DNA of 64,000 nt, from NCBI GenBank assembly GCA_965218425.1, contig OZ244621.1, positions 1,024,001-1,088,000 on the forward strand, given 5' to 3'. The position numbers and the translations under genes are program-made. Below are positions 1 to 64,000 of the stretch, piece after piece. This stretch comes from an uncultured Candidatus Binatia bacterium (GTDB taxonomy: Bacteria > Desulfobacterota > Binatia > UBA9968 > CAXXLF01). Each line of letters starts with the position of its first letter. Positions within the stretch are counted from its first letter, which is position 1. Below the pieces are notes generated by a model that was given only the letters and a program-made list of their open reading frames with translations, was not told the DNA's origin and did not search any database.

Positions 1-32
1 TTAAGCTCACGATCACAGGGGAGGATCCTGGA

Positions 33-1820
33 ATGGAGAGAGAATCGACTGGCGCATTCATTGGACAGGGAAAACCCAGCAAGGGATTTTATGGCTCCGA
101 CCTCATGGTGGATGTCCTGCGGGAGCTGGGAATTCGTTACATCGCGTTGAATCCCGGCGCAAGCTACCGTGGGTTGCATGACTCCCTGGTGAACTACGGT
201 CCCGGCAAGCCACCCGAGATTATTCTCTGCACCCATGAGGAGATCGCGGTGGCCCTGGCAAATGGTTACGCCCGGGCAACAGGAGAGCCCATGGCCACAG
301 GACTGCACAACGTTGTGGGGCTCCAGCACGCTGCCATGGGGATCTTCAACGCCTGGTGCGACCGGACACCGATGCTTAACCTCGGCGGCGGGGGACCCCA
401 GGACGCAAGCCTCCGGCGCTCAACCGATTGGGTCCATACCGCTCTTGTTCAGGGCAATTTGGTCCGTGATTTTGTAAAGTTTGACGATCAGCCTACGAGC
501 CTTGAGGCTATTCCGGAATCATTGCTTCGCGCATTCCGCATCGCCACAACGGAGCCAAAGGGCCCAGTGTATGTCTGCCTGGACTCCGGCCTCCAGGAAG
601 CAGGGCTTGCTGACCCGGTAAATGTCCCGGATGCGAGCCTGTTCCGCGCGCCGGCTACCCCTGCACCAAACCCCGAGGCGATTCGCGAAGCGGCAAATCT
701 CCTGACTAAGGCCCATTGGCCGGTCATTGTCGCCGGTGAGGTCGGTCGTAACCCCCAGGCACTGGCAGCTTTGCGGGAGCTTGCCGAGTTGCTCGCAGCC
801 CCTGTAATTGACGCGGACGGACGTTTCGCATTTCCCAGCACCCACCCGCTCAACCTCACCAACACGCGTGAGGACGCGCTGCGCGACGCAGACGCAATCC
901 TCGCCCTTGACGTACCCAGTCTTGGAGTCCCCTTGGGGCCTTCAGTACGAGAGAGAGAGGCATTCAAGCCGGCCATTCAACCCACGGCAAAAGTCATCCA
1001 CATCACTCTCTTGGACCTGGAGCGGCAGAGTTGGGTGAGCGACAGTATGTGGCTCTTTCCCGTGTCGGTGCCCATGGCCGCAGATACCTCCATCGCCCTG
1101 CCTCAATTGGTCCAGCTATGCCGTGAACGGCTTGGCTCAGGCGGCGATGCCAGCAGGCGAATTGAAGAGCGTCGTACCAAGGTGGAGGCGATACAAGCCG
1201 AGGCGAAAAAGCGCTCAAAGGATTGGATCGAGCAAAACTGGAACAAACAGCCCATATCGCAGGCGCGCCTTTTCAGTGAGATCAACTCGCGTGTCAAAGG
1301 AAAATCCTGGGCACTGGTATCCTCCCACGGCCGACGCTGGCGTGAGGTCCTGGAGGTCACCGAAGCCGCCCACGGTTTAGGAGGCGGGCGAGGCGGTGGT
1401 GTGGGTTACGGACTCCCCTCTTCCATCGGCGCAGCCTTGGGTTACAAAGGAAGCGGCCGGCTCTGCGTCAGCATCGTCGGGGACGGTGATTTTCTCATGA
1501 CCTCCAACTCGCTCTGGACCGCCGCCCGATACCGTATTCCACTGCTGGTTATAACCTCCAATAATCGCTCCTATTACAATGACGAGGAGCATCAGGAACG
1601 CATGGCCATCCGCCGGGAACGTCCCGTGGAAAACAAGGGAATCGGGATTCACATCAACGATCCGGAACCGGACCTGGCGGCCATCGCACGGGGCCTGGGT
1701 GTGGAAGGCTTCGGCCCGGTTACCGAGCCGGGTGAACTTGGTCCTGCGCTCGACAAGGCAATCAAGATGGCGGAGGGGGGTAAGGCCGTTGTGGTGGACG
1801 TCGTGACGGCGGCGCGCTAG
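33..1820 (+). CDS. Thiamine pyrophosphate-binding enzyme (acetolactate synthase/benzoylformate decarboxylase-like)
   Basis: 595 aa; N-terminal catalytic Glu motif THEE; C-terminal TPP-binding GDGDF...NN motif; GGAGG RBS upstream. Confidence 0.9.
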   Translation: MERESTGAFIGQGKPSKGFYGSDLMVDVLRELGIRYIALNPGASYRGLHDSLVNYGPGKPPEIILCTHEEIAVALANGYARATGEPMATGLHNVVGLQHAAMGIFNAWCDRTPMLNLGGGGPQDASLRRSTDWVHTALVQGNLVRDFVKFDDQPTSLEAIPESLLRAFRIATTEPKGPVYVCLDSGLQEAGLADPVNVPDASLFRAPATPAPNPEAIREAANLLTKAHWPVIVAGEVGRNPQALAALRELAELLAAPVIDADGRFAFPSTHPLNLTNTREDALRDADAILALDVPSLGVPLGPSVREREAFKPAIQPTAKVIHITLLDLERQSWVSDSMWLFPVSVPMAADTSIALPQLVQLCRERLGSGGDASRRIEERRTKVEAIQAEAKKRSKDWIEQNWNKQPISQARLFSEINSRVKGKSWALVSSHGRRWREVLEVTEAAHGLGGGRGGGVGYGLPSSIGAALGYKGSGRLCVSIVGDGDFLMTSNSLWTAARYRIPLLVITSNNRSYYNDEEHQERMAIRRERPVENKGIGIHINDPEPDLAAIARGLGVEGFGPVTEPGELGPALDKAIKMAEGGKAVVVDVVTAAR

Positions 1821-1869
1821 TGAATTGCTGGTCGTGCCGTCATCGGGGTTCGAGTTAGAATCGCTGGAC

Positions 1870-2140
1870 TCAAAGATCCAGCCCCCTCACGACTCTTTCG
1901 TAAACGTCGCGGCGATGGATAATCCCGAAAATCCATACCTCGTTTCGGACGACTTTAAACACTACTCGGCAATCTCCAATTCGGAGCTTCCAATAGCCCT
2001 TAAGGGTACCGCGCAGCGGCTCGCCGTATCGTTCAAGGTGACTCGTCAATCGCGTGGGCGATACGCTCCCTTGGGTTTCGACTTATGGCGGGAATATCTC
2101 TCTTTCGGACATCAGGATGGTAAATGAGAACGAAAGGCAT
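1870..2140 (-). pseudogene. RelE/ParE family toxin, frameshifted
   Basis: Manual translation: MPFVLIYHPDVRKRDIPAISRNPRERIAHAIDESP* then, in a shifted frame, LERYGEPLRGTLKGYWKLRIGDCRVVFKVVRNEVWIFGIIHRRDVYERVVRGLDL*; RelE motifs on both sides; break near 2035. Confidence 0.85.
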
Positions 2141-2152
2141 CGGACCATGAAC

Positions 2153-2383
2153 TTAGGAACCCCAAACCTGCTTGTGGAATAGCCCCCCCGACCGACGAAA
2201 AGTCCGTTCCCGCTCCTCTGCAAAATTCGCCAATGCTGCATCCTCCTCGGCCTCCAACGTTTCCTTGACCAAGTCTCGGATTTTCAGTGACAACGATATG
2301 CCCTCCTCTTTCTCGAGGCGACGGACAGATTCGTAGAGAGGTTTTTCCAGAACAATATGGATACGTGGATTCTTCATCGACAT
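2153..2383 (-). CDS. Ribbon-helix-helix (CopG-like) antitoxin
   Basis: MSMKNPRIHIVLEKPLYESVRRLEKEEGISLSLKIRDLVKE plus acidic tail; directly upstream of the relE remnant; AGGGGG RBS supports start at 2383. Confidence 0.8.
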   Translation of the reverse strand: MSMKNPRIHIVLEKPLYESVRRLEKEEGISLSLKIRDLVKETLEAEEDAALANFAEERERTFRRSGGLFHKQVWGS

Positions 2384-2476
2384 AATGATTGACCCCCTGT
2401 CTGTCGGCGTGGCGCCAGTGGCGAACCAACCCAAGGCTCACACCATCGGCGGTCGACAAATAACATCAGCGATGGG

Positions 2477-3355
2477 TCATGCCTTGGCGGGTGCCGACAA
2501 ACCCATCTGTTTGAAGATGGCGCGGGTGATGAGGCTTTCAGGGTCCGCCAAAAGGGAAGAGAGCATGAAGTGGTTGGCCTTTGGGACTTCGAGGTATTCG
2601 CAGTTGACTCCCCTTTTGCTACCCAGCTCATAGAGATCCCGAGACATCTGCTTCCAACCTTCGGGCTCGTCTCCTCCAACTGCAATCACCAGGGGCGCAT
2701 TAGGCAGAGGTGGGTTGATGAGAGGGCTGTTCTCCCGTGCGGTCTGTGGAGTCAGCCTGATCTGACTATTCACTCCAACGTGAAGGACCGCATCGAGGTC
2801 GTAGACTCCAGAGATGGCAACACAGCCCTTGATGGTGTGGCGCGGCAGGCCTTCTCCTTCCCAGTCATGGGCAAGGGCCATGGCCACCAGATGCCCTCCT
2901 GCGGAAACGCCGCAAATATAAATTTTCGCCGGGTCACCGCCATAAGCTGAAATATTTTTGAAAACCCATGCAATGGCTGAGCGCACCTGTCGGACAATGT
3001 CTGTGACCGATACGTCCGGGCAGAGATCGTATTCCACCAGCGCTACGGTGACTCCCACTTTGCCAAACAGATCCACGAAATGGCAGTTGTGGTCCTTACC
3101 GCCGCGCACCCAGTAACCTCCGTGAACATAGACAAGCACTGGAGCGTTTGGCCTTTCAGCCGGAAAAATGTCTATCACTTGCCTCGGTGAGTCGCCGTAG
3201 GGAACGTTGAGAGTTGATTTCAATCGTTCCCGATTGTTTCGACTCGCCGCCTCCCTCTCCTGCGCCCAACGCTCATGATCCGGCACCGCCGTCCTGGGAT
3301 CAAAATGCCGCTCCATCTCCTCCCTGCGGAACCCTTTGTACGCAAATTCACTCAT
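2477..3355 (-). CDS. Alpha/beta hydrolase, arylformamidase/kynurenine formamidase-like
   Basis: HGGYW oxyanion motif, GVSAGG nucleophile elbow, SGVYDL, C-terminal His (NHF). Confidence 0.85.
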   Translation of the reverse strand: MSEFAYKGFRREEMERHFDPRTAVPDHERWAQEREAASRNNRERLKSTLNVPYGDSPRQVIDIFPAERPNAPVLVYVHGGYWVRGGKDHNCHFVDLFGKVGVTVALVEYDLCPDVSVTDIVRQVRSAIAWVFKNISAYGGDPAKIYICGVSAGGHLVAMALAHDWEGEGLPRHTIKGCVAISGVYDLDAVLHVGVNSQIRLTPQTARENSPLINPPLPNAPLVIAVGGDEPEGWKQMSRDLYELGSKRGVNCEYLEVPKANHFMLSSLLADPESLITRAIFKQMGLSAPAKA

Positions 3356-3804
3356 GGACAGTTAACTCTTTTCCATTGGGGCGATTTTGGAAACTTCGGC
3401 GGGGAAGGATCCATATGGTCCCAGGGGTATCCGCTCTCTGAAAAAACAACCATCTGCGGGGTAAATCGGCTCGGGTCGTTGAGGCTACCCGCTCTCACAA
3501 ACACGATGTCCGGCATGCTCGTGGTAAGGCAGTAAAGAGGAGTCCCGCACTTCTGACAAAAGGCGTTGCTTACTTCACCTCCACTATCAGCACCGCGTTC
3601 ATAGAGTTTGGGTGAACCGGTAAGCTTAAATGCCGTTTTTGGCACTAAGAGTCCTGAAGAATGTCTCGTGCCCGTGGCTCGTTGGCGCCCTCGACACTGG
3701 CAATGCCCCGATCCCACGGGTTTTACGGCAAACTCGCATTGGATCGCCCCGCAAGCCATGAACCAGCATAATTTGCCATCATATCCTCCTCGAATTGGCT
3801 CCAT
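3352..3804 (-). CDS. GFA/CENP-V family Zn protein, possibly degenerate
   Basis: CGA...HCQC..QRATG...FCQKCGTPLY...VRAGSLND pattern; one expected Cys is Arg and there is an N-terminal insertion. Confidence 0.75.
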   Translation of the reverse strand: MEPIRGGYDGKLCWFMACGAIQCEFAVKPVGSGHCQCRGRQRATGTRHSSGLLVPKTAFKLTGSPKLYERGADSGGEVSNAFCQKCGTPLYCLTTSMPDIVFVRAGSLNDPSRFTPQMVVFSESGYPWDHMDPSPPKFPKSPQWKRVNCP

Positions 3805-3813
3805 GATCAGTTT

Positions 3814-5088
3814 TTACTCGCGGTCATCACGAGCTTCCCTCTCCCACCGTTCCATTATTGGACTGTACTTGGTTGAGGCGCCTGTGCGCGGACGACCACG
3901 ACGATAGCCGGATTGTCCGGCTAGAAAGTTTTCTTCTGTTGGTAGAGCAATATACTTATTCTTCGCTGGATCGCGGAATACGTTCATGGGGTCCTTGCCG
4001 GCTTCCATAATGCCCACCTGCTCTTCCAGGAGGCGACGGTAAAGAATGATCCCCTTGTCCGAACGTCCCAGAGTTTCCGCTGTCCGGTCTGCCACAGGGC
4101 CCTGCGTAATCCAGGCCGCAATATCCTGACCACTGTTGTTGTCCAGGATGTTCCATTGGGGTAGCCCCTCCTCGTCCAGTCCTGGAACTGGAACCTTATA
4201 ATATGGGATGTCCTCCGGCGCCTGATCCTTTGGGTCACCCTTTTTCTGATAGCAACGATACCACCAATGAGCCGTATGGGTGTCGTCTATGGGAACTCGA
4301 ATTTGAAACCCGGCCCCGCCGCGGCCAAGGTTCCCTTGCCGGAGCATGTTGGGAAAAACCATTGGGTGTCCTACCCTCCAGTCATCGCTTTCCTCGGTCT
4401 CGCCTACCAATATCCGTCGCTTAACGATCCCGTGTTCGAAAACATCAAAGCCCACCTTTTCATGCTGCTGGCGTGGCTTCTGGAGTTCTTTCTTTCCCAT
4501 CTGGTCCACCACATAGTTGTAAAAGTTCTGGTGCAGCCACTCCACATGCACCGGATCCAGCGAGTTCTCCATGATTTGAAGCCAGTTGCATGAAATCTCC
4601 GCATATCCGATATCTCTATCCACGTCTTCCATGGCATATAGATCCCACCGCGGAAGCAAGGGTTCAGGTTTTCGGCCTAGATAGGCAAAAAGCAATCCGC
4701 TCAACTCCTGAACGGGGTAGGCCTTGGTCTTGACCTTGTCCTTGAAGTTACCTTGCGGGTCCTCGGTCTCCTCGTAGGGCTGTTCGATACATTGTCCGGT
4801 CTCATCAAACACCCACCCATGATAGGCGCATCTCAACCCGCGCTTTTCTGGAATACCGAACACCATGGACATGCGCCGGTGCGGGCAGAAAGGATCGATC
4901 AGTCCATATCTCCCGGAGCGGTCTTTATAAAGAACCATGTCCTCTCCCAGAACTCTGACGTTTCTTGTGTTCCTGTCCTTCATCTGCGAGACGGCGGCCA
5001 CGGGATGCCAGTAGCGGCGATAAAGCTCTCCCATGGGAGTCCCCGGTTCAACGCTGGTCAATTGCCTATTCTGTTCTTCTGTCAGCAT
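3814..5088 (-). CDS. Rieske non-heme iron oxygenase alpha subunit (phthalate 4,5-dioxygenase/LigX-like)
   Basis: CPHRR...CAYHGW Rieske motif; ENSLDPVHVEWLH mononuclear Fe motif; MLT.EQN..LT.V.PGTPMG N-terminus. Confidence 0.92.
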   Translation of the reverse strand: MLTEEQNRQLTSVEPGTPMGELYRRYWHPVAAVSQMKDRNTRNVRVLGEDMVLYKDRSGRYGLIDPFCPHRRMSMVFGIPEKRGLRCAYHGWVFDETGQCIEQPYEETEDPQGNFKDKVKTKAYPVQELSGLLFAYLGRKPEPLLPRWDLYAMEDVDRDIGYAEISCNWLQIMENSLDPVHVEWLHQNFYNYVVDQMGKKELQKPRQQHEKVGFDVFEHGIVKRRILVGETEESDDWRVGHPMVFPNMLRQGNLGRGGAGFQIRVPIDDTHTAHWWYRCYQKKGDPKDQAPEDIPYYKVPVPGLDEEGLPQWNILDNNSGQDIAAWITQGPVADRTAETLGRSDKGIILYRRLLEEQVGIMEAGKDPMNVFRDPAKNKYIALPTEENFLAGQSGYRRGRPRTGASTKYSPIMERWEREARDDRE

Positions 5089-5283
5089 GGCCTCTCCTTT
5101 CTATGGAAGGGATTCATAGGTTCGAGTCCTCAAAATGAATTTAACTTCGGCGTCGCTTTCAAGTGTTGAAGACCCATCCGCAGCAGACACGGAGTGCGGA
5201 TTTGGAACATATTGGCCAAAATTGTTGCTCCAATGTCCGTTTTATTCCCTTAAATACGTTAAAATACCAAATACATACAGCTT

Positions 5284-5478
5284 GGCACGTTTTTTGTTCC
5301 TATCTTCCCTCGATTGCGTGCGGCTCCCTAAGACCCACCCAGGAGAGCACCCTGGCTTTAAAAGACGCACAGCAAATCGCGCATAGACACACCTCCCATC
5401 TCTGTAGCGCTATTTTCAAGGTGCTCCAACAACGGAGGCCGCACGCAACCCCTCAGAGAAAGGAACAAAACCACGCCT
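5284..5478 (-). ncRNA. Candidate ~195-nt rod-shaped structured RNA (6S-like)
   Basis: Nested complementary segments 5292-5301/5461-5470, 5314-5324/5438-5448 and 5345-5351/5420-5426; G-U pairs favour the minus strand; promoter-like motif immediately upstream. Confidence 0.45.
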
Positions 5479-5484
5479 CCATGG

Positions 5485-5514
5485 ATCGTAATCCATATAC
5501 CTTCACGTTGTCTA
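5485..5514 (-). promoter_or_regulatory. Putative sigma70 promoter for the hairpin RNA/Rieske operon
   Basis: TAGACA-N18-TACGAT on the minus strand; predicted start ~5478 coincides with the 5' foot of the hairpin. Confidence 0.4.
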
Positions 5515-5699
5515 GTCAAGATCATCACCAAATCGGTGGATCGGGTACCGGCCATTTGTGGTGCGCGGGGATGGAAGTCGAAGGAGCCGATGATCAGGGG
5601 TGAAGTAGAGATGCCTTTGTTCTATCTCCCCTTCCCCAGGTCGTAAGAACAGCAAAGAGCTTAGCGTCCTGCCGCATAAAACCCTGTGCCGCCGATCTG

Positions 5700-6485
5700 C
5701 TATGACGGCATAAGCCCATTCTTTCTCAGAAAACCGCTCACGGCCTCATCGAACAGAGCTGGCTGCTCCAAGCAACAGGCATGCCCCGACCTTGGAATGG
5801 TGCGGTGCTCGGCCTTCTTTATCTTTTGACTCATTTCGATACTCCGCGGCCTGGCTCCGTCAAATTCGCCATTGATCACCAGCACGGGCATTTGAAGTTC
5901 TTCCAGACGAGGGGTCAGGTTCTTTCGCTCCAGGGCATTGAAGACCTCCCTCAAGGCCTGCGGTTTCAAGTGGGGATCCGTGTCCGTAAACAAACTGAGG
6001 GCGTATCCACCCAGCTTTGATTCCGCAAACTCCTCGCTAACAAGATTCTTGAGGTGTTCAATGTGGTACTTTTTGACTCCTTGATTCAGATACCCGTCCG
6101 TTCGAGTCTGATGCGGGCTCGGGCCACTGCTACACCCGACCATAATCAGCGCCTTGCAGAGATGGGGATGGTTCAATGCCATCTGGAGTACAAGGTTACC
6201 GCCCACACTGATCCCGCAGAGGATTGCCTCTTTGGCTTGCTCTTGACGGCAGACCCCCACGATGTCTTCCGCCATCTCAGCGACATTGGTTTCGGTGACG
6301 GGCTTGTCCGAACGCCCGTATCCTCGAATATCCACTGCGATGACTTTAAAAAACGTGGAGAACCGGGCAATCTGATATGTCCACAAGCGATGATCAAAAG
6401 GATTTGCATGGATGAGGACCATGGAAGAACCCTCCCCGGAGACCTCATAGTAGATCCGAATTCCATTGACTGAACAGTAGGGCAT
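5700..6485 (-). CDS. Alpha/beta hydrolase (3-oxoadipate enol-lactonase-like)
   Basis: DIRGYGRS, GISVGG elbow, GEFD, GHAC motifs. Confidence 0.85.
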   Translation of the reverse strand: MPYCSVNGIRIYYEVSGEGSSMVLIHANPFDHRLWTYQIARFSTFFKVIAVDIRGYGRSDKPVTETNVAEMAEDIVGVCRQEQAKEAILCGISVGGNLVLQMALNHPHLCKALIMVGCSSGPSPHQTRTDGYLNQGVKKYHIEHLKNLVSEEFAESKLGGYALSLFTDTDPHLKPQALREVFNALERKNLTPRLEELQMPVLVINGEFDGARPRSIEMSQKIKKAEHRTIPRSGHACCLEQPALFDEAVSGFLRKNGLMPS

Positions 6486-6953
6486 AACTCCCTCCCAAAC
6501 ATTATATTAGCAATTCGTACCTAATAAACAGCCATAAATTATTCGAAGCCCCGTACCTTCGTCAAGGGAATCGACGCTTACGAAATCGTAAGACTCCGAA
6601 AGTTAAGACCTTCGGTCCTGACAGGAGAGCGAGCGTACTTAAACGGGAGATGTCATCCCTTCGCTTCAGTAGTCCTTCGTCGAGAACGCTCATTCACCCA
6701 TCGAGGTAGGACTCGGGGGCCTGCCCCTCAGCGGGAGCCGATGGGCCTGTGTATCGAGGCCCCTTCATTTGATCTGACATGCCGAAATGGCTTGGACCTC
6801 CAGCATTGGACGTCTCCCTTTCTTCGGTGCAAGCCCCCTGCGGCCCAAACCGGAAAAGCCACGAAGGGGAGTGAGATGTAAGGCCGTGGGCATCGAACGC
6901 GCAGTTTCAGATATCCACCGGCCTATTGCCCGCGGCCGGGATTCGACGGTGAG

Positions 6954-7452
6954 ACTTGTATGGATGGATGCCAAAGCTGAGTCCAAGACGTCCTATGAGG
7001 CAAGCTCATTCAGGCTTCTTGGTCCGCCATCCGCCAGGATGCACAGCTTAGAGGATTTTACCGGCCGGTTTACCAAAGGCACCCAGGGGAGCGAGCAGCA
7101 AGCAAAGCCATTGTGGCGGTAGCGCGCAAACCGACCACGAGGATCTATGCCGTTTTGAAACAACAGCGGCCTTACGTGGTGAGGGAAAAAGTTCCTTCGG
7201 CTCCTTTGACTAAAGAGGAGACTGTGCCCCAGAGAACGACTTGACGGCTGAGAGAACCGGGAGAGATTAACTCCTGAGGGTTCGGAGTGTGAGACAGGGA
7301 GCCCGGGGCATTGTACCTGAGAGAGGGGCGCATCTTAACGAAGTGTGACGGCCCATGAGCCGTGCCACGAATTGCGGCAAGTCTCTCTTCGCTCGGGGAG
7401 CTTAAAAACATACCGGGACTATTGGCTCCGTGCCTTGACATCCACATAGCAG
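6954..7452 (+). mobile_element. Internally deleted IS110-family (IS1111-type) element
   Basis: 6999-7244 encodes GKLIQASWSAIRQDAQLRGFY...ASKAIVAVARKPTTRIYAVLKQQRPY, an IS110 transposase C-terminus; subterminal IRs TGGATGCCAA / TTGACATCCA; AG at both junctions (6952-53, 7451-52). Confidence 0.8.
7245..7452 (+). ncRNA. IS1111-type right non-coding region, candidate bridge/seek RNA
   Basis: ~208-nt non-coding stretch between the transposase stop and the right end, where IS1111 elements encode their guide RNA; internal pairing such as GAGAGA.../TCTCTC. Confidence 0.55.
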
Positions 7453-7518
7453 CTCTGCCGAACCGAAGACTCTCTCCACGAGGAGCCCTGAAGCTTCAGA
7501 GATTCATACGAGAGCAGG

Positions 7519-7757
7519 CTCGGTGGGTTACCCACTGCTCCGTCCATTTTTCGCTCAGTAAGCCCCTTAGCTCAGGACCGATGCAACGGGAGCTGGGTGC
7601 CTGAGCGGAGGATTGGTTCAGAGGCCTTGGAAGACCATGCGAAGCTGAGAAAAGGCGGCATCGACTGTTAGAGCGCAGCGAGTTTCGATCTGCCCGAAGC
7701 GAGCAGCTAAGGCATCCCGCCCAGGGGCCGCTGAAGCGAAGGGATGGCAGCTCCGGT
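7519..7757 (+). repeat. Structured repeat module B, copy 1
   Basis: Homologous to 22331-22549; shared CTCGGTGGGTT, TGCTCCGTCCAT, GCGAAGCTGAG, GCATCGACTGTT.GAGCGCAGCGAGTTTCGA, CTGAAGCGAAG. Confidence 0.8.
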
Positions 7758-7894
7758 AAACTCACTCTCCACTCGCTGTCAGCAACACACTTTTCACCAT
7801 GCCACAAATGTCGGGATAGAGCCCCGATTATCTTGACATTCACACCTCATCCATGATGAACTCAATCAGTTTCCTGATGGAAAGGAACGATGCT

Positions 7895-8986
7895 ATGGGA
7901 ACAATCATTGACGCGGATACTCATGTTTCGGAATCGGAAGCCATGTGGTCGCTCCTGGAAAAGGAGGCCTACCCTCGACGTCCACTTCTCATGCGTGTTC
8001 CCAACGACACCCAATACAAAGACCGAGACGCGTTCTGGCTCATCGATGGCCAGATAGTTCCGAAACCGGCGGGCCAAGCCGGGAGTGTGCTCATTACTCC
8101 GGCGGCGGCCTCCAATCAATCTAACAGAACTGACATCACCGTCGGATCCAGAGAGCTGACGGACCCGCAAGGACGCATTAAGGACATGGATCGCCTCAAC
8201 GTGGATGTTCAGGTGACATACCCAACGTTGTTTCTCGTTTATCTGACAGATGACATTGCTTTGGAGATCGCTCTTTGCAGGGCCTACAACAGGTGGATGA
8301 GCGAGGCCTGTGCCAACGGTGGCGGTCGCCTTCGATGGGTGGCGATCCCGCCGCTACGAAGTGTGGAGGAATCCTTAAACGAGATCAGGTGGGCCAAGGA
8401 TCACGGCGCGGTGGGGCTTTTCTTTCGTGGATTGGAAAAGGACCGCAATCTGGATGACCCGTACTTTTTCCCCATTTACAAGGCGGCCATGGAGCTGGAT
8501 TTACCTATCTGCATCCATACGGGATCCGGCTCCCCCGTGTTGTCGAATCTGTTCAACCTTGAACGCCACTCAGCGTTTGCCTCTGGACGCATTCCTCCGA
8601 TCATCGCCTTCAGAAATCTCGTGGCGAACAAAATTCCTGAGCTGTTTCCGACCCTCAAGTTTGGCTTCATCGAGGCCTCCGCCGGTTGGGTTCCCTATCT
8701 GCTGCACGCGCTGCGCCGCCAGTTGCAACCGCGATGGGCTGAGCTATCAAACGGCGACTTCCTTAAACGATACAGATTCTATATAGCCTGCGAAGCCGAC
8801 GAGGACATTGGCTATCTCGCCAGGTACATCGGTGAGGACAATCTGATCATTGGCTCCGACTATGGCCACAGGGACCCTTCGGAGGAAAAAGAGCTGGTCA
8901 AAACCATGAAATCCCGTGAAGACATTCCTGCTTTTCTTACGGACAAAATTCTTTTCGATAATCCAAGAAGCTTTTACGGGTTATAG
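7895..8986 (+). CDS. Amidohydrolase family 2 protein
   Basis: IIDADTHV, DMD...VDVQVTYPT, CRAYNRW, IHTG, FIEASAGW, GSDYGH motifs; start at 7895 chosen from AAAGGA RBS. Confidence 0.9.
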   Translation: MGTIIDADTHVSESEAMWSLLEKEAYPRRPLLMRVPNDTQYKDRDAFWLIDGQIVPKPAGQAGSVLITPAAASNQSNRTDITVGSRELTDPQGRIKDMDRLNVDVQVTYPTLFLVYLTDDIALEIALCRAYNRWMSEACANGGGRLRWVAIPPLRSVEESLNEIRWAKDHGAVGLFFRGLEKDRNLDDPYFFPIYKAAMELDLPICIHTGSGSPVLSNLFNLERHSAFASGRIPPIIAFRNLVANKIPELFPTLKFGFIEASAGWVPYLLHALRRQLQPRWAELSNGDFLKRYRFYIACEADEDIGYLARYIGEDNLIIGSDYGHRDPSEEKELVKTMKSREDIPAFLTDKILFDNPRSFYGL

Positions 8987-9076
8987 CGCAGTAAGCCTTT
9001 TATCCATTTCCTTCCCAGAACCGGCCCTTTAATTGATCCGTTCACAGACTTGGAGCTCAAGGGGCCATAACTCCCT

Positions 9077-9106
9077 TTGACTTCCAGGAACAGGGGGACA
9101 TAGAAT
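9077..9106 (+). promoter_or_regulatory. Putative sigma70 promoter of the efflux operon
   Basis: TTGACT-N18-TAGAAT about 30 bp upstream of ATG 9139. Confidence 0.55.
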
Positions 9107-9138
9107 GCTGTCAAAGCTACGAGCCCCTGGAGAATACC

Positions 9139-10767
9139 ATGGCCCTGGGCGGACAAAGACTCATCTCACCGGATAATCCTTCCTACAAGTGGTGGCTTAC
9201 GACGGCCCTTGTGGTGGGATCCATGACAGTGGGGTTTGCCGAGCGGATGGTGGAGATCGCGATTCCCCAGATCATGGTCGCGCTTAAGGTCAACCTGGAC
9301 CAGGCTCAGTGGATCCGGACGGGGCCTGCCATCGTAAGGACCATCTTGGGACCAACGGTGGGCTGGTTCTCGGGCATCTTTGGGGTACGCCAGATATACG
9401 TTGCCACCATTGTTCTCTTCATCATAGGCTCTGGTTTTGCCGGAGCGGCCTGGAGCTTTGGCGCCCTTATTTTTTTTCTGGCTTTGAAAAACGCCGGGGG
9501 CGGCCTCAGGCAACCCCTTTCAATGTCGATTCTCTATCGAAGCTTTCCTTCCCACCAACGGGGACTTGCCATGGGGTTTTATCAGGCGAGTCATATGATG
9601 GGTCCACTGCTGGCCCCTCTCTTGGGTGGCTGGCTGGTGGAGAATTTTGGCTGGCGCTCGGTCTTTTACATTAACATACCAATCAATATCCTGGCCCTAC
9701 TGCTCATTATGGTGGTCATGCCCAAAGACTTAGACACACAGGAAAAGAAACGCCCCCCCAGTGTGGATTTCCTAGGGTTGGCCAGTATGGGGGTATGCGT
9801 GGGCACTCTCGTCTGGGCGGTCAATAATGGACAGACGATAGGCTGGGACTCACCTTATATTTTAGGCCTTCTTTCGGTTTCCGCCATGTCCGGTTCCCTA
9901 TTCATTATTACAGAGCTCAATTCGGAATATCCCATCGTTGACCTTAGGGTCTTTAAGAACCTCTCCTTCTCCCTGTCATTTCTGGTCAGGCTTTTTAATA
10001 CCGGTATTTTCTTCAGTACTAATTTCCTCTTTGGCATATTTATCCAAAGAGAGCTCAAGTTTTCTCCGCTTCAGGCCGGCCAACGTTTAGCCCCCATGGC
10101 ACTGGCTGCGGGAGTCGGAGGTATCTTTTGGGGCTATCTCTCTGATAAGATCAAGATCCCTTTCGTCATCTCAACTTCACTCCTTGCCTCCTCCATAACC
10201 ATGCACCTCTATTCAAAAATGGAGTTGGAAACTTCCCTTACCTATATTATCCTCGTGACTATTTTCCAGGCCCTGTTTCGCTCGGGTTCTCAGGCCACAA
10301 TGATATCGCTCTCTTTGAGCACGCTTCCTAGGGATAAGGTAACCCTCGGGGCGGGATTGGACTCCCTGGCACGCAATCTGGGAAATACCGTTGGTGTCCC
10401 GTTGATCACCGCCTTTGTGACCAACCGGGAGAGGGCACGCCTGACAGGGCAAATGAGGGGGTATTCACTGGACCGGGGAAACCAACAAGCCCTGGACGCT
10501 TTGCAGAGGGGGCTCGAAAAAACTGGCGATCCCCCCGCCAGGGCAAGGCTAAGATCGCTCAATATAGTTAGAGGTCTAATAACCAAAAGGGCTGCCATTG
10601 AATCCTATCACGACGGCTTTCGTTTGGCGGCCATCACCGGGGTTTTCCTTATCCCCTTGGTGCTCTCCATCCGGTCCCTCCATGATGGGAGGAGAGCGCC
10701 AAGGGGTGGCGGCGATGCCGAGGGTGGTGGACCTCCAAGAGAGGGAACTAGTAATATCGACCAATAG
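9139..10767 (+). CDS. DHA2-family MFS efflux permease (EmrB/QacA-like)
   Basis: 542 aa, about 14 hydrophobic segments, GPLLAPLLGGWL...GWRSVFYINIP motif; adjacent to an HlyD gene. Confidence 0.9.
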   Translation: MALGGQRLISPDNPSYKWWLTTALVVGSMTVGFAERMVEIAIPQIMVALKVNLDQAQWIRTGPAIVRTILGPTVGWFSGIFGVRQIYVATIVLFIIGSGFAGAAWSFGALIFFLALKNAGGGLRQPLSMSILYRSFPSHQRGLAMGFYQASHMMGPLLAPLLGGWLVENFGWRSVFYINIPINILALLLIMVVMPKDLDTQEKKRPPSVDFLGLASMGVCVGTLVWAVNNGQTIGWDSPYILGLLSVSAMSGSLFIITELNSEYPIVDLRVFKNLSFSLSFLVRLFNTGIFFSTNFLFGIFIQRELKFSPLQAGQRLAPMALAAGVGGIFWGYLSDKIKIPFVISTSLLASSITMHLYSKMELETSLTYIILVTIFQALFRSGSQATMISLSLSTLPRDKVTLGAGLDSLARNLGNTVGVPLITAFVTNRERARLTGQMRGYSLDRGNQQALDALQRGLEKTGDPPARARLRSLNIVRGLITKRAAIESYHDGFRLAAITGVFLIPLVLSIRSLHDGRRAPRGGGDAEGGGPPREGTSNIDQ

Positions 10768-10827
10768 TGATATAAAAGAAACGAACTCAGAGGTTTCAAC
10801 CGAGCCCGGGATGCAGGAACGAAGCTG

Positions 10828-12168
10828 ATGAAAAAACGAACCATATTCCTCTCCACCCTCGCCGGCATAGGCCTAGTCGTCGCCGGCGTCTATGGAGTCA
10901 GGTGGTGGATCACGGCCATGAATACGGTGTACACCGATGATGCCCGCGTGACCGCCTCCTACGCCACTATCAGCGCCGAGGTCTCTGGACGGATTGTGAA
11001 GTTGCTCGTGGATGAGGGAGATGTGGTGAAAAAAGGCACGCTCCTTGTTCAGATCGATCTGGATGATTACAAAGCCGCTCTGGAGGATTCCCTTGCCGAA
11101 CTAAATCAGGCCTCGGCGAAACTCACGGAGGAACGCATCCACCACAAGGCCATGGAGGCAACGGTCAGCAGTGAGGTCAGCCGCGCTGAGGCCTCCGTGG
11201 AAGCGGCGAAGGGAATCTTAAGAGAAAAGAAACGCATGGTGGAGTTGGCGAAGCTCGTCACCAAAACCCAGCGTGATCAGGTGGCGGCCGCATTGAAAGT
11301 GGCCGAGTCAAACCTTGCGGCGGGGGAAGTGGAACTCAAAAACGCAGCTGTGGAGTTGGAGCGGGCTAAGAAGCTTTTCAAGAGCCAATTTATCTCTGCG
11401 AAGGACCTCGACACCGCTAAGACCGCCTACGATCATGCTCTGGCAACCGTCGAAATGCGCAAGAATGAGGTGCAGTGGGCCAAGGCTGATAAAGGGTTGG
11501 CAGAGGTTTCGAAATTAAACAATTTCCGCGATGACGCAATGCTAGCCCAGGCGAAGACACTGACCGCCAGATCCGATCTGAAAAAGGCGCAGGCTGATTT
11601 TCGCCTGGCCAGGGCAAAGTTGGCCGACCTAGAGGCCTTCAAGGCGCGGATAAAATCTCAAGAATCGAAAATCGGCCAGCTCAAGCTCAAGGTGGCAACC
11701 AGACGGCGCCAGCTGGAAGACACAGCGGTAAGAAGCCCCGTGAACGGGGTGGTCGTTCGAACAACGGCCGATATTGGAGACATCATAGAGCCAGGCCAAT
11801 CGCTTCTCAAAGTCGTTATCGAAGGCACCTTAGAGGTTCGAGCGAATATCCGCGAAACCTATCTCAGATACATTCAGCGCGGCAATCCGGTTGAGGTCTA
11901 CGTTGACGCTTACCCGCATCGGTCGTTTAATGGCAAGGTCCAGATTATCGGTGACGCCGCAGATTCAGAGTTTGCTCTGTTCAAACCGACGGGGCCCTTC
12001 ACAAAGCTAGAGCAGGTGATCCCCGTGGAGATCTCCCTCGACGGCCATTCCAACAATAGGGATCTGAAACCGGGGATGAACGTCGTCGTCTACATCACGC
12101 GAACCGGTTCAAACTATGGTGGATCCTCCATGAAGGCCCTGGCCAAGCAGAGATCGCCTGATCGTTAG
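10828..12168 (+). CDS. HlyD/EmrA-family membrane fusion protein
   Basis: N-terminal TM, TDDA, VSGRIVKLLVDEGDVVKKG lipoyl half, long coiled coil, SPVNGVV, LKPGMNV. Confidence 0.92.
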   Translation: MKKRTIFLSTLAGIGLVVAGVYGVRWWITAMNTVYTDDARVTASYATISAEVSGRIVKLLVDEGDVVKKGTLLVQIDLDDYKAALEDSLAELNQASAKLTEERIHHKAMEATVSSEVSRAEASVEAAKGILREKKRMVELAKLVTKTQRDQVAAALKVAESNLAAGEVELKNAAVELERAKKLFKSQFISAKDLDTAKTAYDHALATVEMRKNEVQWAKADKGLAEVSKLNNFRDDAMLAQAKTLTARSDLKKAQADFRLARAKLADLEAFKARIKSQESKIGQLKLKVATRRRQLEDTAVRSPVNGVVVRTTADIGDIIEPGQSLLKVVIEGTLEVRANIRETYLRYIQRGNPVEVYVDAYPHRSFNGKVQIIGDAADSEFALFKPTGPFTKLEQVIPVEISLDGHSNNRDLKPGMNVVVYITRTGSNYGGSSMKALAKQRSPDR

Positions 12169-12562
12169 AGCAACATTCGCCCATACGCTGTCGGCAAGCC
12201 GAGCATCAACGCAACCCCTTAAGCTCTCCACTCAACGTTAAAAGTATTGCAGCCACACAATTCAACCGCGCCAGCCCCGCGCCGGTTAGGCGCCCCTCGT
12301 ACCGACACTTCCGTTGAAATCCGCATCCGTCTAATTAGACGTTAGATAAAACGGAAACCAAAAAATGATAGCTTCAAGATGAATTTCGCTGCTAATTTTA
12401 ATACTGGTCTTGACGGTTTTCCCTCGCCTTGTCCAAAGTCAGATAGCGGGCACAGAGCTGGATCGATTGGAAGAGGCCGGGCAATCCATTGACAAGATAA
12501 AAGTATCACTGACGGGAAAATTCGTCGCGACACCCGCTAGAGGAGTAGAGGCTAAACCGCCA

Positions 12563-12710
12563 AGCGCATGGGGCATGGCGCAAAGAGTGAGAACAAGGGA
12601 GACGTCCGACGCTTTGCGCTCTGCTCTTTGCCCACTCGACTTGATACTCAACGCTTCTTTCCCCTGCACCCACTCAGTCCTCAGCACTCGCAACTCAATA
12701 CCGAGCGCTT
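12563..12710. repeat. Heptamer-unit intergenic repeat between convergent genes
   Basis: GCGCATG-GGGCATG-GCGCAAA with inverted TTTGCGC-TCTGCTC-TTTGCCC, then ACTCAGT-CCTCAGC-ACTCGCA-ACTCAAT. Confidence 0.6.
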
Positions 12711-12729
12711 CGGCGACCTACGTTGGATC

Positions 12730-13101
12730 TCACTGTTCCGCCGGGGTCAGAAGCTGCAGCCGGTGGCCGTCCGGGTCGGAGAAATAAATGCAGTGAGGGT
12801 CGCCTCGGCGGCCTGTCACCTTGATCCCCTCTTTTTCCAAAAGCGCCTTGACTCTCTCGTATTCCCCGGACTGAAGACGCAGCGCCATATGGTTCACCTC
12901 ATCACCCCCGTTGATGGTTTTCGCGCCATCCACCTCAAAGAGGCCCACCTGCTGATTTCCGCAGTTCACAAAGAGTTGCCAGGAATTTTCGTGCCGAACC
13001 TCCATCCCCAAAAAATCCACGTAGAACTCTTTGGCGCGAGATAAATCCTTTACGTGGAGCACGACATGGTCGATGCCGGTAACTTTGAGAGGCGAGTTCA
13101 T
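12730..13101 (-). CDS. VOC/glyoxalase family protein
   Basis: IDHVVLHVKDL...FY..FLG, NHMAL, YFSDPDGHRLQL. Confidence 0.9.
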   Translation of the reverse strand: MNSPLKVTGIDHVVLHVKDLSRAKEFYVDFLGMEVRHENSWQLFVNCGNQQVGLFEVDGAKTINGGDEVNHMALRLQSGEYERVKALLEKEGIKVTGRRGDPHCIYFSDPDGHRLQLLTPAEQ

Positions 13102-13191
13102 GGTTACACCTCCTGTGATTGGATTCTTACCTATTGATTCTACAACGGAACGACTTTAACAACATGCGTCACGCCACGGCAACCCCGAATT

Positions 13192-13365
13192 AAAATCCGA
13201 AATCCTAATTTCGAAATTCGAAACCATGCCGAAATTCAATTTGCCAAAATCCTAAACTATTCAACCCTTCCGTTTTGGACGTTTGCCAATTTGCCGTTCG
13301 ATAGTGTTTGGAATTTTAGGCTGTTTGACCATTGGGATTTGTTTCGTATTTCGGATTTCGAGTTT
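13192..13365. repeat. Palindromic heptamer repeat element
   Basis: AAATCCG-AAATCCT-AATTTCG-AAATTCG-AAAC at left; inverted GTTTCG-TATTTCG-GATTTCG-AGTTT at right. Confidence 0.7.
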
Positions 13366-13508
13366 ATCATTGTTTTACTTGGCACCCTTTGCGTTTTGGC
13401 CCCTCGATTTCCCTCGGGGTCCTGAGGTTCTCAAAGGACGCGGGTTATTTTCTTACCGATCCCAATACTCAACGCAAGGAAGAAATTCAGACCTCGTTGC
13501 TCGCGGTT

Positions 13509-14594
13509 TCACTGCAATCTGAAAAACTTCTTTGCGTTGTCCCCCATGACGGCTTTCTTATCTTCCAAGGTCAGATCCGGGCGCTCCAGGGCTCCCTGAA
13601 TCATATTCTTCGCCGCCACAAGATCCACTTCATGGGGATAATCCGTGGCAAAGGCGAAGGCGTCAATACCCGCCTTGTGCTTCACATAGGACAAGACTTC
13701 GTCATTACCCTCGCAACCCACCAAGACCTGGCCGCAGGATAGGTACTCCTCGATGGAGCGCCTCTTGCCGTGACGGGTGGTATAAACACTCTCGTCGCGG
13801 TCTTGCCTGTCCAGCAGCAGTACCGTCCACGCACACCCCCCTTCGAAGAAACCCACGCGTAGATCTCGATAACGGTCCAGGACACCATGATGGACCATAG
13901 AGATCATCTCCAGAGCCAGTGGAACCGGATGACGCAAGGCGCGAGCAGCCGTTGGATCCGTAAAGGTGTCCGCTCCCAGACCCACGCTAGACCCACCATG
14001 GACGCCCAGAGCACAGCCGAGATTGGCCGCTTCCTCGTACACCGGCCAGTAGTAATCATGACCGAGGTGCAGGGGCAATCCCCGCGACGGCAGCATCACC
14101 GCCGTTATTCCAAGTTGCAGTACGGCACGGCGAAGCTCCGCCACGGCAGATTTCACATCCTGCATTGCAACCAGCCCCACGGGGTGAAGGCGCTTGTCCA
14201 CTTTCCGGTATCGCTCGGCCACATAGTCGTTGTAGGCCCGGCAGACCAGCGCCGCGTAGTCAGCCTGTTGAAAAAATCCGACGGATAGACCTTCCGAGGG
14301 AAACATGACCGTTTGCTCCACGCCAGACTTATCGAGAAAAGCCACCCAGTCCTCAGCCGAGCCCATCCGGTGATCGCTGGCATTGACCCTGTCCCTGCTG
14401 GGTTTTCGCTCCTCCGCACTTAGACCGAGATTGCGGGGATAGTGGATGCTGTCCAGTTGGGCAAAGACTCCCTGGCGGTTCCTGGAGGGAGTCAACGCAA
14501 TATGGCGGATTCTGGGATCCATGTATTCAACCATTTCAGGAATGGACTCAATGATATGGCCGTCGCAATCTACGACTGTAACCTTGCCACCCAT
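13509..14594 (-). CDS. Amidohydrolase family 2 protein
   Basis: VVDCDGHI, CRAYND, VHGG, FFEGGCAW, ATDYPH motifs. Confidence 0.9.
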   Translation of the reverse strand: MGGKVTVVDCDGHIIESIPEMVEYMDPRIRHIALTPSRNRQGVFAQLDSIHYPRNLGLSAEERKPSRDRVNASDHRMGSAEDWVAFLDKSGVEQTVMFPSEGLSVGFFQQADYAALVCRAYNDYVAERYRKVDKRLHPVGLVAMQDVKSAVAELRRAVLQLGITAVMLPSRGLPLHLGHDYYWPVYEEAANLGCALGVHGGSSVGLGADTFTDPTAARALRHPVPLALEMISMVHHGVLDRYRDLRVGFFEGGCAWTVLLLDRQDRDESVYTTRHGKRRSIEEYLSCGQVLVGCEGNDEVLSYVKHKAGIDAFAFATDYPHEVDLVAAKNMIQGALERPDLTLEDKKAVMGDNAKKFFRLQ

Positions 14595-14730
14595 GGGGGC
14601 CTCCTCGCTGATTTTTTAACCACGGTATTCTATCCAGGTATGGCAATAAAAGGAAGTCCCCGGGCGAAGCCGATCGAGGGCTGCCACCTTGCCAGAATGA
14701 GGACCGATGCGAATCCTCAAGCATGAGCCA

Positions 14731-15447
14731 TTAAGGCTCTTTAAAGTGAAGCGGCAGCTTCGCCCCGTCGTGGTCCGGTCCCAAGATTCGCCGCAAACGA
14801 AGGCGACGCACCGCAACCCGTGCCTGGCTCCGATCCCGCTCCACACCAATCCAGGGGCGGCCCATCCGGGCAGCAACCGCACCAACGGCCCCGCTGCCAA
14901 AGAACGGATCCAGTACAATTCCCGGCGGGGACAGATTGAGCAGTTTACGAACAACTCCTGGCGGCATTGCGTCCCAGAGACTCCCCGGCGGCGACCACGG
15001 TATGGGCAGATGCCAGCAAAGCGCGGACTTTGGAGGTAGGCTTCGCACCCCGGCCTTGCAAAAGCGCAAGAGATAATTGATCCGGTCATCCCAACGCAAT
15101 GTGGATGGCTCCTCTGTCCAAAATGCCTTGGCCTGCAGCGACCATCCAGCCTTGCGGAGAGAGTCTGCTAGGATCCCATCCATTCCGATCCACTCCCGAC
15201 CGTCGTGACGGTCCCCCATGATGATCCAAAGTTCTCCACGAGGTGCGAGAACCCGCCGCCACTCCCGTCCATGTTCCGTGGCGATCTGCCGTGCATACCG
15301 AACGGCTGATTCCCTACCTTGCCCCCGTACCCAGTAAGGCGGACTGGTGAGGATTACCGCCACTGATCGGTCAGGAATGATCGGCACCTTCCGGCTATCC
15401 CCCACTAAGAGTATCCCTTTACCGTTTGTGCTCTGGTATCGAACCAA
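14731..15447 (-). CDS. Orphan beta-class N4C/N6A DNA methyltransferase-like protein, compact
   Basis: Motif IV TSPPY N-terminal and motif I VLDPFFGSG C-terminal, followed by GRPWIGVE; 238 aa. Confidence 0.8.
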   Translation of the reverse strand: MVRYQSTNGKGILLVGDSRKVPIIPDRSVAVILTSPPYWVRGQGRESAVRYARQIATEHGREWRRVLAPRGELWIIMGDRHDGREWIGMDGILADSLRKAGWSLQAKAFWTEEPSTLRWDDRINYLLRFCKAGVRSLPPKSALCWHLPIPWSPPGSLWDAMPPGVVRKLLNLSPPGIVLDPFFGSGAVGAVAARMGRPWIGVERDRSQARVAVRRLRLRRILGPDHDGAKLPLHFKEP

Positions 15448-15484
15448 TGCTTGACTCCCTTAATTTATGCATTTCACGGCAAGA

Positions 15485-16618
15485 CTATTTGCGAAATCGG
15501 TCCAGTCTAAACAGACTAAGGTCCCGCTCGGTACCCCCACTAAGGACAAAATCGGATAGCAGCTCGCCCACGACACTGGAGAACTTGAACCCATGACCAG
15601 AAAATCCGGCTGCAACCAAGACTCGCGGGGAATCCGGATGGAAGTCTACAATAAAGTGTCCATCCGGAGAATTGGTAAAGATACATGTTTTGAGAGTCAA
15701 GGTAGGACCGTCGGCTTCGGGAAAGTAGCGGCGGATCACTTCACGCAAAATCTTTTCATCTTCCGGATGACATTCACGATCCATGCGATCCGGGTCCACC
15801 TGCTGATGGAGGTGATGGTACCTACCGATCTTGAAGCCGGGGACCTCGAATATGGGAGTACCGTATAAGAGACCTTCGGGAACCTCCAGGACAAATACGG
15901 GAAACGTCCCGGGACAAAATAGCTCTGGTTGCAAAGGCTGGCTCCACATCAATACCTGACGTTCCGGGATCGCGAGGGGGGCAAGTAATGGAACTACGGA
16001 AGACGCCCACGGCCCGGCAGCAATAACGAGCTTATCCGCCCGGTAACTATCATGGTCAGTGCGAACCCGGACGTCATTGGCGCCCGCCTCCCACCGCAAC
16101 ACACGCTCCTGATAGTGCACCTCCGCCCCGAGGTCTTGGGCGGCCTTGACGTGGGCCCCGACACAACGCTCGGAAAGAAGGAATCCCGCATCCGGCTGAT
16201 AAACAGCAATTAATTCCTTAGGGAAACCACAGCCCGGGAATTTCTGTTTCAATGCCACCATGTCCAGGACTTCGTGGGGAAGGTTGTGTGTGCGGCAAGA
16301 ACGCAAAGATCCTTCCACGATTGCACTGTTGGGCGGTCCTGCATCGATACCACCGGTTACATATAACAACTGCTCACCCGCCCGCTGCTCCATCTCGCGC
16401 CATAATTCATAGGCGCGGTAGAGAAGCGGCACGTAGGCTGGGTCCTCCGCATAGGCCAGGCGGATAATGCGGTTGACGCCATGGGAAGAACCCAACTCGT
16501 GGTTGGGATGAAATTGCTCGAGGCCTAGGGCCCTCACACCACGTTGGGCCAGGTGATAGAGGGCCGCGCTTCCCATACCGCCCGCGCCGATGACGATGGC
16601 GTCATAATTATTGGACAA
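15485..16618 (-). CDS. solA: N-methyl-L-tryptophan oxidase / monomeric sarcosine oxidase
   Basis: GAGGMG FAD motif, GSSHG..RIIRLAY, covalent-FAD Cys in TCIFTNSPD, GFSGHGFKF. Confidence 0.85.
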   Translation of the reverse strand: MSNNYDAIVIGAGGMGSAALYHLAQRGVRALGLEQFHPNHELGSSHGVNRIIRLAYAEDPAYVPLLYRAYELWREMEQRAGEQLLYVTGGIDAGPPNSAIVEGSLRSCRTHNLPHEVLDMVALKQKFPGCGFPKELIAVYQPDAGFLLSERCVGAHVKAAQDLGAEVHYQERVLRWEAGANDVRVRTDHDSYRADKLVIAAGPWASSVVPLLAPLAIPERQVLMWSQPLQPELFCPGTFPVFVLEVPEGLLYGTPIFEVPGFKIGRYHHLHQQVDPDRMDRECHPEDEKILREVIRRYFPEADGPTLTLKTCIFTNSPDGHFIVDFHPDSPRVLVAAGFSGHGFKFSSVVGELLSDFVLSGGTERDLSLFRLDRFRK

Positions 16619-16783
16619 TGGATTTCCTCAATACCTGGACTAGGCGGGTGAGGGATCATTCGACCTTGTAACTTTTTTCGATTTCACCTTTCCGTCCAGA
16701 TAGATCATTGCGCACGCACACGAACACACCATCGGATGATATGTTCTGCCGCCCGCAGAGTAGGAATGGAGAGTTAGGTCCGC

Positions 16784-17206
16784 TTAGCGAACGGCTACCG
16801 GTTTGGCAGCGGCAACTGACGCGGTCTTTAAGGGTTCCGTGCGCCAACCGGCCTCTGACAGGTCAACCCGTACACCAGCGGGATCCCTGACGAAGGCCTC
16901 TGCAAAGCGTCCATCCCGCGGCGTGCCTTTGGGTCCTTGCACGGCCCCCATTTTAAGCGCCAGCTCCGCCGTCTCTTCGTTACTGTGCACCTGGAAGCCA
17001 AAATGATCCAGGCCTTCAGCGCGTCCGTCACGGGCGGGCAAGATAGCAAGGTTGATGTGCCCATCCGAAAGATAAAATGCCTCTCGATCTTTATGACCTT
17101 CGCTAAAGTGCTGATGCACGATCTTCAGCCCAAATGTCTTGGTGTAAAAATTCACCATTTTCGCCTGGTCTTTTGCAAAAATAGCGATGTGACGTATCCT
17201 TGCCAT
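16784..17206 (-). CDS. VOC family protein
   Basis: IRHIAI...FY...FGL, YLSDG.INLA, LDHFGF, RDPAG. Confidence 0.88.
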   Translation of the reverse strand: MARIRHIAIFAKDQAKMVNFYTKTFGLKIVHQHFSEGHKDREAFYLSDGHINLAILPARDGRAEGLDHFGFQVHSNEETAELALKMGAVQGPKGTPRDGRFAEAFVRDPAGVRVDLSEAGWRTEPLKTASVAAAKPVAVR

Positions 17207-17419
17207 GCTGGCCTCCTTTCAAGAGTGCATCCCGAATCCGACAACCGATCCACAGAGAAAATCGACTGCCGCTATGTTAGTCCAAACCAAATACCAACAT
17301 CAAGGGGAAACCGGCTTTCTACGCTTCACCCCTACTTCCCTCACAATTCAACGTTCAAATTCTCGCCCTGCCGCATTAAGGACTCAGCGTTAGTAGCTCA
17401 TGGCTGACTCGTGCCAGGT

Positions 17420-17565
17420 CCCCTTCGCTCCAAGCCAGTAGTGCGACGAGGGGAGTGAAACGTCAGGCCGCAGGCATCGAACGTGTAGCTTCAAATATTC
17501 ACTGGTCTATTGCCCGCGGCAGGGCTTTTACGGTGACCTCAGCCGAACCGAGGCCCGCTCCCTGA
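17420..17565 (+). repeat. Repeat module A, uninterrupted copy (empty homologue of the IS110 target)
   Basis: Aligns to 6861-6953 joined to 7453-7480 (GGGGAGTGA..GT.AGGCCG..GGCATCGAACG...CTATTGCCCGCGGC...ACGGTGA.CTC.GCCGAACCGA). Confidence 0.75.
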
Positions 17566-17664
17566 GCAGACCGGTGGAATCCACCTTCCTCAACGACTCG
17601 ATTGATAGCTGGAACTCTACCTCCAACAGCGATAGAATGATGCTTTCTCTGTGAACCGAGCACC

Positions 17665-18315
17665 ATGGGGAGCTATCAATCCAATCCACTGGGAAACAGA
17701 AAATCAGCGGGCTCTTTGGTCGTGCTCATCGCGTTACTCGTTGCCGGATGCACGAGTCTCAAGCGGTGCGCTTACGAAGGGGTCAACCGGGATCAATGGC
17801 AAAAACCGGATGAAGTCATTCGCGCCCTCGGCATTGGAGCGGGAGACCACATCGCGGATGTCGGCTCGGGAGGGGGTTACTTCACTTTCCCACTGGCCCG
17901 GGCGACGGGGCCCACCGGAAAAGTCTATGCCGTGGACGTAGACAAGGGAATGATAGACTACGTGTCAAACCGGGCTCGGCAGGAAGGTCTTTCGAACATC
18001 GAGGTGATCCTGGCGAAACCTGATGATCCCCAACTACCCCAGTCCGGCATCGACCTCATTTTCAGCACCAACACCTACCACCATCTGGAAAACCGCCCGG
18101 CCTATTTCGCCAATGCAAGCAAGTATCTCCGCAAGGGCGGTCGCGTCGCCATCATCGAGTTCACCGATAAGCCGTGGTTCGCATTCCTTAGTAGCCACTA
18201 CACCTCCAGCGAGGCGATTAAAAAAGAGATGGGTGAAGCCGGATTCGTATTGCAAAGAGAGTTCGATTTCCTGCCAAAGCAAAGCTTTCTAGTTTTTGCA
18301 AAAAAAATACGATAA
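17665..18315 (+). CDS. Class I SAM-dependent methyltransferase with lipoprotein-like signal
   Basis: RDQWQKP, IADVGSGGGYF, VYAVDV, NTYHH; hydrophobic stretch ending LLVAGC. Confidence 0.85.
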   Translation: MGSYQSNPLGNRKSAGSLVVLIALLVAGCTSLKRCAYEGVNRDQWQKPDEVIRALGIGAGDHIADVGSGGGYFTFPLARATGPTGKVYAVDVDKGMIDYVSNRARQEGLSNIEVILAKPDDPQLPQSGIDLIFSTNTYHHLENRPAYFANASKYLRKGGRVAIIEFTDKPWFAFLSSHYTSSEAIKKEMGEAGFVLQREFDFLPKQSFLVFAKKIR

Positions 18316-18319
18316 CGCC

Positions 18320-19519
18320 TCATTTGCGCGTATTCTCCGGTGAAATCAAAATTCCCCAGGTCAAAAGACCGAGAGCAATGGATCCAATGCCGCCAATGAT
18401 ATAAGGCCAACTGGGTCCCACATGATCGAGAAGCCAGCCCGTTCCTGTGTTCGAAGCAATACCCGCTATACCCATACCGGCCATGGAGAGAAGCGCCTGG
18501 GCGGTGGAGCGAAGCCGCTCAGGTGTCACAAGATCGAGATAGAGAGGAGCGCCCAACATTAGGCCCACAACCGTTACCCCATGAAGGGCTTGCACCGGAT
18601 AGAGCAGTGTAACGTCGTCAATGACTCCACAAAGAATCCAGCGAATTCCACCGGCAAGCACCCCAATGGCCAGCAGTCCCCTGGCCCCGAGTCGTTTGAA
18701 ACCACTGCCAGTGGACAAAACAAGCGGGACCTCCACCGCGAGCATCAAAATCCACATGCCGCGAATGGTATCGATGTCGCCACCGCGGGCCCGAATCAAA
18801 ACGGGAAACAGCCACATGGGGCCCTGCAGGAGGAAGTAGGCAAACATGGCGAATAGTAGAAAACGCACAAAGGCTCGGTTCCTGAAGAGTTCCCTCCAGT
18901 CACCGCGCGTGGCTCGGAGCGAGATGGCGCCTTCTCGAGGAAGCCATAAACTGATCAAGGCAGCCAGAAAAACCAGTGCCGCCGTTACAATGAACATGAT
19001 CCCCAGACCGGGTTCCGAAGCCCCGCCAGTTTCCGAGACCAATGCACGCCACTCCTGATACCGGTCCAGCACCCAGGGAAAGCTCGCCACCAGCAAAAAA
19101 AAACCGATGGTACCCCATACCCTGACAAACCCATAGGCATTGGGCCCGGCATCACGGAGCACGGCCAGGCTCACCGACATGGTAATAGGCAGGACGGCAG
19201 TGGTGAACACGGCCAGTACCGTTGCGGCCGCAAGTATGGCGAGAAATCCCTCTGCTGTACCAAGGACGAGGTACCCAACGACAGCTCCCAAACTCAGCAG
19301 TGTCAGGATTCGGGTCCGTGCGCCGGTCCTATCCGCCACCTGCCCCCAAAAAGGCTGAGCCACCAGACCCACCAGTGGCATCATGGCGAGCACCCACCCC
19401 AGCTGGATCCCCGAAAGACCGGCGTTTTCCCGCAAGTACAGGCCGTAGTAAGGGAAAAATATTCCCAGCGCTCCCATGTACATGAACCAGAATAGAGTTA
19501 GGGGAACGGATCGCCACAT
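18320..19519 (-). CDS. MFS transporter (MFS_1-like, HcaT/nucleoside permease-like)
   Basis: About 12 TM; WGQVADRTG and YG.VRVWGTIGF motifs. Confidence 0.85.
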   Translation of the reverse strand: MWRSVPLTLFWFMYMGALGIFFPYYGLYLRENAGLSGIQLGWVLAMMPLVGLVAQPFWGQVADRTGARTRILTLLSLGAVVGYLVLGTAEGFLAILAAATVLAVFTTAVLPITMSVSLAVLRDAGPNAYGFVRVWGTIGFFLLVASFPWVLDRYQEWRALVSETGGASEPGLGIMFIVTAALVFLAALISLWLPREGAISLRATRGDWRELFRNRAFVRFLLFAMFAYFLLQGPMWLFPVLIRARGGDIDTIRGMWILMLAVEVPLVLSTGSGFKRLGARGLLAIGVLAGGIRWILCGVIDDVTLLYPVQALHGVTVVGLMLGAPLYLDLVTPERLRSTAQALLSMAGMGIAGIASNTGTGWLLDHVGPSWPYIIGGIGSIALGLLTWGILISPENTRK

Positions 19520-19537
19520 AGGAGGGTTTATGAAATC

Positions 19538-20830
19538 CTATGCCGCTTTCTTCCTGGGGGGGCGCATGAGCAGACAGAGAATGGCTGAGATGGTTAAAGC
19601 CCCAATCAAAAGCATGAAAGGGAGAAAGTAGTTTCCCGTAATATCAAAGAGAAAGCCGAAAAAGGGAGGTCCCACGGCGGAAATGCTTTGGACCATGAGT
19701 AATCCCATACCACGAATGGACCCAAGGGAAATACGACCGAAATAACGGGCCCACAGCAGGTCGGGCAGAACCATTCCACCTGAGATACCAATGCCGTACA
19801 TGAAAAATCCTGCATAGAGAGGGAACAGGCTTACTGAGGTAATGACAATAAACAGCCCGGTTGCTTGAATTAAGAATTTCAAAAACAATGCAAAACGAAC
19901 TTCTACTCGCTCCGCAATAAAGCCCCAAATCAAGGGAAAAGCGAGCTGGGTGAAAGCCAGAGTACTCAAGACCGAGGCGGCAACCATCTCTGAGCCGCTG
20001 GTATCACTAACGTAGGCAAAGAGATGAAGGTTTAAGCCGGCCGCCCCTATATTGGCAAAGACCAGGCAAGTCGTAATCAACCAAAAGGTCCTGGTGCGAA
20101 TCGCCTCACCCCGACTCCAAACCACTTCTTCCGCAAGGCTCTGATGATGACGGGACGTTGTTTGGCTCCTTTCCCCGGCGCAGGACAGGTCGCTCGCGGG
20201 ACTCGGTTCCCCATCCGGACGAAGGCCCATATCTTCTGGACGACGCCGCATCCAAACTGCGGCAGGACCAACCACCAACACCAGGGTGAGAATACCGAAT
20301 GCACCCCAAGCCATGCGCCATCCAAACCATGCAATCAGCGTAGCGGTGAGAACAGGCATACCAATCTTGGCAAAACCAACACCCATGCTGGAAAAGGCAA
20401 TGGCGCGACCACGCTTCTTGACAAACCAGCGTGAGATGGCCACGTTCACCACCAGGTAAGCCATAAAGGCATCTCCAATATGGAGTGCCCAGCGCACGCT
20501 CAGGAATTGCCAAAACGCGTCCACCTGGCTGAGCATAAAAAATCCCATGCTCACCGCCAGGGCGCCGAATGTCATGGGCCAACGACCGCCATGGCGGTCC
20601 ACGGTTGTCCCCACTAGCGGTGACAGGCTCGCACTAATAAGACTCTCTCCGGAACGCAGAAGGGAAAACACCCCTCGGGACACACCCAGATCCTGAGTAA
20701 GTGGCTTCATAAAAATACCCAGAGTGCTGGAGAGAGAAAACACAGCCGCCGTATTGGCAAGGAAACCAACGCCGACAATATACCAGCCGTAATAAATCCT
20801 CGGCTTTACTCGTTGAACATCCTCACTCAT
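19538..20830 (-). CDS. MFS transporter (OFA-like)
   Basis: YYGWYIV, DRHGGR, SRWFVKKRGRA, YFGR..LGSIRG motifs. Confidence 0.88.
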   Translation of the reverse strand: MSEDVQRVKPRIYYGWYIVGVGFLANTAAVFSLSSTLGIFMKPLTQDLGVSRGVFSLLRSGESLISASLSPLVGTTVDRHGGRWPMTFGALAVSMGFFMLSQVDAFWQFLSVRWALHIGDAFMAYLVVNVAISRWFVKKRGRAIAFSSMGVGFAKIGMPVLTATLIAWFGWRMAWGAFGILTLVLVVGPAAVWMRRRPEDMGLRPDGEPSPASDLSCAGERSQTTSRHHQSLAEEVVWSRGEAIRTRTFWLITTCLVFANIGAAGLNLHLFAYVSDTSGSEMVAASVLSTLAFTQLAFPLIWGFIAERVEVRFALFLKFLIQATGLFIVITSVSLFPLYAGFFMYGIGISGGMVLPDLLWARYFGRISLGSIRGMGLLMVQSISAVGPPFFGFLFDITGNYFLPFMLLIGALTISAILCLLMRPPRKKAA

Positions 20831-21063
20831 TATTCCACATCCCGGGACTCCCTATCCTCTTTGATTTCCAGCGACGACAAGACTTCCCCCGCTCTGAATG
20901 TATTGGTCCTTTATGCGTCACGCCCCCAGCAAGGTCAAACCAATGGAACGAGTCCGGCAACAATCCGCAGGGCGAGTTACATCACTTGCCAGGCTAAAGA
21001 TTTTTTATCTTTTTGAAGAATCCGGCTTGAGGGAGAGATTCCCCAATGACCAAAGGGTCGAGG

Positions 21064-21490
21064 TCAGCGGCGTCGTTGCATGACCGAGGCCTCGTAACCG
21101 TGGGTGCTTAACCGCTCCGGCGGAAAGAGGCCCCAGGACTTCATCCATCCATGGGTTCGTTCAAATAGTTCCCGTGTGTAAGGCTTAAAACCAAGCGTTC
21201 GCCGGGACCGAAGGCCTGAATGTCCACCATTTTCCGCGGTTGGCTGAAGAGGCCATGTTGACCGCCCAATAACACGCCGAGCTCACGTGACAGTCCCCGC
21301 CATCTATGGACTCAAGAGCCCCTTGCTTTACCTCGGAGGGAAAAGATTCAGTGGACCGAACATTGCTAGACCAAGTCGCAATGGGCTTGACGATAAACTC
21401 CTAGTCCAATCCTTAATCCTTGAAATACCCTTTCTCCTCTGCCACCCATTCCTGAAGACGCCCGTGAGATCGAATTAGAAATTTACTCAT
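21064..21490 (-). pseudogene. Substrate-binding protein remnant with internal deletion
   Basis: Manual translation MSKFLIRSHGRLQEWVAEEKGYFKD*GLD*EF...SSACYWAVNMA, fused after frameshifts to C-terminal VDIQAFGPGERLV / KPYTRELFERTHGWM; AEEKGYF..GLD is typical of NMT1/TauA-like SBPs. Confidence 0.7.
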
Positions 21491-21614
21491 TCAACTTTCT
21501 CCGCATTGTCAATCTCAATCACGACCATCATAGCTTCAATCCAAAATAATAGACAACTCCAACCGGAGACGTGGGAGTGGCCGCCCAGTCGTGCGAATGA
21601 GGGAGAAAAATCAC

Positions 21615-22094
21615 TCAAAACTTCTTGCTCAGGTACGGGATAAACAGGTAGATAAGCCAGACAACCCCGAAGAAAAGCATATGGTTCCAAAACGGTAACC
21701 CATAGGATGTGTTGAGCCCTGGAAGATTAGCGGGAAACCCTTTCCCGCTCAGCACACTAATGGTCGCCGTAACGGCAGGCACCGTAATGAGAGTTGTGCC
21801 CCAACCGAGCGCTGCTCCCATCACCAACCCTAGAACAAGTTGAAATCGCTCGGCTAGCACGAACAGGGGGAGCATGATAACGGCAAATAGAAAGGAATAC
21901 GCAAGACTCACTACTAAATGAATTCCCCAACCGATGGGAATAGACCATGACTGAGCGTAGCCCCCCTGGGTTACAATCTGCTGTCCCATGAATGCTGTAA
22001 TCGTCAAAGGACCGACAGCGGACTGAAGTAACCAAAACACGATGGCGCCGGCAATGCCTGCCACTAACCAGAGTCCTATGCTAACACCCCTCAC
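21615..22094 (-). CDS. Hypothetical membrane protein (~4 TM)
   Basis: 159-aa hydrophobic ORF with intramembrane His in GWGIHLVVS and WNHMLFFG; GGGAG RBS. Confidence 0.65.
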   Translation of the reverse strand: MRGVSIGLWLVAGIAGAIVFWLLQSAVGPLTITAFMGQQIVTQGGYAQSWSIPIGWGIHLVVSLAYSFLFAVIMLPLFVLAERFQLVLGLVMGAALGWGTTLITVPAVTATISVLSGKGFPANLPGLNTSYGLPFWNHMLFFGVVWLIYLFIPYLSKKF

Positions 22095-22330
22095 AGGTTG
22101 TCTCCCGCTGCATAATGTTATTGGACAGATACGCAGCCGTCAAGCGGTTGACGACTCTCCTTCAGCCGGGAAAATAAAGTCTGCAAATTCTCCATCCCCG
22201 TTACCTTAGGCTTCGGGCACTTTCTTCGCTCCACGGGACTCCCCGAGCGACCCACCGGGCCTGCGCTCGCACGAACCTTCCGGATCTCAGATTAGCCGTG
22301 GGGGGACTCCGGCTTTCATGCGGCGCCGAC

Positions 22331-22549
22331 CTCGGTGGGTTGCCCGCTGCTCCGTCCATGTTCCGCTCAGCAAGCCCCCTCGGTCCACGTCCGATACAAA
22401 AGTAGCTGGCGTGCCTGAGCGGAAGTTTGGTCGTGAGGGATTGAAAGCCTCTGCGAAGCTGAGGATAAGCAGCATCGACTGTTTGAGCGCAGCGAGTTTC
22501 GAGGCTTCCCGACGAGTGACCACTGAAGCGAAGAGAGGCCAGCTACTGT
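22331..22549 (+). repeat. Structured repeat module B, copy 2
   Basis: Homologous to 7519-7757; perfect helices TTCCGCTCAG/CTGAGCGGAA and AGTAGCTGGC/GCCAGCTACT. Confidence 0.8.
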
Positions 22550-22607
22550 AAAAGCACGATCAATGCCTTGCCAGGATTGAGGTTCTTAGCTCAAAGAACC
22601 ATTCTTT

Positions 22608-23483
22608 TCAAATAAGAGCCGTAGTTGACGAGGATGTGGAGAGGTAATCACTCAGGGCAGAACGCCAATGTCTCATGGGTGCGAGTCCTATCTCATCAGA
22701 CAACACACAGCGCATTGGTGTATAGCGTGGTCGAGGGGCCGGCCGCTTTGTTTCTGCCTCATCAATCAATTCAACCAGCTGCTCGAGCCGTGCATCCGTT
22801 AAACCCAGCAAACGCCCTGCCTCCAGGGCAAACTCGGAATAGGAACAGATCCCCTCGTTTACCAGGTGATAGGTGCCGTACCGCTTTTTTTCCAGTATCC
22901 CGTCGATTCGTGCCACCAGATCCGCCACATAGGTGGTATTCGCCCAGTTATCCGCCACTGCACGGACCGGTCGCCCGGCCAAGAGCTCGCCATTCACGGT
23001 GCTGAGAAAAGCCTTCTTGCCCCTCCCGTAAACCCATGAGGTGCGGATGACAAAGGTTCGAGGAGAGGCCTCCCGAACGGCGGACTCGCCCGCAAGTTTG
23101 ACCTTTCCATAGACGTTGATGGGGCACGGTTCATCTCGGACCGTGTAGGGTGATCGCCCTTCCACATGGCCATCAAATACGTAATTGGTGCTGAAATGAA
23201 TGAACTCAGCGCCGATGTGCGCCGCCGCCTGGGCCAAGCTACAAGGCCCATCAACATGGATAGCCTGGGCCAGCGCCGGATTGCGCTCACAATCGTCCAC
23301 TTCAATGGTGGCGCAATTAATGATTAACCCCGGCCGAGTATCCAGCAGGTTGGAGGTAACGGCTTGGGCATCAGTAATGTCGAGGTCAGAGTGCTTGAGG
23401 GGCAGTACTTCGTGTTTGCGGTTAAACCATTGAGCGAGGTGAGAGCCAATGAGTCCACCAGCACCTGTAATCGCAATTTTCAT
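22608..23483 (-). CDS. rfbD: dTDP-4-dehydrorhamnose reductase family SDR
   Basis: ITGAGGLIG, HFSTNYVFDG, PINVYGKVK (YxxxK), IRTSWVYG, PAPRP motifs. Confidence 0.85.
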   Translation of the reverse strand: MKIAITGAGGLIGSHLAQWFNRKHEVLPLKHSDLDITDAQAVTSNLLDTRPGLIINCATIEVDDCERNPALAQAIHVDGPCSLAQAAAHIGAEFIHFSTNYVFDGHVEGRSPYTVRDEPCPINVYGKVKLAGESAVREASPRTFVIRTSWVYGRGKKAFLSTVNGELLAGRPVRAVADNWANTTYVADLVARIDGILEKKRYGTYHLVNEGICSYSEFALEAGRLLGLTDARLEQLVELIDEAETKRPAPRPRYTPMRCVLSDEIGLAPMRHWRSALSDYLSTSSSTTALI

Positions 23484-23524
23484 GGCGTGCTCCCACCGCG
23501 AAATAGGTTCTTACCGAAAACTCT

Positions 23525-23720
23525 TAACCGCAGATTTTCGCCGATTATCGCAAGTGTTGAGTGTTAAGTTCTCAGTGTTAAGACAAGAGAAAAATTCAGC
23601 ATCTATCGTTTCCCTCTGAGGCTTTACACTTAGCACTCAACACTTAACACATTTCCGGACACTCAGTCCTCAGTGCTCGTTACCCAGTACTGAGTCCGCT
23701 TTGTGTCTTCGCGGGACTCG
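23525..23720. repeat. Composite nonamer/heptamer palindromic repeat
   Basis: AACCGCAGATTTTCGCCGATTATCGCA; GTGTTGA-GTGTTAA-GTTCTCA-GTGTTAA with inverted ACTTAGC-ACTCAAC-ACTTAAC; ACTCAGT-CCTCAGT...CAGTACTGAGT. Confidence 0.7.
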
Positions 23721-23754
23721 TTCCCTCTGAGCCGATCATGGATCACCCTCATTT

Positions 23755-24399
23755 TCATTCCGCGTCCGGCTGATTCTCTGGTGCGGCCTTGGCAAAAGCC
23801 GGCAACTGAACACAGTTGGCCTCAATCTGAACCAAGCCAGGGCATTCAGAAAGATCACAACTGAAGCGCCGGGCGTTGGCAAGCTGCGGGACGAGGCAGA
23901 CATCCGCCAGGGAGACCCTATCCCCAAAGCAGAACTTTCCACGCTTCGGTACGGAAACCACTTGCTCCTCAAGGGCCAGCAAACCAAGATGTATCCAGTG
24001 CCGTGCCCAGCGGTTTACTTCCTCTTCACCCTGATTGAACTCACTCCGTAAATGTCTCAGCACTCTAAGATTCTGCAGAGGATGGATCTCGCAAGCGATG
24101 GCGAGGGTCATGGCGCGCACGATGGCCCTGTTTGCAGGATCGGCAGGTAGCAATGACGGATTGGGAAATCGTTCTTCAAGATATTCGATGATGGCCAGGG
24201 ACTGGGTCAGATAATGACCGCCTTCTTCCAGAGTTGGAACAAGCCCATGGGGATTGACTGCCTTGTATTCAGGAGTCAATTGCTCCCCACCCCCACGGCG
24301 CAGGTGGATCGGCACCTGTTCGTAATCCAATCCCTTGTGGTTGAGGGCAATGCGCACGCGATAGGAGGCGGAACTACGAAAAAAAGTATAAAGCTTCAT
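23755..24399 (-). CDS. maiA: Maleylacetoacetate/maleylpyruvate isomerase (GST zeta)
   Basis: FFRSSASYRVRIAL, QSLAIIEYL, CEIHPLQNLRVL, PENQPDA. Confidence 0.93.
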   Translation of the reverse strand: MKLYTFFRSSASYRVRIALNHKGLDYEQVPIHLRRGGGEQLTPEYKAVNPHGLVPTLEEGGHYLTQSLAIIEYLEERFPNPSLLPADPANRAIVRAMTLAIACEIHPLQNLRVLRHLRSEFNQGEEEVNRWARHWIHLGLLALEEQVVSVPKRGKFCFGDRVSLADVCLVPQLANARRFSCDLSECPGLVQIEANCVQLPAFAKAAPENQPDAE

Positions 24400-24409
24400 A
24401 TTCGAACCT

Positions 24410-25198
24410 CTAGGTCACCTGACTTACGTTTCCTGGTTTTCCCGTGGAACCTGGTATCGGCACTCGCTTCACTTCGACACTTCCATTACCCCGGAATTGA
24501 ACCAGGTTGACCGAGCGGGCATATTCCGGGGAACCTGAATAGTAAGCGTTAACCTGCGAATCCCCAACTCGCGTCGCTCGATTCCAATGCCCGAGGGCTA
24601 CATAGTCAGCGCCAGTGGCCTTGAGATCCTCATTGCGGATGAGCCATGAACCGAGAAAGCGTCCCGGCTCATGCGGTTCTTCCACGTAGTGCCCGTGGGC
24701 GGCTACCAACTGCCAGGGTGTCGACCGGGAACGCGGCCCGCTGAGAGGCGGCATATCTTTGTAGTCCAGGTGTGCTCTGCCCCAGACCTCCAGCCCTAGC
24801 TCAGGAAATACTGCACTATCTTCAGTGGTGAGACCGAGCACACATAAGTTGGGAGTTGCCGGCATCTCGGCACGCCGATAGACCGAGTCAGGTGATAGGG
24901 GATCATGGTTACCTGGTAATATGACGATTGGGGCGCCAAACTCGCCCATCATTTTGGTGGTGTCATCAATGAGCCGAGGGGATTGCCTGTTGTGATCGAA
25001 CGTGTCCCCGGCCAAAATTACAAGGGCCGCTCCTTCCGACTTGGCAACGGTCAAGACTTCACGAAGCTTCGCCAAGGAGTTGAATGGCTCCAAAGAATCC
25101 CCAATGGAGTCGGAACCCAGATGCAAGTCGGAGCTGTGAACAATGGTTACATTGGACCTTGCAGGATACTTAACTGATGAATAGTCGTTGTCAGGCAT
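24410..25198 (-). CDS. Calcineurin-like metallophosphoesterase (SbcD/Mre11-like nuclease domain)
   Basis: SDLHLG, AGDTFD, PGNHDP, AHG, YVALGHW, YSGSP motifs. Confidence 0.85.
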   Translation of the reverse strand: MPDNDYSSVKYPARSNVTIVHSSDLHLGSDSIGDSLEPFNSLAKLREVLTVAKSEGAALVILAGDTFDHNRQSPRLIDDTTKMMGEFGAPIVILPGNHDPLSPDSVYRRAEMPATPNLCVLGLTTEDSAVFPELGLEVWGRAHLDYKDMPPLSGPRSRSTPWQLVAAHGHYVEEPHEPGRFLGSWLIRNEDLKATGADYVALGHWNRATRVGDSQVNAYYSGSPEYARSVNLVQFRGNGSVEVKRVPIPGSTGKPGNVSQVT

Positions 25199-25249
25199 CG
25201 GAATACATTTTCGATCTTAGATTGCTGATTTTAGATTCCTACTGAAAAC

Positions 25250-25340
25250 TTAACCGCAGATTTTCACAGATTCCCCTCTCTCCCCACTCAGTCCTCGTTA
25301 CTCAGTACTGAGTCCACTTTGCGCCATTGCGCGAGTCATC
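25250..25340. repeat. Short copy of the nonamer/heptamer repeat
   Basis: TAACCGCAGATTTTCACAGATT...ACTCAGTCCTCGTTACTCAGTACTGAGTCC.CTTTG, matching 23525-23720. Confidence 0.65.
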
Positions 25341-25358
25341 TTTTTCCCAATCCAAAAT

Positions 25359-25913
25359 CTACTTATTCAAATGCGTATTCTGCCCGGGTACAGGGTTGGC
25401 AATGGCTTCCTCCAGAGAACCGATTCCATGCCATTGATTGGAAGGCCGTACCCGATCATCGCTTCCCACCTGGTCCAGACCCCAATAGATCTCCAGACGG
25501 TGGTTGTCGGGGTCGCGAAATTCCACCGCGATCTGACATCCCGCCCGGCGTCGACCTTCGAAATCGATGGTGACGTTACTGGCGTGCAGGCGGTCACGGG
25601 CTCGCAGGACTTCCTCCAAAGTTGAGACCTCGAAGGCCACATGGTGCAACTCTATATTTTCTGCCTGGTCTTTTCCTGCTCCCACCAGGGCAAGGCTGTG
25701 GTGATCCGTATTACAACGGAGAAATATCATGCCTCCAGGCATCATTTCTTGAGGATAGACGTCAGAGACCTTGAAGCCAAGGATTTGAGTATAGAAGTCT
25801 AAAGACCTCTCAAGGTTGCTCACCTGTAAGACTACGTGCCCTAGTCTACTGATCCTAAAAGGCATTCCCTTTGGCGGGTGGTACTGTTTTAACTTTTCGA
25901 CATTTATCGCCAT
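25359..25913 (-). CDS. VOC family protein (extradiol dioxygenase-like domain)
   Basis: LGHVVLQV, FLRCNTDHH, LHHVAFEV, FRDPDNHRLEIY; AAGGAG RBS supports start at 25913. Confidence 0.88.
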   Translation of the reverse strand: MAINVEKLKQYHPPKGMPFRISRLGHVVLQVSNLERSLDFYTQILGFKVSDVYPQEMMPGGMIFLRCNTDHHSLALVGAGKDQAENIELHHVAFEVSTLEEVLRARDRLHASNVTIDFEGRRRAGCQIAVEFRDPDNHRLEIYWGLDQVGSDDRVRPSNQWHGIGSLEEAIANPVPGQNTHLNK

Positions 25914-25973
25914 GGGTTTCTCCTTTGTCTTAAGGCGTATCAAGAAAGAAGAACTGTAAATACTTGACTGGCT

Positions 25974-28016
25974 TCAAAACAGGCCGAAGAACCATTGGGT
26001 AAGTGCGGGCTCGGGCCAGAGAACAGCCATGAAATAGCTCATGAACCCATAGGTCCACACTGCGATGATGCTCCCGGTTATGGCAGCGGTGAACCAACGC
26101 CCCGGCCCCGTCAAGAATAACACCGGCACCAACACAGCGAATGCAATTGCAGCATTGTCTAACCGGACGGTCACCGTCAAAAAGAGAAATAAAGCGCTCA
26201 GCTCCGCTAGCATTAGCCCGGAGCGGGTCGCCCCTTCCACGCCACTACTGCGCATGCCGAGGTCCATGATTTGACCAGGGGGGGCTTTCATGATGAACCA
26301 TTGCCTGAATAGCTCAACAGCCGAGAGTGCCATGAATCCTAAAGTAAACGACAAAGCCATGATGCGCGCTTTGAACGGATACCCTAGAGTCACCCAGACA
26401 CTGACGGCGCCGCCCATTATTAACAGGATCGGGATCAGGTTCTCTGCTCGCCAGGTCAGACCCTGCCATGCCTTCCGAACAGCGTCCCCTTCTGCTGACT
26501 CACCCTGCATCTTGACCTCCTCCTCTGCAACGGCGCTCTTCTCCGCGCGAACCATGAAATGAGTGAACAAGAACGCGGTTGCGATCACCAATATAAGCAG
26601 GATCACCGTCAGGGGACGGGTCAATACACCTACAACACCGTACAGTGAGAGGGCCGTCTGCATGTTCACGTCAATGATGCGCCCCAGAATAAACCCCAGG
26701 ATAAGGGGTGGCCTGGGCCACCCGAACCGTTTCATCAGCAGACCAACAATGGAGAAAATCACCAGGATGGGAACGGCAAACCAGCTGCGCATGTCCAGGA
26801 ACGCTGCCAGAATTACCAGGGGAATGATGACGGCAGAAATAGCAGGATAGGGAAGGGCCGTGAGCCTGATCAGTGGCGCGGAAGCAACCAAACCGATCAT
26901 GGTGACCAGTAGGTTGCCAATCGCAAGGGTAAGCACGATGATCATGGTGAGGTGCGCGTGCTGGCCCAGCATGGGAGGGCCAGGGCTCACGCCGTACATC
27001 AACATGGCGGCAAGGATCATCACCCAGCCGGTCCCGCCAGGAATTCCCAGTGCGAGGGTCGGTAGCGCCTGCCCGCCTTCTTTCGAATTCTGGGCCGACT
27101 CCGCGAACAACACGCCGTCCAAGGAGCCTTTGCCAAACTCCCTGCGGTCCTTGCGCCACAGGATGCCAAACGCGTAGCTGAGCCAGTCGATGACACCGCT
27201 TCCGACTCCCGGGATGGCCCCCAGGAAAACGCCGAATATCGATTGCCGGACGGTCTCTTTCCAGTGCCTCAGACCATATATGGCACCCTTCAGCATTTCG
27301 GACTGAGAGAGCTTCGCTCCTCCTGGGGCCACGGGACTGCGTGTCATGGTGAGATCGAACAATTCGGGGATGGCGAAAATGCCGGTGACCACTGCAACCA
27401 GTGGAAGCCCCTCCCAAAGCTCGATCTGCCCGAAGGTGAACCGACGGGTGCCGGTGAACGGATCCACACCTGTGGTGGAAATTAAGAGTCCCAGGAAAGC
27501 AGCCGCAATTCCTTTGATCATGGCGCCCCGGCTCAGGACGGCGACCATGGCCACGCCGAACATGGCAATGACGGCAATCTCGCTCCGATCGATACTCAAG
27601 ATAAAGGGCTTAATAATGGGGATTGCTATGGCCAAGGCCAGTGCACCAACCACCCCACCTATGGCGGAGACGCTGTAAACCGCCCCCAGGCAATAGGCAG
27701 CCTGGCCGCGCCTGGCAAGCTGGTGACCCTCGAGGAAGGTGACCTGGGTGGCACCGCTCGGCACCCCAACCACCACAGCGGGAATGGAGTCCAAGGTGTT
27801 GTTGGTGCCAGCAATGGCCGAAAGCATGACAAGGGCCACTGCCGGGTCTTGTATATTAAAAACGATGAAGGGCAGAAGGATGGCCATGACCAGGAGTGAT
27901 CCCACTCCCGGCACAAGGCCAACAACGATGGAAAGGAACACGCCTGCCACCAGGGCCTGCCAGTAGGAAAGCGTTCCAAGGTATGAGCCAGCTTGCAGAA
28001 TGGCGTCCATTGGCAC
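25974..28016 (-). CDS. Tripartite tricarboxylate transporter permease TctA with C-terminal TctB-like extension
   Basis: GLVPGVG, T.LEGH.LARRG.A, AESAQNS, PTLALGIPG, PLILGFILG; extra ~180-aa hydrophobic C-terminal region. Confidence 0.85.
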   Translation of the reverse strand: MPMDAILQAGSYLGTLSYWQALVAGVFLSIVVGLVPGVGSLLVMAILLPFIVFNIQDPAVALVMLSAIAGTNNTLDSIPAVVVGVPSGATQVTFLEGHQLARRGQAAYCLGAVYSVSAIGGVVGALALAIAIPIIKPFILSIDRSEIAVIAMFGVAMVAVLSRGAMIKGIAAAFLGLLISTTGVDPFTGTRRFTFGQIELWEGLPLVAVVTGIFAIPELFDLTMTRSPVAPGGAKLSQSEMLKGAIYGLRHWKETVRQSIFGVFLGAIPGVGSGVIDWLSYAFGILWRKDRREFGKGSLDGVLFAESAQNSKEGGQALPTLALGIPGGTGWVMILAAMLMYGVSPGPPMLGQHAHLTMIIVLTLAIGNLLVTMIGLVASAPLIRLTALPYPAISAVIIPLVILAAFLDMRSWFAVPILVIFSIVGLLMKRFGWPRPPLILGFILGRIIDVNMQTALSLYGVVGVLTRPLTVILLILVIATAFLFTHFMVRAEKSAVAEEEVKMQGESAEGDAVRKAWQGLTWRAENLIPILLIMGGAVSVWVTLGYPFKARIMALSFTLGFMALSAVELFRQWFIMKAPPGQIMDLGMRSSGVEGATRSGLMLAELSALFLFLTVTVRLDNAAIAFAVLVPVLFLTGPGRWFTAAITGSIIAVWTYGFMSYFMAVLWPEPALTQWFFGLF

Positions 28017-28041
28017 CAGCCCGATTCAGGCGTGTAATTGT

Positions 28042-29142
28042 CTACCTGTCGCGAATATACTTGTTATACATTTTGCGACGCAGTTTTTTCTCCTGGTCTC
28101 TGTACTCGCTCCAGAGACGCTCTGAATCGACGGCTTCCTGATGGGCCTTCTTAGCCGACACAAATGTCGCCGGCAGACCTGTTACCTTCTCTATTCCCGC
28201 GCGAAATTTACCCTTCTTCATGGCGCCTGCAAGAGCCTTCCGATACACGTTAACGATATGGTCGGGCGTCTTGGGTGACAGCACCACGGGCTTGTTCATG
28301 GCCTGGGGTGCTTCGATCATAGCCGTCCAAATCTCCTTCTGCTTGTCGTTGAGCAAGCTGTATACCTGGGGGACATGCGATGTGTCGGGCATCTCCGAGT
28401 TGCCCTTCATCTTGACGCCGAAATATGTGACGTCCAGGATTGGTTTTAGCCTACCCTTAGCTACCCAACCGGGCCGCAACTTGGGCATGCCAAACCACCT
28501 GCCGGATCCCCCCACCAACACGTTCATGTTGCCCCGCTCCATCTCAAGGAGGGTTACGGAGGTGCCCCGCTCAGCAATGACTCCGAACTGGGCGGGCAGA
28601 TCCAGCCAATCTGCTAGCAGCATCAACTCAAAGGCCTGGGTGTTCATGTCCTGTGGGCTCGCGATCTGGTCCAGGTATTTTAGTGGCGGCCCCTTTTTCC
28701 CCATGGCGTCTCTGATGTCCTTGTAGGGCAGCTCGTAGCCTCCAATGATGGTGGTCCGGTCGCCAATATCTCCTAGGAATTTGAACTGGCTGCTCTTGAA
28801 CTCCGCCTGCGAGAGGGTCTGTTCCCTTAGGATCGCGGTGGAGTGCATGAACACCGTCAACCCGTCCCCTCTGGAGCGCCAGACATAGTTAAGGGCGTGA
28901 ACATGGGGAGGGATGTTGGTGACGACGAAACGCGGATTTCCCGGAAAATGCTTGCCCCAGTTCCCGGCCAAGTAGCGCAGCAGGATGTCCGTGCCGCCAC
29001 CAGGCCTCGAGCCTGTAATAAACCGGATTGTTTTTCCCTTAAAATAGGACTCGGCGTCGAAACTGAGGGCCTTTTGGGGTCCCACGACTGCCAAGACAAC
29101 GGCGAGAAGAAAAACCCATGCAACTCCTTCGTCCCTTCTCAT
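28042..29142 (-). CDS. TctC/Bug-like periplasmic substrate-binding protein
   Basis: Signal peptide; YFKGKTI..ITGSRPGGGTD, HFPGNP..VV.N, P.TP..IV motifs. Confidence 0.8.
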   Translation of the reverse strand: MRRDEGVAWVFLLAVVLAVVGPQKALSFDAESYFKGKTIRFITGSRPGGGTDILLRYLAGNWGKHFPGNPRFVVTNIPPHVHALNYVWRSRGDGLTVFMHSTAILREQTLSQAEFKSSQFKFLGDIGDRTTIIGGYELPYKDIRDAMGKKGPPLKYLDQIASPQDMNTQAFELMLLADWLDLPAQFGVIAERGTSVTLLEMERGNMNVLVGGSGRWFGMPKLRPGWVAKGRLKPILDVTYFGVKMKGNSEMPDTSHVPQVYSLLNDKQKEIWTAMIEAPQAMNKPVVLSPKTPDHIVNVYRKALAGAMKKGKFRAGIEKVTGLPATFVSAKKAHQEAVDSERLWSEYRDQEKKLRRKMYNKYIRDR

Positions 29143-29289
29143 AACGGCCTCCTTATCGCTATAGATAGTCACTGAAAATTAGAACACCCTAACTAGGCGG
29201 GAGGCCTAGCTTATCTTGTCCAGCGCAAAAATCAACCCACCGCCAGCAAGTTTGACGTTTTCCCCTTTCCTACGCCCTCAGAACCGAGG

Positions 29290-30177
29290 CTAGCCCTCAT
29301 CCTTGACCTTCAGTTCCATTGCGCCGATTTTTTCAATGGCCCCCTTAAGGTGATCGCCATCAACGAGTTTTCGTACGCCCGCAGGGGTCCCCGTAGTAAT
29401 TAGCTCTCCCGGGCGAAGGGTCAGCACGCTTGTGAGGAAACGAATGTGCTCCCGCAACTCGCAGATCATGTCGCTGGTGTGCGCCGTCATGACGGGTTTT
29501 CCGTTCTGCTCCACCGTAATGGTGAGGTTTTGGGGCTCCTCGATCTCGTTCCGGGTCACGATCCACGGGCCCAGGCCGGCAAAAGTGTCAAAACCCTTGC
29601 GAATATTCCGGGTGTTCTGCCGGTTCATGCCCCAGGGGTCTCGCTGGCTGATGTCCCAGCAGATGGTGTAGCCGAATACGTAATTCAGGGCCTCTTCCTC
29701 GCTGACACGCCTGGCCCGTTTCCCAATGACCGCACAGAGCTCGCATTCGAAGTCAACCAGCTTCGATATTTTGGGAATAATAACCGTGTCCCCAGGTCCG
29801 ATAAGAGCCGAGGTGGGTTTGAGAAAGAATTCCGCCATCAGGTCGTCCTTGTCCAGTTGAGACCTGTCGGAAGCTCCTACTCTCCCCACCATCTCTTCCT
29901 GGTGCGCCTTATAATTAGCCGCCGCCGCCCACAAGGAAGGCGGATTCAAAATTGGCGCCAGGAGCTTGACCGCACTCAGCGGGACGGGCGAACTCGTTTT
30001 CAGGGCATCCCTGGCGCATTCCATCGCTGCAGGTTCGTTGGCCAGTGCTTCTATGACCTCGATCATGGTATAGCGCTCCCTCAAACGCCCCGCTTTGAGC
30101 ATTGTGTCCCCGATGGGATAAACCTGATCCCCAACCACGGCGCCCGCCTGGTTGGAATTGTAGTGGCATACTTTCAT
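29290..30177 (-). CDS. Fumarylacetoacetate hydrolase family protein
   Basis: ANY..H, FFLKP, DFECEL, GYTICWDISQRD, KGFDTF, TGTPAGV; GGAGG RBS supports start at 30177. Confidence 0.9.
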   Translation of the reverse strand: MKVCHYNSNQAGAVVGDQVYPIGDTMLKAGRLRERYTMIEVIEALANEPAAMECARDALKTSSPVPLSAVKLLAPILNPPSLWAAAANYKAHQEEMVGRVGASDRSQLDKDDLMAEFFLKPTSALIGPGDTVIIPKISKLVDFECELCAVIGKRARRVSEEEALNYVFGYTICWDISQRDPWGMNRQNTRNIRKGFDTFAGLGPWIVTRNEIEEPQNLTITVEQNGKPVMTAHTSDMICELREHIRFLTSVLTLRPGELITTGTPAGVRKLVDGDHLKGAIEKIGAMELKVKDEG

Positions 30178-30295
30178 TTTCGTGACCTCCAATTCTTGAA
30201 TGTCGAGCCTACGGGGCTCCGAATCTACCCGTCTAATATCCGATGCAGGCAACAGAATGCAATGAGGCGATGGGTAAGGGCTTTTTCTTGTGCCG

Positions 30296-30652
30296 TCAGC
30301 GCAAACTCCATGCCGCCCAGATGATATGAAATATCATAACCCACATCGTGGCGTCTCCGCTTCCCAGTCCCAGGATCACACGCCCATTGGAGATTTCATT
30401 CAGAGTGGCGGACTGGTTGGCAATGACTGTCGGGTCCCGGAAAGTCATGGTCAAAATGGCCGTTCCGAGGTGGACGCGCTTGGTACGGGTGGCCGCCACA
30501 GCCAATACTTGGAAAGGGTCGAGACCGCTGGTGAGGGCCTCCCCATAGAACATGCCGTCGAAACCAAGCTCTTCCGCCGATACGGCCCGGCCAACTTCGT
30601 TTTCGATATGACGATCCCGTGCGGCCCCTGCAAGGCAAAAACGGACTCCCAT
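30296..30652 (-). pseudogene. LLM-class oxidoreductase, truncated
   Basis: AEELGFD, DPF..LA..A..T.RVHLGTA, RDP...A, SNGRVILGLGSG, then loss of family similarity after ~105 aa. Confidence 0.75.
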
Positions 30653-30807
30653 GGATCACCCCGCTGCAAACAGATAGTGACCCGCCTGCTACCATAGGAC
30701 TCGTACTCTCTCAACGCTCCCCTATCTCTCTTCTGATCAGTGACGCATAGTCATGATCCAAATCTTTATTGGTTGAAGGTTTGGCGTGGTCCTGTTAGGG
30801 TATCACA

Positions 30808-32127
30808 GTGGAAACAGAAGCAGAATCTCGCCTCAAAGCACGCCCGCCCTTAACTCTCCCTTTTTTCTACGGTTGGCTGGTGGTGGCCCTGAGCTTTATG
30901 ACTGCCCTGGCTACCTCGGGTACCCGTTCCGCGCTTACCGTGATGATCGTTCCATTAGAAGCAGAGTTTGGATGGAGCCGTGCTACGATTGCCGCCGCCG
31001 CCAGCATGAACCTTTTTCTCCTTGGGCTGATGGCGCCACTGGGGGGGTTCCTCATGGACCGTTTCGGCCCTCGGCGTATGATACTCACCAGCCTCACCCT
31101 GCTGATCATAGGAATCATATCAACGACACAGATGCGACATCTCTGGCAACTGGTACTCTTCTGGGGAGTCATTACCGGCCTCGGCGGAGGACTGCTCGGT
31201 GCAGTTCTGGGAGCCACCGTAGCCAACCGCTGGTTCGTGGCTAAGCGCGGTTTGGCCTTGGGCATCCTCAACAGCTCCAATTCCACCGGGCAGTTAATCT
31301 TTTTACCCTTGTTGATGGCCGTGATTGTCATCGCTGGATGGCGCGGGAGCGTTCTCCTAGTAGTGGGCTTTGCTTTGATCATGTTACCGGTCATCGCTTT
31401 TCTCATGAGGGATGACCCCTCGGAGGTGGGTCTCAAACCCCTGGGACTGGAGGAAACTGGCACCTCCCCAACGGGTCAGCCAAATCGCAATCCAAGCGCT
31501 ACGGAAATGGCCCGAACCACCTCCATTAAAGAAGCCGTCAAAACGCCCATCTTCTGGCTCCTGTGCGCATGTTTTTTTGTTTGCGGGGCTACTTCCGGCG
31601 GACTGATTGGAACCCACCTCATCCCCCACGCCATCGACCAGGGGTTTCCTGAGGTGAAGGCCGCCGCCACCATAGGAGTGATGGGCGGAATGAATTTTGT
31701 CGGCACGATGCTGTCGGGTCTGATGACGGATCGTGTCCAGCCACGAAAACTGCTGGCGATATTCTATTCACTGCGAGGAGTGTCGCTGTTTATCCTTCCC
31801 TATGTCACTTCCTTCCCGGGGCTCTTCATCTTCGCGGTTATCTATGGGTTGGACTGGTTCGCCACAGTTCCGCCAACCATTGCAATTGCCGCGGACTCCT
31901 TTGGAAGACGTTCCATTGGCCGCGTTTACGGATGGATCTTCCTGTCCCACCAGGTGGGCTCCGCATGCGCCGCCCTGGGAGCGGGAATTTTGTACAATTG
32001 GCTTGGCAACTACAATCTCGCCTTCGTCATCGGTGGCGTGTTGGGGCTCATGGCAGGCGCCACAGCACTAAGTATGCCGGACCGGCCCCCGGCGACACTG
32101 GCCAGCCCTGTTCCCGCTAAATCGTAG
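30808..32127 (+). CDS. MFS transporter
   Basis: FFYGWLVV, DRFGPRR, NRWFVAKRGLALG, YGLDWFATVPPT, HQVG motifs. Confidence 0.9.
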   Translation: METEAESRLKARPPLTLPFFYGWLVVALSFMTALATSGTRSALTVMIVPLEAEFGWSRATIAAAASMNLFLLGLMAPLGGFLMDRFGPRRMILTSLTLLIIGIISTTQMRHLWQLVLFWGVITGLGGGLLGAVLGATVANRWFVAKRGLALGILNSSNSTGQLIFLPLLMAVIVIAGWRGSVLLVVGFALIMLPVIAFLMRDDPSEVGLKPLGLEETGTSPTGQPNRNPSATEMARTTSIKEAVKTPIFWLLCACFFVCGATSGGLIGTHLIPHAIDQGFPEVKAAATIGVMGGMNFVGTMLSGLMTDRVQPRKLLAIFYSLRGVSLFILPYVTSFPGLFIFAVIYGLDWFATVPPTIAIAADSFGRRSIGRVYGWIFLSHQVGSACAALGAGILYNWLGNYNLAFVIGGVLGLMAGATALSMPDRPPATLASPVPAKS

Positions 32128-32139
32128 CTGTGAGCTCCG

Positions 32140-33294
32140 CTACCGTCCCCAGAGCTGCTTGGTAGCGATGCGGGCGCCTTCGGCCATGGCCTGGAACTTG
32201 GCCCAACCGATGTTGGGGTGGCTCACCCTCGATCCAATACCGCAGTCAGTGCCCGCGATGACGTTTTCACGCCCCACTAGCTTCGCGTACCGCACCAGCC
32301 TCTGCGCCACCAGCTCCGGGTGTTCAATAAAATCACAGGCGTGACCGATGACCCCGGGAATAAAAATTTTTCCTTCGGGGAACTTGACCTCCTCCCAGAC
32401 CTTCCACTCATGTTCATGGCAGGGGTTAGAGGCTTCAATGGAGTAGGCGCTGGCCCGCACCTTGAGGACGATATCGACGATATCTTTGAGGGGAATATCG
32501 TATTTATGGGGGCCATGGTAGCTGCCCCAGCACATATGGAAACGTACCCTGTCTATGGGCAGTTCCCTCAAGGCATGGTTCAGGGCGTCAATGCGCATCT
32601 CGGCGAATTTCCGGTACTCAGCCACAGCCATATGTGAGTGAATTTGCCATCCATCGGCGAGGTCGGGGTCGTCGATCTGGAGGATGAAACCCGCGTCCAC
32701 AATGGCCTTGTACTCTTCTCCCATGGCCTCGGCAATGGCGTAGACGTAGGCTTCGTCGCTTGGGTAATATTCATTGGTCATCCAATGCTCGATGGTACCG
32801 GGCGCTACAGCGGGAAGAAAGGCCTCCCCGGCCTTTGCGGCCTGAAGTGCCGCCTTGAAATTCTCAATATCTGTTTGAACTGCGGCATGGCCCACATACT
32901 TGAGGGGTCCCGTGCAGAAAAATTGTCTTGCGTGTCGACCGATAACGGCACGTCCCCCTCGGTTAAAGTACTCCGCGAATTCCGCCATGTCCCGACCGAA
33001 TATGGACACCGGCGGTTCTCCTGTTTTGGGCTCCTTTTCTTCAAACCCCGCGAGACGTTCGCGGGCATAGTTGGAAAAATTAGGCTTTCCGTACTCGCCA
33101 TCGTTGACAATATCGAGGCCCGAGTCCACCTGCTTTTTTACCACCTCCACCACTGCGTCCCGCTCGCGCTTTGCAAAGAGTTCTCGGTCGTAGGGTTTTC
33201 CCGCAAGCTTGCGGTTTAACATTTCCATCAGGTCCGCCGGACGTGCGAGGCTTCCAGCATGGGTAGTGAGGATTCTTTCGCTGCTTCGTTTCAT
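32140..33294 (-). CDS. Cobalamin-independent methionine synthase II-like (MetE C-terminal-like) Zn enzyme
   Basis: TTHAGSLAR, NDGE, LQIDDP, FHMCWG (HxC), TDCG motifs; half the length of MetE. Confidence 0.88.
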   Translation of the reverse strand: MKRSSERILTTHAGSLARPADLMEMLNRKLAGKPYDRELFAKRERDAVVEVVKKQVDSGLDIVNDGEYGKPNFSNYARERLAGFEEKEPKTGEPPVSIFGRDMAEFAEYFNRGGRAVIGRHARQFFCTGPLKYVGHAAVQTDIENFKAALQAAKAGEAFLPAVAPGTIEHWMTNEYYPSDEAYVYAIAEAMGEEYKAIVDAGFILQIDDPDLADGWQIHSHMAVAEYRKFAEMRIDALNHALRELPIDRVRFHMCWGSYHGPHKYDIPLKDIVDIVLKVRASAYSIEASNPCHEHEWKVWEEVKFPEGKIFIPGVIGHACDFIEHPELVAQRLVRYAKLVGRENVIAGTDCGIGSRVSHPNIGWAKFQAMAEGARIATKQLWGR

Positions 33295-33329
33295 ATTATT
33301 TTTCCCGATTTCTATAGTGAGATCATTTT

Positions 33330-33485
33330 AGCGGAAATTTATGTTTTTTGATTATTCAGATTTATTTCGAACTTCGAATTCGCAGTTTGATTTATACTTG
33401 GCGTGCCTTATGGTTCGACCATGCTACTACCCTGAGTTCATCGAAGGGCGTCTTAGCGCGAGAATTTTTTGTTCCGATTTCCTAA
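33330..33485. repeat. Heptamer repeat plus REP-like palindrome
   Basis: TATTTCG-AACTTCG-AATTCG heptamers and GGTTCGACCATGCT...CCCTGAGTTCATCGAAGGG; similar arrangement at 13340-13445. Confidence 0.5.
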
Positions 33486-33554
33486 TCCAACATTCAACCG
33501 AAAATTTCAAGATACGTTTGACTACGAACGTTCCCTCACAGTGACAGTGTTTAG

Positions 33555-34025
33555 TTAGATAGGTCCCTCTAGACGATAGGTCTTGCCCGCGAGACGGGCA
33601 ACGGGAAGCAGGTCCTTGTCCACATGGCAGGCCAGCGCCTGGACCTAGAAAAATGACCATTCCTTCGGCCTCCATCTCGTTCAACACACGGCACTCCACA
33701 TTGTTGGCATGGCACCCTTTGACCAGGGGAGCCTTCACCTGCTTGGCCGGCTGGGTTTCAAACCCGAGGGCCTCGAACCTATCCTCCACGGTGCGACCGG
33801 TAAGTCCTCGGCTCTTGTCGATGGCGTCCAACTGTTTTTCGGAACAGGCGTTAAGGACAAACTCTCGATTCTCCCGGATAATCTCCAGGCTATAGTTCTT
33901 GTTCTGGATGCATACGAGAAGGAGTGGTGGAGTACCGGAGATTCCCAGAGCGCGGAAGGCAAACTGGACGTTGCGCCTATGGAGGTCACCCTGTATGCAC
34001 TTTTCAAATCAACTTCTTTCAGCAT
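33555..34025 (-). pseudogene. Flavin reductase (DIM6/NTAB-like) pseudogene
   Basis: Three frames join into MLKEVDLKSAYRVTSIG / GISGTPPLLLVCIQNKNYSLEIIRENREFVLN...DRFEALG...VKAPLVKGCHANNVECRV / VQALACHVDKDLLPVARLAGKTYRLEGPI*. Confidence 0.75.
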
Positions 34026-34055
34026 ATTCGGTCTCCCGCCTTGATTCTTCGCAGA

Positions 34056-34244
34056 CTAAAGGCCTACCACTTGTGGTGAGTCCTCCTTGGCGAACTCTTC
34101 GGAGCAATGATTGCACCAGATTTTAACATGAGCAAATCGGGGCAACCAAAACGTCTTTTTCGCATACACAACTTTTCTACAATGGGGGCATACCACAAAG
34201 CAAAACTTATCGGCACCTGGTTTGATTTGATACTCAGACATCAC
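34056..34244 (-). CDS. Small Zn-ribbon protein coupled to UbiD
   Basis: 62 aa with CPHC...CNHC; start overlaps the UbiD stop codon. Confidence 0.7.
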   Translation of the reverse strand: MMSEYQIKPGADKFCFVVCPHCRKVVYAKKTFWLPRFAHVKIWCNHCSEEFAKEDSPQVVGL

Positions 34245-35689
34245 TGGGGCTCCCTTTCTAGCCTTTTAAGAGCGTCTCCATCTAGATAGTCCTCAAGGCG
34301 GAGGTTCTTTTCCAGTTCGGCAGGGAATTTGATACTCTCCTCGAATTGTCTGGGAAAGCCTTCAGCAGGAGAGGGAGGAAGGGTCAGGTCAAATCCCGCC
34401 TTTGCCGTTATATGTCCGTCCCCCACCCGCACGCTGATGGGGTCGATGACCGTATCTGGAAGTCCGGAAATGAGAACCATATCACGATCCAATTGGGCCC
34501 GATTTACTAGCGCCAGTATAACTTCCCGGTCATCAAAGATATCCACATCGTCATCCACCACAAACACGTACTTGAGCCGGTTGTCCACTGGCAGGGCAGC
34601 CGAGATGATTGCCTTTGGGTACCCAACGACTGAGCCACTGACTTGCACGTAGGCAATGCGGCGGCAGAAGCCAGACAGGGGGAAATGGACGTTTTTCACT
34701 GATGGAGCCACTTTTCTGCAGGCATCGTAAACAGCCGCTTCCAGGGCAAATCCCCCCATCACTAGATTATCGGCATGACCCACAGCGATATCGTGGTATT
34801 GTGCATTCCGACGGTGGGTAATGCAGGTAACTCGCACTGCCGGCGCTGGACCGATAGGGATCATGGTCTTCGCATGATCGCCCGCATAGTGCCCGGATTC
34901 CCAACCTTCCCGAGTGGCGTACCCTTCAATAACAATCTCTGCTTCAGCAGGCACCTGAAGCTGGGTTCCGAATGTTTCCGTAGGAACCAGCTTTAACGGC
35001 TCACCTATGATACCCCCGATGCCGGGATAGTGGCTTTCAGGATGAGAAAGTTTCTGCTGGCCGCCGAGGGAGGCCGCCGGATGATGGCCGATCCAGAACG
35101 CGACGGGGCAATCCTCACCCTTGTCCCACCATGCCTTCATGTTCAGTGAATTATGCGAGGCCGGGCCGTTTGACCAAACGATCTTATCCCGACCCCTAAT
35201 TGAAGCACTTTGGAGGGAGCAATTATCGATACCCGTCGCGGGGTCCACCGTCGTTGCCATACCGGCAGTAAACCGTTGGCCTGAGGTACCCTGGTGATGA
35301 CTAATTACGGGAAGCTTATTTAGATCCACTTGGTCTCCTTTGAGAATGACCTCCTTCACCGGGGCACCCTCCCCGCTCATCACTTCAGGGGGAATTTTCT
35401 TTGACATCAGATTGAAATAACCCTGCGCCACATCTTGAAGGGAAATGTCTAGGGCCGCAGCACAACGCTTACGGCTGGCCAACAGATTCGTAACCACAGG
35501 AAAGTTTAACCTGTCACCTGAAGGAGACACCGGATTCTCAAAGACAAGAATGGGAAAAAGCTGCTGCTTTTCCAACTGAGCGGCCAATGCAGTCATCTCA
35601 TGCTTGACGGAAACTTCCCTCTTTATACGGCACACCTCGTGAGGGAATCTCTCTTCCCAATCATTGAAAAACGTCCGCAGATTCTTCAT
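34241..35689 (-). CDS. UbiD-family (prFMN) decarboxylase, atypical active site
   Basis: P.LVFEN, VVTNLLASR, DL.KLP, VPAEAEIVIEG, VVDDDVDIFD, K.GFDLT motifs. Confidence 0.9.
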   Translation of the reverse strand: MKNLRTFFNDWEERFPHEVCRIKREVSVKHEMTALAAQLEKQQLFPILVFENPVSPSGDRLNFPVVTNLLASRKRCAAALDISLQDVAQGYFNLMSKKIPPEVMSGEGAPVKEVILKGDQVDLNKLPVISHHQGTSGQRFTAGMATTVDPATGIDNCSLQSASIRGRDKIVWSNGPASHNSLNMKAWWDKGEDCPVAFWIGHHPAASLGGQQKLSHPESHYPGIGGIIGEPLKLVPTETFGTQLQVPAEAEIVIEGYATREGWESGHYAGDHAKTMIPIGPAPAVRVTCITHRRNAQYHDIAVGHADNLVMGGFALEAAVYDACRKVAPSVKNVHFPLSGFCRRIAYVQVSGSVVGYPKAIISAALPVDNRLKYVFVVDDDVDIFDDREVILALVNRAQLDRDMVLISGLPDTVIDPISVRVGDGHITAKAGFDLTLPPSPAEGFPRQFEESIKFPAELEKNLRLEDYLDGDALKRLEREPQ

Positions 35690-35745
35690 CCCCGTACCTC
35701 CGGAATTTTTCTGACAGCTGCGATCGATTTCACAGAGCTCACTAT

Positions 35746-36762
35746 CTAAGAGAAGGCAGGCATTACGCGCTCAGCGAACAACCGGATGTTTTTCAGGGCC
35801 ATCTCGTTGGGCATCCCACCGAAATGAAACGTGCCTGACATGGTGGTGAGCCCCACCTCTTCCTGCCAACGGTGAATGGCATTGATACAGCGCTGGGGAT
35901 CCCCTGCAATGATAAATCCTTTTTCGATCTCCGAGGCAAAATCGCTCCGAGACCGCAGTGTCGACTCACGATTTGGGTCAGCCGCCTTATGGGCGTCATG
36001 ATAGTTTTTCAAATGCGGCTCCGTATCATGCACCGCCTGCTCTAAACTATCGGTCACATAGACGTGAAACTTCCCGAGAACTTCACCCTTCCCATGTCCA
36101 GTTTCACCAAGGGCTTTCTTGTACACCCCGATATTCTTATCCAAAAAGTCCGGCGTCGGATACATGTATGGCAAGGTCATCAAATTAAAGCCATTTTCGC
36201 CGGCCCACCGGAAGGTGTCTTCGCTCTTCGCGGCGCCGACCCAGATGGGCGGGTGCGGGCGCTGCACCGGTTTGGGCAGCACATTGACGTCTTGGTATTC
36301 GAACAACTCACCACGGAAATTCACCGGCTCATCCGACCAGGCCTGCTGGATAATCGCAGTTGCTTCCTTCATGTGCACGGTAGCCGTATCCATGGAAAGA
36401 CCTGACCGCCGGTATTCCACGGGTTCACTCCCCTTGCCGACCCCGAACTCCAACCGCCCACCGGAAATGACGTCCGCCATGGCGTAAGCCTCTGCCAATT
36501 CAAGGGGTTTATGCAACGGGAGCACGCTGATGGCCACCCCTAGTCGAATGGTTTTCGTGGTGCGGGCAATGGCCGCCAAAAAGGCGGGAGGATGGGGAAT
36601 GGTGCCCCCATATCCGCTGAAGTGGTGCTCGGTGACCCAGATATCATGATACCCGAGCCGCTCGAATTCTTCCATCTGCTCGAACATAACTCCGTAGAAT
36701 TGATTGACCGGGCCCTCGAGACTGGGGACATACGTGGGAAGATAATGAGCACCAAATCGCAT
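35746..36762 (-). CDS. LLM-class (luciferase-like) flavin-dependent oxidoreductase
   Basis: WVTEHHF, IRLG, SGGRLEFGVGKG, PKPVQRPHPPIW. Confidence 0.92.
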   Translation of the reverse strand: MRFGAHYLPTYVPSLEGPVNQFYGVMFEQMEEFERLGYHDIWVTEHHFSGYGGTIPHPPAFLAAIARTTKTIRLGVAISVLPLHKPLELAEAYAMADVISGGRLEFGVGKGSEPVEYRRSGLSMDTATVHMKEATAIIQQAWSDEPVNFRGELFEYQDVNVLPKPVQRPHPPIWVGAAKSEDTFRWAGENGFNLMTLPYMYPTPDFLDKNIGVYKKALGETGHGKGEVLGKFHVYVTDSLEQAVHDTEPHLKNYHDAHKAADPNRESTLRSRSDFASEIEKGFIIAGDPQRCINAIHRWQEEVGLTTMSGTFHFGGMPNEMALKNIRLFAERVMPAFS

Positions 36763-36823
36763 GAATTATTACCTCCTTATTTTTCCATGCCAAAGGCAAG
36801 GAAGACTAAAGATGCACGGGTCC

Positions 36824-36852
36824 TTTATATTCCGAGGGCTGCGGAGTGTCAA
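36824..36852 (-). promoter_or_regulatory. Sigma70-type promoter of the downstream LLM paralog
   Basis: TTGACA-N17-TATAAA; the same TGCGTTGACAC is also found upstream of the paralog near 37978-37988. Confidence 0.6.
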
Positions 36853-36890
36853 CGCAGGTTAGCTTGGTGGGGCGGGATACGGCTGGGTTA

Positions 36891-37898
36891 TTAAAGGAAT
36901 GCAGGCATTACCTGCTCTGCAAACAATCTGATGTTTTTCAGAGCCATCTCCTGTGGCATACCACCAAAATAAAACGTCCCCGACAGCGTGGTGAGACCCA
37001 CCTCTTCCCGCCAATGATGGATGGAATCGATACAGCGTTGGGGGTCTCCCGCTATGATGAATCCCCGCTCTAGCTGAGCGGCAAAATCCCTCGGAGAACC
37101 CAGCTTCCGATGGGGGTCGGCAGCCCTATGGGTGGCGTGATAGTTGTTTAGGTATGGCTCTGCCTCCCGCACCGCCCGGTCCATGCTATCTGCCACATAA
37201 ATATGGAACTTACCGAGAATTTCACGTCTCCCATGCCCCGCCTGAGACAAGACCTTGCGGTACAACTGGAAGTGAGCGCGCATCTCCTCCGGGCTTGGAG
37301 CCATATAAGGGAGAGTCATTAGATGAAACCCATTCTCAGCTGCCCAACGAAAGGACTCTTCGCTTCGGGCCCCAACCCACATGGGGGGGTGCGGGCGTTG
37401 CACCGGTTTGGGCAGTACATTGACGTCCTGGTAGTCGAAGAACTCGCCATGGAAGTTGACCTGTTCGTCGGACCAGGCCTGCCGGATAATTTCTGCGGCC
37501 TCCCTGGTTAGCTGACTGGAGGTTTCCTCAGGAGTATGGGTTTTTCTAAACTCATGGGGTTCGTTGCCCCTTCCAACCCCCATCTCCAACCGTCCATTTG
37601 ATATAACGTCCACCATTCCGTAAGACTCCGCCACGTCCAGGGGGCTATGAAACGGGAGCACGCTGAGGGCGACTCCAAGACGAATCTTCTGTGTGGTACG
37701 GGCGATGGCGGACAAAAAGGTTGGCGGATGGGGAACGGTTCCCCCGTAGTAACCGAAGTGATGTTCGGTAATCCACAAGTCACTAAATCCTAACCCCTCC
37801 AGTCCATCCATTTGTTGGAACATCAACTGGTAGAAGTTGGCCACCGACCCGTCCATCTCGGGGATATAGGTGGGAAGATAATGAGCGCCAAATCGCAT
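36891..37898 (-). CDS. LLM-class flavin-dependent oxidoreductase, tandem paralog
   Basis: Same motifs; long identical blocks with 35746-36762, e.g. YQDVNVLPKPVQRPHPP and EMALKNIRLFAE. Confidence 0.92.
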   Translation of the reverse strand: MRFGAHYLPTYIPEMDGSVANFYQLMFQQMDGLEGLGFSDLWITEHHFGYYGGTVPHPPTFLSAIARTTQKIRLGVALSVLPFHSPLDVAESYGMVDVISNGRLEMGVGRGNEPHEFRKTHTPEETSSQLTREAAEIIRQAWSDEQVNFHGEFFDYQDVNVLPKPVQRPHPPMWVGARSEESFRWAAENGFHLMTLPYMAPSPEEMRAHFQLYRKVLSQAGHGRREILGKFHIYVADSMDRAVREAEPYLNNYHATHRAADPHRKLGSPRDFAAQLERGFIIAGDPQRCIDSIHHWREEVGLTTLSGTFYFGGMPQEMALKNIRLFAEQVMPAFL

Positions 37899-38051
37899 AG
37901 ACGTCTACCTCGGTTATCTAATACGCAAACAAGGGACACGCAGTATACGCGCGCATATATATCTCTAATGGCGCTGATGTGTCAACGCATACCATCGGGG
38001 GGCAATGCCTGAGGTAAAGGGATAAGGTGTGAGGGACCGATTATCTGTTTC

Positions 38052-39212
38052 TTAGGTCGCCCGTTCGTCCGTGGTGCCCACCTCACCAGTGCACCAGGGC
38101 ACAAACGCTTTCATTCGGCAGGTTGCACCGTTCTTTTTCAAGTCCTTTTCGAAGATCTCGTGGATCTCGCGGTCTTCGTCCTCGTACTCGATCTGCCAGC
38201 CGCCCTGCTTAACGCTTTTTTGCGCGTACTCTCCCCGAACACGCTGAGGAGTGCGGAGCCCCATATTGCCCGAGTATATGGCAAGGTATCGGGCACGGGT
38301 AGCACCGCTGTTAAAGTGTTGGTGGAAGCAGTTATCACTGGGAACAATGACCAGGGCACCTTTCTTCCAATCCGCCTTGACCATGTCCGAGCGGTCATCC
38401 TTGGTCCAGCACAACGAGTAGCCGCTGGTGCCGCTTAGCAGCACCAGATTCGCCCCTGGGCCATGGCGGTGAGCTTTTTTGTAGGTGCCCACGGGGAACT
38501 CGGAAATATGGCTCTTCATGTTGGCGTTGGCCATCTCCAGCATCACGTTGATACCGCCTGCTCCTCGCTCCTTCCAACCGTAGAGAGGCATGTCCGGCGC
38601 GTTGGGAATGAAGTTGGACTGCCAGACCCGGTGGGTGAATAGCTTGCCGTTGCCGCTGAAGTAGTCCTGGTCACCGTCGTAGCGGCCGCGGAATACATGG
38701 GCATCGTTAAAGACAAAATCCAGGTCGTTGAACAGGCGCATCATGGGCGGCGCGTTGGTTACCGCAAGGTAACGCACGGGCTCGCTCCCACTGCCGTTGA
38801 AGTGCTGGTACCGCAGGTTGAGGGGGATCGAGAAGAGACTTCCCTCATGCCATTCAAAGGTCTGCTTTTGCTTCTCATCCACCCAAACCGTTGTGCCCCC
38901 GCGCCCGGCAATCACGTACACCATCTCCTCGTACATATGATGCTCAGGCGCCGACTTGCCGCCCGGTTTGATCTCCACCACCTGGGAGTCGTTATTCAGA
39001 TGGTCGTTGGGAATGTTGATGATGGCGCCACTGCCCCCCTTGCGCTCCCAGGGGGTCAGTTCGATGGCCTTGAGGTCCTCAAAAGCAAAATCATTGATGA
39101 CACGGACGCCTTCTCTCTTTTGCCACTCCTTGTAAGCATCCTCTAACTCAAAGTCTTGGAGGCCCTCCTTTGGAGTCTCCGCGATCTTCATATCAGTTCC
39201 TAGCATGACCAT
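38052..39212 (-). CDS. Bicupin protein (gentisate dioxygenase-like architecture), paralog 1
   Basis: EHHMYEE...YQHFNG and KAHRHG...HQHFN cupin motifs; 386 aa from 39212, same length as its neighbour. Confidence 0.85.
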   Translation of the reverse strand: MVMLGTDMKIAETPKEGLQDFELEDAYKEWQKREGVRVINDFAFEDLKAIELTPWERKGGSGAIINIPNDHLNNDSQVVEIKPGGKSAPEHHMYEEMVYVIAGRGGTTVWVDEKQKQTFEWHEGSLFSIPLNLRYQHFNGSGSEPVRYLAVTNAPPMMRLFNDLDFVFNDAHVFRGRYDGDQDYFSGNGKLFTHRVWQSNFIPNAPDMPLYGWKERGAGGINVMLEMANANMKSHISEFPVGTYKKAHRHGPGANLVLLSGTSGYSLCWTKDDRSDMVKADWKKGALVIVPSDNCFHQHFNSGATRARYLAIYSGNMGLRTPQRVRGEYAQKSVKQGGWQIEYEDEDREIHEIFEKDLKKNGATCRMKAFVPWCTGEVGTTDERAT

Positions 39213-39276
39213 GGCATTTTCCTCTTCCCCAGTACGTGGAGGTATAACGGATCCTGATGAACTGCTCGCCAAAAAA

Positions 39277-39410
39277 CTAACCGCAGACTGACGCTGATAA
39301 GCACAGATGAAAATTTTTAGAATCTGGCCGCTCCGGCCAGATCTTTATCTGCGAAAATCTGCATAAATCCGCGGTTAATAGCTATTGACGCTCTGCGCTT
39401 AGCGCTTTGC
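39277..39410. repeat. Palindromic nonamer repeat between the bicupin paralogs
   Basis: TAACCGCAGAC-TGACGCTGAT-AAGCACAGAT ... ATCTGCGAAA-ATCTGCATAA-ATCCGCGGTTA, with central hairpin ATCTGGCCG/CGGCCAGAT. Confidence 0.75.
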
Positions 39411-39420
39411 CCCCGTTTTT

Positions 39421-40581
39421 TTAGGTTTCTTTCTCGCTCGTGGGGCCCACTTCACCGGTGCACCACGGGACAAATGCCTTCATCTTGCACGGCGCGCCGT
39501 GGGACTTGAGGTCCTTTTCAAAGATCTCGTGGAGCTCGCGGTCCTCGTCACCGTACTCGATCTGCCAGCCACCTTCCTTGATGCTCTTGTCAGCAAAGTC
39601 GCCGCCGCCACCCCGTGGCGAGTTCAGGCCTTGATCACCCGAGCGCAGCGCCAGGTAACGGGCCCGATTCGTGCCGGTGTTGAAGTGCTGGTGATAGCAG
39701 TTGTCGCTAGGAACGGTGACCATGGAACCCTGCTGCCAGTCGCATTTGATCATGTCGGAACGGTCTTCTTTGGTCCAGACCAGGGAAAAGCCGCCTGTTC
39801 CGCTGAGCAGCACCAAGTGAGCGCCCGGACCGTGGCGGTGGGCCTTCTTGTAGGTGCCTATGGGGAACTCGGAAATATGGCTCTTCATATTGTTATTGGC
39901 CATCTCCAGCATGGCGTTGATGCCGCCGGCACCCCGCTCCTTCCACCCGTATAGCAGCATGTCCGGCGCGTTGGCGATGAAGTTGGACTCCCACACACGA
40001 CGCTTGTAGAGCTTGCCGTTGCCGCTGAAGTAGTCTTCCTCGCCCGAAAAGCGGGATTCGAACTTGAAATCGGAGTTGAACATGAACTTGTTATCTTTGA
40101 AAAGCCGCATCATAGGCGGGGCGTTGGTTACGGCAATGTACCGTGCAGGTTCCGTGCCGCTGCCATTGAAGTTCTGGTACGTGGCATTAAGCGGAATGGA
40201 AAATAGGCTGCCGGTGTGCCACTCGAAGGTCTGCTTCTGCTTGTCATTGTTCCAGATGGTGGTTCCGCCGTTGCCCGAGATCACGTAGACGGTAAGCTCA
40301 TACATGTGGTGCTCCGGTTCGGACTTGCCTCCCGGCTTGATCTCCACCACGTGACAGTCGTTGGGCATATGGCGGTTATTGATGTGGGTAACCGCGCCTT
40401 TGCCTCCCTTGCGCTCCCACGGCCCAAGTTCCACCTTCGCCAAGCTCGGGAAGTAAAATTCCTCATAGACCTTGACGTCTTCACTTTCCAGCCAATCCTC
40501 ATAGGCGTCAGGGGTGGTAAAGTCTGATAGACCGTCTTTCGGAGTTTCAGCTACCTTCATATCGGTTCCTAGCATTACCAT
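39421..40581 (-). CDS. Bicupin protein, paralog 2
   Basis: EHHMYE and KAHRHGPGAH...HQHFN; near-identical blocks with 38052-39212. Confidence 0.87.
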   Translation of the reverse strand: MVMLGTDMKVAETPKDGLSDFTTPDAYEDWLESEDVKVYEEFYFPSLAKVELGPWERKGGKGAVTHINNRHMPNDCHVVEIKPGGKSEPEHHMYELTVYVISGNGGTTIWNNDKQKQTFEWHTGSLFSIPLNATYQNFNGSGTEPARYIAVTNAPPMMRLFKDNKFMFNSDFKFESRFSGEEDYFSGNGKLYKRRVWESNFIANAPDMLLYGWKERGAGGINAMLEMANNNMKSHISEFPIGTYKKAHRHGPGAHLVLLSGTGGFSLVWTKEDRSDMIKCDWQQGSMVTVPSDNCYHQHFNTGTNRARYLALRSGDQGLNSPRGGGGDFADKSIKEGGWQIEYGDEDRELHEIFEKDLKSHGAPCKMKAFVPWCTGEVGPTSEKET

Positions 40582-40863
40582 AGTGATTTCCTCCTCATTA
40601 GAATGATACGATTTTGCTTTTTGGACTGACCGCCCGGGAGAACGGATTTGGTCCCCATTACCGCTACTTAGAAGTTCCCGGTTGCTGGTGCAATTGTGCG
40701 ATTTCCCGGCTGGCCCATTTTGAAGTGGACAATAGGAAATAAAGGACTATTTGTCAACCTGAACTCGGATGTCAGATTGACCTGAATTTTGAGCCCCGCC
40801 ATAAGTGGGAACACATCAAATCGTTTCCTTGACGGTAATGATAGTTCGAAGCGGATTCGAACC

Positions 40864-41622
40864 TCACCGGCCCGTGATCCATCGCTCGTAATGGCGCCAC
40901 ACCCCGCTGGGTTTGCGTGCCGTGGGCGCCACTTCCGGCTTGAGATGGGCCTGCTCAGCTAACTTTCTCATATTGGCCCCGAAATCGGCCATCTGCTCCT
41001 TGGTGATGGTGGGATGATCAGGCCCCATGGCCGTGTAGGCGTAGTAGTTCATGCGCGCCTGTTCTTCGAGGTGAAGCATATTAGTGACTGCCTCCTCCAA
41101 ATCCTCCCCCGCCGTAGCCGCCCCGTGCCCCTGGAGCAGGATCGCCTTGGAGTCACCTAATAGCTTGGCCACTTCCGCACCGTCTTCTTCGCGAATAATG
41201 AGACGCGGGAATGGAAACATGGGAAGCGGATTTCGAAACATGGCCATCCCTTCTATGCACATGGGCCTGATGTTAGCCTGTAAGACGCTCATCAACACCG
41301 TGAAACGCGGATGCACGTGCACCACAGATTGGACTTCGGGGTGCCCGCGCAGGATGCAGGAGTGCATCTTCACCTCGTTGGGCAGATTCAGTTCCTTTGG
41401 CCCATCCGTCTTGAATCCTTCCAGGTCGCACACCACCAGGTGGTCTTCCTCGATAAGGGACAACGCAGGGCCAAGTCCTTTGATCACGAACCGATCCGGA
41501 TTGCCCGGCAGTCGCATGCTTGCGTGTCCCCGCTCGATGGTCGGACCGTCGGCAAGGCCCATCTCGAACAGCATACGATTGGCAATCACGACTTCCCGCT
41601 TGACGTCATCGATTTCCGCCAT
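40864..41622 (-). CDS. Class II aldolase/adducin family protein
   Basis: GHAS.R, PNEVKMH, VVHVHP, LLQGHG Zn-ligand motifs. Confidence 0.9.
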   Translation of the reverse strand: MAEIDDVKREVVIANRMLFEMGLADGPTIERGHASMRLPGNPDRFVIKGLGPALSLIEEDHLVVCDLEGFKTDGPKELNLPNEVKMHSCILRGHPEVQSVVHVHPRFTVLMSVLQANIRPMCIEGMAMFRNPLPMFPFPRLIIREEDGAEVAKLLGDSKAILLQGHGAATAGEDLEEAVTNMLHLEEQARMNYYAYTAMGPDHPTITKEQMADFGANMRKLAEQAHLKPEVAPTARKPSGVWRHYERWITGR

Positions 41623-41650
41623 GGTAACCTCCTGACCATTTCTAATAACT

Positions 41651-41865
41651 CAACCGCAGATTTCCGCCGATTATCGCAGATGAAAGATGGCAAAGAGCAT
41701 AGAGTTCACTTTTAAGCTATCAGCTTTCAGCCCTCAGCTCCGAACACATTCCTGCCCGTTGCATCTGCTAACTTTTTTTGTCTTTTCGTCCCGTTTTCAG
41801 TAATTCGTTGTCTCATTTCGCTTTGCGCTATGCTGATTCCGGGTCCGCGTAAATCTGCGGTTAAA
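41651..41865. repeat. Palindromic nonamer/heptamer repeat
   Basis: AACCGCAGATTTCCGCCGATTATCGCAGAT ... AAATCTGCGGTT termini; internal AGCTATC-AGCTTTC-AGCCCTC heptamers. Confidence 0.7.
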
Positions 41866-41910
41866 AGCTCTTGATGCCATACACTTTCTCTTATTTCTCG
41901 CAAGGGGGTA

Positions 41911-42441
41911 CTAGATCGGTTTGGCGTCGATGAGCACAAAGGCCACCCGGCATGGCTCGTTGCTACGGTTGCTCCAGGCATGGCTGGTGCCGCGTTGAAT
42001 CAGGCAATCGCCTTGCCCCATCAAGGTCTCGCCCTCGTCCATAACGGCATAGATCTCACCAGAAAGGACGATCGCGTAATCGATGGAATCGGTTTTGTGC
42101 ATGCCCGGATGACGCGAGGTGTCGGTGGCGGCCGACCTGCCCAGACCCGCGTTTCGAAACGACATATCTTCTTTTGTCCCTGCTGCGAAGCGGGCACTGT
42201 CGGGCGGGTACTCCACGATTCGGAATCGGGTGCCCTTTGGCGGTGGGTGCAAGGAGCTTGGGCGGTTCCCGGTGTCCTCACCACCGCTGTTGTCGGCGGG
42301 AGCCGAGTCTGTGCTCCAAAGCTCCGTCACCCCCCCGCCACCCGGGCGATCGCGAACGTTCTTCGCGTTTTCATCTATCAGGAACACAGAGCGGCCTTCA
42401 AGGTCGTGGCCTGTGACAATGCGCCGAATGGGTCGAGCCAT
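41911..42441 (-). CDS. Cupin domain protein
   Basis: RRIVTGHD.EGRS, HPGMHKTDSIDYAIVLSGEI, QRGTSHAWSN. Confidence 0.88.
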   Translation of the reverse strand: MARPIRRIVTGHDLEGRSVFLIDENAKNVRDRPGGGGVTELWSTDSAPADNSGGEDTGNRPSSLHPPPKGTRFRIVEYPPDSARFAAGTKEDMSFRNAGLGRSAATDTSRHPGMHKTDSIDYAIVLSGEIYAVMDEGETLMGQGDCLIQRGTSHAWSNRSNEPCRVAFVLIDAKPI

Positions 42442-42518
42442 GTGATGCCTCCCGATAAATGAGATTCTACAGGAGAAAAGATTCCTAGAACCAATAGCGA
42501 CTTGATCGCAAGCGCTGG

Positions 42519-44144
<1,626 letters not shown>

Positions 44145-44338
44145 AATTAAACCTCACTTATTTCTACGCCATGCAAATGAAACGACATTGCCAATGCATC
44201 AAAACTTAGCGCCTCCGCCGGTGATGTCAACCCGACATCCTGATTGAGACCTGACGGCTTGTTGTCCTATTGCATTGGCACCTCTTGTCTTTAGTACCAA
44301 TTATTAGGTAAAGAAAGGCTCAGAAAGAGGGGATAACT

Positions 44339-45454
44339 ATGGCCAAGCCGGAAATGACCTTTGAACAATGGTGGGTAGGCAGCCACTATCGCAGGTTCGT
44401 CGAGCAAGAGGGGGCTCCCCTCTATAAGGGCAGTTATCTCGACGATTTGAGTACCTTGAAACTCGCCGACTGGGAGAGACGGGGTGGAAAAGTGGGCTAC
44501 ACCCGCTTGGCCGACCAGGAAAAGATCAGCTTTCAGATCGTTGAGATCCCGCCCAAGGGTCAACTCAAACCCGAGCACCATATGTACGAAGCCGTGATGT
44601 ACGTGCTCAAGGGCACAGGGGCCACCGAGATCTGGCAAGAAGGGGAACCAAAGCGAACTATCGAGTGGTCCGAAGGAGCCCTCCTCGCTATTCCCCTCAA
44701 CGCCTGGCACCAGGAATTTAACAATTCCGGAAGTGAGCCGTGCCGCATCGTCTTTGGCACCAACATGGCCCAGGTCATCAACCTCTATCACGATGTAAAC
44801 TACGTATTTAACAATCCCTACTCCTTCAAAAACCGATACAGCTATTCCATGGATAGCTATTACAGCGATGAAGGCACACACCGTAATCTGAGGCTGTTTG
44901 AAACGAATTTTATTCCCGATATTCGAACTTTTAACTTGGACGAGTGGAAAGAGAGGGGCACACGTACCTCCATCATGCGTCTCTATATGGGAAACGCCTC
45001 GTCACAGATTCATATCCTCGAGGTTGGCGAAGGTACCTACGTGACCGCACACAGGCATGGTCAGGGTCCTCACGTCATGGTCGTTGGTGGCGAGGGTTAT
45101 GAGCTGTTGTTTTTCCCTGGAGCGGAGATGGATGCGAGCAAGAGGCTCAAGGTACCGGTCAAGCCTTACGGAGTCGTAGCGCCCAAACTGAACGAGTATC
45201 ATCAGCATTTCAATACTGGAAAGGGTCCTTTCAGGCAGCTTGCCTTCAAGGGTTGGGATCCCAGCGGCGCTTCCATCAGCAACAAGGGCCAGTACGATCC
45301 CGTGGGAGCAGCGAAAAGCGACAATCCGCACGCATACTCTTTCAAGCTCCGCTACGACAAAGAAGACCCGAAAATCCGAGAGGAGTATTATCAAGAGCTG
45401 GAAAAAAACGGCATCTCCTTGAGACTCCCGCCCCTCGACCAGGGAGCGGGATGA
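44339..45454 (+). CDS. Bicupin protein, divergent paralog 3
   Basis: WERRGG, PEHHMYE, IPLNAWHQ, AHRHGQGPH, YHQHFNTG, EDP.IRE motifs shared with paralogs 1 and 2. Confidence 0.85.
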   Translation: MAKPEMTFEQWWVGSHYRRFVEQEGAPLYKGSYLDDLSTLKLADWERRGGKVGYTRLADQEKISFQIVEIPPKGQLKPEHHMYEAVMYVLKGTGATEIWQEGEPKRTIEWSEGALLAIPLNAWHQEFNNSGSEPCRIVFGTNMAQVINLYHDVNYVFNNPYSFKNRYSYSMDSYYSDEGTHRNLRLFETNFIPDIRTFNLDEWKERGTRTSIMRLYMGNASSQIHILEVGEGTYVTAHRHGQGPHVMVVGGEGYELLFFPGAEMDASKRLKVPVKPYGVVAPKLNEYHQHFNTGKGPFRQLAFKGWDPSGASISNKGQYDPVGAAKSDNPHAYSFKLRYDKEDPKIREEYYQELEKNGISLRLPPLDQGAG

Positions 45455-45514
45455 AACACGAAATCAAGCTAATCTAAAAACTCTTGGGAGCTGAATTCCA
45501 ACAGCCGAATTGGC

Positions 45515-45637
45515 CTAGTTGCTTAGTTCTTCCTTAAGCCTCTCAGCAAGCCAAATGCGGGCAAGAGTGGTGGCGTCGGTTGTGCGCTGGCGGGCGAGCC
45601 TGCTCAGCACTGCCTTCATGGCGTGTGGAATCCTCAT
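45515..45637 (-). pseudogene. Remnant of an RHH/CopG-type antitoxin-like gene
   Basis: Manual translation (AQLS)MRIPHAMKAVLSRLARQRTTDATTLARIWLAERLKEELSN*; beta-alpha-alpha pattern; no RBS or partner toxin seen. Confidence 0.45.
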
Positions 45638-45772
45638 GCTAAGCTGCGCCGTATTGTATAGAGTTTATTTAAGAGTCCGTTATTATTGATTTTATTAAAG
45701 CCGGGACGTAGCTAAATATCGACCAATCATGCTATAGAGACGAGCATTCGGTGTATTATTTAAGGAGAGATA

Positions 45773-46723
45773 TTGGCTACTGAGAATAAAGTCGATTGCG
45801 CGATCATAGGTCCGCTGAGCCTTATGAAGCCGACGGTTAATCCGGAGGAGATTCAGGGTTACTTTCGAAGAGCCGAGGAGCTTGGGTTTCACAGTGTCTG
45901 GTTAACGGAGCAGTCCGGTTTCAGGGGCCGGACCGGCGCCCTGGAAAGCATGGCCCTCATGAGTTACGCGGCGGCTATCACCACGCGGATCCGGCTGGGA
46001 TTCGCAGTCATGCTCATCAACCTGCGTAACCCCATTACCGTGGCAAGAGGCATGGCCACCGTGGATCAACTCAGCAAGGGCCGGTTGATTTTAGGCGTCG
46101 CTCTGGGAGCCTCCACCGGCGTCTACGGGGCGTACGGACTGGCCGCAGAGCGTCGGGTCGCCCGTTTCAATGAATCGCTTAACTATATTAAAAAGCTTTG
46201 GACGGAAGAGGACCTGACCTTCGGAGGTGAGTTCTTTCAGATCAAAAACGCCAATCTGCTTCCCAAACCCGTACAGAAGCCCCACCCCCCCATTTGGTTT
46301 GGCGGCAACGTTCCTGCAGCCCTCAAACGTGCCGTGAGAAACGGCACCGGTTTCATCGGTGCCGGCTCCTCTTCCACCGCCGAATTCAAGTCCAACGTCC
46401 AGACTATCCGCCAGGAACTCGAAGCGGCAAAGAAAGACCCGGCTCAATTCCCCCTTGCGAAGAGGGTCAATCTCGCTGTGGACAAGGACAGCGACCGCGC
46501 CCGCAAACGTCTCAGGGAATGGTTCGGGGCGTATTACAATGATCCGGATCGGGCAGACCGGGTCTCGGTCTGGGGCACCGCGGAACAGGTCGTGGAAGGC
46601 CTACGGGAAGTCATCTCCGCCGGCGCGCAGATGGTCATTTTGAGCCCCGTCTTCGACGGCATGGAACAGATGGACATCCTCGCCAGCGAGGTCGTCCCAA
46701 CACTGACTGGGTCGAAAGCTTGA
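45773..46723 (+). CDS. LLM-class oxidoreductase (F420/flavin-dependent-like)
   Basis: AEELGFHSVWLTE, IRLG, DQLSKGRLILG, PKPVQKPHPPIWFGG. Confidence 0.9.
   Translation: MATENKVDCAIIGPLSLMKPTVNPEEIQGYFRRAEELGFHSVWLTEQSGFRGRTGALESMALMSYAAAITTRIRLGFAVMLINLRNPITVARGMATVDQLSKGRLILGVALGASTGVYGAYGLAAERRVARFNESLNYIKKLWTEEDLTFGGEFFQIKNANLLPKPVQKPHPPIWFGGNVPAALKRAVRNGTGFIGAGSSSTAEFKSNVQTIRQELEAAKKDPAQFPLAKRVNLAVDKDSDRARKRLREWFGAYYNDPDRADRVSVWGTAEQVVEGLREVISAGAQMVILSPVFDGMEQMDILASEVVPTLTGSKA
46628..46698 (+). repeat. ~70-bp direct repeat, copy 1 (3' end of the LLM gene)
   Basis: CAGATGGTCATTTTGAGCCCCGTCTTCGACGGCATGGAACAGATGGACATCCTCGCCAGCGAGGTCGTCCC recurs at 47701-47771 with 4 mismatches. Confidence 0.9.
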
Positions 46724-46852
46724 CCGAAGCCAACCGTCCTCTAACCCCAGACGATGCGGACCAGGGCTGACTCGCGGACCATCTCATCTCCCAATCAGGG
46801 CGAATAGATAAAAAGGCTTCGACCATCGATCTGAATCGACTTATGCATTGCG

Positions 46853-46881
46853 TTGACCTTAACTATCATAGTTGCTATCCT
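46853..46881 (+). promoter_or_regulatory. TA operon promoter with palindromic operator
   Basis: TTGACC-N17-TATCCT; palindrome AACTAT-C-ATAGTT (46861-46873) lies in the spacer. Confidence 0.7.
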
Positions 46882-46908
46882 ATCTTATCTGATACCTTTG
46901 GAAGTGTG

Positions 46909-47181
46909 ATGAAGACCATGAGTGCCCTGGAAGTGCGAAAGAAATTTGGCAGCGTCCTAGACATGGTGTGCAAGGAACGGATTCCCATCACGATCTCTCG
47001 GGCTAATAAGCCCTTGGCGGTTTTGGTCCCCGCTCAAGATTATAGAGCGAGAAACGCCGGGCGAGAAACCCGTTTGCGTCCGGCCGCTGAGAAAATCGTT
47101 GAGTGGAAAAAGGTCCGTGCGCAAAAGCTCAAAGGACTCAATGCAGTTAAGCTATTGAGGGAGAGCCGGGAGGAGAGGTGA
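46909..47181 (+). CDS. Phd/YefM family antitoxin
   Basis: MKTMSALEVRKKFGSVLD.V..ERIPITISRANKPLAVLVP; stop overlaps the toxin start (GTGA). Confidence 0.85.
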   Translation: MKTMSALEVRKKFGSVLDMVCKERIPITISRANKPLAVLVPAQDYRARNAGRETRLRPAAEKIVEWKKVRAQKLKGLNAVKLLRESREER

Positions 47182-47576
47182 GGGTTGTAGATGCCTCCTT
47201 AGTGCTTCAGTGGCTTATAGAACAGCCCTCCGCAATCTCTAGAGAGGTCTTAGAAGAACACATTAACGGAGGTGAGCCGCTGGTTGCGCCGGAGCTATTA
47301 AATTATGAAGTTGGAAATGTTCTCGTTACAAAAGTAAAATTGCCTGCCCAGGATGCCTCGGAGCTGTTTGGCTATTTTCTTGACCTAGGAATTGAGACTT
47401 ACACTCTCGGGGCTGACGAATATCAAGCCACTCTAGATCTAGCCCACCGCTACAGGTTGACGGTTTACGACGCAAGTTACGTCGCGCTTGCCCTTGCTCT
47501 GGAGGTCAAGCTAGTGACTGCTGATAAAAGATTAGCCGCCCGCACCCGTGCATCAAAAATCGTTGAAGGTATCTAG
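47178..47576 (+). CDS. vapC: VapC-type PIN domain toxin
   Basis: VVDASLV, APELLNYEVGN, LTVYDASYVALA, LVTADKRL. Confidence 0.9.
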   Translation: MRVVDASLVLQWLIEQPSAISREVLEEHINGGEPLVAPELLNYEVGNVLVTKVKLPAQDASELFGYFLDLGIETYTLGADEYQATLDLAHRYRLTVYDASYVALALALEVKLVTADKRLAARTRASKIVEGI

Positions 47577-47700
47577 CTCGCTGCTTCTCGGAGCTATCCT
47601 CCGGATACACGAGACCTACGATAATTGCCACAACTTGCATCATCTCCCAGGGGAAGTCCCGCGGTCAAAGATGCAAAGTCAAGTAGTGACTCCCATTAGG

Positions 47701-47771
47701 CAGATGGTGATTTTGAGCCCCGTCTTCGACGGCATGGAACAGATGGAAATCCTCGCCAGCGAGGTGGTTCC
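47701..47771 (+). repeat. ~70-bp direct repeat, copy 2 (detached alternative LLM 3' end)
   Basis: Encodes QMVILSPVFDGMEQMEILASEVVP, continuing RLTRMKG*. Confidence 0.9.
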
Positions 47772-47895
47772 TCGCCTCACTAGAATGAAGGGATAATTAA
47801 ATACAATAAACGAGATCAATTTGAAGCATTGCATTGCGCTCACTGAGAGCAACATGCGGCTGGTAATCTAATTTCGCTCTCTTCCGTGTCTTTCA

Positions 47896-48440
47896 GTAAA
47901 TTTCCCCGGACTTACGTTTGGGGCTTTTCTCAGAATGCAAGCTTCGCTTGTCCCAAGTCTCCTTTTTCCTGATACCGAACCTATCCCCTGATTGCGTCCT
48001 CATCCAAGCCCACCGTGCTTACGAAATACCCCACCGACCCTATCCCACCGCTCCCCCAGTATCGTTCCCGCAAAAACTCAATCTTCTCTTTGAGCCCCCT
48101 CCCCGTGTTCTGCTTCATCATTTGCACTACCCTCCCAATACTGTACTTCGGTGCAAAACTCATTACCCTGTGGACATGATCCGGTTCGATATTTCGCTCG
48201 ATATCTTCCACCTCCGGGTACCTCTTGCCAATCTCATCCAGTTTCACCCTCAGGGACTCATCGACCCCTTTCACCAAAACCTCGTATCGATACCGCGGTA
48301 TCCACACAACGTGGTACATGCAACGATACACACCGTGTGCTTGTCTTCTCAGTTCCACGCATCGACTATACCACTATCAACCAAAGAAGACTTGGGAGCC
48401 CGATACACCCCCGGACTTACGTCGGGGATCTTCTAAGGTG
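47896..48440 (-). mobile_element. IS200-type element (tnpA only, no tnpB)
   Basis: Near-identical subterminal hairpins CCCCGGACTTACGTTTGGGG (47904-47923) and CCCCGGACTTACGTCGGGG (~48409-48427) flank tnpA; exact left end uncertain. Confidence 0.85.
47930..48358 (-). pseudogene. tnpA: Y1 HUH transposase TnpA with premature stop
   Basis: YHVVWIPRYR, EPDHVH (HUH), GYFVSTVG; reads IRG*VRYQEK, with TAG (47981-47983) at the expected catalytic Tyr of YxxxQ. Confidence 0.88.
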
Positions 48441-48555
48441 TTATTAGAAAAACGGGGAGAGGCCAGTTGTTCCAACCAGCAATCTCAATAGAGCAGCCTG
48501 AGGTAGCCCGGGTTTGACGGACACCCAAAAAGGGGACAAGATAAGAAGGTATCCG

Positions 48556-48846
48556 ATGCACAAGCGAAGGCGATTCACCCAGGAGTTTAAATTGCAGGCT
48601 GTGCGACTTCTTGAGGCGGGCCCTCGGCCAGCAGCGGAGATTGCACGGGAACTGGGAGTCCCTCGCAACCGGTTGTACAAGTGGCAGGAGCAAGTGAGCA
48701 ACAATGGGGCGGCGGCATTTCCAGGCACGGGTCGAGGGAGAGACAACGATGAGGTGGCACGGTTAAAGCGGGAGCTGGAGCGGGTAACGCAAGAGCGAGA
48801 TATACTAAAAAAGGCCGCAGCGTACTTTGCCAAGGAGCTCAAGTAA
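48556..48846 (+). CDS. IS3 transposase OrfA
   Basis: RRRFTQEFKLQAV HTH, IARELGV, ERDILKKAAAYFAKE. Confidence 0.9.
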   Translation: MHKRRRFTQEFKLQAVRLLEAGPRPAAEIARELGVPRNRLYKWQEQVSNNGAAAFPGTGRGRDNDEVARLKRELERVTQERDILKKAAAYFAKELK

Positions 48847-49705
48847 AGTACGCGTTTATACGAGCTCACAGGATAGAGTTTAGGGTGGTGAGGATGTGTC
48901 AGGTGTTAGAGGTGAGTCGTAGTGGGTACTACGACTGGTGCGGTCGAGGGGAGTCTCGGCGTAGCGTGCGGGACAAGGTTCTGATCAAAGAGATCCGCAA
49001 AGTGCACGAAACACACAAGGAGGCGTACGGAGCAGTCAAGACATGGCTCACGCTGAAAGAGGTGGGGGTAGCCTGTGGGAAGCATGGGGTGCGAGGCTGA
49101 GGAGTTTAGTGGGGATAGAGACCCGTCGGGTGCGAAGATTTCGATTAGCCTACAAGGCCCGCCACAGTGCGTCCCCAGCTCCGAACTTGTTGCGCCAACG
49201 CTTTGAAGCGCCAGGCCCCGATCGGGTATGGATGGCTGATATCACCTTTATTGCTACCCGATCTGGGTGGTTATACCTGGCTGTACTGATTGACCTTTAC
49301 TCTCGGCTGGTGGTGGGATGGTCAATGAAGGAGCGTCCTACCCAGGAATGGGTCAGTGAAGCTTTACTGATGGCTATCGAACAGCGCCAGCCTACAGCGG
49401 GGCTGATTCACCATAGCGACCAGGGTTTGCAGTACTGTACTAACCAATACGTTGAGTTACTCAAACGCCATGGGATCATGCGTAGCATGAGCCGCAAAGG
49501 GAATTGCTATGATAATGCGGTAGTGGAGAGCTTGTTCAGCTCCCTGAAGAATGAGCTTGTTCACCATCAGGATTATCACACGAGGCAAGAAGCTAGGTCG
49601 GATATCTTCGACTACATTGAACTGTTCTACAACCGACGGCGCAAGCATGAGTCGCTGGGATACCCCACCCCAACGACCTACGGCTCGATCAAACGTGTGG
49701 CTTAA
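48807..49705 (+). pseudogene. IS3 transposase OrfB (DDE), frameshifted near 49090
   Basis: MCQVLEVSRSGYY...YG, then a frame change before ARLR...WMADITFI...HHSDQG...DNAVVES. Confidence 0.85.
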
Positions 49706-49765
49706 CTAACTGTCCGTCAAACCCGGGTCGGTACAGCCTGACTCCATTGAAAGAGGGAGAAAGAG

Positions 49766-50248
49766 ATGCCATCGTTCGATATTGTTTCTGAGGTTGACAC
49801 ACAAGATGTAACCAATGCGGTGGACCAGTCAAACCGCGAAGTTACAACCCGTTTTGATTTCAAAGGATCCCATGCAAAGTTCGAGCTAGAGGGCAAGCAG
49901 GTGACCATGCGCGCCCCCAGCGATTTTCAACTCAAACAAATGCTCGATATTCTCAAAGAACGCCTCGCCAGACGGAAGGTGGACGTACGATGCTTGCAGG
50001 CGGACCCGCCACAGGTGAACGTGAGCGAAGCCTGGCAGACTGTCACGGTTCGCCAGGGCATCGAGACGGAGCTGGCCAAGAAAATCGTTAAGATTACCAA
50101 GGGTGGAAAACTCAAAATCCAGGCGGCCATCCAGGGCGACAAGGTTCGCGTCACTGGTAAGAAGAGAGACGAGCTTCAACAAGTCATTGCCATGCTGAAG
50201 GACTCCGATATCGATATGCCGCTCCAATATACCAACTACCGCGACTAA
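49766..50248 (+). CDS. yajQ: YajQ family nucleotide (c-di-GMP)-binding protein
   Basis: MPSFDIVSEVD, RFDFKGS, IQGDKVRVTGKKRDELQ, LQYTNYRD. Confidence 0.95.
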   Translation: MPSFDIVSEVDTQDVTNAVDQSNREVTTRFDFKGSHAKFELEGKQVTMRAPSDFQLKQMLDILKERLARRKVDVRCLQADPPQVNVSEAWQTVTVRQGIETELAKKIVKITKGGKLKIQAAIQGDKVRVTGKKRDELQQVIAMLKDSDIDMPLQYTNYRD

Positions 50249-50376
50249 CCGCCACGCTCATGACTTCTCAAATTGAGCGCCATGTGCGAATTGAGAAATG
50301 TGAAATGGTTTTTTGTTCTTGCAATTATTTTAAGAAAAGTTAAAAATAACCGACGCAGAGAATTCAGTCGATCCGA

Positions 50377-50874
50377 TTGACAAGTCCCCTGCTGGGAGTT
50401 CGTAGAACCAATCGTTTTGCACCCATGCTTCGCCACTTCGCATCCGGTCTAACCGTTCTAGTCATCCTCGTCATTTCCCATGAAGTTTTCCCCGAGCCTG
50501 AGATGGTTGAATTGATGTTTGCCCGGGATATGGTCCTGAGGGAACCCGTGCGGCCATTCAAGCCGGGAGCGTACTGCGAACGTGGGGCGGAGCCGGCAGG
50601 TCCCATACCTGTGGTGAATTCGCAGGTGGAAAACAAGGTCTTTTTTTGGAGCCTCTTCACCCATGCGTCCGAAGGTATTTTACGCCATGGCTGGTACAAA
50701 GAAGATGTCGAAATTTATAGTGAAAACATCGAGATAGGGGAATCCGGCTGGTGGCGTAGCTGGAGTGACAAGAAGATCGTCCCCAAAGAGGACACTGGGA
50801 AATGGAAGTTAGTGGTGTCCACCCTAGGTGAAAATCAGCAGATCATCTGTGTCGTTCACTTTCTCGTAAAGTAA
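50377..50874 (+). CDS. DUF2914-like exported protein
   Basis: N-terminal hydrophobic segment; C-terminal H.W...WRSWS.K...G.W beta-sandwich pattern; true start may be ATG ~50425. Confidence 0.65.
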   Translation: MTSPLLGVRRTNRFAPMLRHFASGLTVLVILVISHEVFPEPEMVELMFARDMVLREPVRPFKPGAYCERGAEPAGPIPVVNSQVENKVFFWSLFTHASEGILRHGWYKEDVEIYSENIEIGESGWWRSWSDKKIVPKEDTGKWKLVVSTLGENQQIICVVHFLVK

Positions 50875-50981
50875 CCTGCCATTTTATCTATCCTCCGCTG
50901 ATCGCACTCTTCAGACCGTCTACTCTAGACTTGACATCTCGGCTGCCTTTCACCATTGTGACATGACCCCTTCAACTCAAT

Positions 50982-52265
50982 ATGCAACCCGAGGACCCTA
51001 AATCCAACTCTGAGTCACAGGACCAGCCCTCGACTCGTAGCACTGCCCTCACCACCCTACGGCACCGGGATTTTCGTCTGCTCTGGTTTGGCCAGTTAGT
51101 CTCCACCATGGGAGACCAAATGCAAACCGTAGCCATAGGGTGGCATATATTCATTTTGACGGATTCGACACTCCAGGTAGGTCTGGTGGGCTTGGCCCGT
51201 GTGATCCCCTTCCTGCTGCTTTCTTTCATTGGCGGAGATCTTGCAGACCGGGTGAGCCGCAAGAAATTAATATTAGCCACCCAGGGCGTATTAATGTTGC
51301 CAACTCTGGCGTTGACTGTAGGAACAGCCTTGGGTGTAGTTACCCCAGGGTTTATTTATTTAGTCTCGGTCATCTCCGGGGCGGCAACGGCCTTCGATGC
51401 GCCGGCACGCCAGTCCATCCTTCCCAACCTTGTACCCCGAAACGAGCTGGCCAACGCCTTGACTCTCAACTCTATCAACCGACAAACGGCCACCATTGCT
51501 GGTCCCGGTCTCGGGGGACTGGTAATCGGCTTTTTCGGCTTGGCTCCGACCTATGCGCTCAACGTGATCACTTTTATGGCCGTAATCATCGCGCTGCTGC
51601 TCATGTCGGCGGTCCCAGCACCATCGCGCGGGGGGGGCCGTAAATGGAGCGATGTCCTCGGGGGCTTTCACTTTGTACGCAAGGAACCCCTAGTACTGCT
51701 ACCACTCACCGTGGATCTTACAGTGACATTGCTACGTACCTATCGTGTTCTGCTGCCCGTTTTCGTACGGGACGTATTGGGCCTTGGACCCGAAGCCCTG
51801 GGACTACTTCACTCGGCGGGCGCAGTGGGAGCGCTGGTCGGAGCCGGGGTGCTTGGCGCCATCGGTGATATCAGGCACAAAATCGCCGTTATGCTAGTCG
51901 CCTATGCGTCTCAAGGGGTGTTCCTCATGGGTTTTGCTTTTTCCCGTACACTTTCCCTAGCACTGCTGATGTTGGTGAGCTATGGAGTCGGCAATGTAGT
52001 ATCCGAGGTCATGCGGGTTACCCTAGTGCAGTTGAGAACGCCCGATAACCTGAGGGGCAGGGTAACGGCTTTGGCTGCCATGTTCACCAACGGTGGGCCA
52101 CAACTCGGGCAGGTAAATCTCGGTGCCCTCACAACGTTGCTTGGACCGGTGGGAGCCGCTATCCTAGGAGGCATCGGCGTGGTATTGGCTTGCGCGGGCT
52201 TTGCCCTGCTGCCCCCTCTGCGCCAAGGTATGAAAGAACAGAAGGAAGCAGTCCTCGGTTCGTGA
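50982..52265 (+). CDS. MFS transporter (EntS/MFS_3-like)
   Basis: LRHRDFRLLW.GQ, GGDLADRVSR, PARQSILPNLV, TPDNLRGRV. Confidence 0.9.
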   Translation: MQPEDPKSNSESQDQPSTRSTALTTLRHRDFRLLWFGQLVSTMGDQMQTVAIGWHIFILTDSTLQVGLVGLARVIPFLLLSFIGGDLADRVSRKKLILATQGVLMLPTLALTVGTALGVVTPGFIYLVSVISGAATAFDAPARQSILPNLVPRNELANALTLNSINRQTATIAGPGLGGLVIGFFGLAPTYALNVITFMAVIIALLLMSAVPAPSRGGGRKWSDVLGGFHFVRKEPLVLLPLTVDLTVTLLRTYRVLLPVFVRDVLGLGPEALGLLHSAGAVGALVGAGVLGAIGDIRHKIAVMLVAYASQGVFLMGFAFSRTLSLALLMLVSYGVGNVVSEVMRVTLVQLRTPDNLRGRVTALAAMFTNGGPQLGQVNLGALTTLLGPVGAAILGGIGVVLACAGFALLPPLRQGMKEQKEAVLGS

Positions 52266-52430
52266 CCTGTGATCTAGTAGCGCTCAATCCGACTTCGCTC
52301 TAGACTGGTGACGATTCGACCACGATCCTTCGATCAATGGGATGGTCTCAAAGATGGAGGTTCGATACCTTTCCCAATAATTCTCATTCCCGTAGCGATT
52401 TCTGCAGTACGATAGCTGATCAGGTACCAG

Positions 52431-52825
52431 GTGCGTGTGGATCAAATCCTCGCGGTGAAGAAAACCTCAGACGCGCTTCCCTTCACCTTGCCACCTCTAC
52501 CCAAAGTTAACTTCGAACACACCACATTACTAACGGTTGGGAAATCGCTAAGCTCTGAAGACATTAAGGCTGTGTTCACACCACGGAAAACCGCAAGGAC
52601 GCGTTGTTATTGTTAGTCCAAGCGGTGGCGTCCAATCCAAAGGTCTGGGGCGAATTCAGCGAGCACCATATGGCTGAGGCTCTGGCGACGGGAGTTCTCG
52701 ACGGCCTTACCAAAGACCCCACGAACCTCCTGAGCGCTACCATAATGACGGAGATATTCAAACAGGGGCCGAGGGCCATCAGCCGAGGGGGAACCTTATT
52801 CCTACAGCGAGAGGGCGCTGCGTGA
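52431..52825 (+). pseudogene. Possible frameshifted hypothetical gene remnant
   Basis: Two overlapping same-strand ORFs join across ~52580 into protein-like text (DIKAVFT/TENRKDALLLLVQAVA); no family recognised. Confidence 0.3.
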
Positions 52826-52936
52826 AAGGAAGTGAAGTGGACAAACCAAGCACCGCAGAAGTCACCGGACCCTCATGTTCGGTGCCCTCGCCTGTCGAGG
52901 CTCGCCCCCTCCACCGACACTAAGTCATGGAATGGT

Positions 52937-53779
52937 TTATCGCTTGATGGTGGTGGAAGACAGTGGCTTGGACGCGGCGTGATAGCGTTCAAACCATTCC
53001 ACTTCACCCATGGCCCCTGTATAGGCGATTCTTAGGGCCTCACGATCGATGGGCTCGATCTCACCCAGTGCAATGGCTTCAATACGCTCCTTTGAAACCG
53101 GATTGCCATACTGGTAATTGCGTCCATGGAGACGAACCGTGGAGTATTCACGAATCACCTCGAGAGCCTTATTTTCCTCCTCTTCCGTCTTCACCAAACT
53201 ATAGAGGGGGTGACGGTTTCCCAGAACATCACCGTGGGCCATCTCATCATGGAGGATGATCTTACCCACCTCGGCTAGAAGTTTTTCGTAGTCACCGCCT
53301 TTAAGACCGACGACGCCAAAGGCCACCGAGCCTGCACCGCCACTGTTAAAGGAGCCCGCGGACTCGTGCAGCGGGGATATTTTGGCCCATTTCGCCCGGC
53401 AGTCTCTTTCCTTTCGTCCGTACTGGGTCCACTCGGCAGCGTCCCGCTGGACGTTTAGTTCCTTCCAGTCCACCCGCTCGCCGCTGATGCCTTCCAACAG
53501 GTAAGCCAGGGTGGCGTAGTGCCTGATCTCAAAGTAGTGCTCCGCCAACTCGTGCACTAAATCCTCCCGCCGAAGCCCATGGTCTGTCCGTTCCACCATC
53601 TTCGTCAATTCACCCTGGGAGATTTCACGCAGATTACGGACTTCACGAGCCACCTGAATCCTGAGAGCGAACACATGCTGTTCGATGGGACGCGGCTTGG
53701 AGTAGAACGTCGTTGAGATCTCGGCCTCACCCGCCCGGAACCGCGCGCATGCGTCTTCGACCTTATCCATTAGAGGCAT
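52937..53779 (-). CDS. Ferritin-like (diiron carboxylate-type) protein
   Basis: Helical; REVRN...EIRH...DEMAH ligand pattern; AAGGAG RBS supports start at 53779. Confidence 0.65.
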   Translation of the reverse strand: MPLMDKVEDACARFRAGEAEISTTFYSKPRPIEQHVFALRIQVAREVRNLREISQGELTKMVERTDHGLRREDLVHELAEHYFEIRHYATLAYLLEGISGERVDWKELNVQRDAAEWTQYGRKERDCRAKWAKISPLHESAGSFNSGGAGSVAFGVVGLKGGDYEKLLAEVGKIILHDEMAHGDVLGNRHPLYSLVKTEEEENKALEVIREYSTVRLHGRNYQYGNPVSKERIEAIALGEIEPIDREALRIAYTGAMGEVEWFERYHAASKPLSSTTIKR

Positions 53780-53949
53780 GGTCACTTTCTCCTTCTTGCA
53801 CCTTGTTTTCCTGCCATTGGAAGTTGCTCCAAGCCTATACATTCTGATCGTACACTGTCAAATCCACCGGGGGCGTTGACCCGGCTCGGGCCATTGTGAT
53901 ACCACAGTTTTTTAGGAGAATCCTAAATTCGTCTAAGGAGGTCGGCCAA

Positions 53950-54330
53950 ATGTCCATCGAATTCGTCGACATGCATAAACTGGCAAAGGAAAAGAAGCGA
54001 AAAAGCATTATGAACACCCCGCGCTTCCATGCTTGGCATCACTACTATCCTCCGGGCCGCAAGGACGAGATGCACTGCCACAATGCAGACCAGACCTTTA
54101 TTGTAATCGACGGGGAGTGCACTATGACTTTCCCTGACGGCAGCAGGAAAGTGCTCAAGCCAGGCATGGTGGCAATGATTACCGGGGGATCTTTTTATCG
54201 GCTAGAGAACACCGGTTCAGGTCCTATGATTATGATGGGTAACCGCTCAGGACCGGAAGCAACTCTCAAAACTATCAGTTACGAGACAGGCAAGGAAATC
54301 ATCTTTAACAGCTCTCCCAAGGCATCCTAG
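53950..54330 (+). CDS. Small cupin protein
   Basis: MHCHNADQTFIVIDGE...LKPG...YRLENTG; AAGGAGG RBS. Confidence 0.8.
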   Translation: MSIEFVDMHKLAKEKKRKSIMNTPRFHAWHHYYPPGRKDEMHCHNADQTFIVIDGECTMTFPDGSRKVLKPGMVAMITGGSFYRLENTGSGPMIMMGNRSGPEATLKTISYETGKEIIFNSSPKAS

Positions 54331-54369
54331 GCGATTGTCTCTGGGACTGTGAATTGGAACACTATCGAT

Positions 54370-54801
54370 TCACGTCTTTCCCTTGAAATAGGGGCCCGGC
54401 GTTTTTCCTTCCGCACAGTCCTTGAGCCGGTACAGCAAGACGCCCCAGATGGCGTTGCACGTGCCAAACCAACCATCGGCGGAAACCCAATCGGCGTGGG
54501 TCAGGTAGAGTTCCGTTGAGTCGCCCTGGGCCTCTAACCGCCACGAGATGCGCGTTCCCTTCCACTCCTCGTGTTCTCCGAGACAGTCCCATACCACCCG
54601 GTTGTCGGGAACAAGCTCCGCCACACGAGCATGCAGACGAGTTCCCTCCTCACCATGGCTGAACTCTGCCAAGCCTCCGACCCCGGGCTCCACGGTCATG
54701 TCTGCCGTCCACCATGCCCGCATTCCCTCTTGTGTGGAAAGCGTCTGGTAAACCTTGCGAGGCGAAGCATAAATCCTCACCTGCTGTCTCATCTGTGACA
54801 T
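54370..54801 (-). CDS. SRPBCC/AHSA1 domain protein
   Basis: ASP.KVY..L.T.EG..AWW, EWKGT.I, THADW, W...L..LK..AE. Confidence 0.85.
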   Translation of the reverse strand: MSQMRQQVRIYASPRKVYQTLSTQEGMRAWWTADMTVEPGVGGLAEFSHGEEGTRLHARVAELVPDNRVVWDCLGEHEEWKGTRISWRLEAQGDSTELYLTHADWVSADGWFGTCNAIWGVLLYRLKDCAEGKTPGPYFKGKT

Positions 54802-54850
54802 TCAGACGTCCTCAGTCTTTAAGATCGCCAGGGTCTTTGGCAAGTGCGGT

Positions 54851-55315
54851 CTAACCTTTCCAATCGTAGTTGAGGGCTGTGAAATCGACGACATAATTCC
54901 CGCCTGCTTTGACCGAGCGAGGCAGCTTGTCCGCGTCCCTTAACCCCTCTGGACAATACAGCTCAAACAGGTTCCCTGAAGGGTCACGGAAATACATAAG
55001 GGCCTCTATACCATGTCTGGTCCACGGCCCAGGGATCGGAATGCCAGACGCTTTCAAGTGTTCTATAAAAGGATAAAAATCTTCCGGTGCCATGGTGAAG
55101 GCGTAATGTGGATACTCCGCGTCGGGTCCCGTCCAGCCGCTTTTTTGCTGTGACAACCCGATGGTTGCGCCTCCCACCTCGACTTCGGCAAAACCGGGTG
55201 CGAGGTCCCTGACATTTTTACCCCCAAGCACCCCGGAATAAAATCGCTTTGACTCCTCCAGATTTTTCACTGGGATGCTGGCATGGTTAAAGGTACCTAA
55301 TTTTGAACTCGACAT
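54851..55315 (-). CDS. VOC family protein
   Basis: NHASIPV.NLE.S..FY..VLG, PHYAF, YFRDPSGNLFEL; GGAGG RBS. Confidence 0.88.
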   Translation of the reverse strand: MSSSKLGTFNHASIPVKNLEESKRFYSGVLGGKNVRDLAPGFAEVEVGGATIGLSQQKSGWTGPDAEYPHYAFTMAPEDFYPFIEHLKASGIPIPGPWTRHGIEALMYFRDPSGNLFELYCPEGLRDADKLPRSVKAGGNYVVDFTALNYDWKG

Positions 55316-55580
55316 GGCAACTTGCCTCCTTTCGTTACGTCTATTTCCTCTTGAAGCCATTGAGAGGAAATCCACAGTGCCGGCCTCCAATTACCATAAT
55401 CCTATTCACGGGGCAAATGGAAAGCTCAAGTGACTACAGACCGCGACAAACAACATCATCACAGAGGTACAAGGTGCAAGTTGACATTCCCAGTCGATTG
55501 TCGATATTTTCTCATTCAGCTCAACGATCCGCAAAGGATAGGTAAGTTGAAATACTCTTCGATCCAAAGGAAGCACCATT

Positions 55581-56555
55581 ATGAAAGTTGCCGTCATTGA
55601 CGATTATCAGGATGCTTTCCGCACGCTCGATTGTTATAAAAAATTGAGCGGCCACGACGTAACCGTCTATAACGACACCGAAAAAGACCCGGCTCGCCTT
55701 GCGGATCGGTTAAAAGACGCCGAAACAGTCATCCTGACCCAGCAACGCTCGCGCTTTCCGCGCGCCGTGATCGAACGACTCCCCAACCTCAAGCTGGTTA
55801 ACCAAACAGGTCGTAACGTGGGTCACATCGATGTGGACGCCTGCACCCAGCACGGGATCCTCGTGTCCGCAGGCGGTTCCGGCGATCCGCACACCACTGC
55901 GGAGCTCACCTGGTCACTCATACTCGCCGCTCTACGGTATATTCCCAAGGAAGTGAAAAATCTACGAGAAGGAAATTGGCAATCGACGCTAGGTACCCGC
56001 GTGAAAGGTAAGATATTGGGGATCTACGCCCTGGGCCGCATCGGCGGCATCGTAGCGAACGTGGGACAAGCCTTCGGGGCGCGCGTCTTGTGTTGGGGAC
56101 GAGAAGTTTCCACCGGGCGGGCTAGAGAGGCCGGCTACGACGTCGCGGAAAGTCGCGAAGCCTTCTTCAGGCAAGCCGACATCCTGAGCCTGCACATCCC
56201 CCTCAATCAGGAAACCCGTGGGATCATCACACGCCAGGATCTCGCACACATGAAACCCACGGCGCTGCTCGTGAACTCAAGTCGCGCAGGGCTCATCGCT
56301 GAGGGTGCCCTGGTGGAGGCCCTCCAGGCGGGACGCCCGGGTTTTGCCGCAGTGGACGTCTACGAGGACGAACCGGTCATCGGCGGAAACCATCCACTAC
56401 TAAAAATGGACAACGTGACTTGCACCCCTCACCTGGGTTACGTTACGAAGGATACCTACGAGTCTTACTTCGGGGCGATCGTCGATCAGATCCTCGCTTA
56501 CGCCGCCGGGAAACCCATCAATGTGATCAACCCACAGGCCGTTGGGCAGAAATAA
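55581..56555 (+). CDS. D-2-hydroxyacid dehydrogenase family protein
   Basis: IDDYQ, LGRIG, SLHIPL, NSSRA, DVYEDEP, TPHLGYV. Confidence 0.92.
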   Translation: MKVAVIDDYQDAFRTLDCYKKLSGHDVTVYNDTEKDPARLADRLKDAETVILTQQRSRFPRAVIERLPNLKLVNQTGRNVGHIDVDACTQHGILVSAGGSGDPHTTAELTWSLILAALRYIPKEVKNLREGNWQSTLGTRVKGKILGIYALGRIGGIVANVGQAFGARVLCWGREVSTGRAREAGYDVAESREAFFRQADILSLHIPLNQETRGIITRQDLAHMKPTALLVNSSRAGLIAEGALVEALQAGRPGFAAVDVYEDEPVIGGNHPLLKMDNVTCTPHLGYVTKDTYESYFGAIVDQILAYAAGKPINVINPQAVGQK

Positions 56556-56741
56556 ATACTCTAAACTATACTGCGGCACCCCCGCCATCAGACCATCGGG
56601 GACTTGTATAAGTGAACGGAGTAGTTCTCTTCGACCTTTATTCATCTATGCAAGCCTTCTCTGAAAAGAGCAATTGAAATTGGGCACCGGCAAGGCTACG
56701 TTGTCCTCTATCAAGGCTAGAATTCAAGAAAGGAAGCCCCG

Positions 56742-57096
56742 ATGGCACAACCACAAGCCGGCATTATTCCTGAACCCAATCCCTAAGCACTGTTTCTCAT
56801 CCTGCGCGTCCTTGAACCAGCCGTCAACGGCCCACATCAGCCGGGTGGTTATTGAGGAGGACGGCGAGGAGTTGGAGATTGTCCGCCATAGCTTCCCTTA
56901 CGGAATCACATCGGAATCAGGGCTCTTCTTCATCGCCTATACCAAGAGCACCGACATCCCTGAAAAGATGCTCAATCGGATGATGGGAACCACCGGCGAC
57001 GGACTCCACGATCATCTGATGAACTATACCCAAGCAGTCACAGGGGCAATGTTCTTTGCCCCCTCTCTGAACACACTTAAGTCACGGGGAAGGTAA
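56742..57096 (+). pseudogene. DyP-type peroxidase pseudogene with internal deletion
   Basis: N-terminus MAQPQAGIIPEPNP*ALFLIL fused to C-terminal AHISRV...EIVRHSFPYG...GLFFIAY...DGLHDHL...VTGAMFFAPS; GXXDG region missing. Confidence 0.85.
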
Positions 57097-57104
57097 GAGA
57101 TGGA

Positions 57105-58013
57105 CTAGCGATAGAGGCCTGCGATGAATCCGTCGGCTTCCAGTTCTTTCAAAATGCTATCTTCGACAAATTGACGGGGATCCGCTTGGGCGGCGAGGGG
57201 AAGCCCTTTCGCCATAGTATTCAATGCCGCCCGCAACGCCTCTAGCTTAGGAAAGGGAACCTTGGGCATCCCGGCCGCGGTCATGTCATAGGTTTCCTCC
57301 GCGATGGATGGATCCGACAGTGTGCTGTATTCTGCCTGAACCTTCACTGTAAAATCCCTGTCGGTCCGGTACCGGTGCATCCCCTCCGCATAGGACTTGA
57401 TAAAGCTTTTTGTATTTTCCAAGTTTTTCGAGATGTAGCTCCTGCGGGAGGCAATTCCACCCAGGGCAAAGTTCATTCCGTAATCCGTAAAGTCCACAAG
57501 GAACCGACACCCTCGCCTTCTTGCCTCCATGGCATCAGGAGGGGTTAAAATGGTTGCATCGCACTCGCCACGGATTAACCCGTTGAGTCTCACTCCTTCT
57601 TCAGCAGACATTTGGATGGGCCGGATCCCTTGAAGCTTTAGGCGATGGATCACGAAATCAGCCATCACATCGGACAGCCCTCCATCTCCCGGGACACCGA
57701 AGGCCATTCCCGTGAGCTGTTCCACGCTCTCTATGCCGGGACGACCTACCAGAAATTGCTGGTTGATGCCGCCGGTCAGGTAGACGAGATCCAGGTTTTC
57801 TTCCAGGCAGAGCCGCATCATATTGGGAGCGGCCAGATTCCCGAACTGGATCTCACCGCTCATCAACCCGCGCACAACCCCCCGGGCGCCGCCCATGAGA
57901 CGGGTTTGAACCTGCAGGCCGTACTTCTCGAATAGTCCCGCCCGCTCGGTAACGATGAGGGGTCCCGCACCTTGCCCTTTGGTGGCGTAACCCGCCGTTA
58001 GTGAATTCGCCAT
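57105..58013 (-). CDS. NMT1/TauA-like ABC substrate-binding protein
   Basis: GLFEKYGL.V, L.SGEIQF, GECDAT.L.PP, FVEDSIL.ELE..GFI; no signal peptide evident. Confidence 0.8.
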   Translation of the reverse strand: MANSLTAGYATKGQGAGPLIVTERAGLFEKYGLQVQTRLMGGARGVVRGLMSGEIQFGNLAAPNMMRLCLEENLDLVYLTGGINQQFLVGRPGIESVEQLTGMAFGVPGDGGLSDVMADFVIHRLKLQGIRPIQMSAEEGVRLNGLIRGECDATILTPPDAMEARRRGCRFLVDFTDYGMNFALGGIASRRSYISKNLENTKSFIKSYAEGMHRYRTDRDFTVKVQAEYSTLSDPSIAEETYDMTAAGMPKVPFPKLEALRAALNTMAKGLPLAAQADPRQFVEDSILKELEADGFIAGLYR

Positions 58014-58056
58014 CCTTAAACCTCTCTCTCCCCCCTGGAGCCCTGATGACTACAAC

Positions 58057-59082
58057 TCAAACCCCGCCAAAGCCTTCATCCTGCGCGCCACTTAGTAGCC
58101 AGGGGTCCTTGATTTCTGTGGTAGGTGATTGACCGGTGAGGACCCGTGCCACTTCTCGCGCCGCATGGGTTTGACAGTCCACATAGGACTCGTTGGAGTT
58201 GGCGGCTGTATGGCCCGTGACGATGACGTTGGGGAGGGTGAGGATCTTGTGATCGGCCGGTATCGGCTCAGGGTCCGTGACATCAAGGGCTGCGCCAGCA
58301 AGTTGACCTGAGATCAAAGCATCGTACAGGGCATCCGTGTCCACGAGACCTCCGCGAGCACAGTTGATGAGAAACGCCGTTGGTTTCATGGCCGCTATTC
58401 GCTCCCGGTTAAACATCTTTCGCGTGACTCCTGTCAGGGGAGCGTGGATGCTAATGAAATCGGAAATCCGCACAAGGTCATCCAGGGACACCAGAGGAAC
58501 ACCAAGGTCTTGGGCGACATTCGGGTCTAGATAAGGATCCACAGCCTGCACCCTTAACTTCATTCCTTGCGCGCGGGGCGCAACCTGCCGACCCACGTGA
58601 CCTAGCCCAACGATCCCTAGGGTCCGTCCCGTGATGCGCGACACGGGACCACGAAAGGCATGCAACTCGGTGGTGTGGCGCCGCCAGCGCCCATCATGCA
58701 CGTACTGGTTCATGCGCACGAGCTTTCGCGCAGACGCAATCAGCAACCCGATGGTCTGTTCTGCCACCTCGATGGCGTTGCAACCCGCCGCATTGCTCAC
58801 TACGATACCGCGCTCAGCCGCGGCCTCAAGATCCATTCGATCTACCCCAACCCCGGTGCGGCACACGACCTTGCAGCGTTTTAGCTGCTGGATAATCTCC
58901 CGGGTGAAGGGAATCGAGCCGTGGAAGATCAGCCCGTCCGCATCGCGTCCTGCTTCAGCCACTTCGGCTTCCGACTTTGGCCTTTCAATGATCATTTCTG
59001 CATCGATCTCATCAAGTATTGGCTTGATCAGGTCCACAGGAACCTCATTGCTGCCGCAATAGACCACATGGTATTTAGCCAT
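58057..59082 (-). CDS. D-isomer 2-hydroxyacid dehydrogenase (PGDH/CtBP-like)
   Basis: RTGVGVD, GLGHVG, HAPLT, NCARG, LDVTDPEP, TGHTA. Confidence 0.9.
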   Translation of the reverse strand: MAKYHVVYCGSNEVPVDLIKPILDEIDAEMIIERPKSEAEVAEAGRDADGLIFHGSIPFTREIIQQLKRCKVVCRTGVGVDRMDLEAAAERGIVVSNAAGCNAIEVAEQTIGLLIASARKLVRMNQYVHDGRWRRHTTELHAFRGPVSRITGRTLGIVGLGHVGRQVAPRAQGMKLRVQAVDPYLDPNVAQDLGVPLVSLDDLVRISDFISIHAPLTGVTRKMFNRERIAAMKPTAFLINCARGGLVDTDALYDALISGQLAGAALDVTDPEPIPADHKILTLPNVIVTGHTAANSNESYVDCQTHAAREVARVLTGQSPTTEIKDPWLLSGAQDEGFGGV

Positions 59083-59084
59083 CA

Positions 59085-60218
59085 CTAAGCCTCCAACCCG
59101 TAAAGCCTGACTGGATTGTCCCACAGGATTTTCCGTCGTGCTTCGGTGCTAAACTCGCCGTTTGCGCTGAGGGCCCCCACGGTTAGATCCGGGAATTTCC
59201 CAACGGCGTCGCTATGGGGGTAATCAGTGGCGACGGTCAGGTAATCCGATCCCACATGCTCCACGAAGCAGGGTACAAGTTCTTCCCCTGCCTCGCAGCT
59301 TACCCAACACTGGCGCTTGAAATAAAAACTGGGTTTTTCCTTGGTGATTTTGGCGGAGCCGTGGGAGGCATGCTCCCAATGCTCGTCCATCCGCTCCAAC
59401 CAAAATGGGACCCAACCACAACCCGATTCCAGGTGGGCCACCCTGAGACGGGGAAAGCGTTCCAGGACGCCGTCCGCGCAGAGGCTGAGACACGCGAGCA
59501 TCTGTTCGATGGGATGGCAGGCAATGTGGCGGCCGAATTCGCTGTAGTGGTCCGACCCCGCCTGGGGCAGCACAGTGCGCGCGCCCTCATGGACGCATAG
59601 GGTGACGCCAAGTTCGGATGCCGCTTCATAGATAGGAAAATAATCGGGGCTCGAGAGGGTTCGACCGCAAAGCTTGTTGGGACGCCAGAAAATACCCACC
59701 AGGCCTAGTTTCTCCTTTGCGTGCCTGAGCTCGGTGACGGCCCGAGCGGGATCCTGCAGGGGGATGAGAGCGACACCGTACAACCGAGAGCCGTTGTGGC
59801 TACAGTATTCCGCCAGCCATGTATTGTACGCACGGCAGATGGCGGCGCTAAGCTCGGGGTCCAAGTTATCGCGCCACATGATGTAGAGGCCTAGAGTAGG
59901 AAAGAGAACGCTCACGTCGATGCCTTCGCGGTCCATGTCACGCAAATTGGAGGCGGGATCAAACCGCGCCGCCAAGGCCTCGGCGAAAGTCTCACGCCAG
60001 CGCTTCGACCCGGCAAAGATGTAGCCGAAGTCCTCCGGGGGTCGATTCGGCCGGCGGTGCGAATCTGACACCGGTTCGCCGTCCACGAAGCGGTTCGTTT
60101 GATTAGGTCCCTCCACCTTAACCCGTCCCCGAAACCGCTCGGGTAGATACCGATCGTAAAGGTCAGACGGCTCCAAAACATGCCGGTCGGCATCTACTAT
60201 CTTAAATCCATCTCTCAT
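59085..60218 (-). CDS. Amidohydrolase family 2 protein
   Basis: VDADRHVLEP, DMDREGID...FPT, CRAYN.W, VHEG, LESGCGW, ATDYPH; AAGGAG RBS. Confidence 0.9.
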   Translation of the reverse strand: MRDGFKIVDADRHVLEPSDLYDRYLPERFRGRVKVEGPNQTNRFVDGEPVSDSHRRPNRPPEDFGYIFAGSKRWRETFAEALAARFDPASNLRDMDREGIDVSVLFPTLGLYIMWRDNLDPELSAAICRAYNTWLAEYCSHNGSRLYGVALIPLQDPARAVTELRHAKEKLGLVGIFWRPNKLCGRTLSSPDYFPIYEAASELGVTLCVHEGARTVLPQAGSDHYSEFGRHIACHPIEQMLACLSLCADGVLERFPRLRVAHLESGCGWVPFWLERMDEHWEHASHGSAKITKEKPSFYFKRQCWVSCEAGEELVPCFVEHVGSDYLTVATDYPHSDAVGKFPDLTVGALSANGEFSTEARRKILWDNPVRLYGLEA

Positions 60219-60515
60219 TGTTAACTCCTTTCCGGCAAAGCAAGTACTTCGTCCGTGCAGGTGAATTGACCCGATTCCTACATGGCCACCTCCGATTGTC
60301 AAGCTCACCTACCAGGGTTCATAGACTCTTGATCCCATCTCCCATGGTGATATGAGGCTCTCTGAGCATCATCTTGGTAACTGCACTCAATGAGTCGGGT
60401 CAAAGATAATCAATATTGACCATCCCGTGAAATCTTATTAAAGGTTGCTTCTGAGTCGGAATTGCTTATAAAGTAACCTTTCGTTGATCCAGGAGATTCT
60501 TTCAAGGATAGGTTT

Positions 60516-62210
60516 ATGTGGCCTTATATTATATTTGTAGCGGTATTTTTTCTGGTATTAACACCGGTGACGTTTCTGGTGCTGGGGAGTTTTAGTACTG
60601 CGAGCCTCCCCACGGACTTCACCCTCGCTACCATGGGGTGGATCAACTATATCAAAGTCTATACTGACCCTCACACCTATTCGCTGTTGACCAACACTGT
60701 GATCTACGTGGGGGGCAGTGTCACGGTGGCCATCACCATCGCAACCTTCCTGGCCTGGCTGGTGGAGCGCACCAATGTCCCATTCAAGCTGGTCATCTAC
60801 GCCGGTGTGCCAATGGAAATGGCCATGCCCGGCATGCTTCAGGCCATGGCTTGGGTGCTGCTCTTTAGCCCACGCATTGGCTTCATCAATGCCGTAGCAA
60901 AGAATATATTTGGCCTATCGGAACCCCTCGTCAACATCTACTCGCTCGGGGGGATGATATTTATCGAAGGCATGAGTCTGGTGTCCACGGCATTCCTCAT
61001 GCTGGTTCCCCTGTTTCGCAGCATGGACCCGTCTCTGGAAGAAGCCGCTGCGGTGTCGGGGGCCTCTCCTGCGGCCACCACCCGCAAGGTCACACTGCGG
61101 CTCCTGGCTCCGGGATTGGTTGCGGTTAGCGTTTACCAAACCATATCAGCCCTGGAAAGATTCGAAATCCCCGGCATCCTGGGTCTTCCGGCGGGCATTT
61201 ACGTTTTCAGCACCAAGATCTATTCTCTGGTTCACTCCGCTACTTTCCCGCCTCCCTACGGCCAGGCCAACGCCCTTGCCATGGTTTATATCGGGTTTGC
61301 GATAATCGGAATGTACTTTTATTACCGGGTCATTCGAAAGTCGGAAAGATTTACCGTGGTAACGGGAAAAGCGTACCGACCCCGCCTGGTTGACCTTGGG
61401 CGCTGGCGTTACCCGGCCTTCGGTTTAGTCGTGTGCTACCTCTTGGTGGCCATCATCATTCCATTTTTCACTCTGCTTTTTACTTCATTTCTACCCTATC
61501 TTCAGACCCCTTCGGCAGAAGCCTTCGCAACCATGACATTGAAAAATTATCGAACCCTGTTTGAATTCGAGGAGGCGGGCACTGCGCTAAAAAATACCAT
61601 TATAGTAGTTTTCGTAAGCGCGACAGCCACTGTGCTATTCTCCTTTGCTATTTCCATGGTGGTGGTTCGCAGCAAGTTTTGGGGCAGAAGGCTGCTTGAT
61701 CAACTGGCTTTCATTCCACACCCAATGCCTGGAATGGTAATGGCCCTGGCCTGGGTGTGGGTTTTCCTGAATTTTGATTTTCTGCCCCTCTATGGAACCA
61801 TATGGTCGATTTGCCTGGCGTTTACGGTCAATTTCATCGCTTACGGAACCCGCAGCATGAACGCAGCGATCCTGCAGATCCACAGGGAGCTTGAAGAGGC
61901 CGCGTACACCAGTGGAGCGCGACCATGGCGCACCACGCTGCGTATCTTTTTCCCTCTCATGATGCCGGCCTTTGCCGGCTTATGGATATGGGTGGCGCTA
62001 CTGGCATCCAGAATCGCCGGTACTCCATTGATGCTTGCCGAAGGAAAGGAAAACATGGTGCTGTCCATCCTGATCTGGCAAATGTGGGATTGGGGTCACA
62101 TCGGCGCCGTTGCGGCCATTGGGACCTTGCTGATCCTCGCTCTACTGGTCCTGACCATTACGGTCCGCTTTCTCGCATTTCGTCGTCAAACCCAAATTGC
62201 GAGCCAATGA
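60516..62210 (+). CDS. ABC transporter permease, fused duplicate (FbpB/ThiP-like)
   Basis: Two EAA loops: MDPSLEEAAAVSGA and IHRELEEAAYTSGA. Confidence 0.9.
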   Translation: MWPYIIFVAVFFLVLTPVTFLVLGSFSTASLPTDFTLATMGWINYIKVYTDPHTYSLLTNTVIYVGGSVTVAITIATFLAWLVERTNVPFKLVIYAGVPMEMAMPGMLQAMAWVLLFSPRIGFINAVAKNIFGLSEPLVNIYSLGGMIFIEGMSLVSTAFLMLVPLFRSMDPSLEEAAAVSGASPAATTRKVTLRLLAPGLVAVSVYQTISALERFEIPGILGLPAGIYVFSTKIYSLVHSATFPPPYGQANALAMVYIGFAIIGMYFYYRVIRKSERFTVVTGKAYRPRLVDLGRWRYPAFGLVVCYLLVAIIIPFFTLLFTSFLPYLQTPSAEAFATMTLKNYRTLFEFEEAGTALKNTIIVVFVSATATVLFSFAISMVVVRSKFWGRRLLDQLAFIPHPMPGMVMALAWVWVFLNFDFLPLYGTIWSICLAFTVNFIAYGTRSMNAAILQIHRELEEAAYTSGARPWRTTLRIFFPLMMPAFAGLWIWVALLASRIAGTPLMLAEGKENMVLSILIWQMWDWGHIGAVAAIGTLLILALLVLTITVRFLAFRRQTQIASQ

Positions 62211-62243
62211 TCCTCACTTGAGACGCGCCTATGGACAAACTCC

Positions 62244-62726
62244 ATGACTGAGGAAGAAGCCTTAGCAATCCTAAAGGGAACGGATCGGACCCTGGCCGCT
62301 ACCGCGGAGGCCACGCTTTGGAGCCTTTGGTGCCGTTCGGGAAACCCCGAAGCAGAAATGCATTTTCGGGCCGGGGTGCAAGCCATGCAGCGCCGTGAGC
62401 TCTCTGAAGCCGAAAGTCTCTTCACGCGAGTGACCGAGCTGATTCCTGAATTTGCGGAAGGATGGAATAAACGTGCAACGGTGCGCTACATGGCGCAGAA
62501 CTTCGAAGGGTCCATCGCTGACTGCCGGGAAACCGTTGCGCGTAACCCAAATCACTTTGCAGCCTTTTCCGGTCAGGGGCTGTGCCACTTGTCACTCGGC
62601 CAGTATGACGAGGCTGCGGTTTGTTTCCGTCGGGCCCTGGAAATCAACCCGCATATGCAGGCCGTACGGCAAAACCTCTCCCTGGCCACTGCCGAGGGCT
62701 CTGGTGGCAGCGGCTATCTCCATTAA
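62244..62726 (+). CDS. Tetratricopeptide repeat protein
   Basis: PEFAEGWNKRAT, NPNHFAA.SGQG, RRALEINP; start may be a few codons upstream. Confidence 0.85.
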   Translation: MTEEEALAILKGTDRTLAATAEATLWSLWCRSGNPEAEMHFRAGVQAMQRRELSEAESLFTRVTELIPEFAEGWNKRATVRYMAQNFEGSIADCRETVARNPNHFAAFSGQGLCHLSLGQYDEAAVCFRRALEINPHMQAVRQNLSLATAEGSGGSGYLH

Positions 62727-62761
62727 CCCTCACCCAACACTAACTGAAAGGAGGTTAAAAA

Positions 62762-63808
62762 ATGTACATTGACTGCGACACTCATTATTTCCCTGTCTCG
62801 TTCTTGGAAGGAGTGAGTGCCAAGTACCTGCACTCGCCAAAGGTGGTGAAAAACGGAGATGAAGTAAAGTCGGTGCTTCCTGATGGTACGTTGATCAAGA
62901 ATCAAGCCCCCAAGGGACGTTGGCACCTGGACACCAGGGACCAACAGGTGAATTGGGAAGGCTTTGATGTCCACGTCCTGATCCCTGAAAACAGAGAGCT
63001 CCTTTACACATGGGATCGAGAGCTGGGTTGTGAACTGGCCAGGTCCTACAACGATGCCGTGGCACAGGACCTGAAAGAGTGCGCTCATCCAGAGAAATAC
63101 CTGGGTGTGGGCTGGGTCTTCCTGCCTGACGTGGAAGAGTCTTGCCGGGAGCTGGAAAGATCCGTGAAAACCCTCGGCCTACGGGCAGTGAAGCTTATGG
63201 GTGGGTTCCAGGAAGCCAATCTGGGAGCGGAGAAGCTCTGGCCCTTCTATGACAAGGTCAGCGAGCTAAATATACCCATACTGGTGCATGACACTGCGTC
63301 GGACCGCGCCGGTCATCCCAACCCGGCATTGGTAGGTATTGAGCAATTGTTTTTGGAGGCCGGCAACAACCAGCTGCCGTTCCTATTGGCCTTTCCCTTC
63401 CGTTACATGGTCGATATTGGAAGTCTGATTCTACGCGGTGCCCTTAAGGAGTTTCCTGATCTGAGAATTTGCTTCGTTGAAGGCTCCGCGGCATTCGTTC
63501 CGTGGCTCATGGACAGACTAGACATGGACCACAAGGCCAAGGAGAAACTGGGCAAGCTACCCAGCGAATATTTCAGTCAGATATGGGTTTCGGCCTTTGC
63601 CGCAGAGAGTTCACTGAGATACGCCTGCGACTATTGGAAAAACCACAATCTAACGGTGGGCAGTGATTACCCCCATGGAGATGCATCCGCCACATGGAAG
63701 GACGGCACCGTAAGGATGGTAAGAGAGATGGAAGGCCTCTTGGAAACCGATAAGGAAAAGATCCTAGGTGGAAACGCAATGCGGCTATTTGGAATGGAAG
63801 GGGGCTAA
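62762..63808 (+). CDS. Amidohydrolase family 2 protein
   Basis: IDCDTH, RSYND, LVHD, FVEGSA, GSDYPH, ILGGNA. Confidence 0.9.
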   Translation: MYIDCDTHYFPVSFLEGVSAKYLHSPKVVKNGDEVKSVLPDGTLIKNQAPKGRWHLDTRDQQVNWEGFDVHVLIPENRELLYTWDRELGCELARSYNDAVAQDLKECAHPEKYLGVGWVFLPDVEESCRELERSVKTLGLRAVKLMGGFQEANLGAEKLWPFYDKVSELNIPILVHDTASDRAGHPNPALVGIEQLFLEAGNNQLPFLLAFPFRYMVDIGSLILRGALKEFPDLRICFVEGSAAFVPWLMDRLDMDHKAKEKLGKLPSEYFSQIWVSAFAAESSLRYACDYWKNHNLTVGSDYPHGDASATWKDGTVRMVREMEGLLETDKEKILGGNAMRLFGMEGG

Positions 63809-64000
63809 GGCAAAAACCGGCGGGTGTGTATTCGGGGACAATCTTCTAGTCACCCAGGACACATTCTAGCTCAGCCCATAAGGCGGACAAGCTCCGCATA
63901 GTTTTTCAATTGGATCGGCCTTTTTCCATCCTCAATCTCATGGATTATTTTCACGAGATGATGACAAAGAGGTGTCGACAGACCTGCCTTCTCCCCCGCG

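What the first reader, a model, noticed from the sequence alone, without database searches (positions are those of the whole stretch)
6952..7452. Miniature IS110/IS1111 element retaining both ends and the bridge-RNA region, with an empty target homologue in the same window
Seen: a 499-bp insert with AG at both junctions and subterminal IRs. Only the last ~82 transposase codons remain, followed by a ~208-nt non-coding tail. Removing the insert gives CGACGGTGAG-CTCTGCCGAACCGA, which matches the uninterrupted repeat at 17530-17551 (ACGGTGAC-CTCAGCCGAACCGA); that copy has AC instead of AG. Known: IS110-family recombinases use a bridge/seek RNA and a 2-nt core, IS1111-type elements encode the RNA downstream of the ORF, and IS621 targets REP repeats with a CT core (the reverse complement of AG). 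Inference: this is a non-autonomous guide-carrying derivative that targets a genomic repeat and might be mobilised in trans.
Basis: partly seen in the sequence, partly recalled or inferred. Interest (0 to 1): 0.75.

Follow-up and report, generated by a model that had tools for sequence, protein, structure and literature searches.

The report
Decayed guide-carrying miniature IS1111 element
This is a shrunken, single-copy and now decaying RNA-guided jumping gene that lost its enzyme but kept both ends and a guide RNA that still matches the short repeat it sits in; similar miniatures in related bacteria have multiplied, but this copy has no helper enzyme in its genome.

Summary
The insert is real: 499 bp plus one AG core (6952-7452). 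It is an internal-deletion derivative of a ~1.43-kb IS1111-group element whose full-length relatives occur in the same order.

The right-end RNA carries target guides that track each relative's insertion site (20 distinct guides, 6.65/8 matches against 4.46 shuffled). A distant clade left out of that test also fits. Here the guides (7245-7252, 7289-7293) match a 27-bp REP-like unit found only in the host's family. An independent 385-bp miniature has the same guides and target.

This copy looks dead. It is single-copy, its donor guide and junction promoter are damaged, and no cognate transposase was found in the host. Spread after deletion is seen only in a relative, whose miniature sits at four sites.

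The closest precedent is MITEPpu9 (PMC12288879). The scan noted gene-less IS110 miniatures before, on other DNA. My paper searches did not find natural IS1111 miniatures that keep a matching guide.

The parts
6952..7452 (+). Miniature IS1111-group element (499 bp plus one AG core); about 930 bp of the ~1430-bp parent type are deleted
6952..6953 (+). Left AG core
6954..6995 (+). Left end; sub-terminal IR at 6959-6974, with one extra G against relatives that turns the junction -10 box TATGAT into TATGGA. The deletion joint lies somewhere in about 6980-7000
   Evidence: joint position inferred
6999..7244 (+). C-terminal remnant of the IS110-family recombinase (parent residues ~295 onward); no start codon, no DEDD domain, private stop at the end
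7203..7389 (+). Conserved seek/bridge RNA region: outer stem, target-binding loop with inner hairpin, multiloop with donor guide
7245..7252 (+). Right-target guide CGGCTGAG, complement of CTCAGCCG (7 of 8 with this site, 8 of 8 with the repeat consensus)
7289..7293 (+). Left-target guide GTGAG, identical to the top strand ending in the core
7371..7377 (+). Left-donor guide, damaged: ATTGCGG against ATRGCAG in 62 of 64 other rows
7434..7452 (+). Right end: -35 box TTGACA (7435-7440), sub-terminal IR (7434-7448), right AG core (7451-7452)
6940..6953 (+). Left half of the 27-bp REP-like target unit
7453..7465 (+). Right half of the 27-bp REP-like target unit
6691..6939 (+). Dispersed ~260-bp host repeat in which the target unit is nested; it resumes at 7466
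17527..17551 (+). Empty, diverged copy of the target unit (core AC instead of AG), in the same host repeat

Best explanation
An IS1111-group bridge/seekRNA element, with guides tuned to GTGAG|CTCAGCCG, inserted at the AG core of a family-specific 27-bp REP-like palindrome by RNA-guided recombination of its circular form. This mechanism is known for the family and inferred here. About 930 bp of the transposase gene were lost, before or after insertion (not resolvable). Both ends and the whole RNA region were kept. The cognate transposase is now gone from the host, and the copy is drifting neutrally. It is a fossil member of a recurring class of guide-carrying miniatures, some of which have multiplied in genomes that also hold full-length copies. 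Shown: ends, core, remnant, guide-target match, single copy, decay, no cognate transposase found. Inferred: RNA expression in the parent, the recombination mechanism, and present immobility.
For: Parents: intact 385-aa ORF with PF01548, PF02371 and NF033542 over cut-off, with the same ends and core. Guides: right guide against own target in 20 distinct guides, 6.65/8 versus 4.46 (sd 0.27), 0 of 20000 shuffles, 15 of 20 at 7/8 or better; left guide in 7 distinct guides, 52 of 20000. Held-out clade L028 (45% aa identity): 8/8 right, 6/6 left. The guide order is the one described for IS1111 (PMC11187229). Independent 385-bp miniature with the same guides at GTGAG|CTCAGCCG. The target 22-mer occurs in 5 of 5 family genomes and 0 of 56 others; reversed controls 0. 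Decay: 7 changes at >=90%-conserved RNA columns, rank 2 of 24, median 1, sister miniature 1, six of them transitions; junction -10 box TATGGA, unique among 31 complete insertions; 4 changes at conserved residues. Single copy. No cognate transposase found in G000-G004.
Against: No full-length parent with these exact guides was found, so the direct parent is inferred. Five of 20 guides match their own site poorly (L105 2/8, L002 4/8, L020 5/8, L047 5/8, L058 6/8). I picked the guide positions by eye from the alignment that I then tested, and kin are not independent. The RNA fold has almost no compensatory support (1 of 36 pairs; 34-276 of 500 shuffles reach the observed values), and the window RNA alone folds no better than shuffles (z -0.41). 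L057 and L102 have 6 conserved-column changes each, so the decay count is not extreme. Four full-length relatives from one genome also lack the final T of the -10 box.
Confidence: 0.8

Rival explanations
1. The window copy is a live MITE, mobilised in trans by the host's other IS110 (two copies) or by an incoming cognate element.
For: Both ends and the target guides are intact. Empty AG-core sites exist. Mini-IS movement with transposase and RNA in trans is shown for ISEc11 (PMC11187229). A relative's miniature shares one deletion joint at four sites.
Against: One copy only. The host IS110 is 21% identical over 159 aa. The donor guide and left end are damaged. No skip or circle joint was seen in four contig sets, which however drop rare variants.
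Confidence: 0.08
2. A plain in-situ deletion remnant. Retention of the RNA is chance, not a mark of any selected class of miniature.
For: Single copy with a private joint. Three of 6 miniatures lack the target half of the RNA. Several loci carry only a right-end stub (L046, L065, L085, L098, L100, L104). A separate 41-aa N-terminal scrap of the family lies at genome 1736097.
Against: This cannot be excluded for this copy and overlaps the best explanation. At class level, the G055 miniature was copied after its deletion, and all 6 miniatures keep both ends and the donor half of the RNA.
Confidence: 0.45
3. The RNA has been retained by the host as a regulatory small RNA, or the element supplies a promoter for the neighbouring amidohydrolase gene.
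For: It lies between divergently transcribed hydrolase genes, and the right end carries an outward TTGACA.
Against: The same-genus genome has both genes without the element. The 6-mer 17 bp after the -35 box is CCGAAC, not a -10 box (sequence). The changes fall on conserved RNA positions.
Confidence: 0.04

Closest known systems
MITEPpu9 / ISPpu9 of Pseudomonas putida KT2440 (PMC12288879; read: abstract, Introduction, Discussion part 1, passages)
   Same: IS110-family, transposase-less derivative with both ends, AG core, REP target and an sRNA; one published copy also keeps a transposase 3' fragment.
   Different: ISPpu9 is IS110 group (no sub-terminal IRs, RNA upstream). Ssr9 is described as a partner of an antisense regulator and as dispensable; the parts I read do not show it to be a guide. 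MITEPpu9 has eight copies, a cognate transposase and detected circles. The window element is IS1111 group, carries the target guides, and is single-copy and orphaned.
IS1111-group seekRNA elements ISEc11, ISPa11, ISKpn4 (PMC11187229; passages)
   Same: RNA downstream of the transposase, top-strand complement before bottom-strand match, junction promoter, natural retargeting (ISXne4), REP targeting (ISPa11).
   Different: Those are autonomous, and their mini-IS forms were engineered. This clade is at most about 34% identical to the best plasmid matches, and full-length members read KTNRLD at the third catalytic position.
IS621 / ISCro4 bridge recombinases (PMC11208160, section 12 and passages; PDB 8wt6, 9t56)
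   Same: Same recombinase family (E about 1e-12 to 1e-13), bipartite RNA and 2-nt core. The paper notes that IS1111 donor guides often lie in a multiloop, as predicted here.
   Different: IS621 carries its RNA in the left end and has short STIRs. The IS1111 paper reports the opposite guide order for the IS110 group.
IS1111 insertions into the REP inside QMITE2 (PMC5896051; passages)
   Same: An IS1111 element landing in a REP nested in a larger dispersed repeat.
   Different: Those are full-length, multi-copy elements in an unrelated host.

Membership tests
IS1111 group (IS110 family) | DEDD plus Transposase_20 recombinase | tested here: inconclusive
   Met in full-length relatives, with N at the third acidic position. 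The window keeps only residues ~295 onward, 74% identical: a derivative, not an autonomous member.
IS1111 group (IS110 family) | Sub-terminal inverted repeats (7-17 bp) | tested here: met
   TATG(A)TGGATGTC in the family; the window has one extra base and one mismatch.
IS1111 group (IS110 family) | Short left end, long right end with the non-coding RNA downstream of the transposase | tested here: met
   ORF starts about 90 bp from the left end; conserved ~187-nt RNA region and tail on the right.
IS1111 group (IS110 family) | Two target guides, top-strand complement 5' of bottom-strand match | tested here: met
   7245-7252 precedes 7289-7293; covariation and held-out clade.
IS1111 group (IS110 family) | Donor-matching segment in the RNA | tested here: inconclusive
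   Left donor guide ATRGCAG in 62 of 64 other rows, with one compensatory case (L009); damaged in the window. The right donor match is confounded with an RNA stem.
IS1111 group (IS110 family) | No target duplication beyond a short shared core | tested here: met
   Empty sites differ from the joined flanks only by point changes.
IS1111 group (IS110 family) | Promoter formed at the circle junction | tested here: inconclusive
   TTGACA-17-TATGAT in 22 of 31 complete insertions and TAnnnT in 26 of 31; the window reads TATGGA. Activity not testable.
IS1111 group (IS110 family) | RNA expressed and bound by the transposase; circular intermediate | not testable with these tools
   Only contig sets could be laid.
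Non-autonomous IS110-family MITE (MITEPpu9 type) | Both ends kept, transposase lost | tested here: met
Non-autonomous IS110-family MITE (MITEPpu9 type) | Several copies of the same short form in the genome | tested here: not met
   One copy in G000. Met by a different miniature in G055.
Non-autonomous IS110-family MITE (MITEPpu9 type) | Cognate transposase available in the genome | tested here: not met
   Only self, a 41-aa scrap and a ~22%-identical IS110 were found with this query and the two Pfam families.

The most novel reading that the evidence does not exclude
IS1111 miniatures that keep their whole RNA are guide parasites. They bring their own retargeted guide, load it on a transposase made by a relative with a different target, and so colonise a repeat that the helper does not use. 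Both elements known to carry the GTGAG|CTCAGCCG guides are independently derived miniatures, and no full-length element with these guides was found. The 316-bp miniature L009 shows a matched change in its donor guide and its own right end, as expected if its RNA acts on itself. The 166-, 167- and 419-bp forms, which keep only the donor half, would be a second class that borrows the target half.
Probability: 0.2. Interest if true: 0.7.

Novelty: new variant of a known kind. Interest (0 to 1): 0.4.

Why it matters
The locus itself is selfish-DNA debris. The clade around it is a clean natural series of guide-target pairs on one nearly invariant RNA scaffold, with 20 distinct right guides and at least five target types, useful for mapping IS1111 guide rules (two registers, wobble tolerance). 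It also shows repeated natural miniaturisation that keeps either the whole RNA or only its donor half. If such miniatures can redirect a helper transposase, target choice in this family would be inherited by the passenger rather than by the enzyme's own element, which bears on both IS evolution and bridge-recombinase engineering.

Tried and rejected
- Other copies or parents in the host: blastn, tblastn, end motifs and RNA motifs found only self and a 41-aa scrap.
- Rfam over 6400-7900: one sub-threshold hit outside the element, E 1.5, rejected.
- Pfam on the remnant alone: no family.
- The repeat finder did not list the short bulged sub-terminal IR; it is seen by direct comparison.
- CCTGAG and GGTTCGG at about 7268-7285 as guides: rejected; they are scaffold shared by elements with different targets.
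- The 13-mer defined by the guides alone is near chance in the host (10 sites within one mismatch against 5 for the reversed control); only the longer unit is specific.
- Single-sequence fold: not better than shuffles. Alignment fold: too conserved to show covariation.
- Full-length parent with the same guides: none in 106 right-end hits, in the metagenome scan (3 hits, one locus), in 123 order genomes (only a one-mismatch guide in G391) or in 401 phylum genomes. No right end in viral contigs.
- The orthologous locus in the same-genus genome lacks both the element and the target unit, so it is not a clean empty site.
- Expression: no RNA holder listed; no inference drawn.
- No earlier scan note by sequence.
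- Literature: four searches found no description of natural IS1111 miniatures with matching guides. Subscription journals, ISfinder and supplements were not seen.

Full report
OBSERVATION. The in-window empty homologue reads as quoted. In the whole host genome (4.46 Mb, one contig) the joined flanks match four empty sites within 5 mismatches of 25. Two of them, at 858376 and 1514531, differ by one base and keep the AG core. Contigs of runs X2 and X4, from two studies, cover 6810-7900 with no other letter and no gap; X6 and X7 cover parts, also without differences. No joint that skips or circularises the element is listed (contigs drop rare variants, and one run may be the source). The element has no second copy by blastn, tblastn or end and RNA motifs.

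PARENT FAMILY. Five of 60 relatives carry homologues, all in one sister family of the same order; 18 of 400 class genomes do. Full-length forms are mostly about 1.43 kb (1374-1549 bp) and encode a 385-aa protein with PF01548, PF02371 and NF033542 over cut-off. A scan for the right end gave 106 stretches in species-level genomes; their titles include Candidatus Binatia, Deltaproteobacteria, Nitrospira and Acidobacteriota, and some are chance hits without left end or RNA. The ends are nearly invariant, with a 12-bp sub-terminal inverted repeat. In 22 of 31 distinct complete insertions the joined ends give TTGACA-17-TATGAT. These are IS1111-group features (PMC11208160 section 12; PMC11187229 passages). 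The window element keeps about 30-45 bp of left end joined to parent residues ~295 onward (74% identity). The DEDD domain and most of the Transposase_20 domain are gone. The stop at 7242-7244 is a private C-to-T change, and the conserved RNA (7203-7389) overlaps the last codons.

GUIDES. Aligning right ends showed two variable patches in an 83%-identical scaffold. An 8-nt patch complements each element's right target flank, in one of two registers. A patch ending in the core matches the left flank. Of 65 rows with parsable motifs (two loci that may be unpublished were dropped), 35 had the right guide and a usable flank. Taking the first element for each of 20 distinct guides gives 6.65 of 8 matches, against 4.46 (sd 0.27) in 20000 shuffles, none reaching the observed value. 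Fifteen of 20 match at 7 or 8 of 8; five match at 2-6 of 8. For the left guide, 25 rows gave 7 distinct guides, and 52 of 20000 shuffles reached the observed score. I chose the positions by eye and kin are not independent, so the better check is the L028 clade (45% aa identity), which the parser had missed: it matches 8 of 8 on the right and 6 of 6 on the left at the homologous positions. The order, top-strand complement first, is that reported for IS1111 seekRNAs. In the window the guides are CGGCTGAG (7245-7252) and GTGAG (7289-7293). The consensus fold places both in the two strands of one internal loop and the left donor guide in a multiloop. That fold rests on invariant pairs: 98.6% of cells pair, but only 1 of 36 pairs has a compensatory change and the shuffle control is not beaten.

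TARGET. The left flank is a ~260-bp dispersed repeat with 67 hits, 52 of which reach its 3' part. Only 3 of the 52, plus the copy at 858376, carry a 27-bp insert at this point, and that insert is the target. It is an imperfect palindrome resembling the CCTGAG-n-GTCGAAG repeats that most relatives hit; the label REP-like is my inference. A 22-mer of it occurs in all 5 genomes of the host's family (13 copies in G001) and in none of 56 other genomes; reversed controls are 0. Its commonest form has CTCAGCCG, the exact complement of the right guide. A metagenome scan for right end plus this target found one locus in three assemblies (L136-L138). It is a 385-bp miniature, 80% identical, with a different deletion joint, the same two guides and a perfect right target. 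The guide-target pair is therefore confirmed by an independent element. No full-length element with these guides was found.

STATE OF THIS COPY. It shows private damage. The left end has an extra G, giving a junction -10 box unique among 31 insertions, although four relatives from one genome also lack the final T. The donor guide reads ATTGCGG against ATRGCAG in 62 of 64 other rows. There are 7 changes at columns at least 90% conserved (rank 2 of 24, median 1, L136 has 1; L057 and L102 have 6), six of them transitions and one breaking a stem pair. The remnant has four changes at conserved residues. The host's only intact IS110, in two copies, is 21% identical over 159 aa. A search with the parent protein found no cognate transposase in G000-G004, only a 41-aa scrap in the host. 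The same-genus genome has both flanking genes with neither element nor target unit.

THE CLASS. Six of 31 distinct complete insertions are miniatures: 166, 167, 316, 385, 419 and 499 bp (assemblies break at multi-copy long elements, so miniatures may be over-represented). Three keep the whole RNA and three only the donor half. In G055 the 316-bp form shares its deletion joint and first ~130 bp, with one base different, at four different left flanks. Three of these end at contig breaks, and the two unassigned right ends in that genome differ from the complete copy's right end, so their full structure is unknown. G055 also holds an intact full-length element. This is good evidence that such miniatures were copied after deletion. 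The complete copy has a matched change in its donor guide and its right end, a single case. Several right-end-only stubs also exist, so not every remnant keeps both ends.

COMPARISON WITH WHAT IS KNOWN. Transposase-less IS110-family derivatives with an AG core, a REP target, an sRNA and detected circles are published as MITEPpu9 (PMC12288879: abstract, Introduction, Discussion part 1, passages). Natural retargeting, REP targeting and movement of engineered mini-IS with RNA in trans are published for IS1111 (PMC11187229, passages). IS1111 insertion into a REP inside a larger repeat is published too (PMC5896051, passages). Four searches did not show natural IS1111 miniatures carrying a guide that matches their site; the library omits most subscription papers, and I saw no supplements. 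Earlier scan notes describe gene-less IS110 miniatures on other DNA and a ~250-bp hairpin repeat in this genome; these are unchecked leads.

VERDICT. The feature is real and was correctly identified, and the guide-target link is now supported by covariation. This copy is most likely an orphaned fossil (0.8). It works like a MITEPpu9-type passenger but fails two membership tests in its own genome (multi-copy, helper present). Interest is 0.4. The guide-parasite reading remains open at about 0.2. The reported counts exclude the loci that are, or may be, from unpublished genomes G344 and G354; only the genome tallies include those genomes.

Noticed in passing
L002:1685-2839 (-) and other full-length relatives: Every full-length transposase whose longest frame covered the motif reads KTNRLD, with N where the third catalytic D of the DEDD motif is expected (the ISCro4 alignment has D there). 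The clade still has multi-copy members, so it appears active.
   Followed up: partly
L078 (166 bp), L086 (167 bp), L038 (419 bp): Miniatures that keep both ends and only the donor-binding half of the RNA; possible natural half-bridge elements.
   Followed up: partly
L009:1503-1688 and its right end: The donor guide and the element's right end carry the same change (ATAACAG), the only such case among 65 rows.
   Followed up: partly
L032 and L082: Tandem duplication of the right end (118 and 88 bp apart), each copy ending in the AG core.
   Followed up: no
window 6691-6939 and 7518-7760: Two copies of a ~260-bp dispersed repeat in opposite orientation flank the element; 67 hits genome-wide and many in same-family genomes.
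   Followed up: partly
G000:C1:1736097-1736219: 41-aa N-terminal scrap of the same transposase family (49% identity) without a recognisable left end.
   Followed up: partly
G000:C1:2784810-2786613 and 4378150-4379953: Two 99.3%-identical copies of an unrelated ~1.8-kb IS110 element with an intact 434-codon frame.
   Followed up: partly
G000:C1:2768229 (-) and 226133 (-): Two perfect, unoccupied 13-bp matches to the window's guides inside another duplicated sequence.
   Followed up: no
L105 / L143 (G391:C969): Full-length element whose right guide is one base from the window's but matches its own site poorly (2 of 8 ungapped); possible off-target insertion or intermediate in retargeting.
   Followed up: partly
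G000:C1, e.g. 4218, 56750, 1679330: A high-copy identical sequence (about 20 hits) surfaced in a motif scan; probably another insertion sequence.
   Followed up: no
window 14731-15447 (-): ORF with an N6/N4 DNA methylase match among catabolic genes.
   Followed up: no
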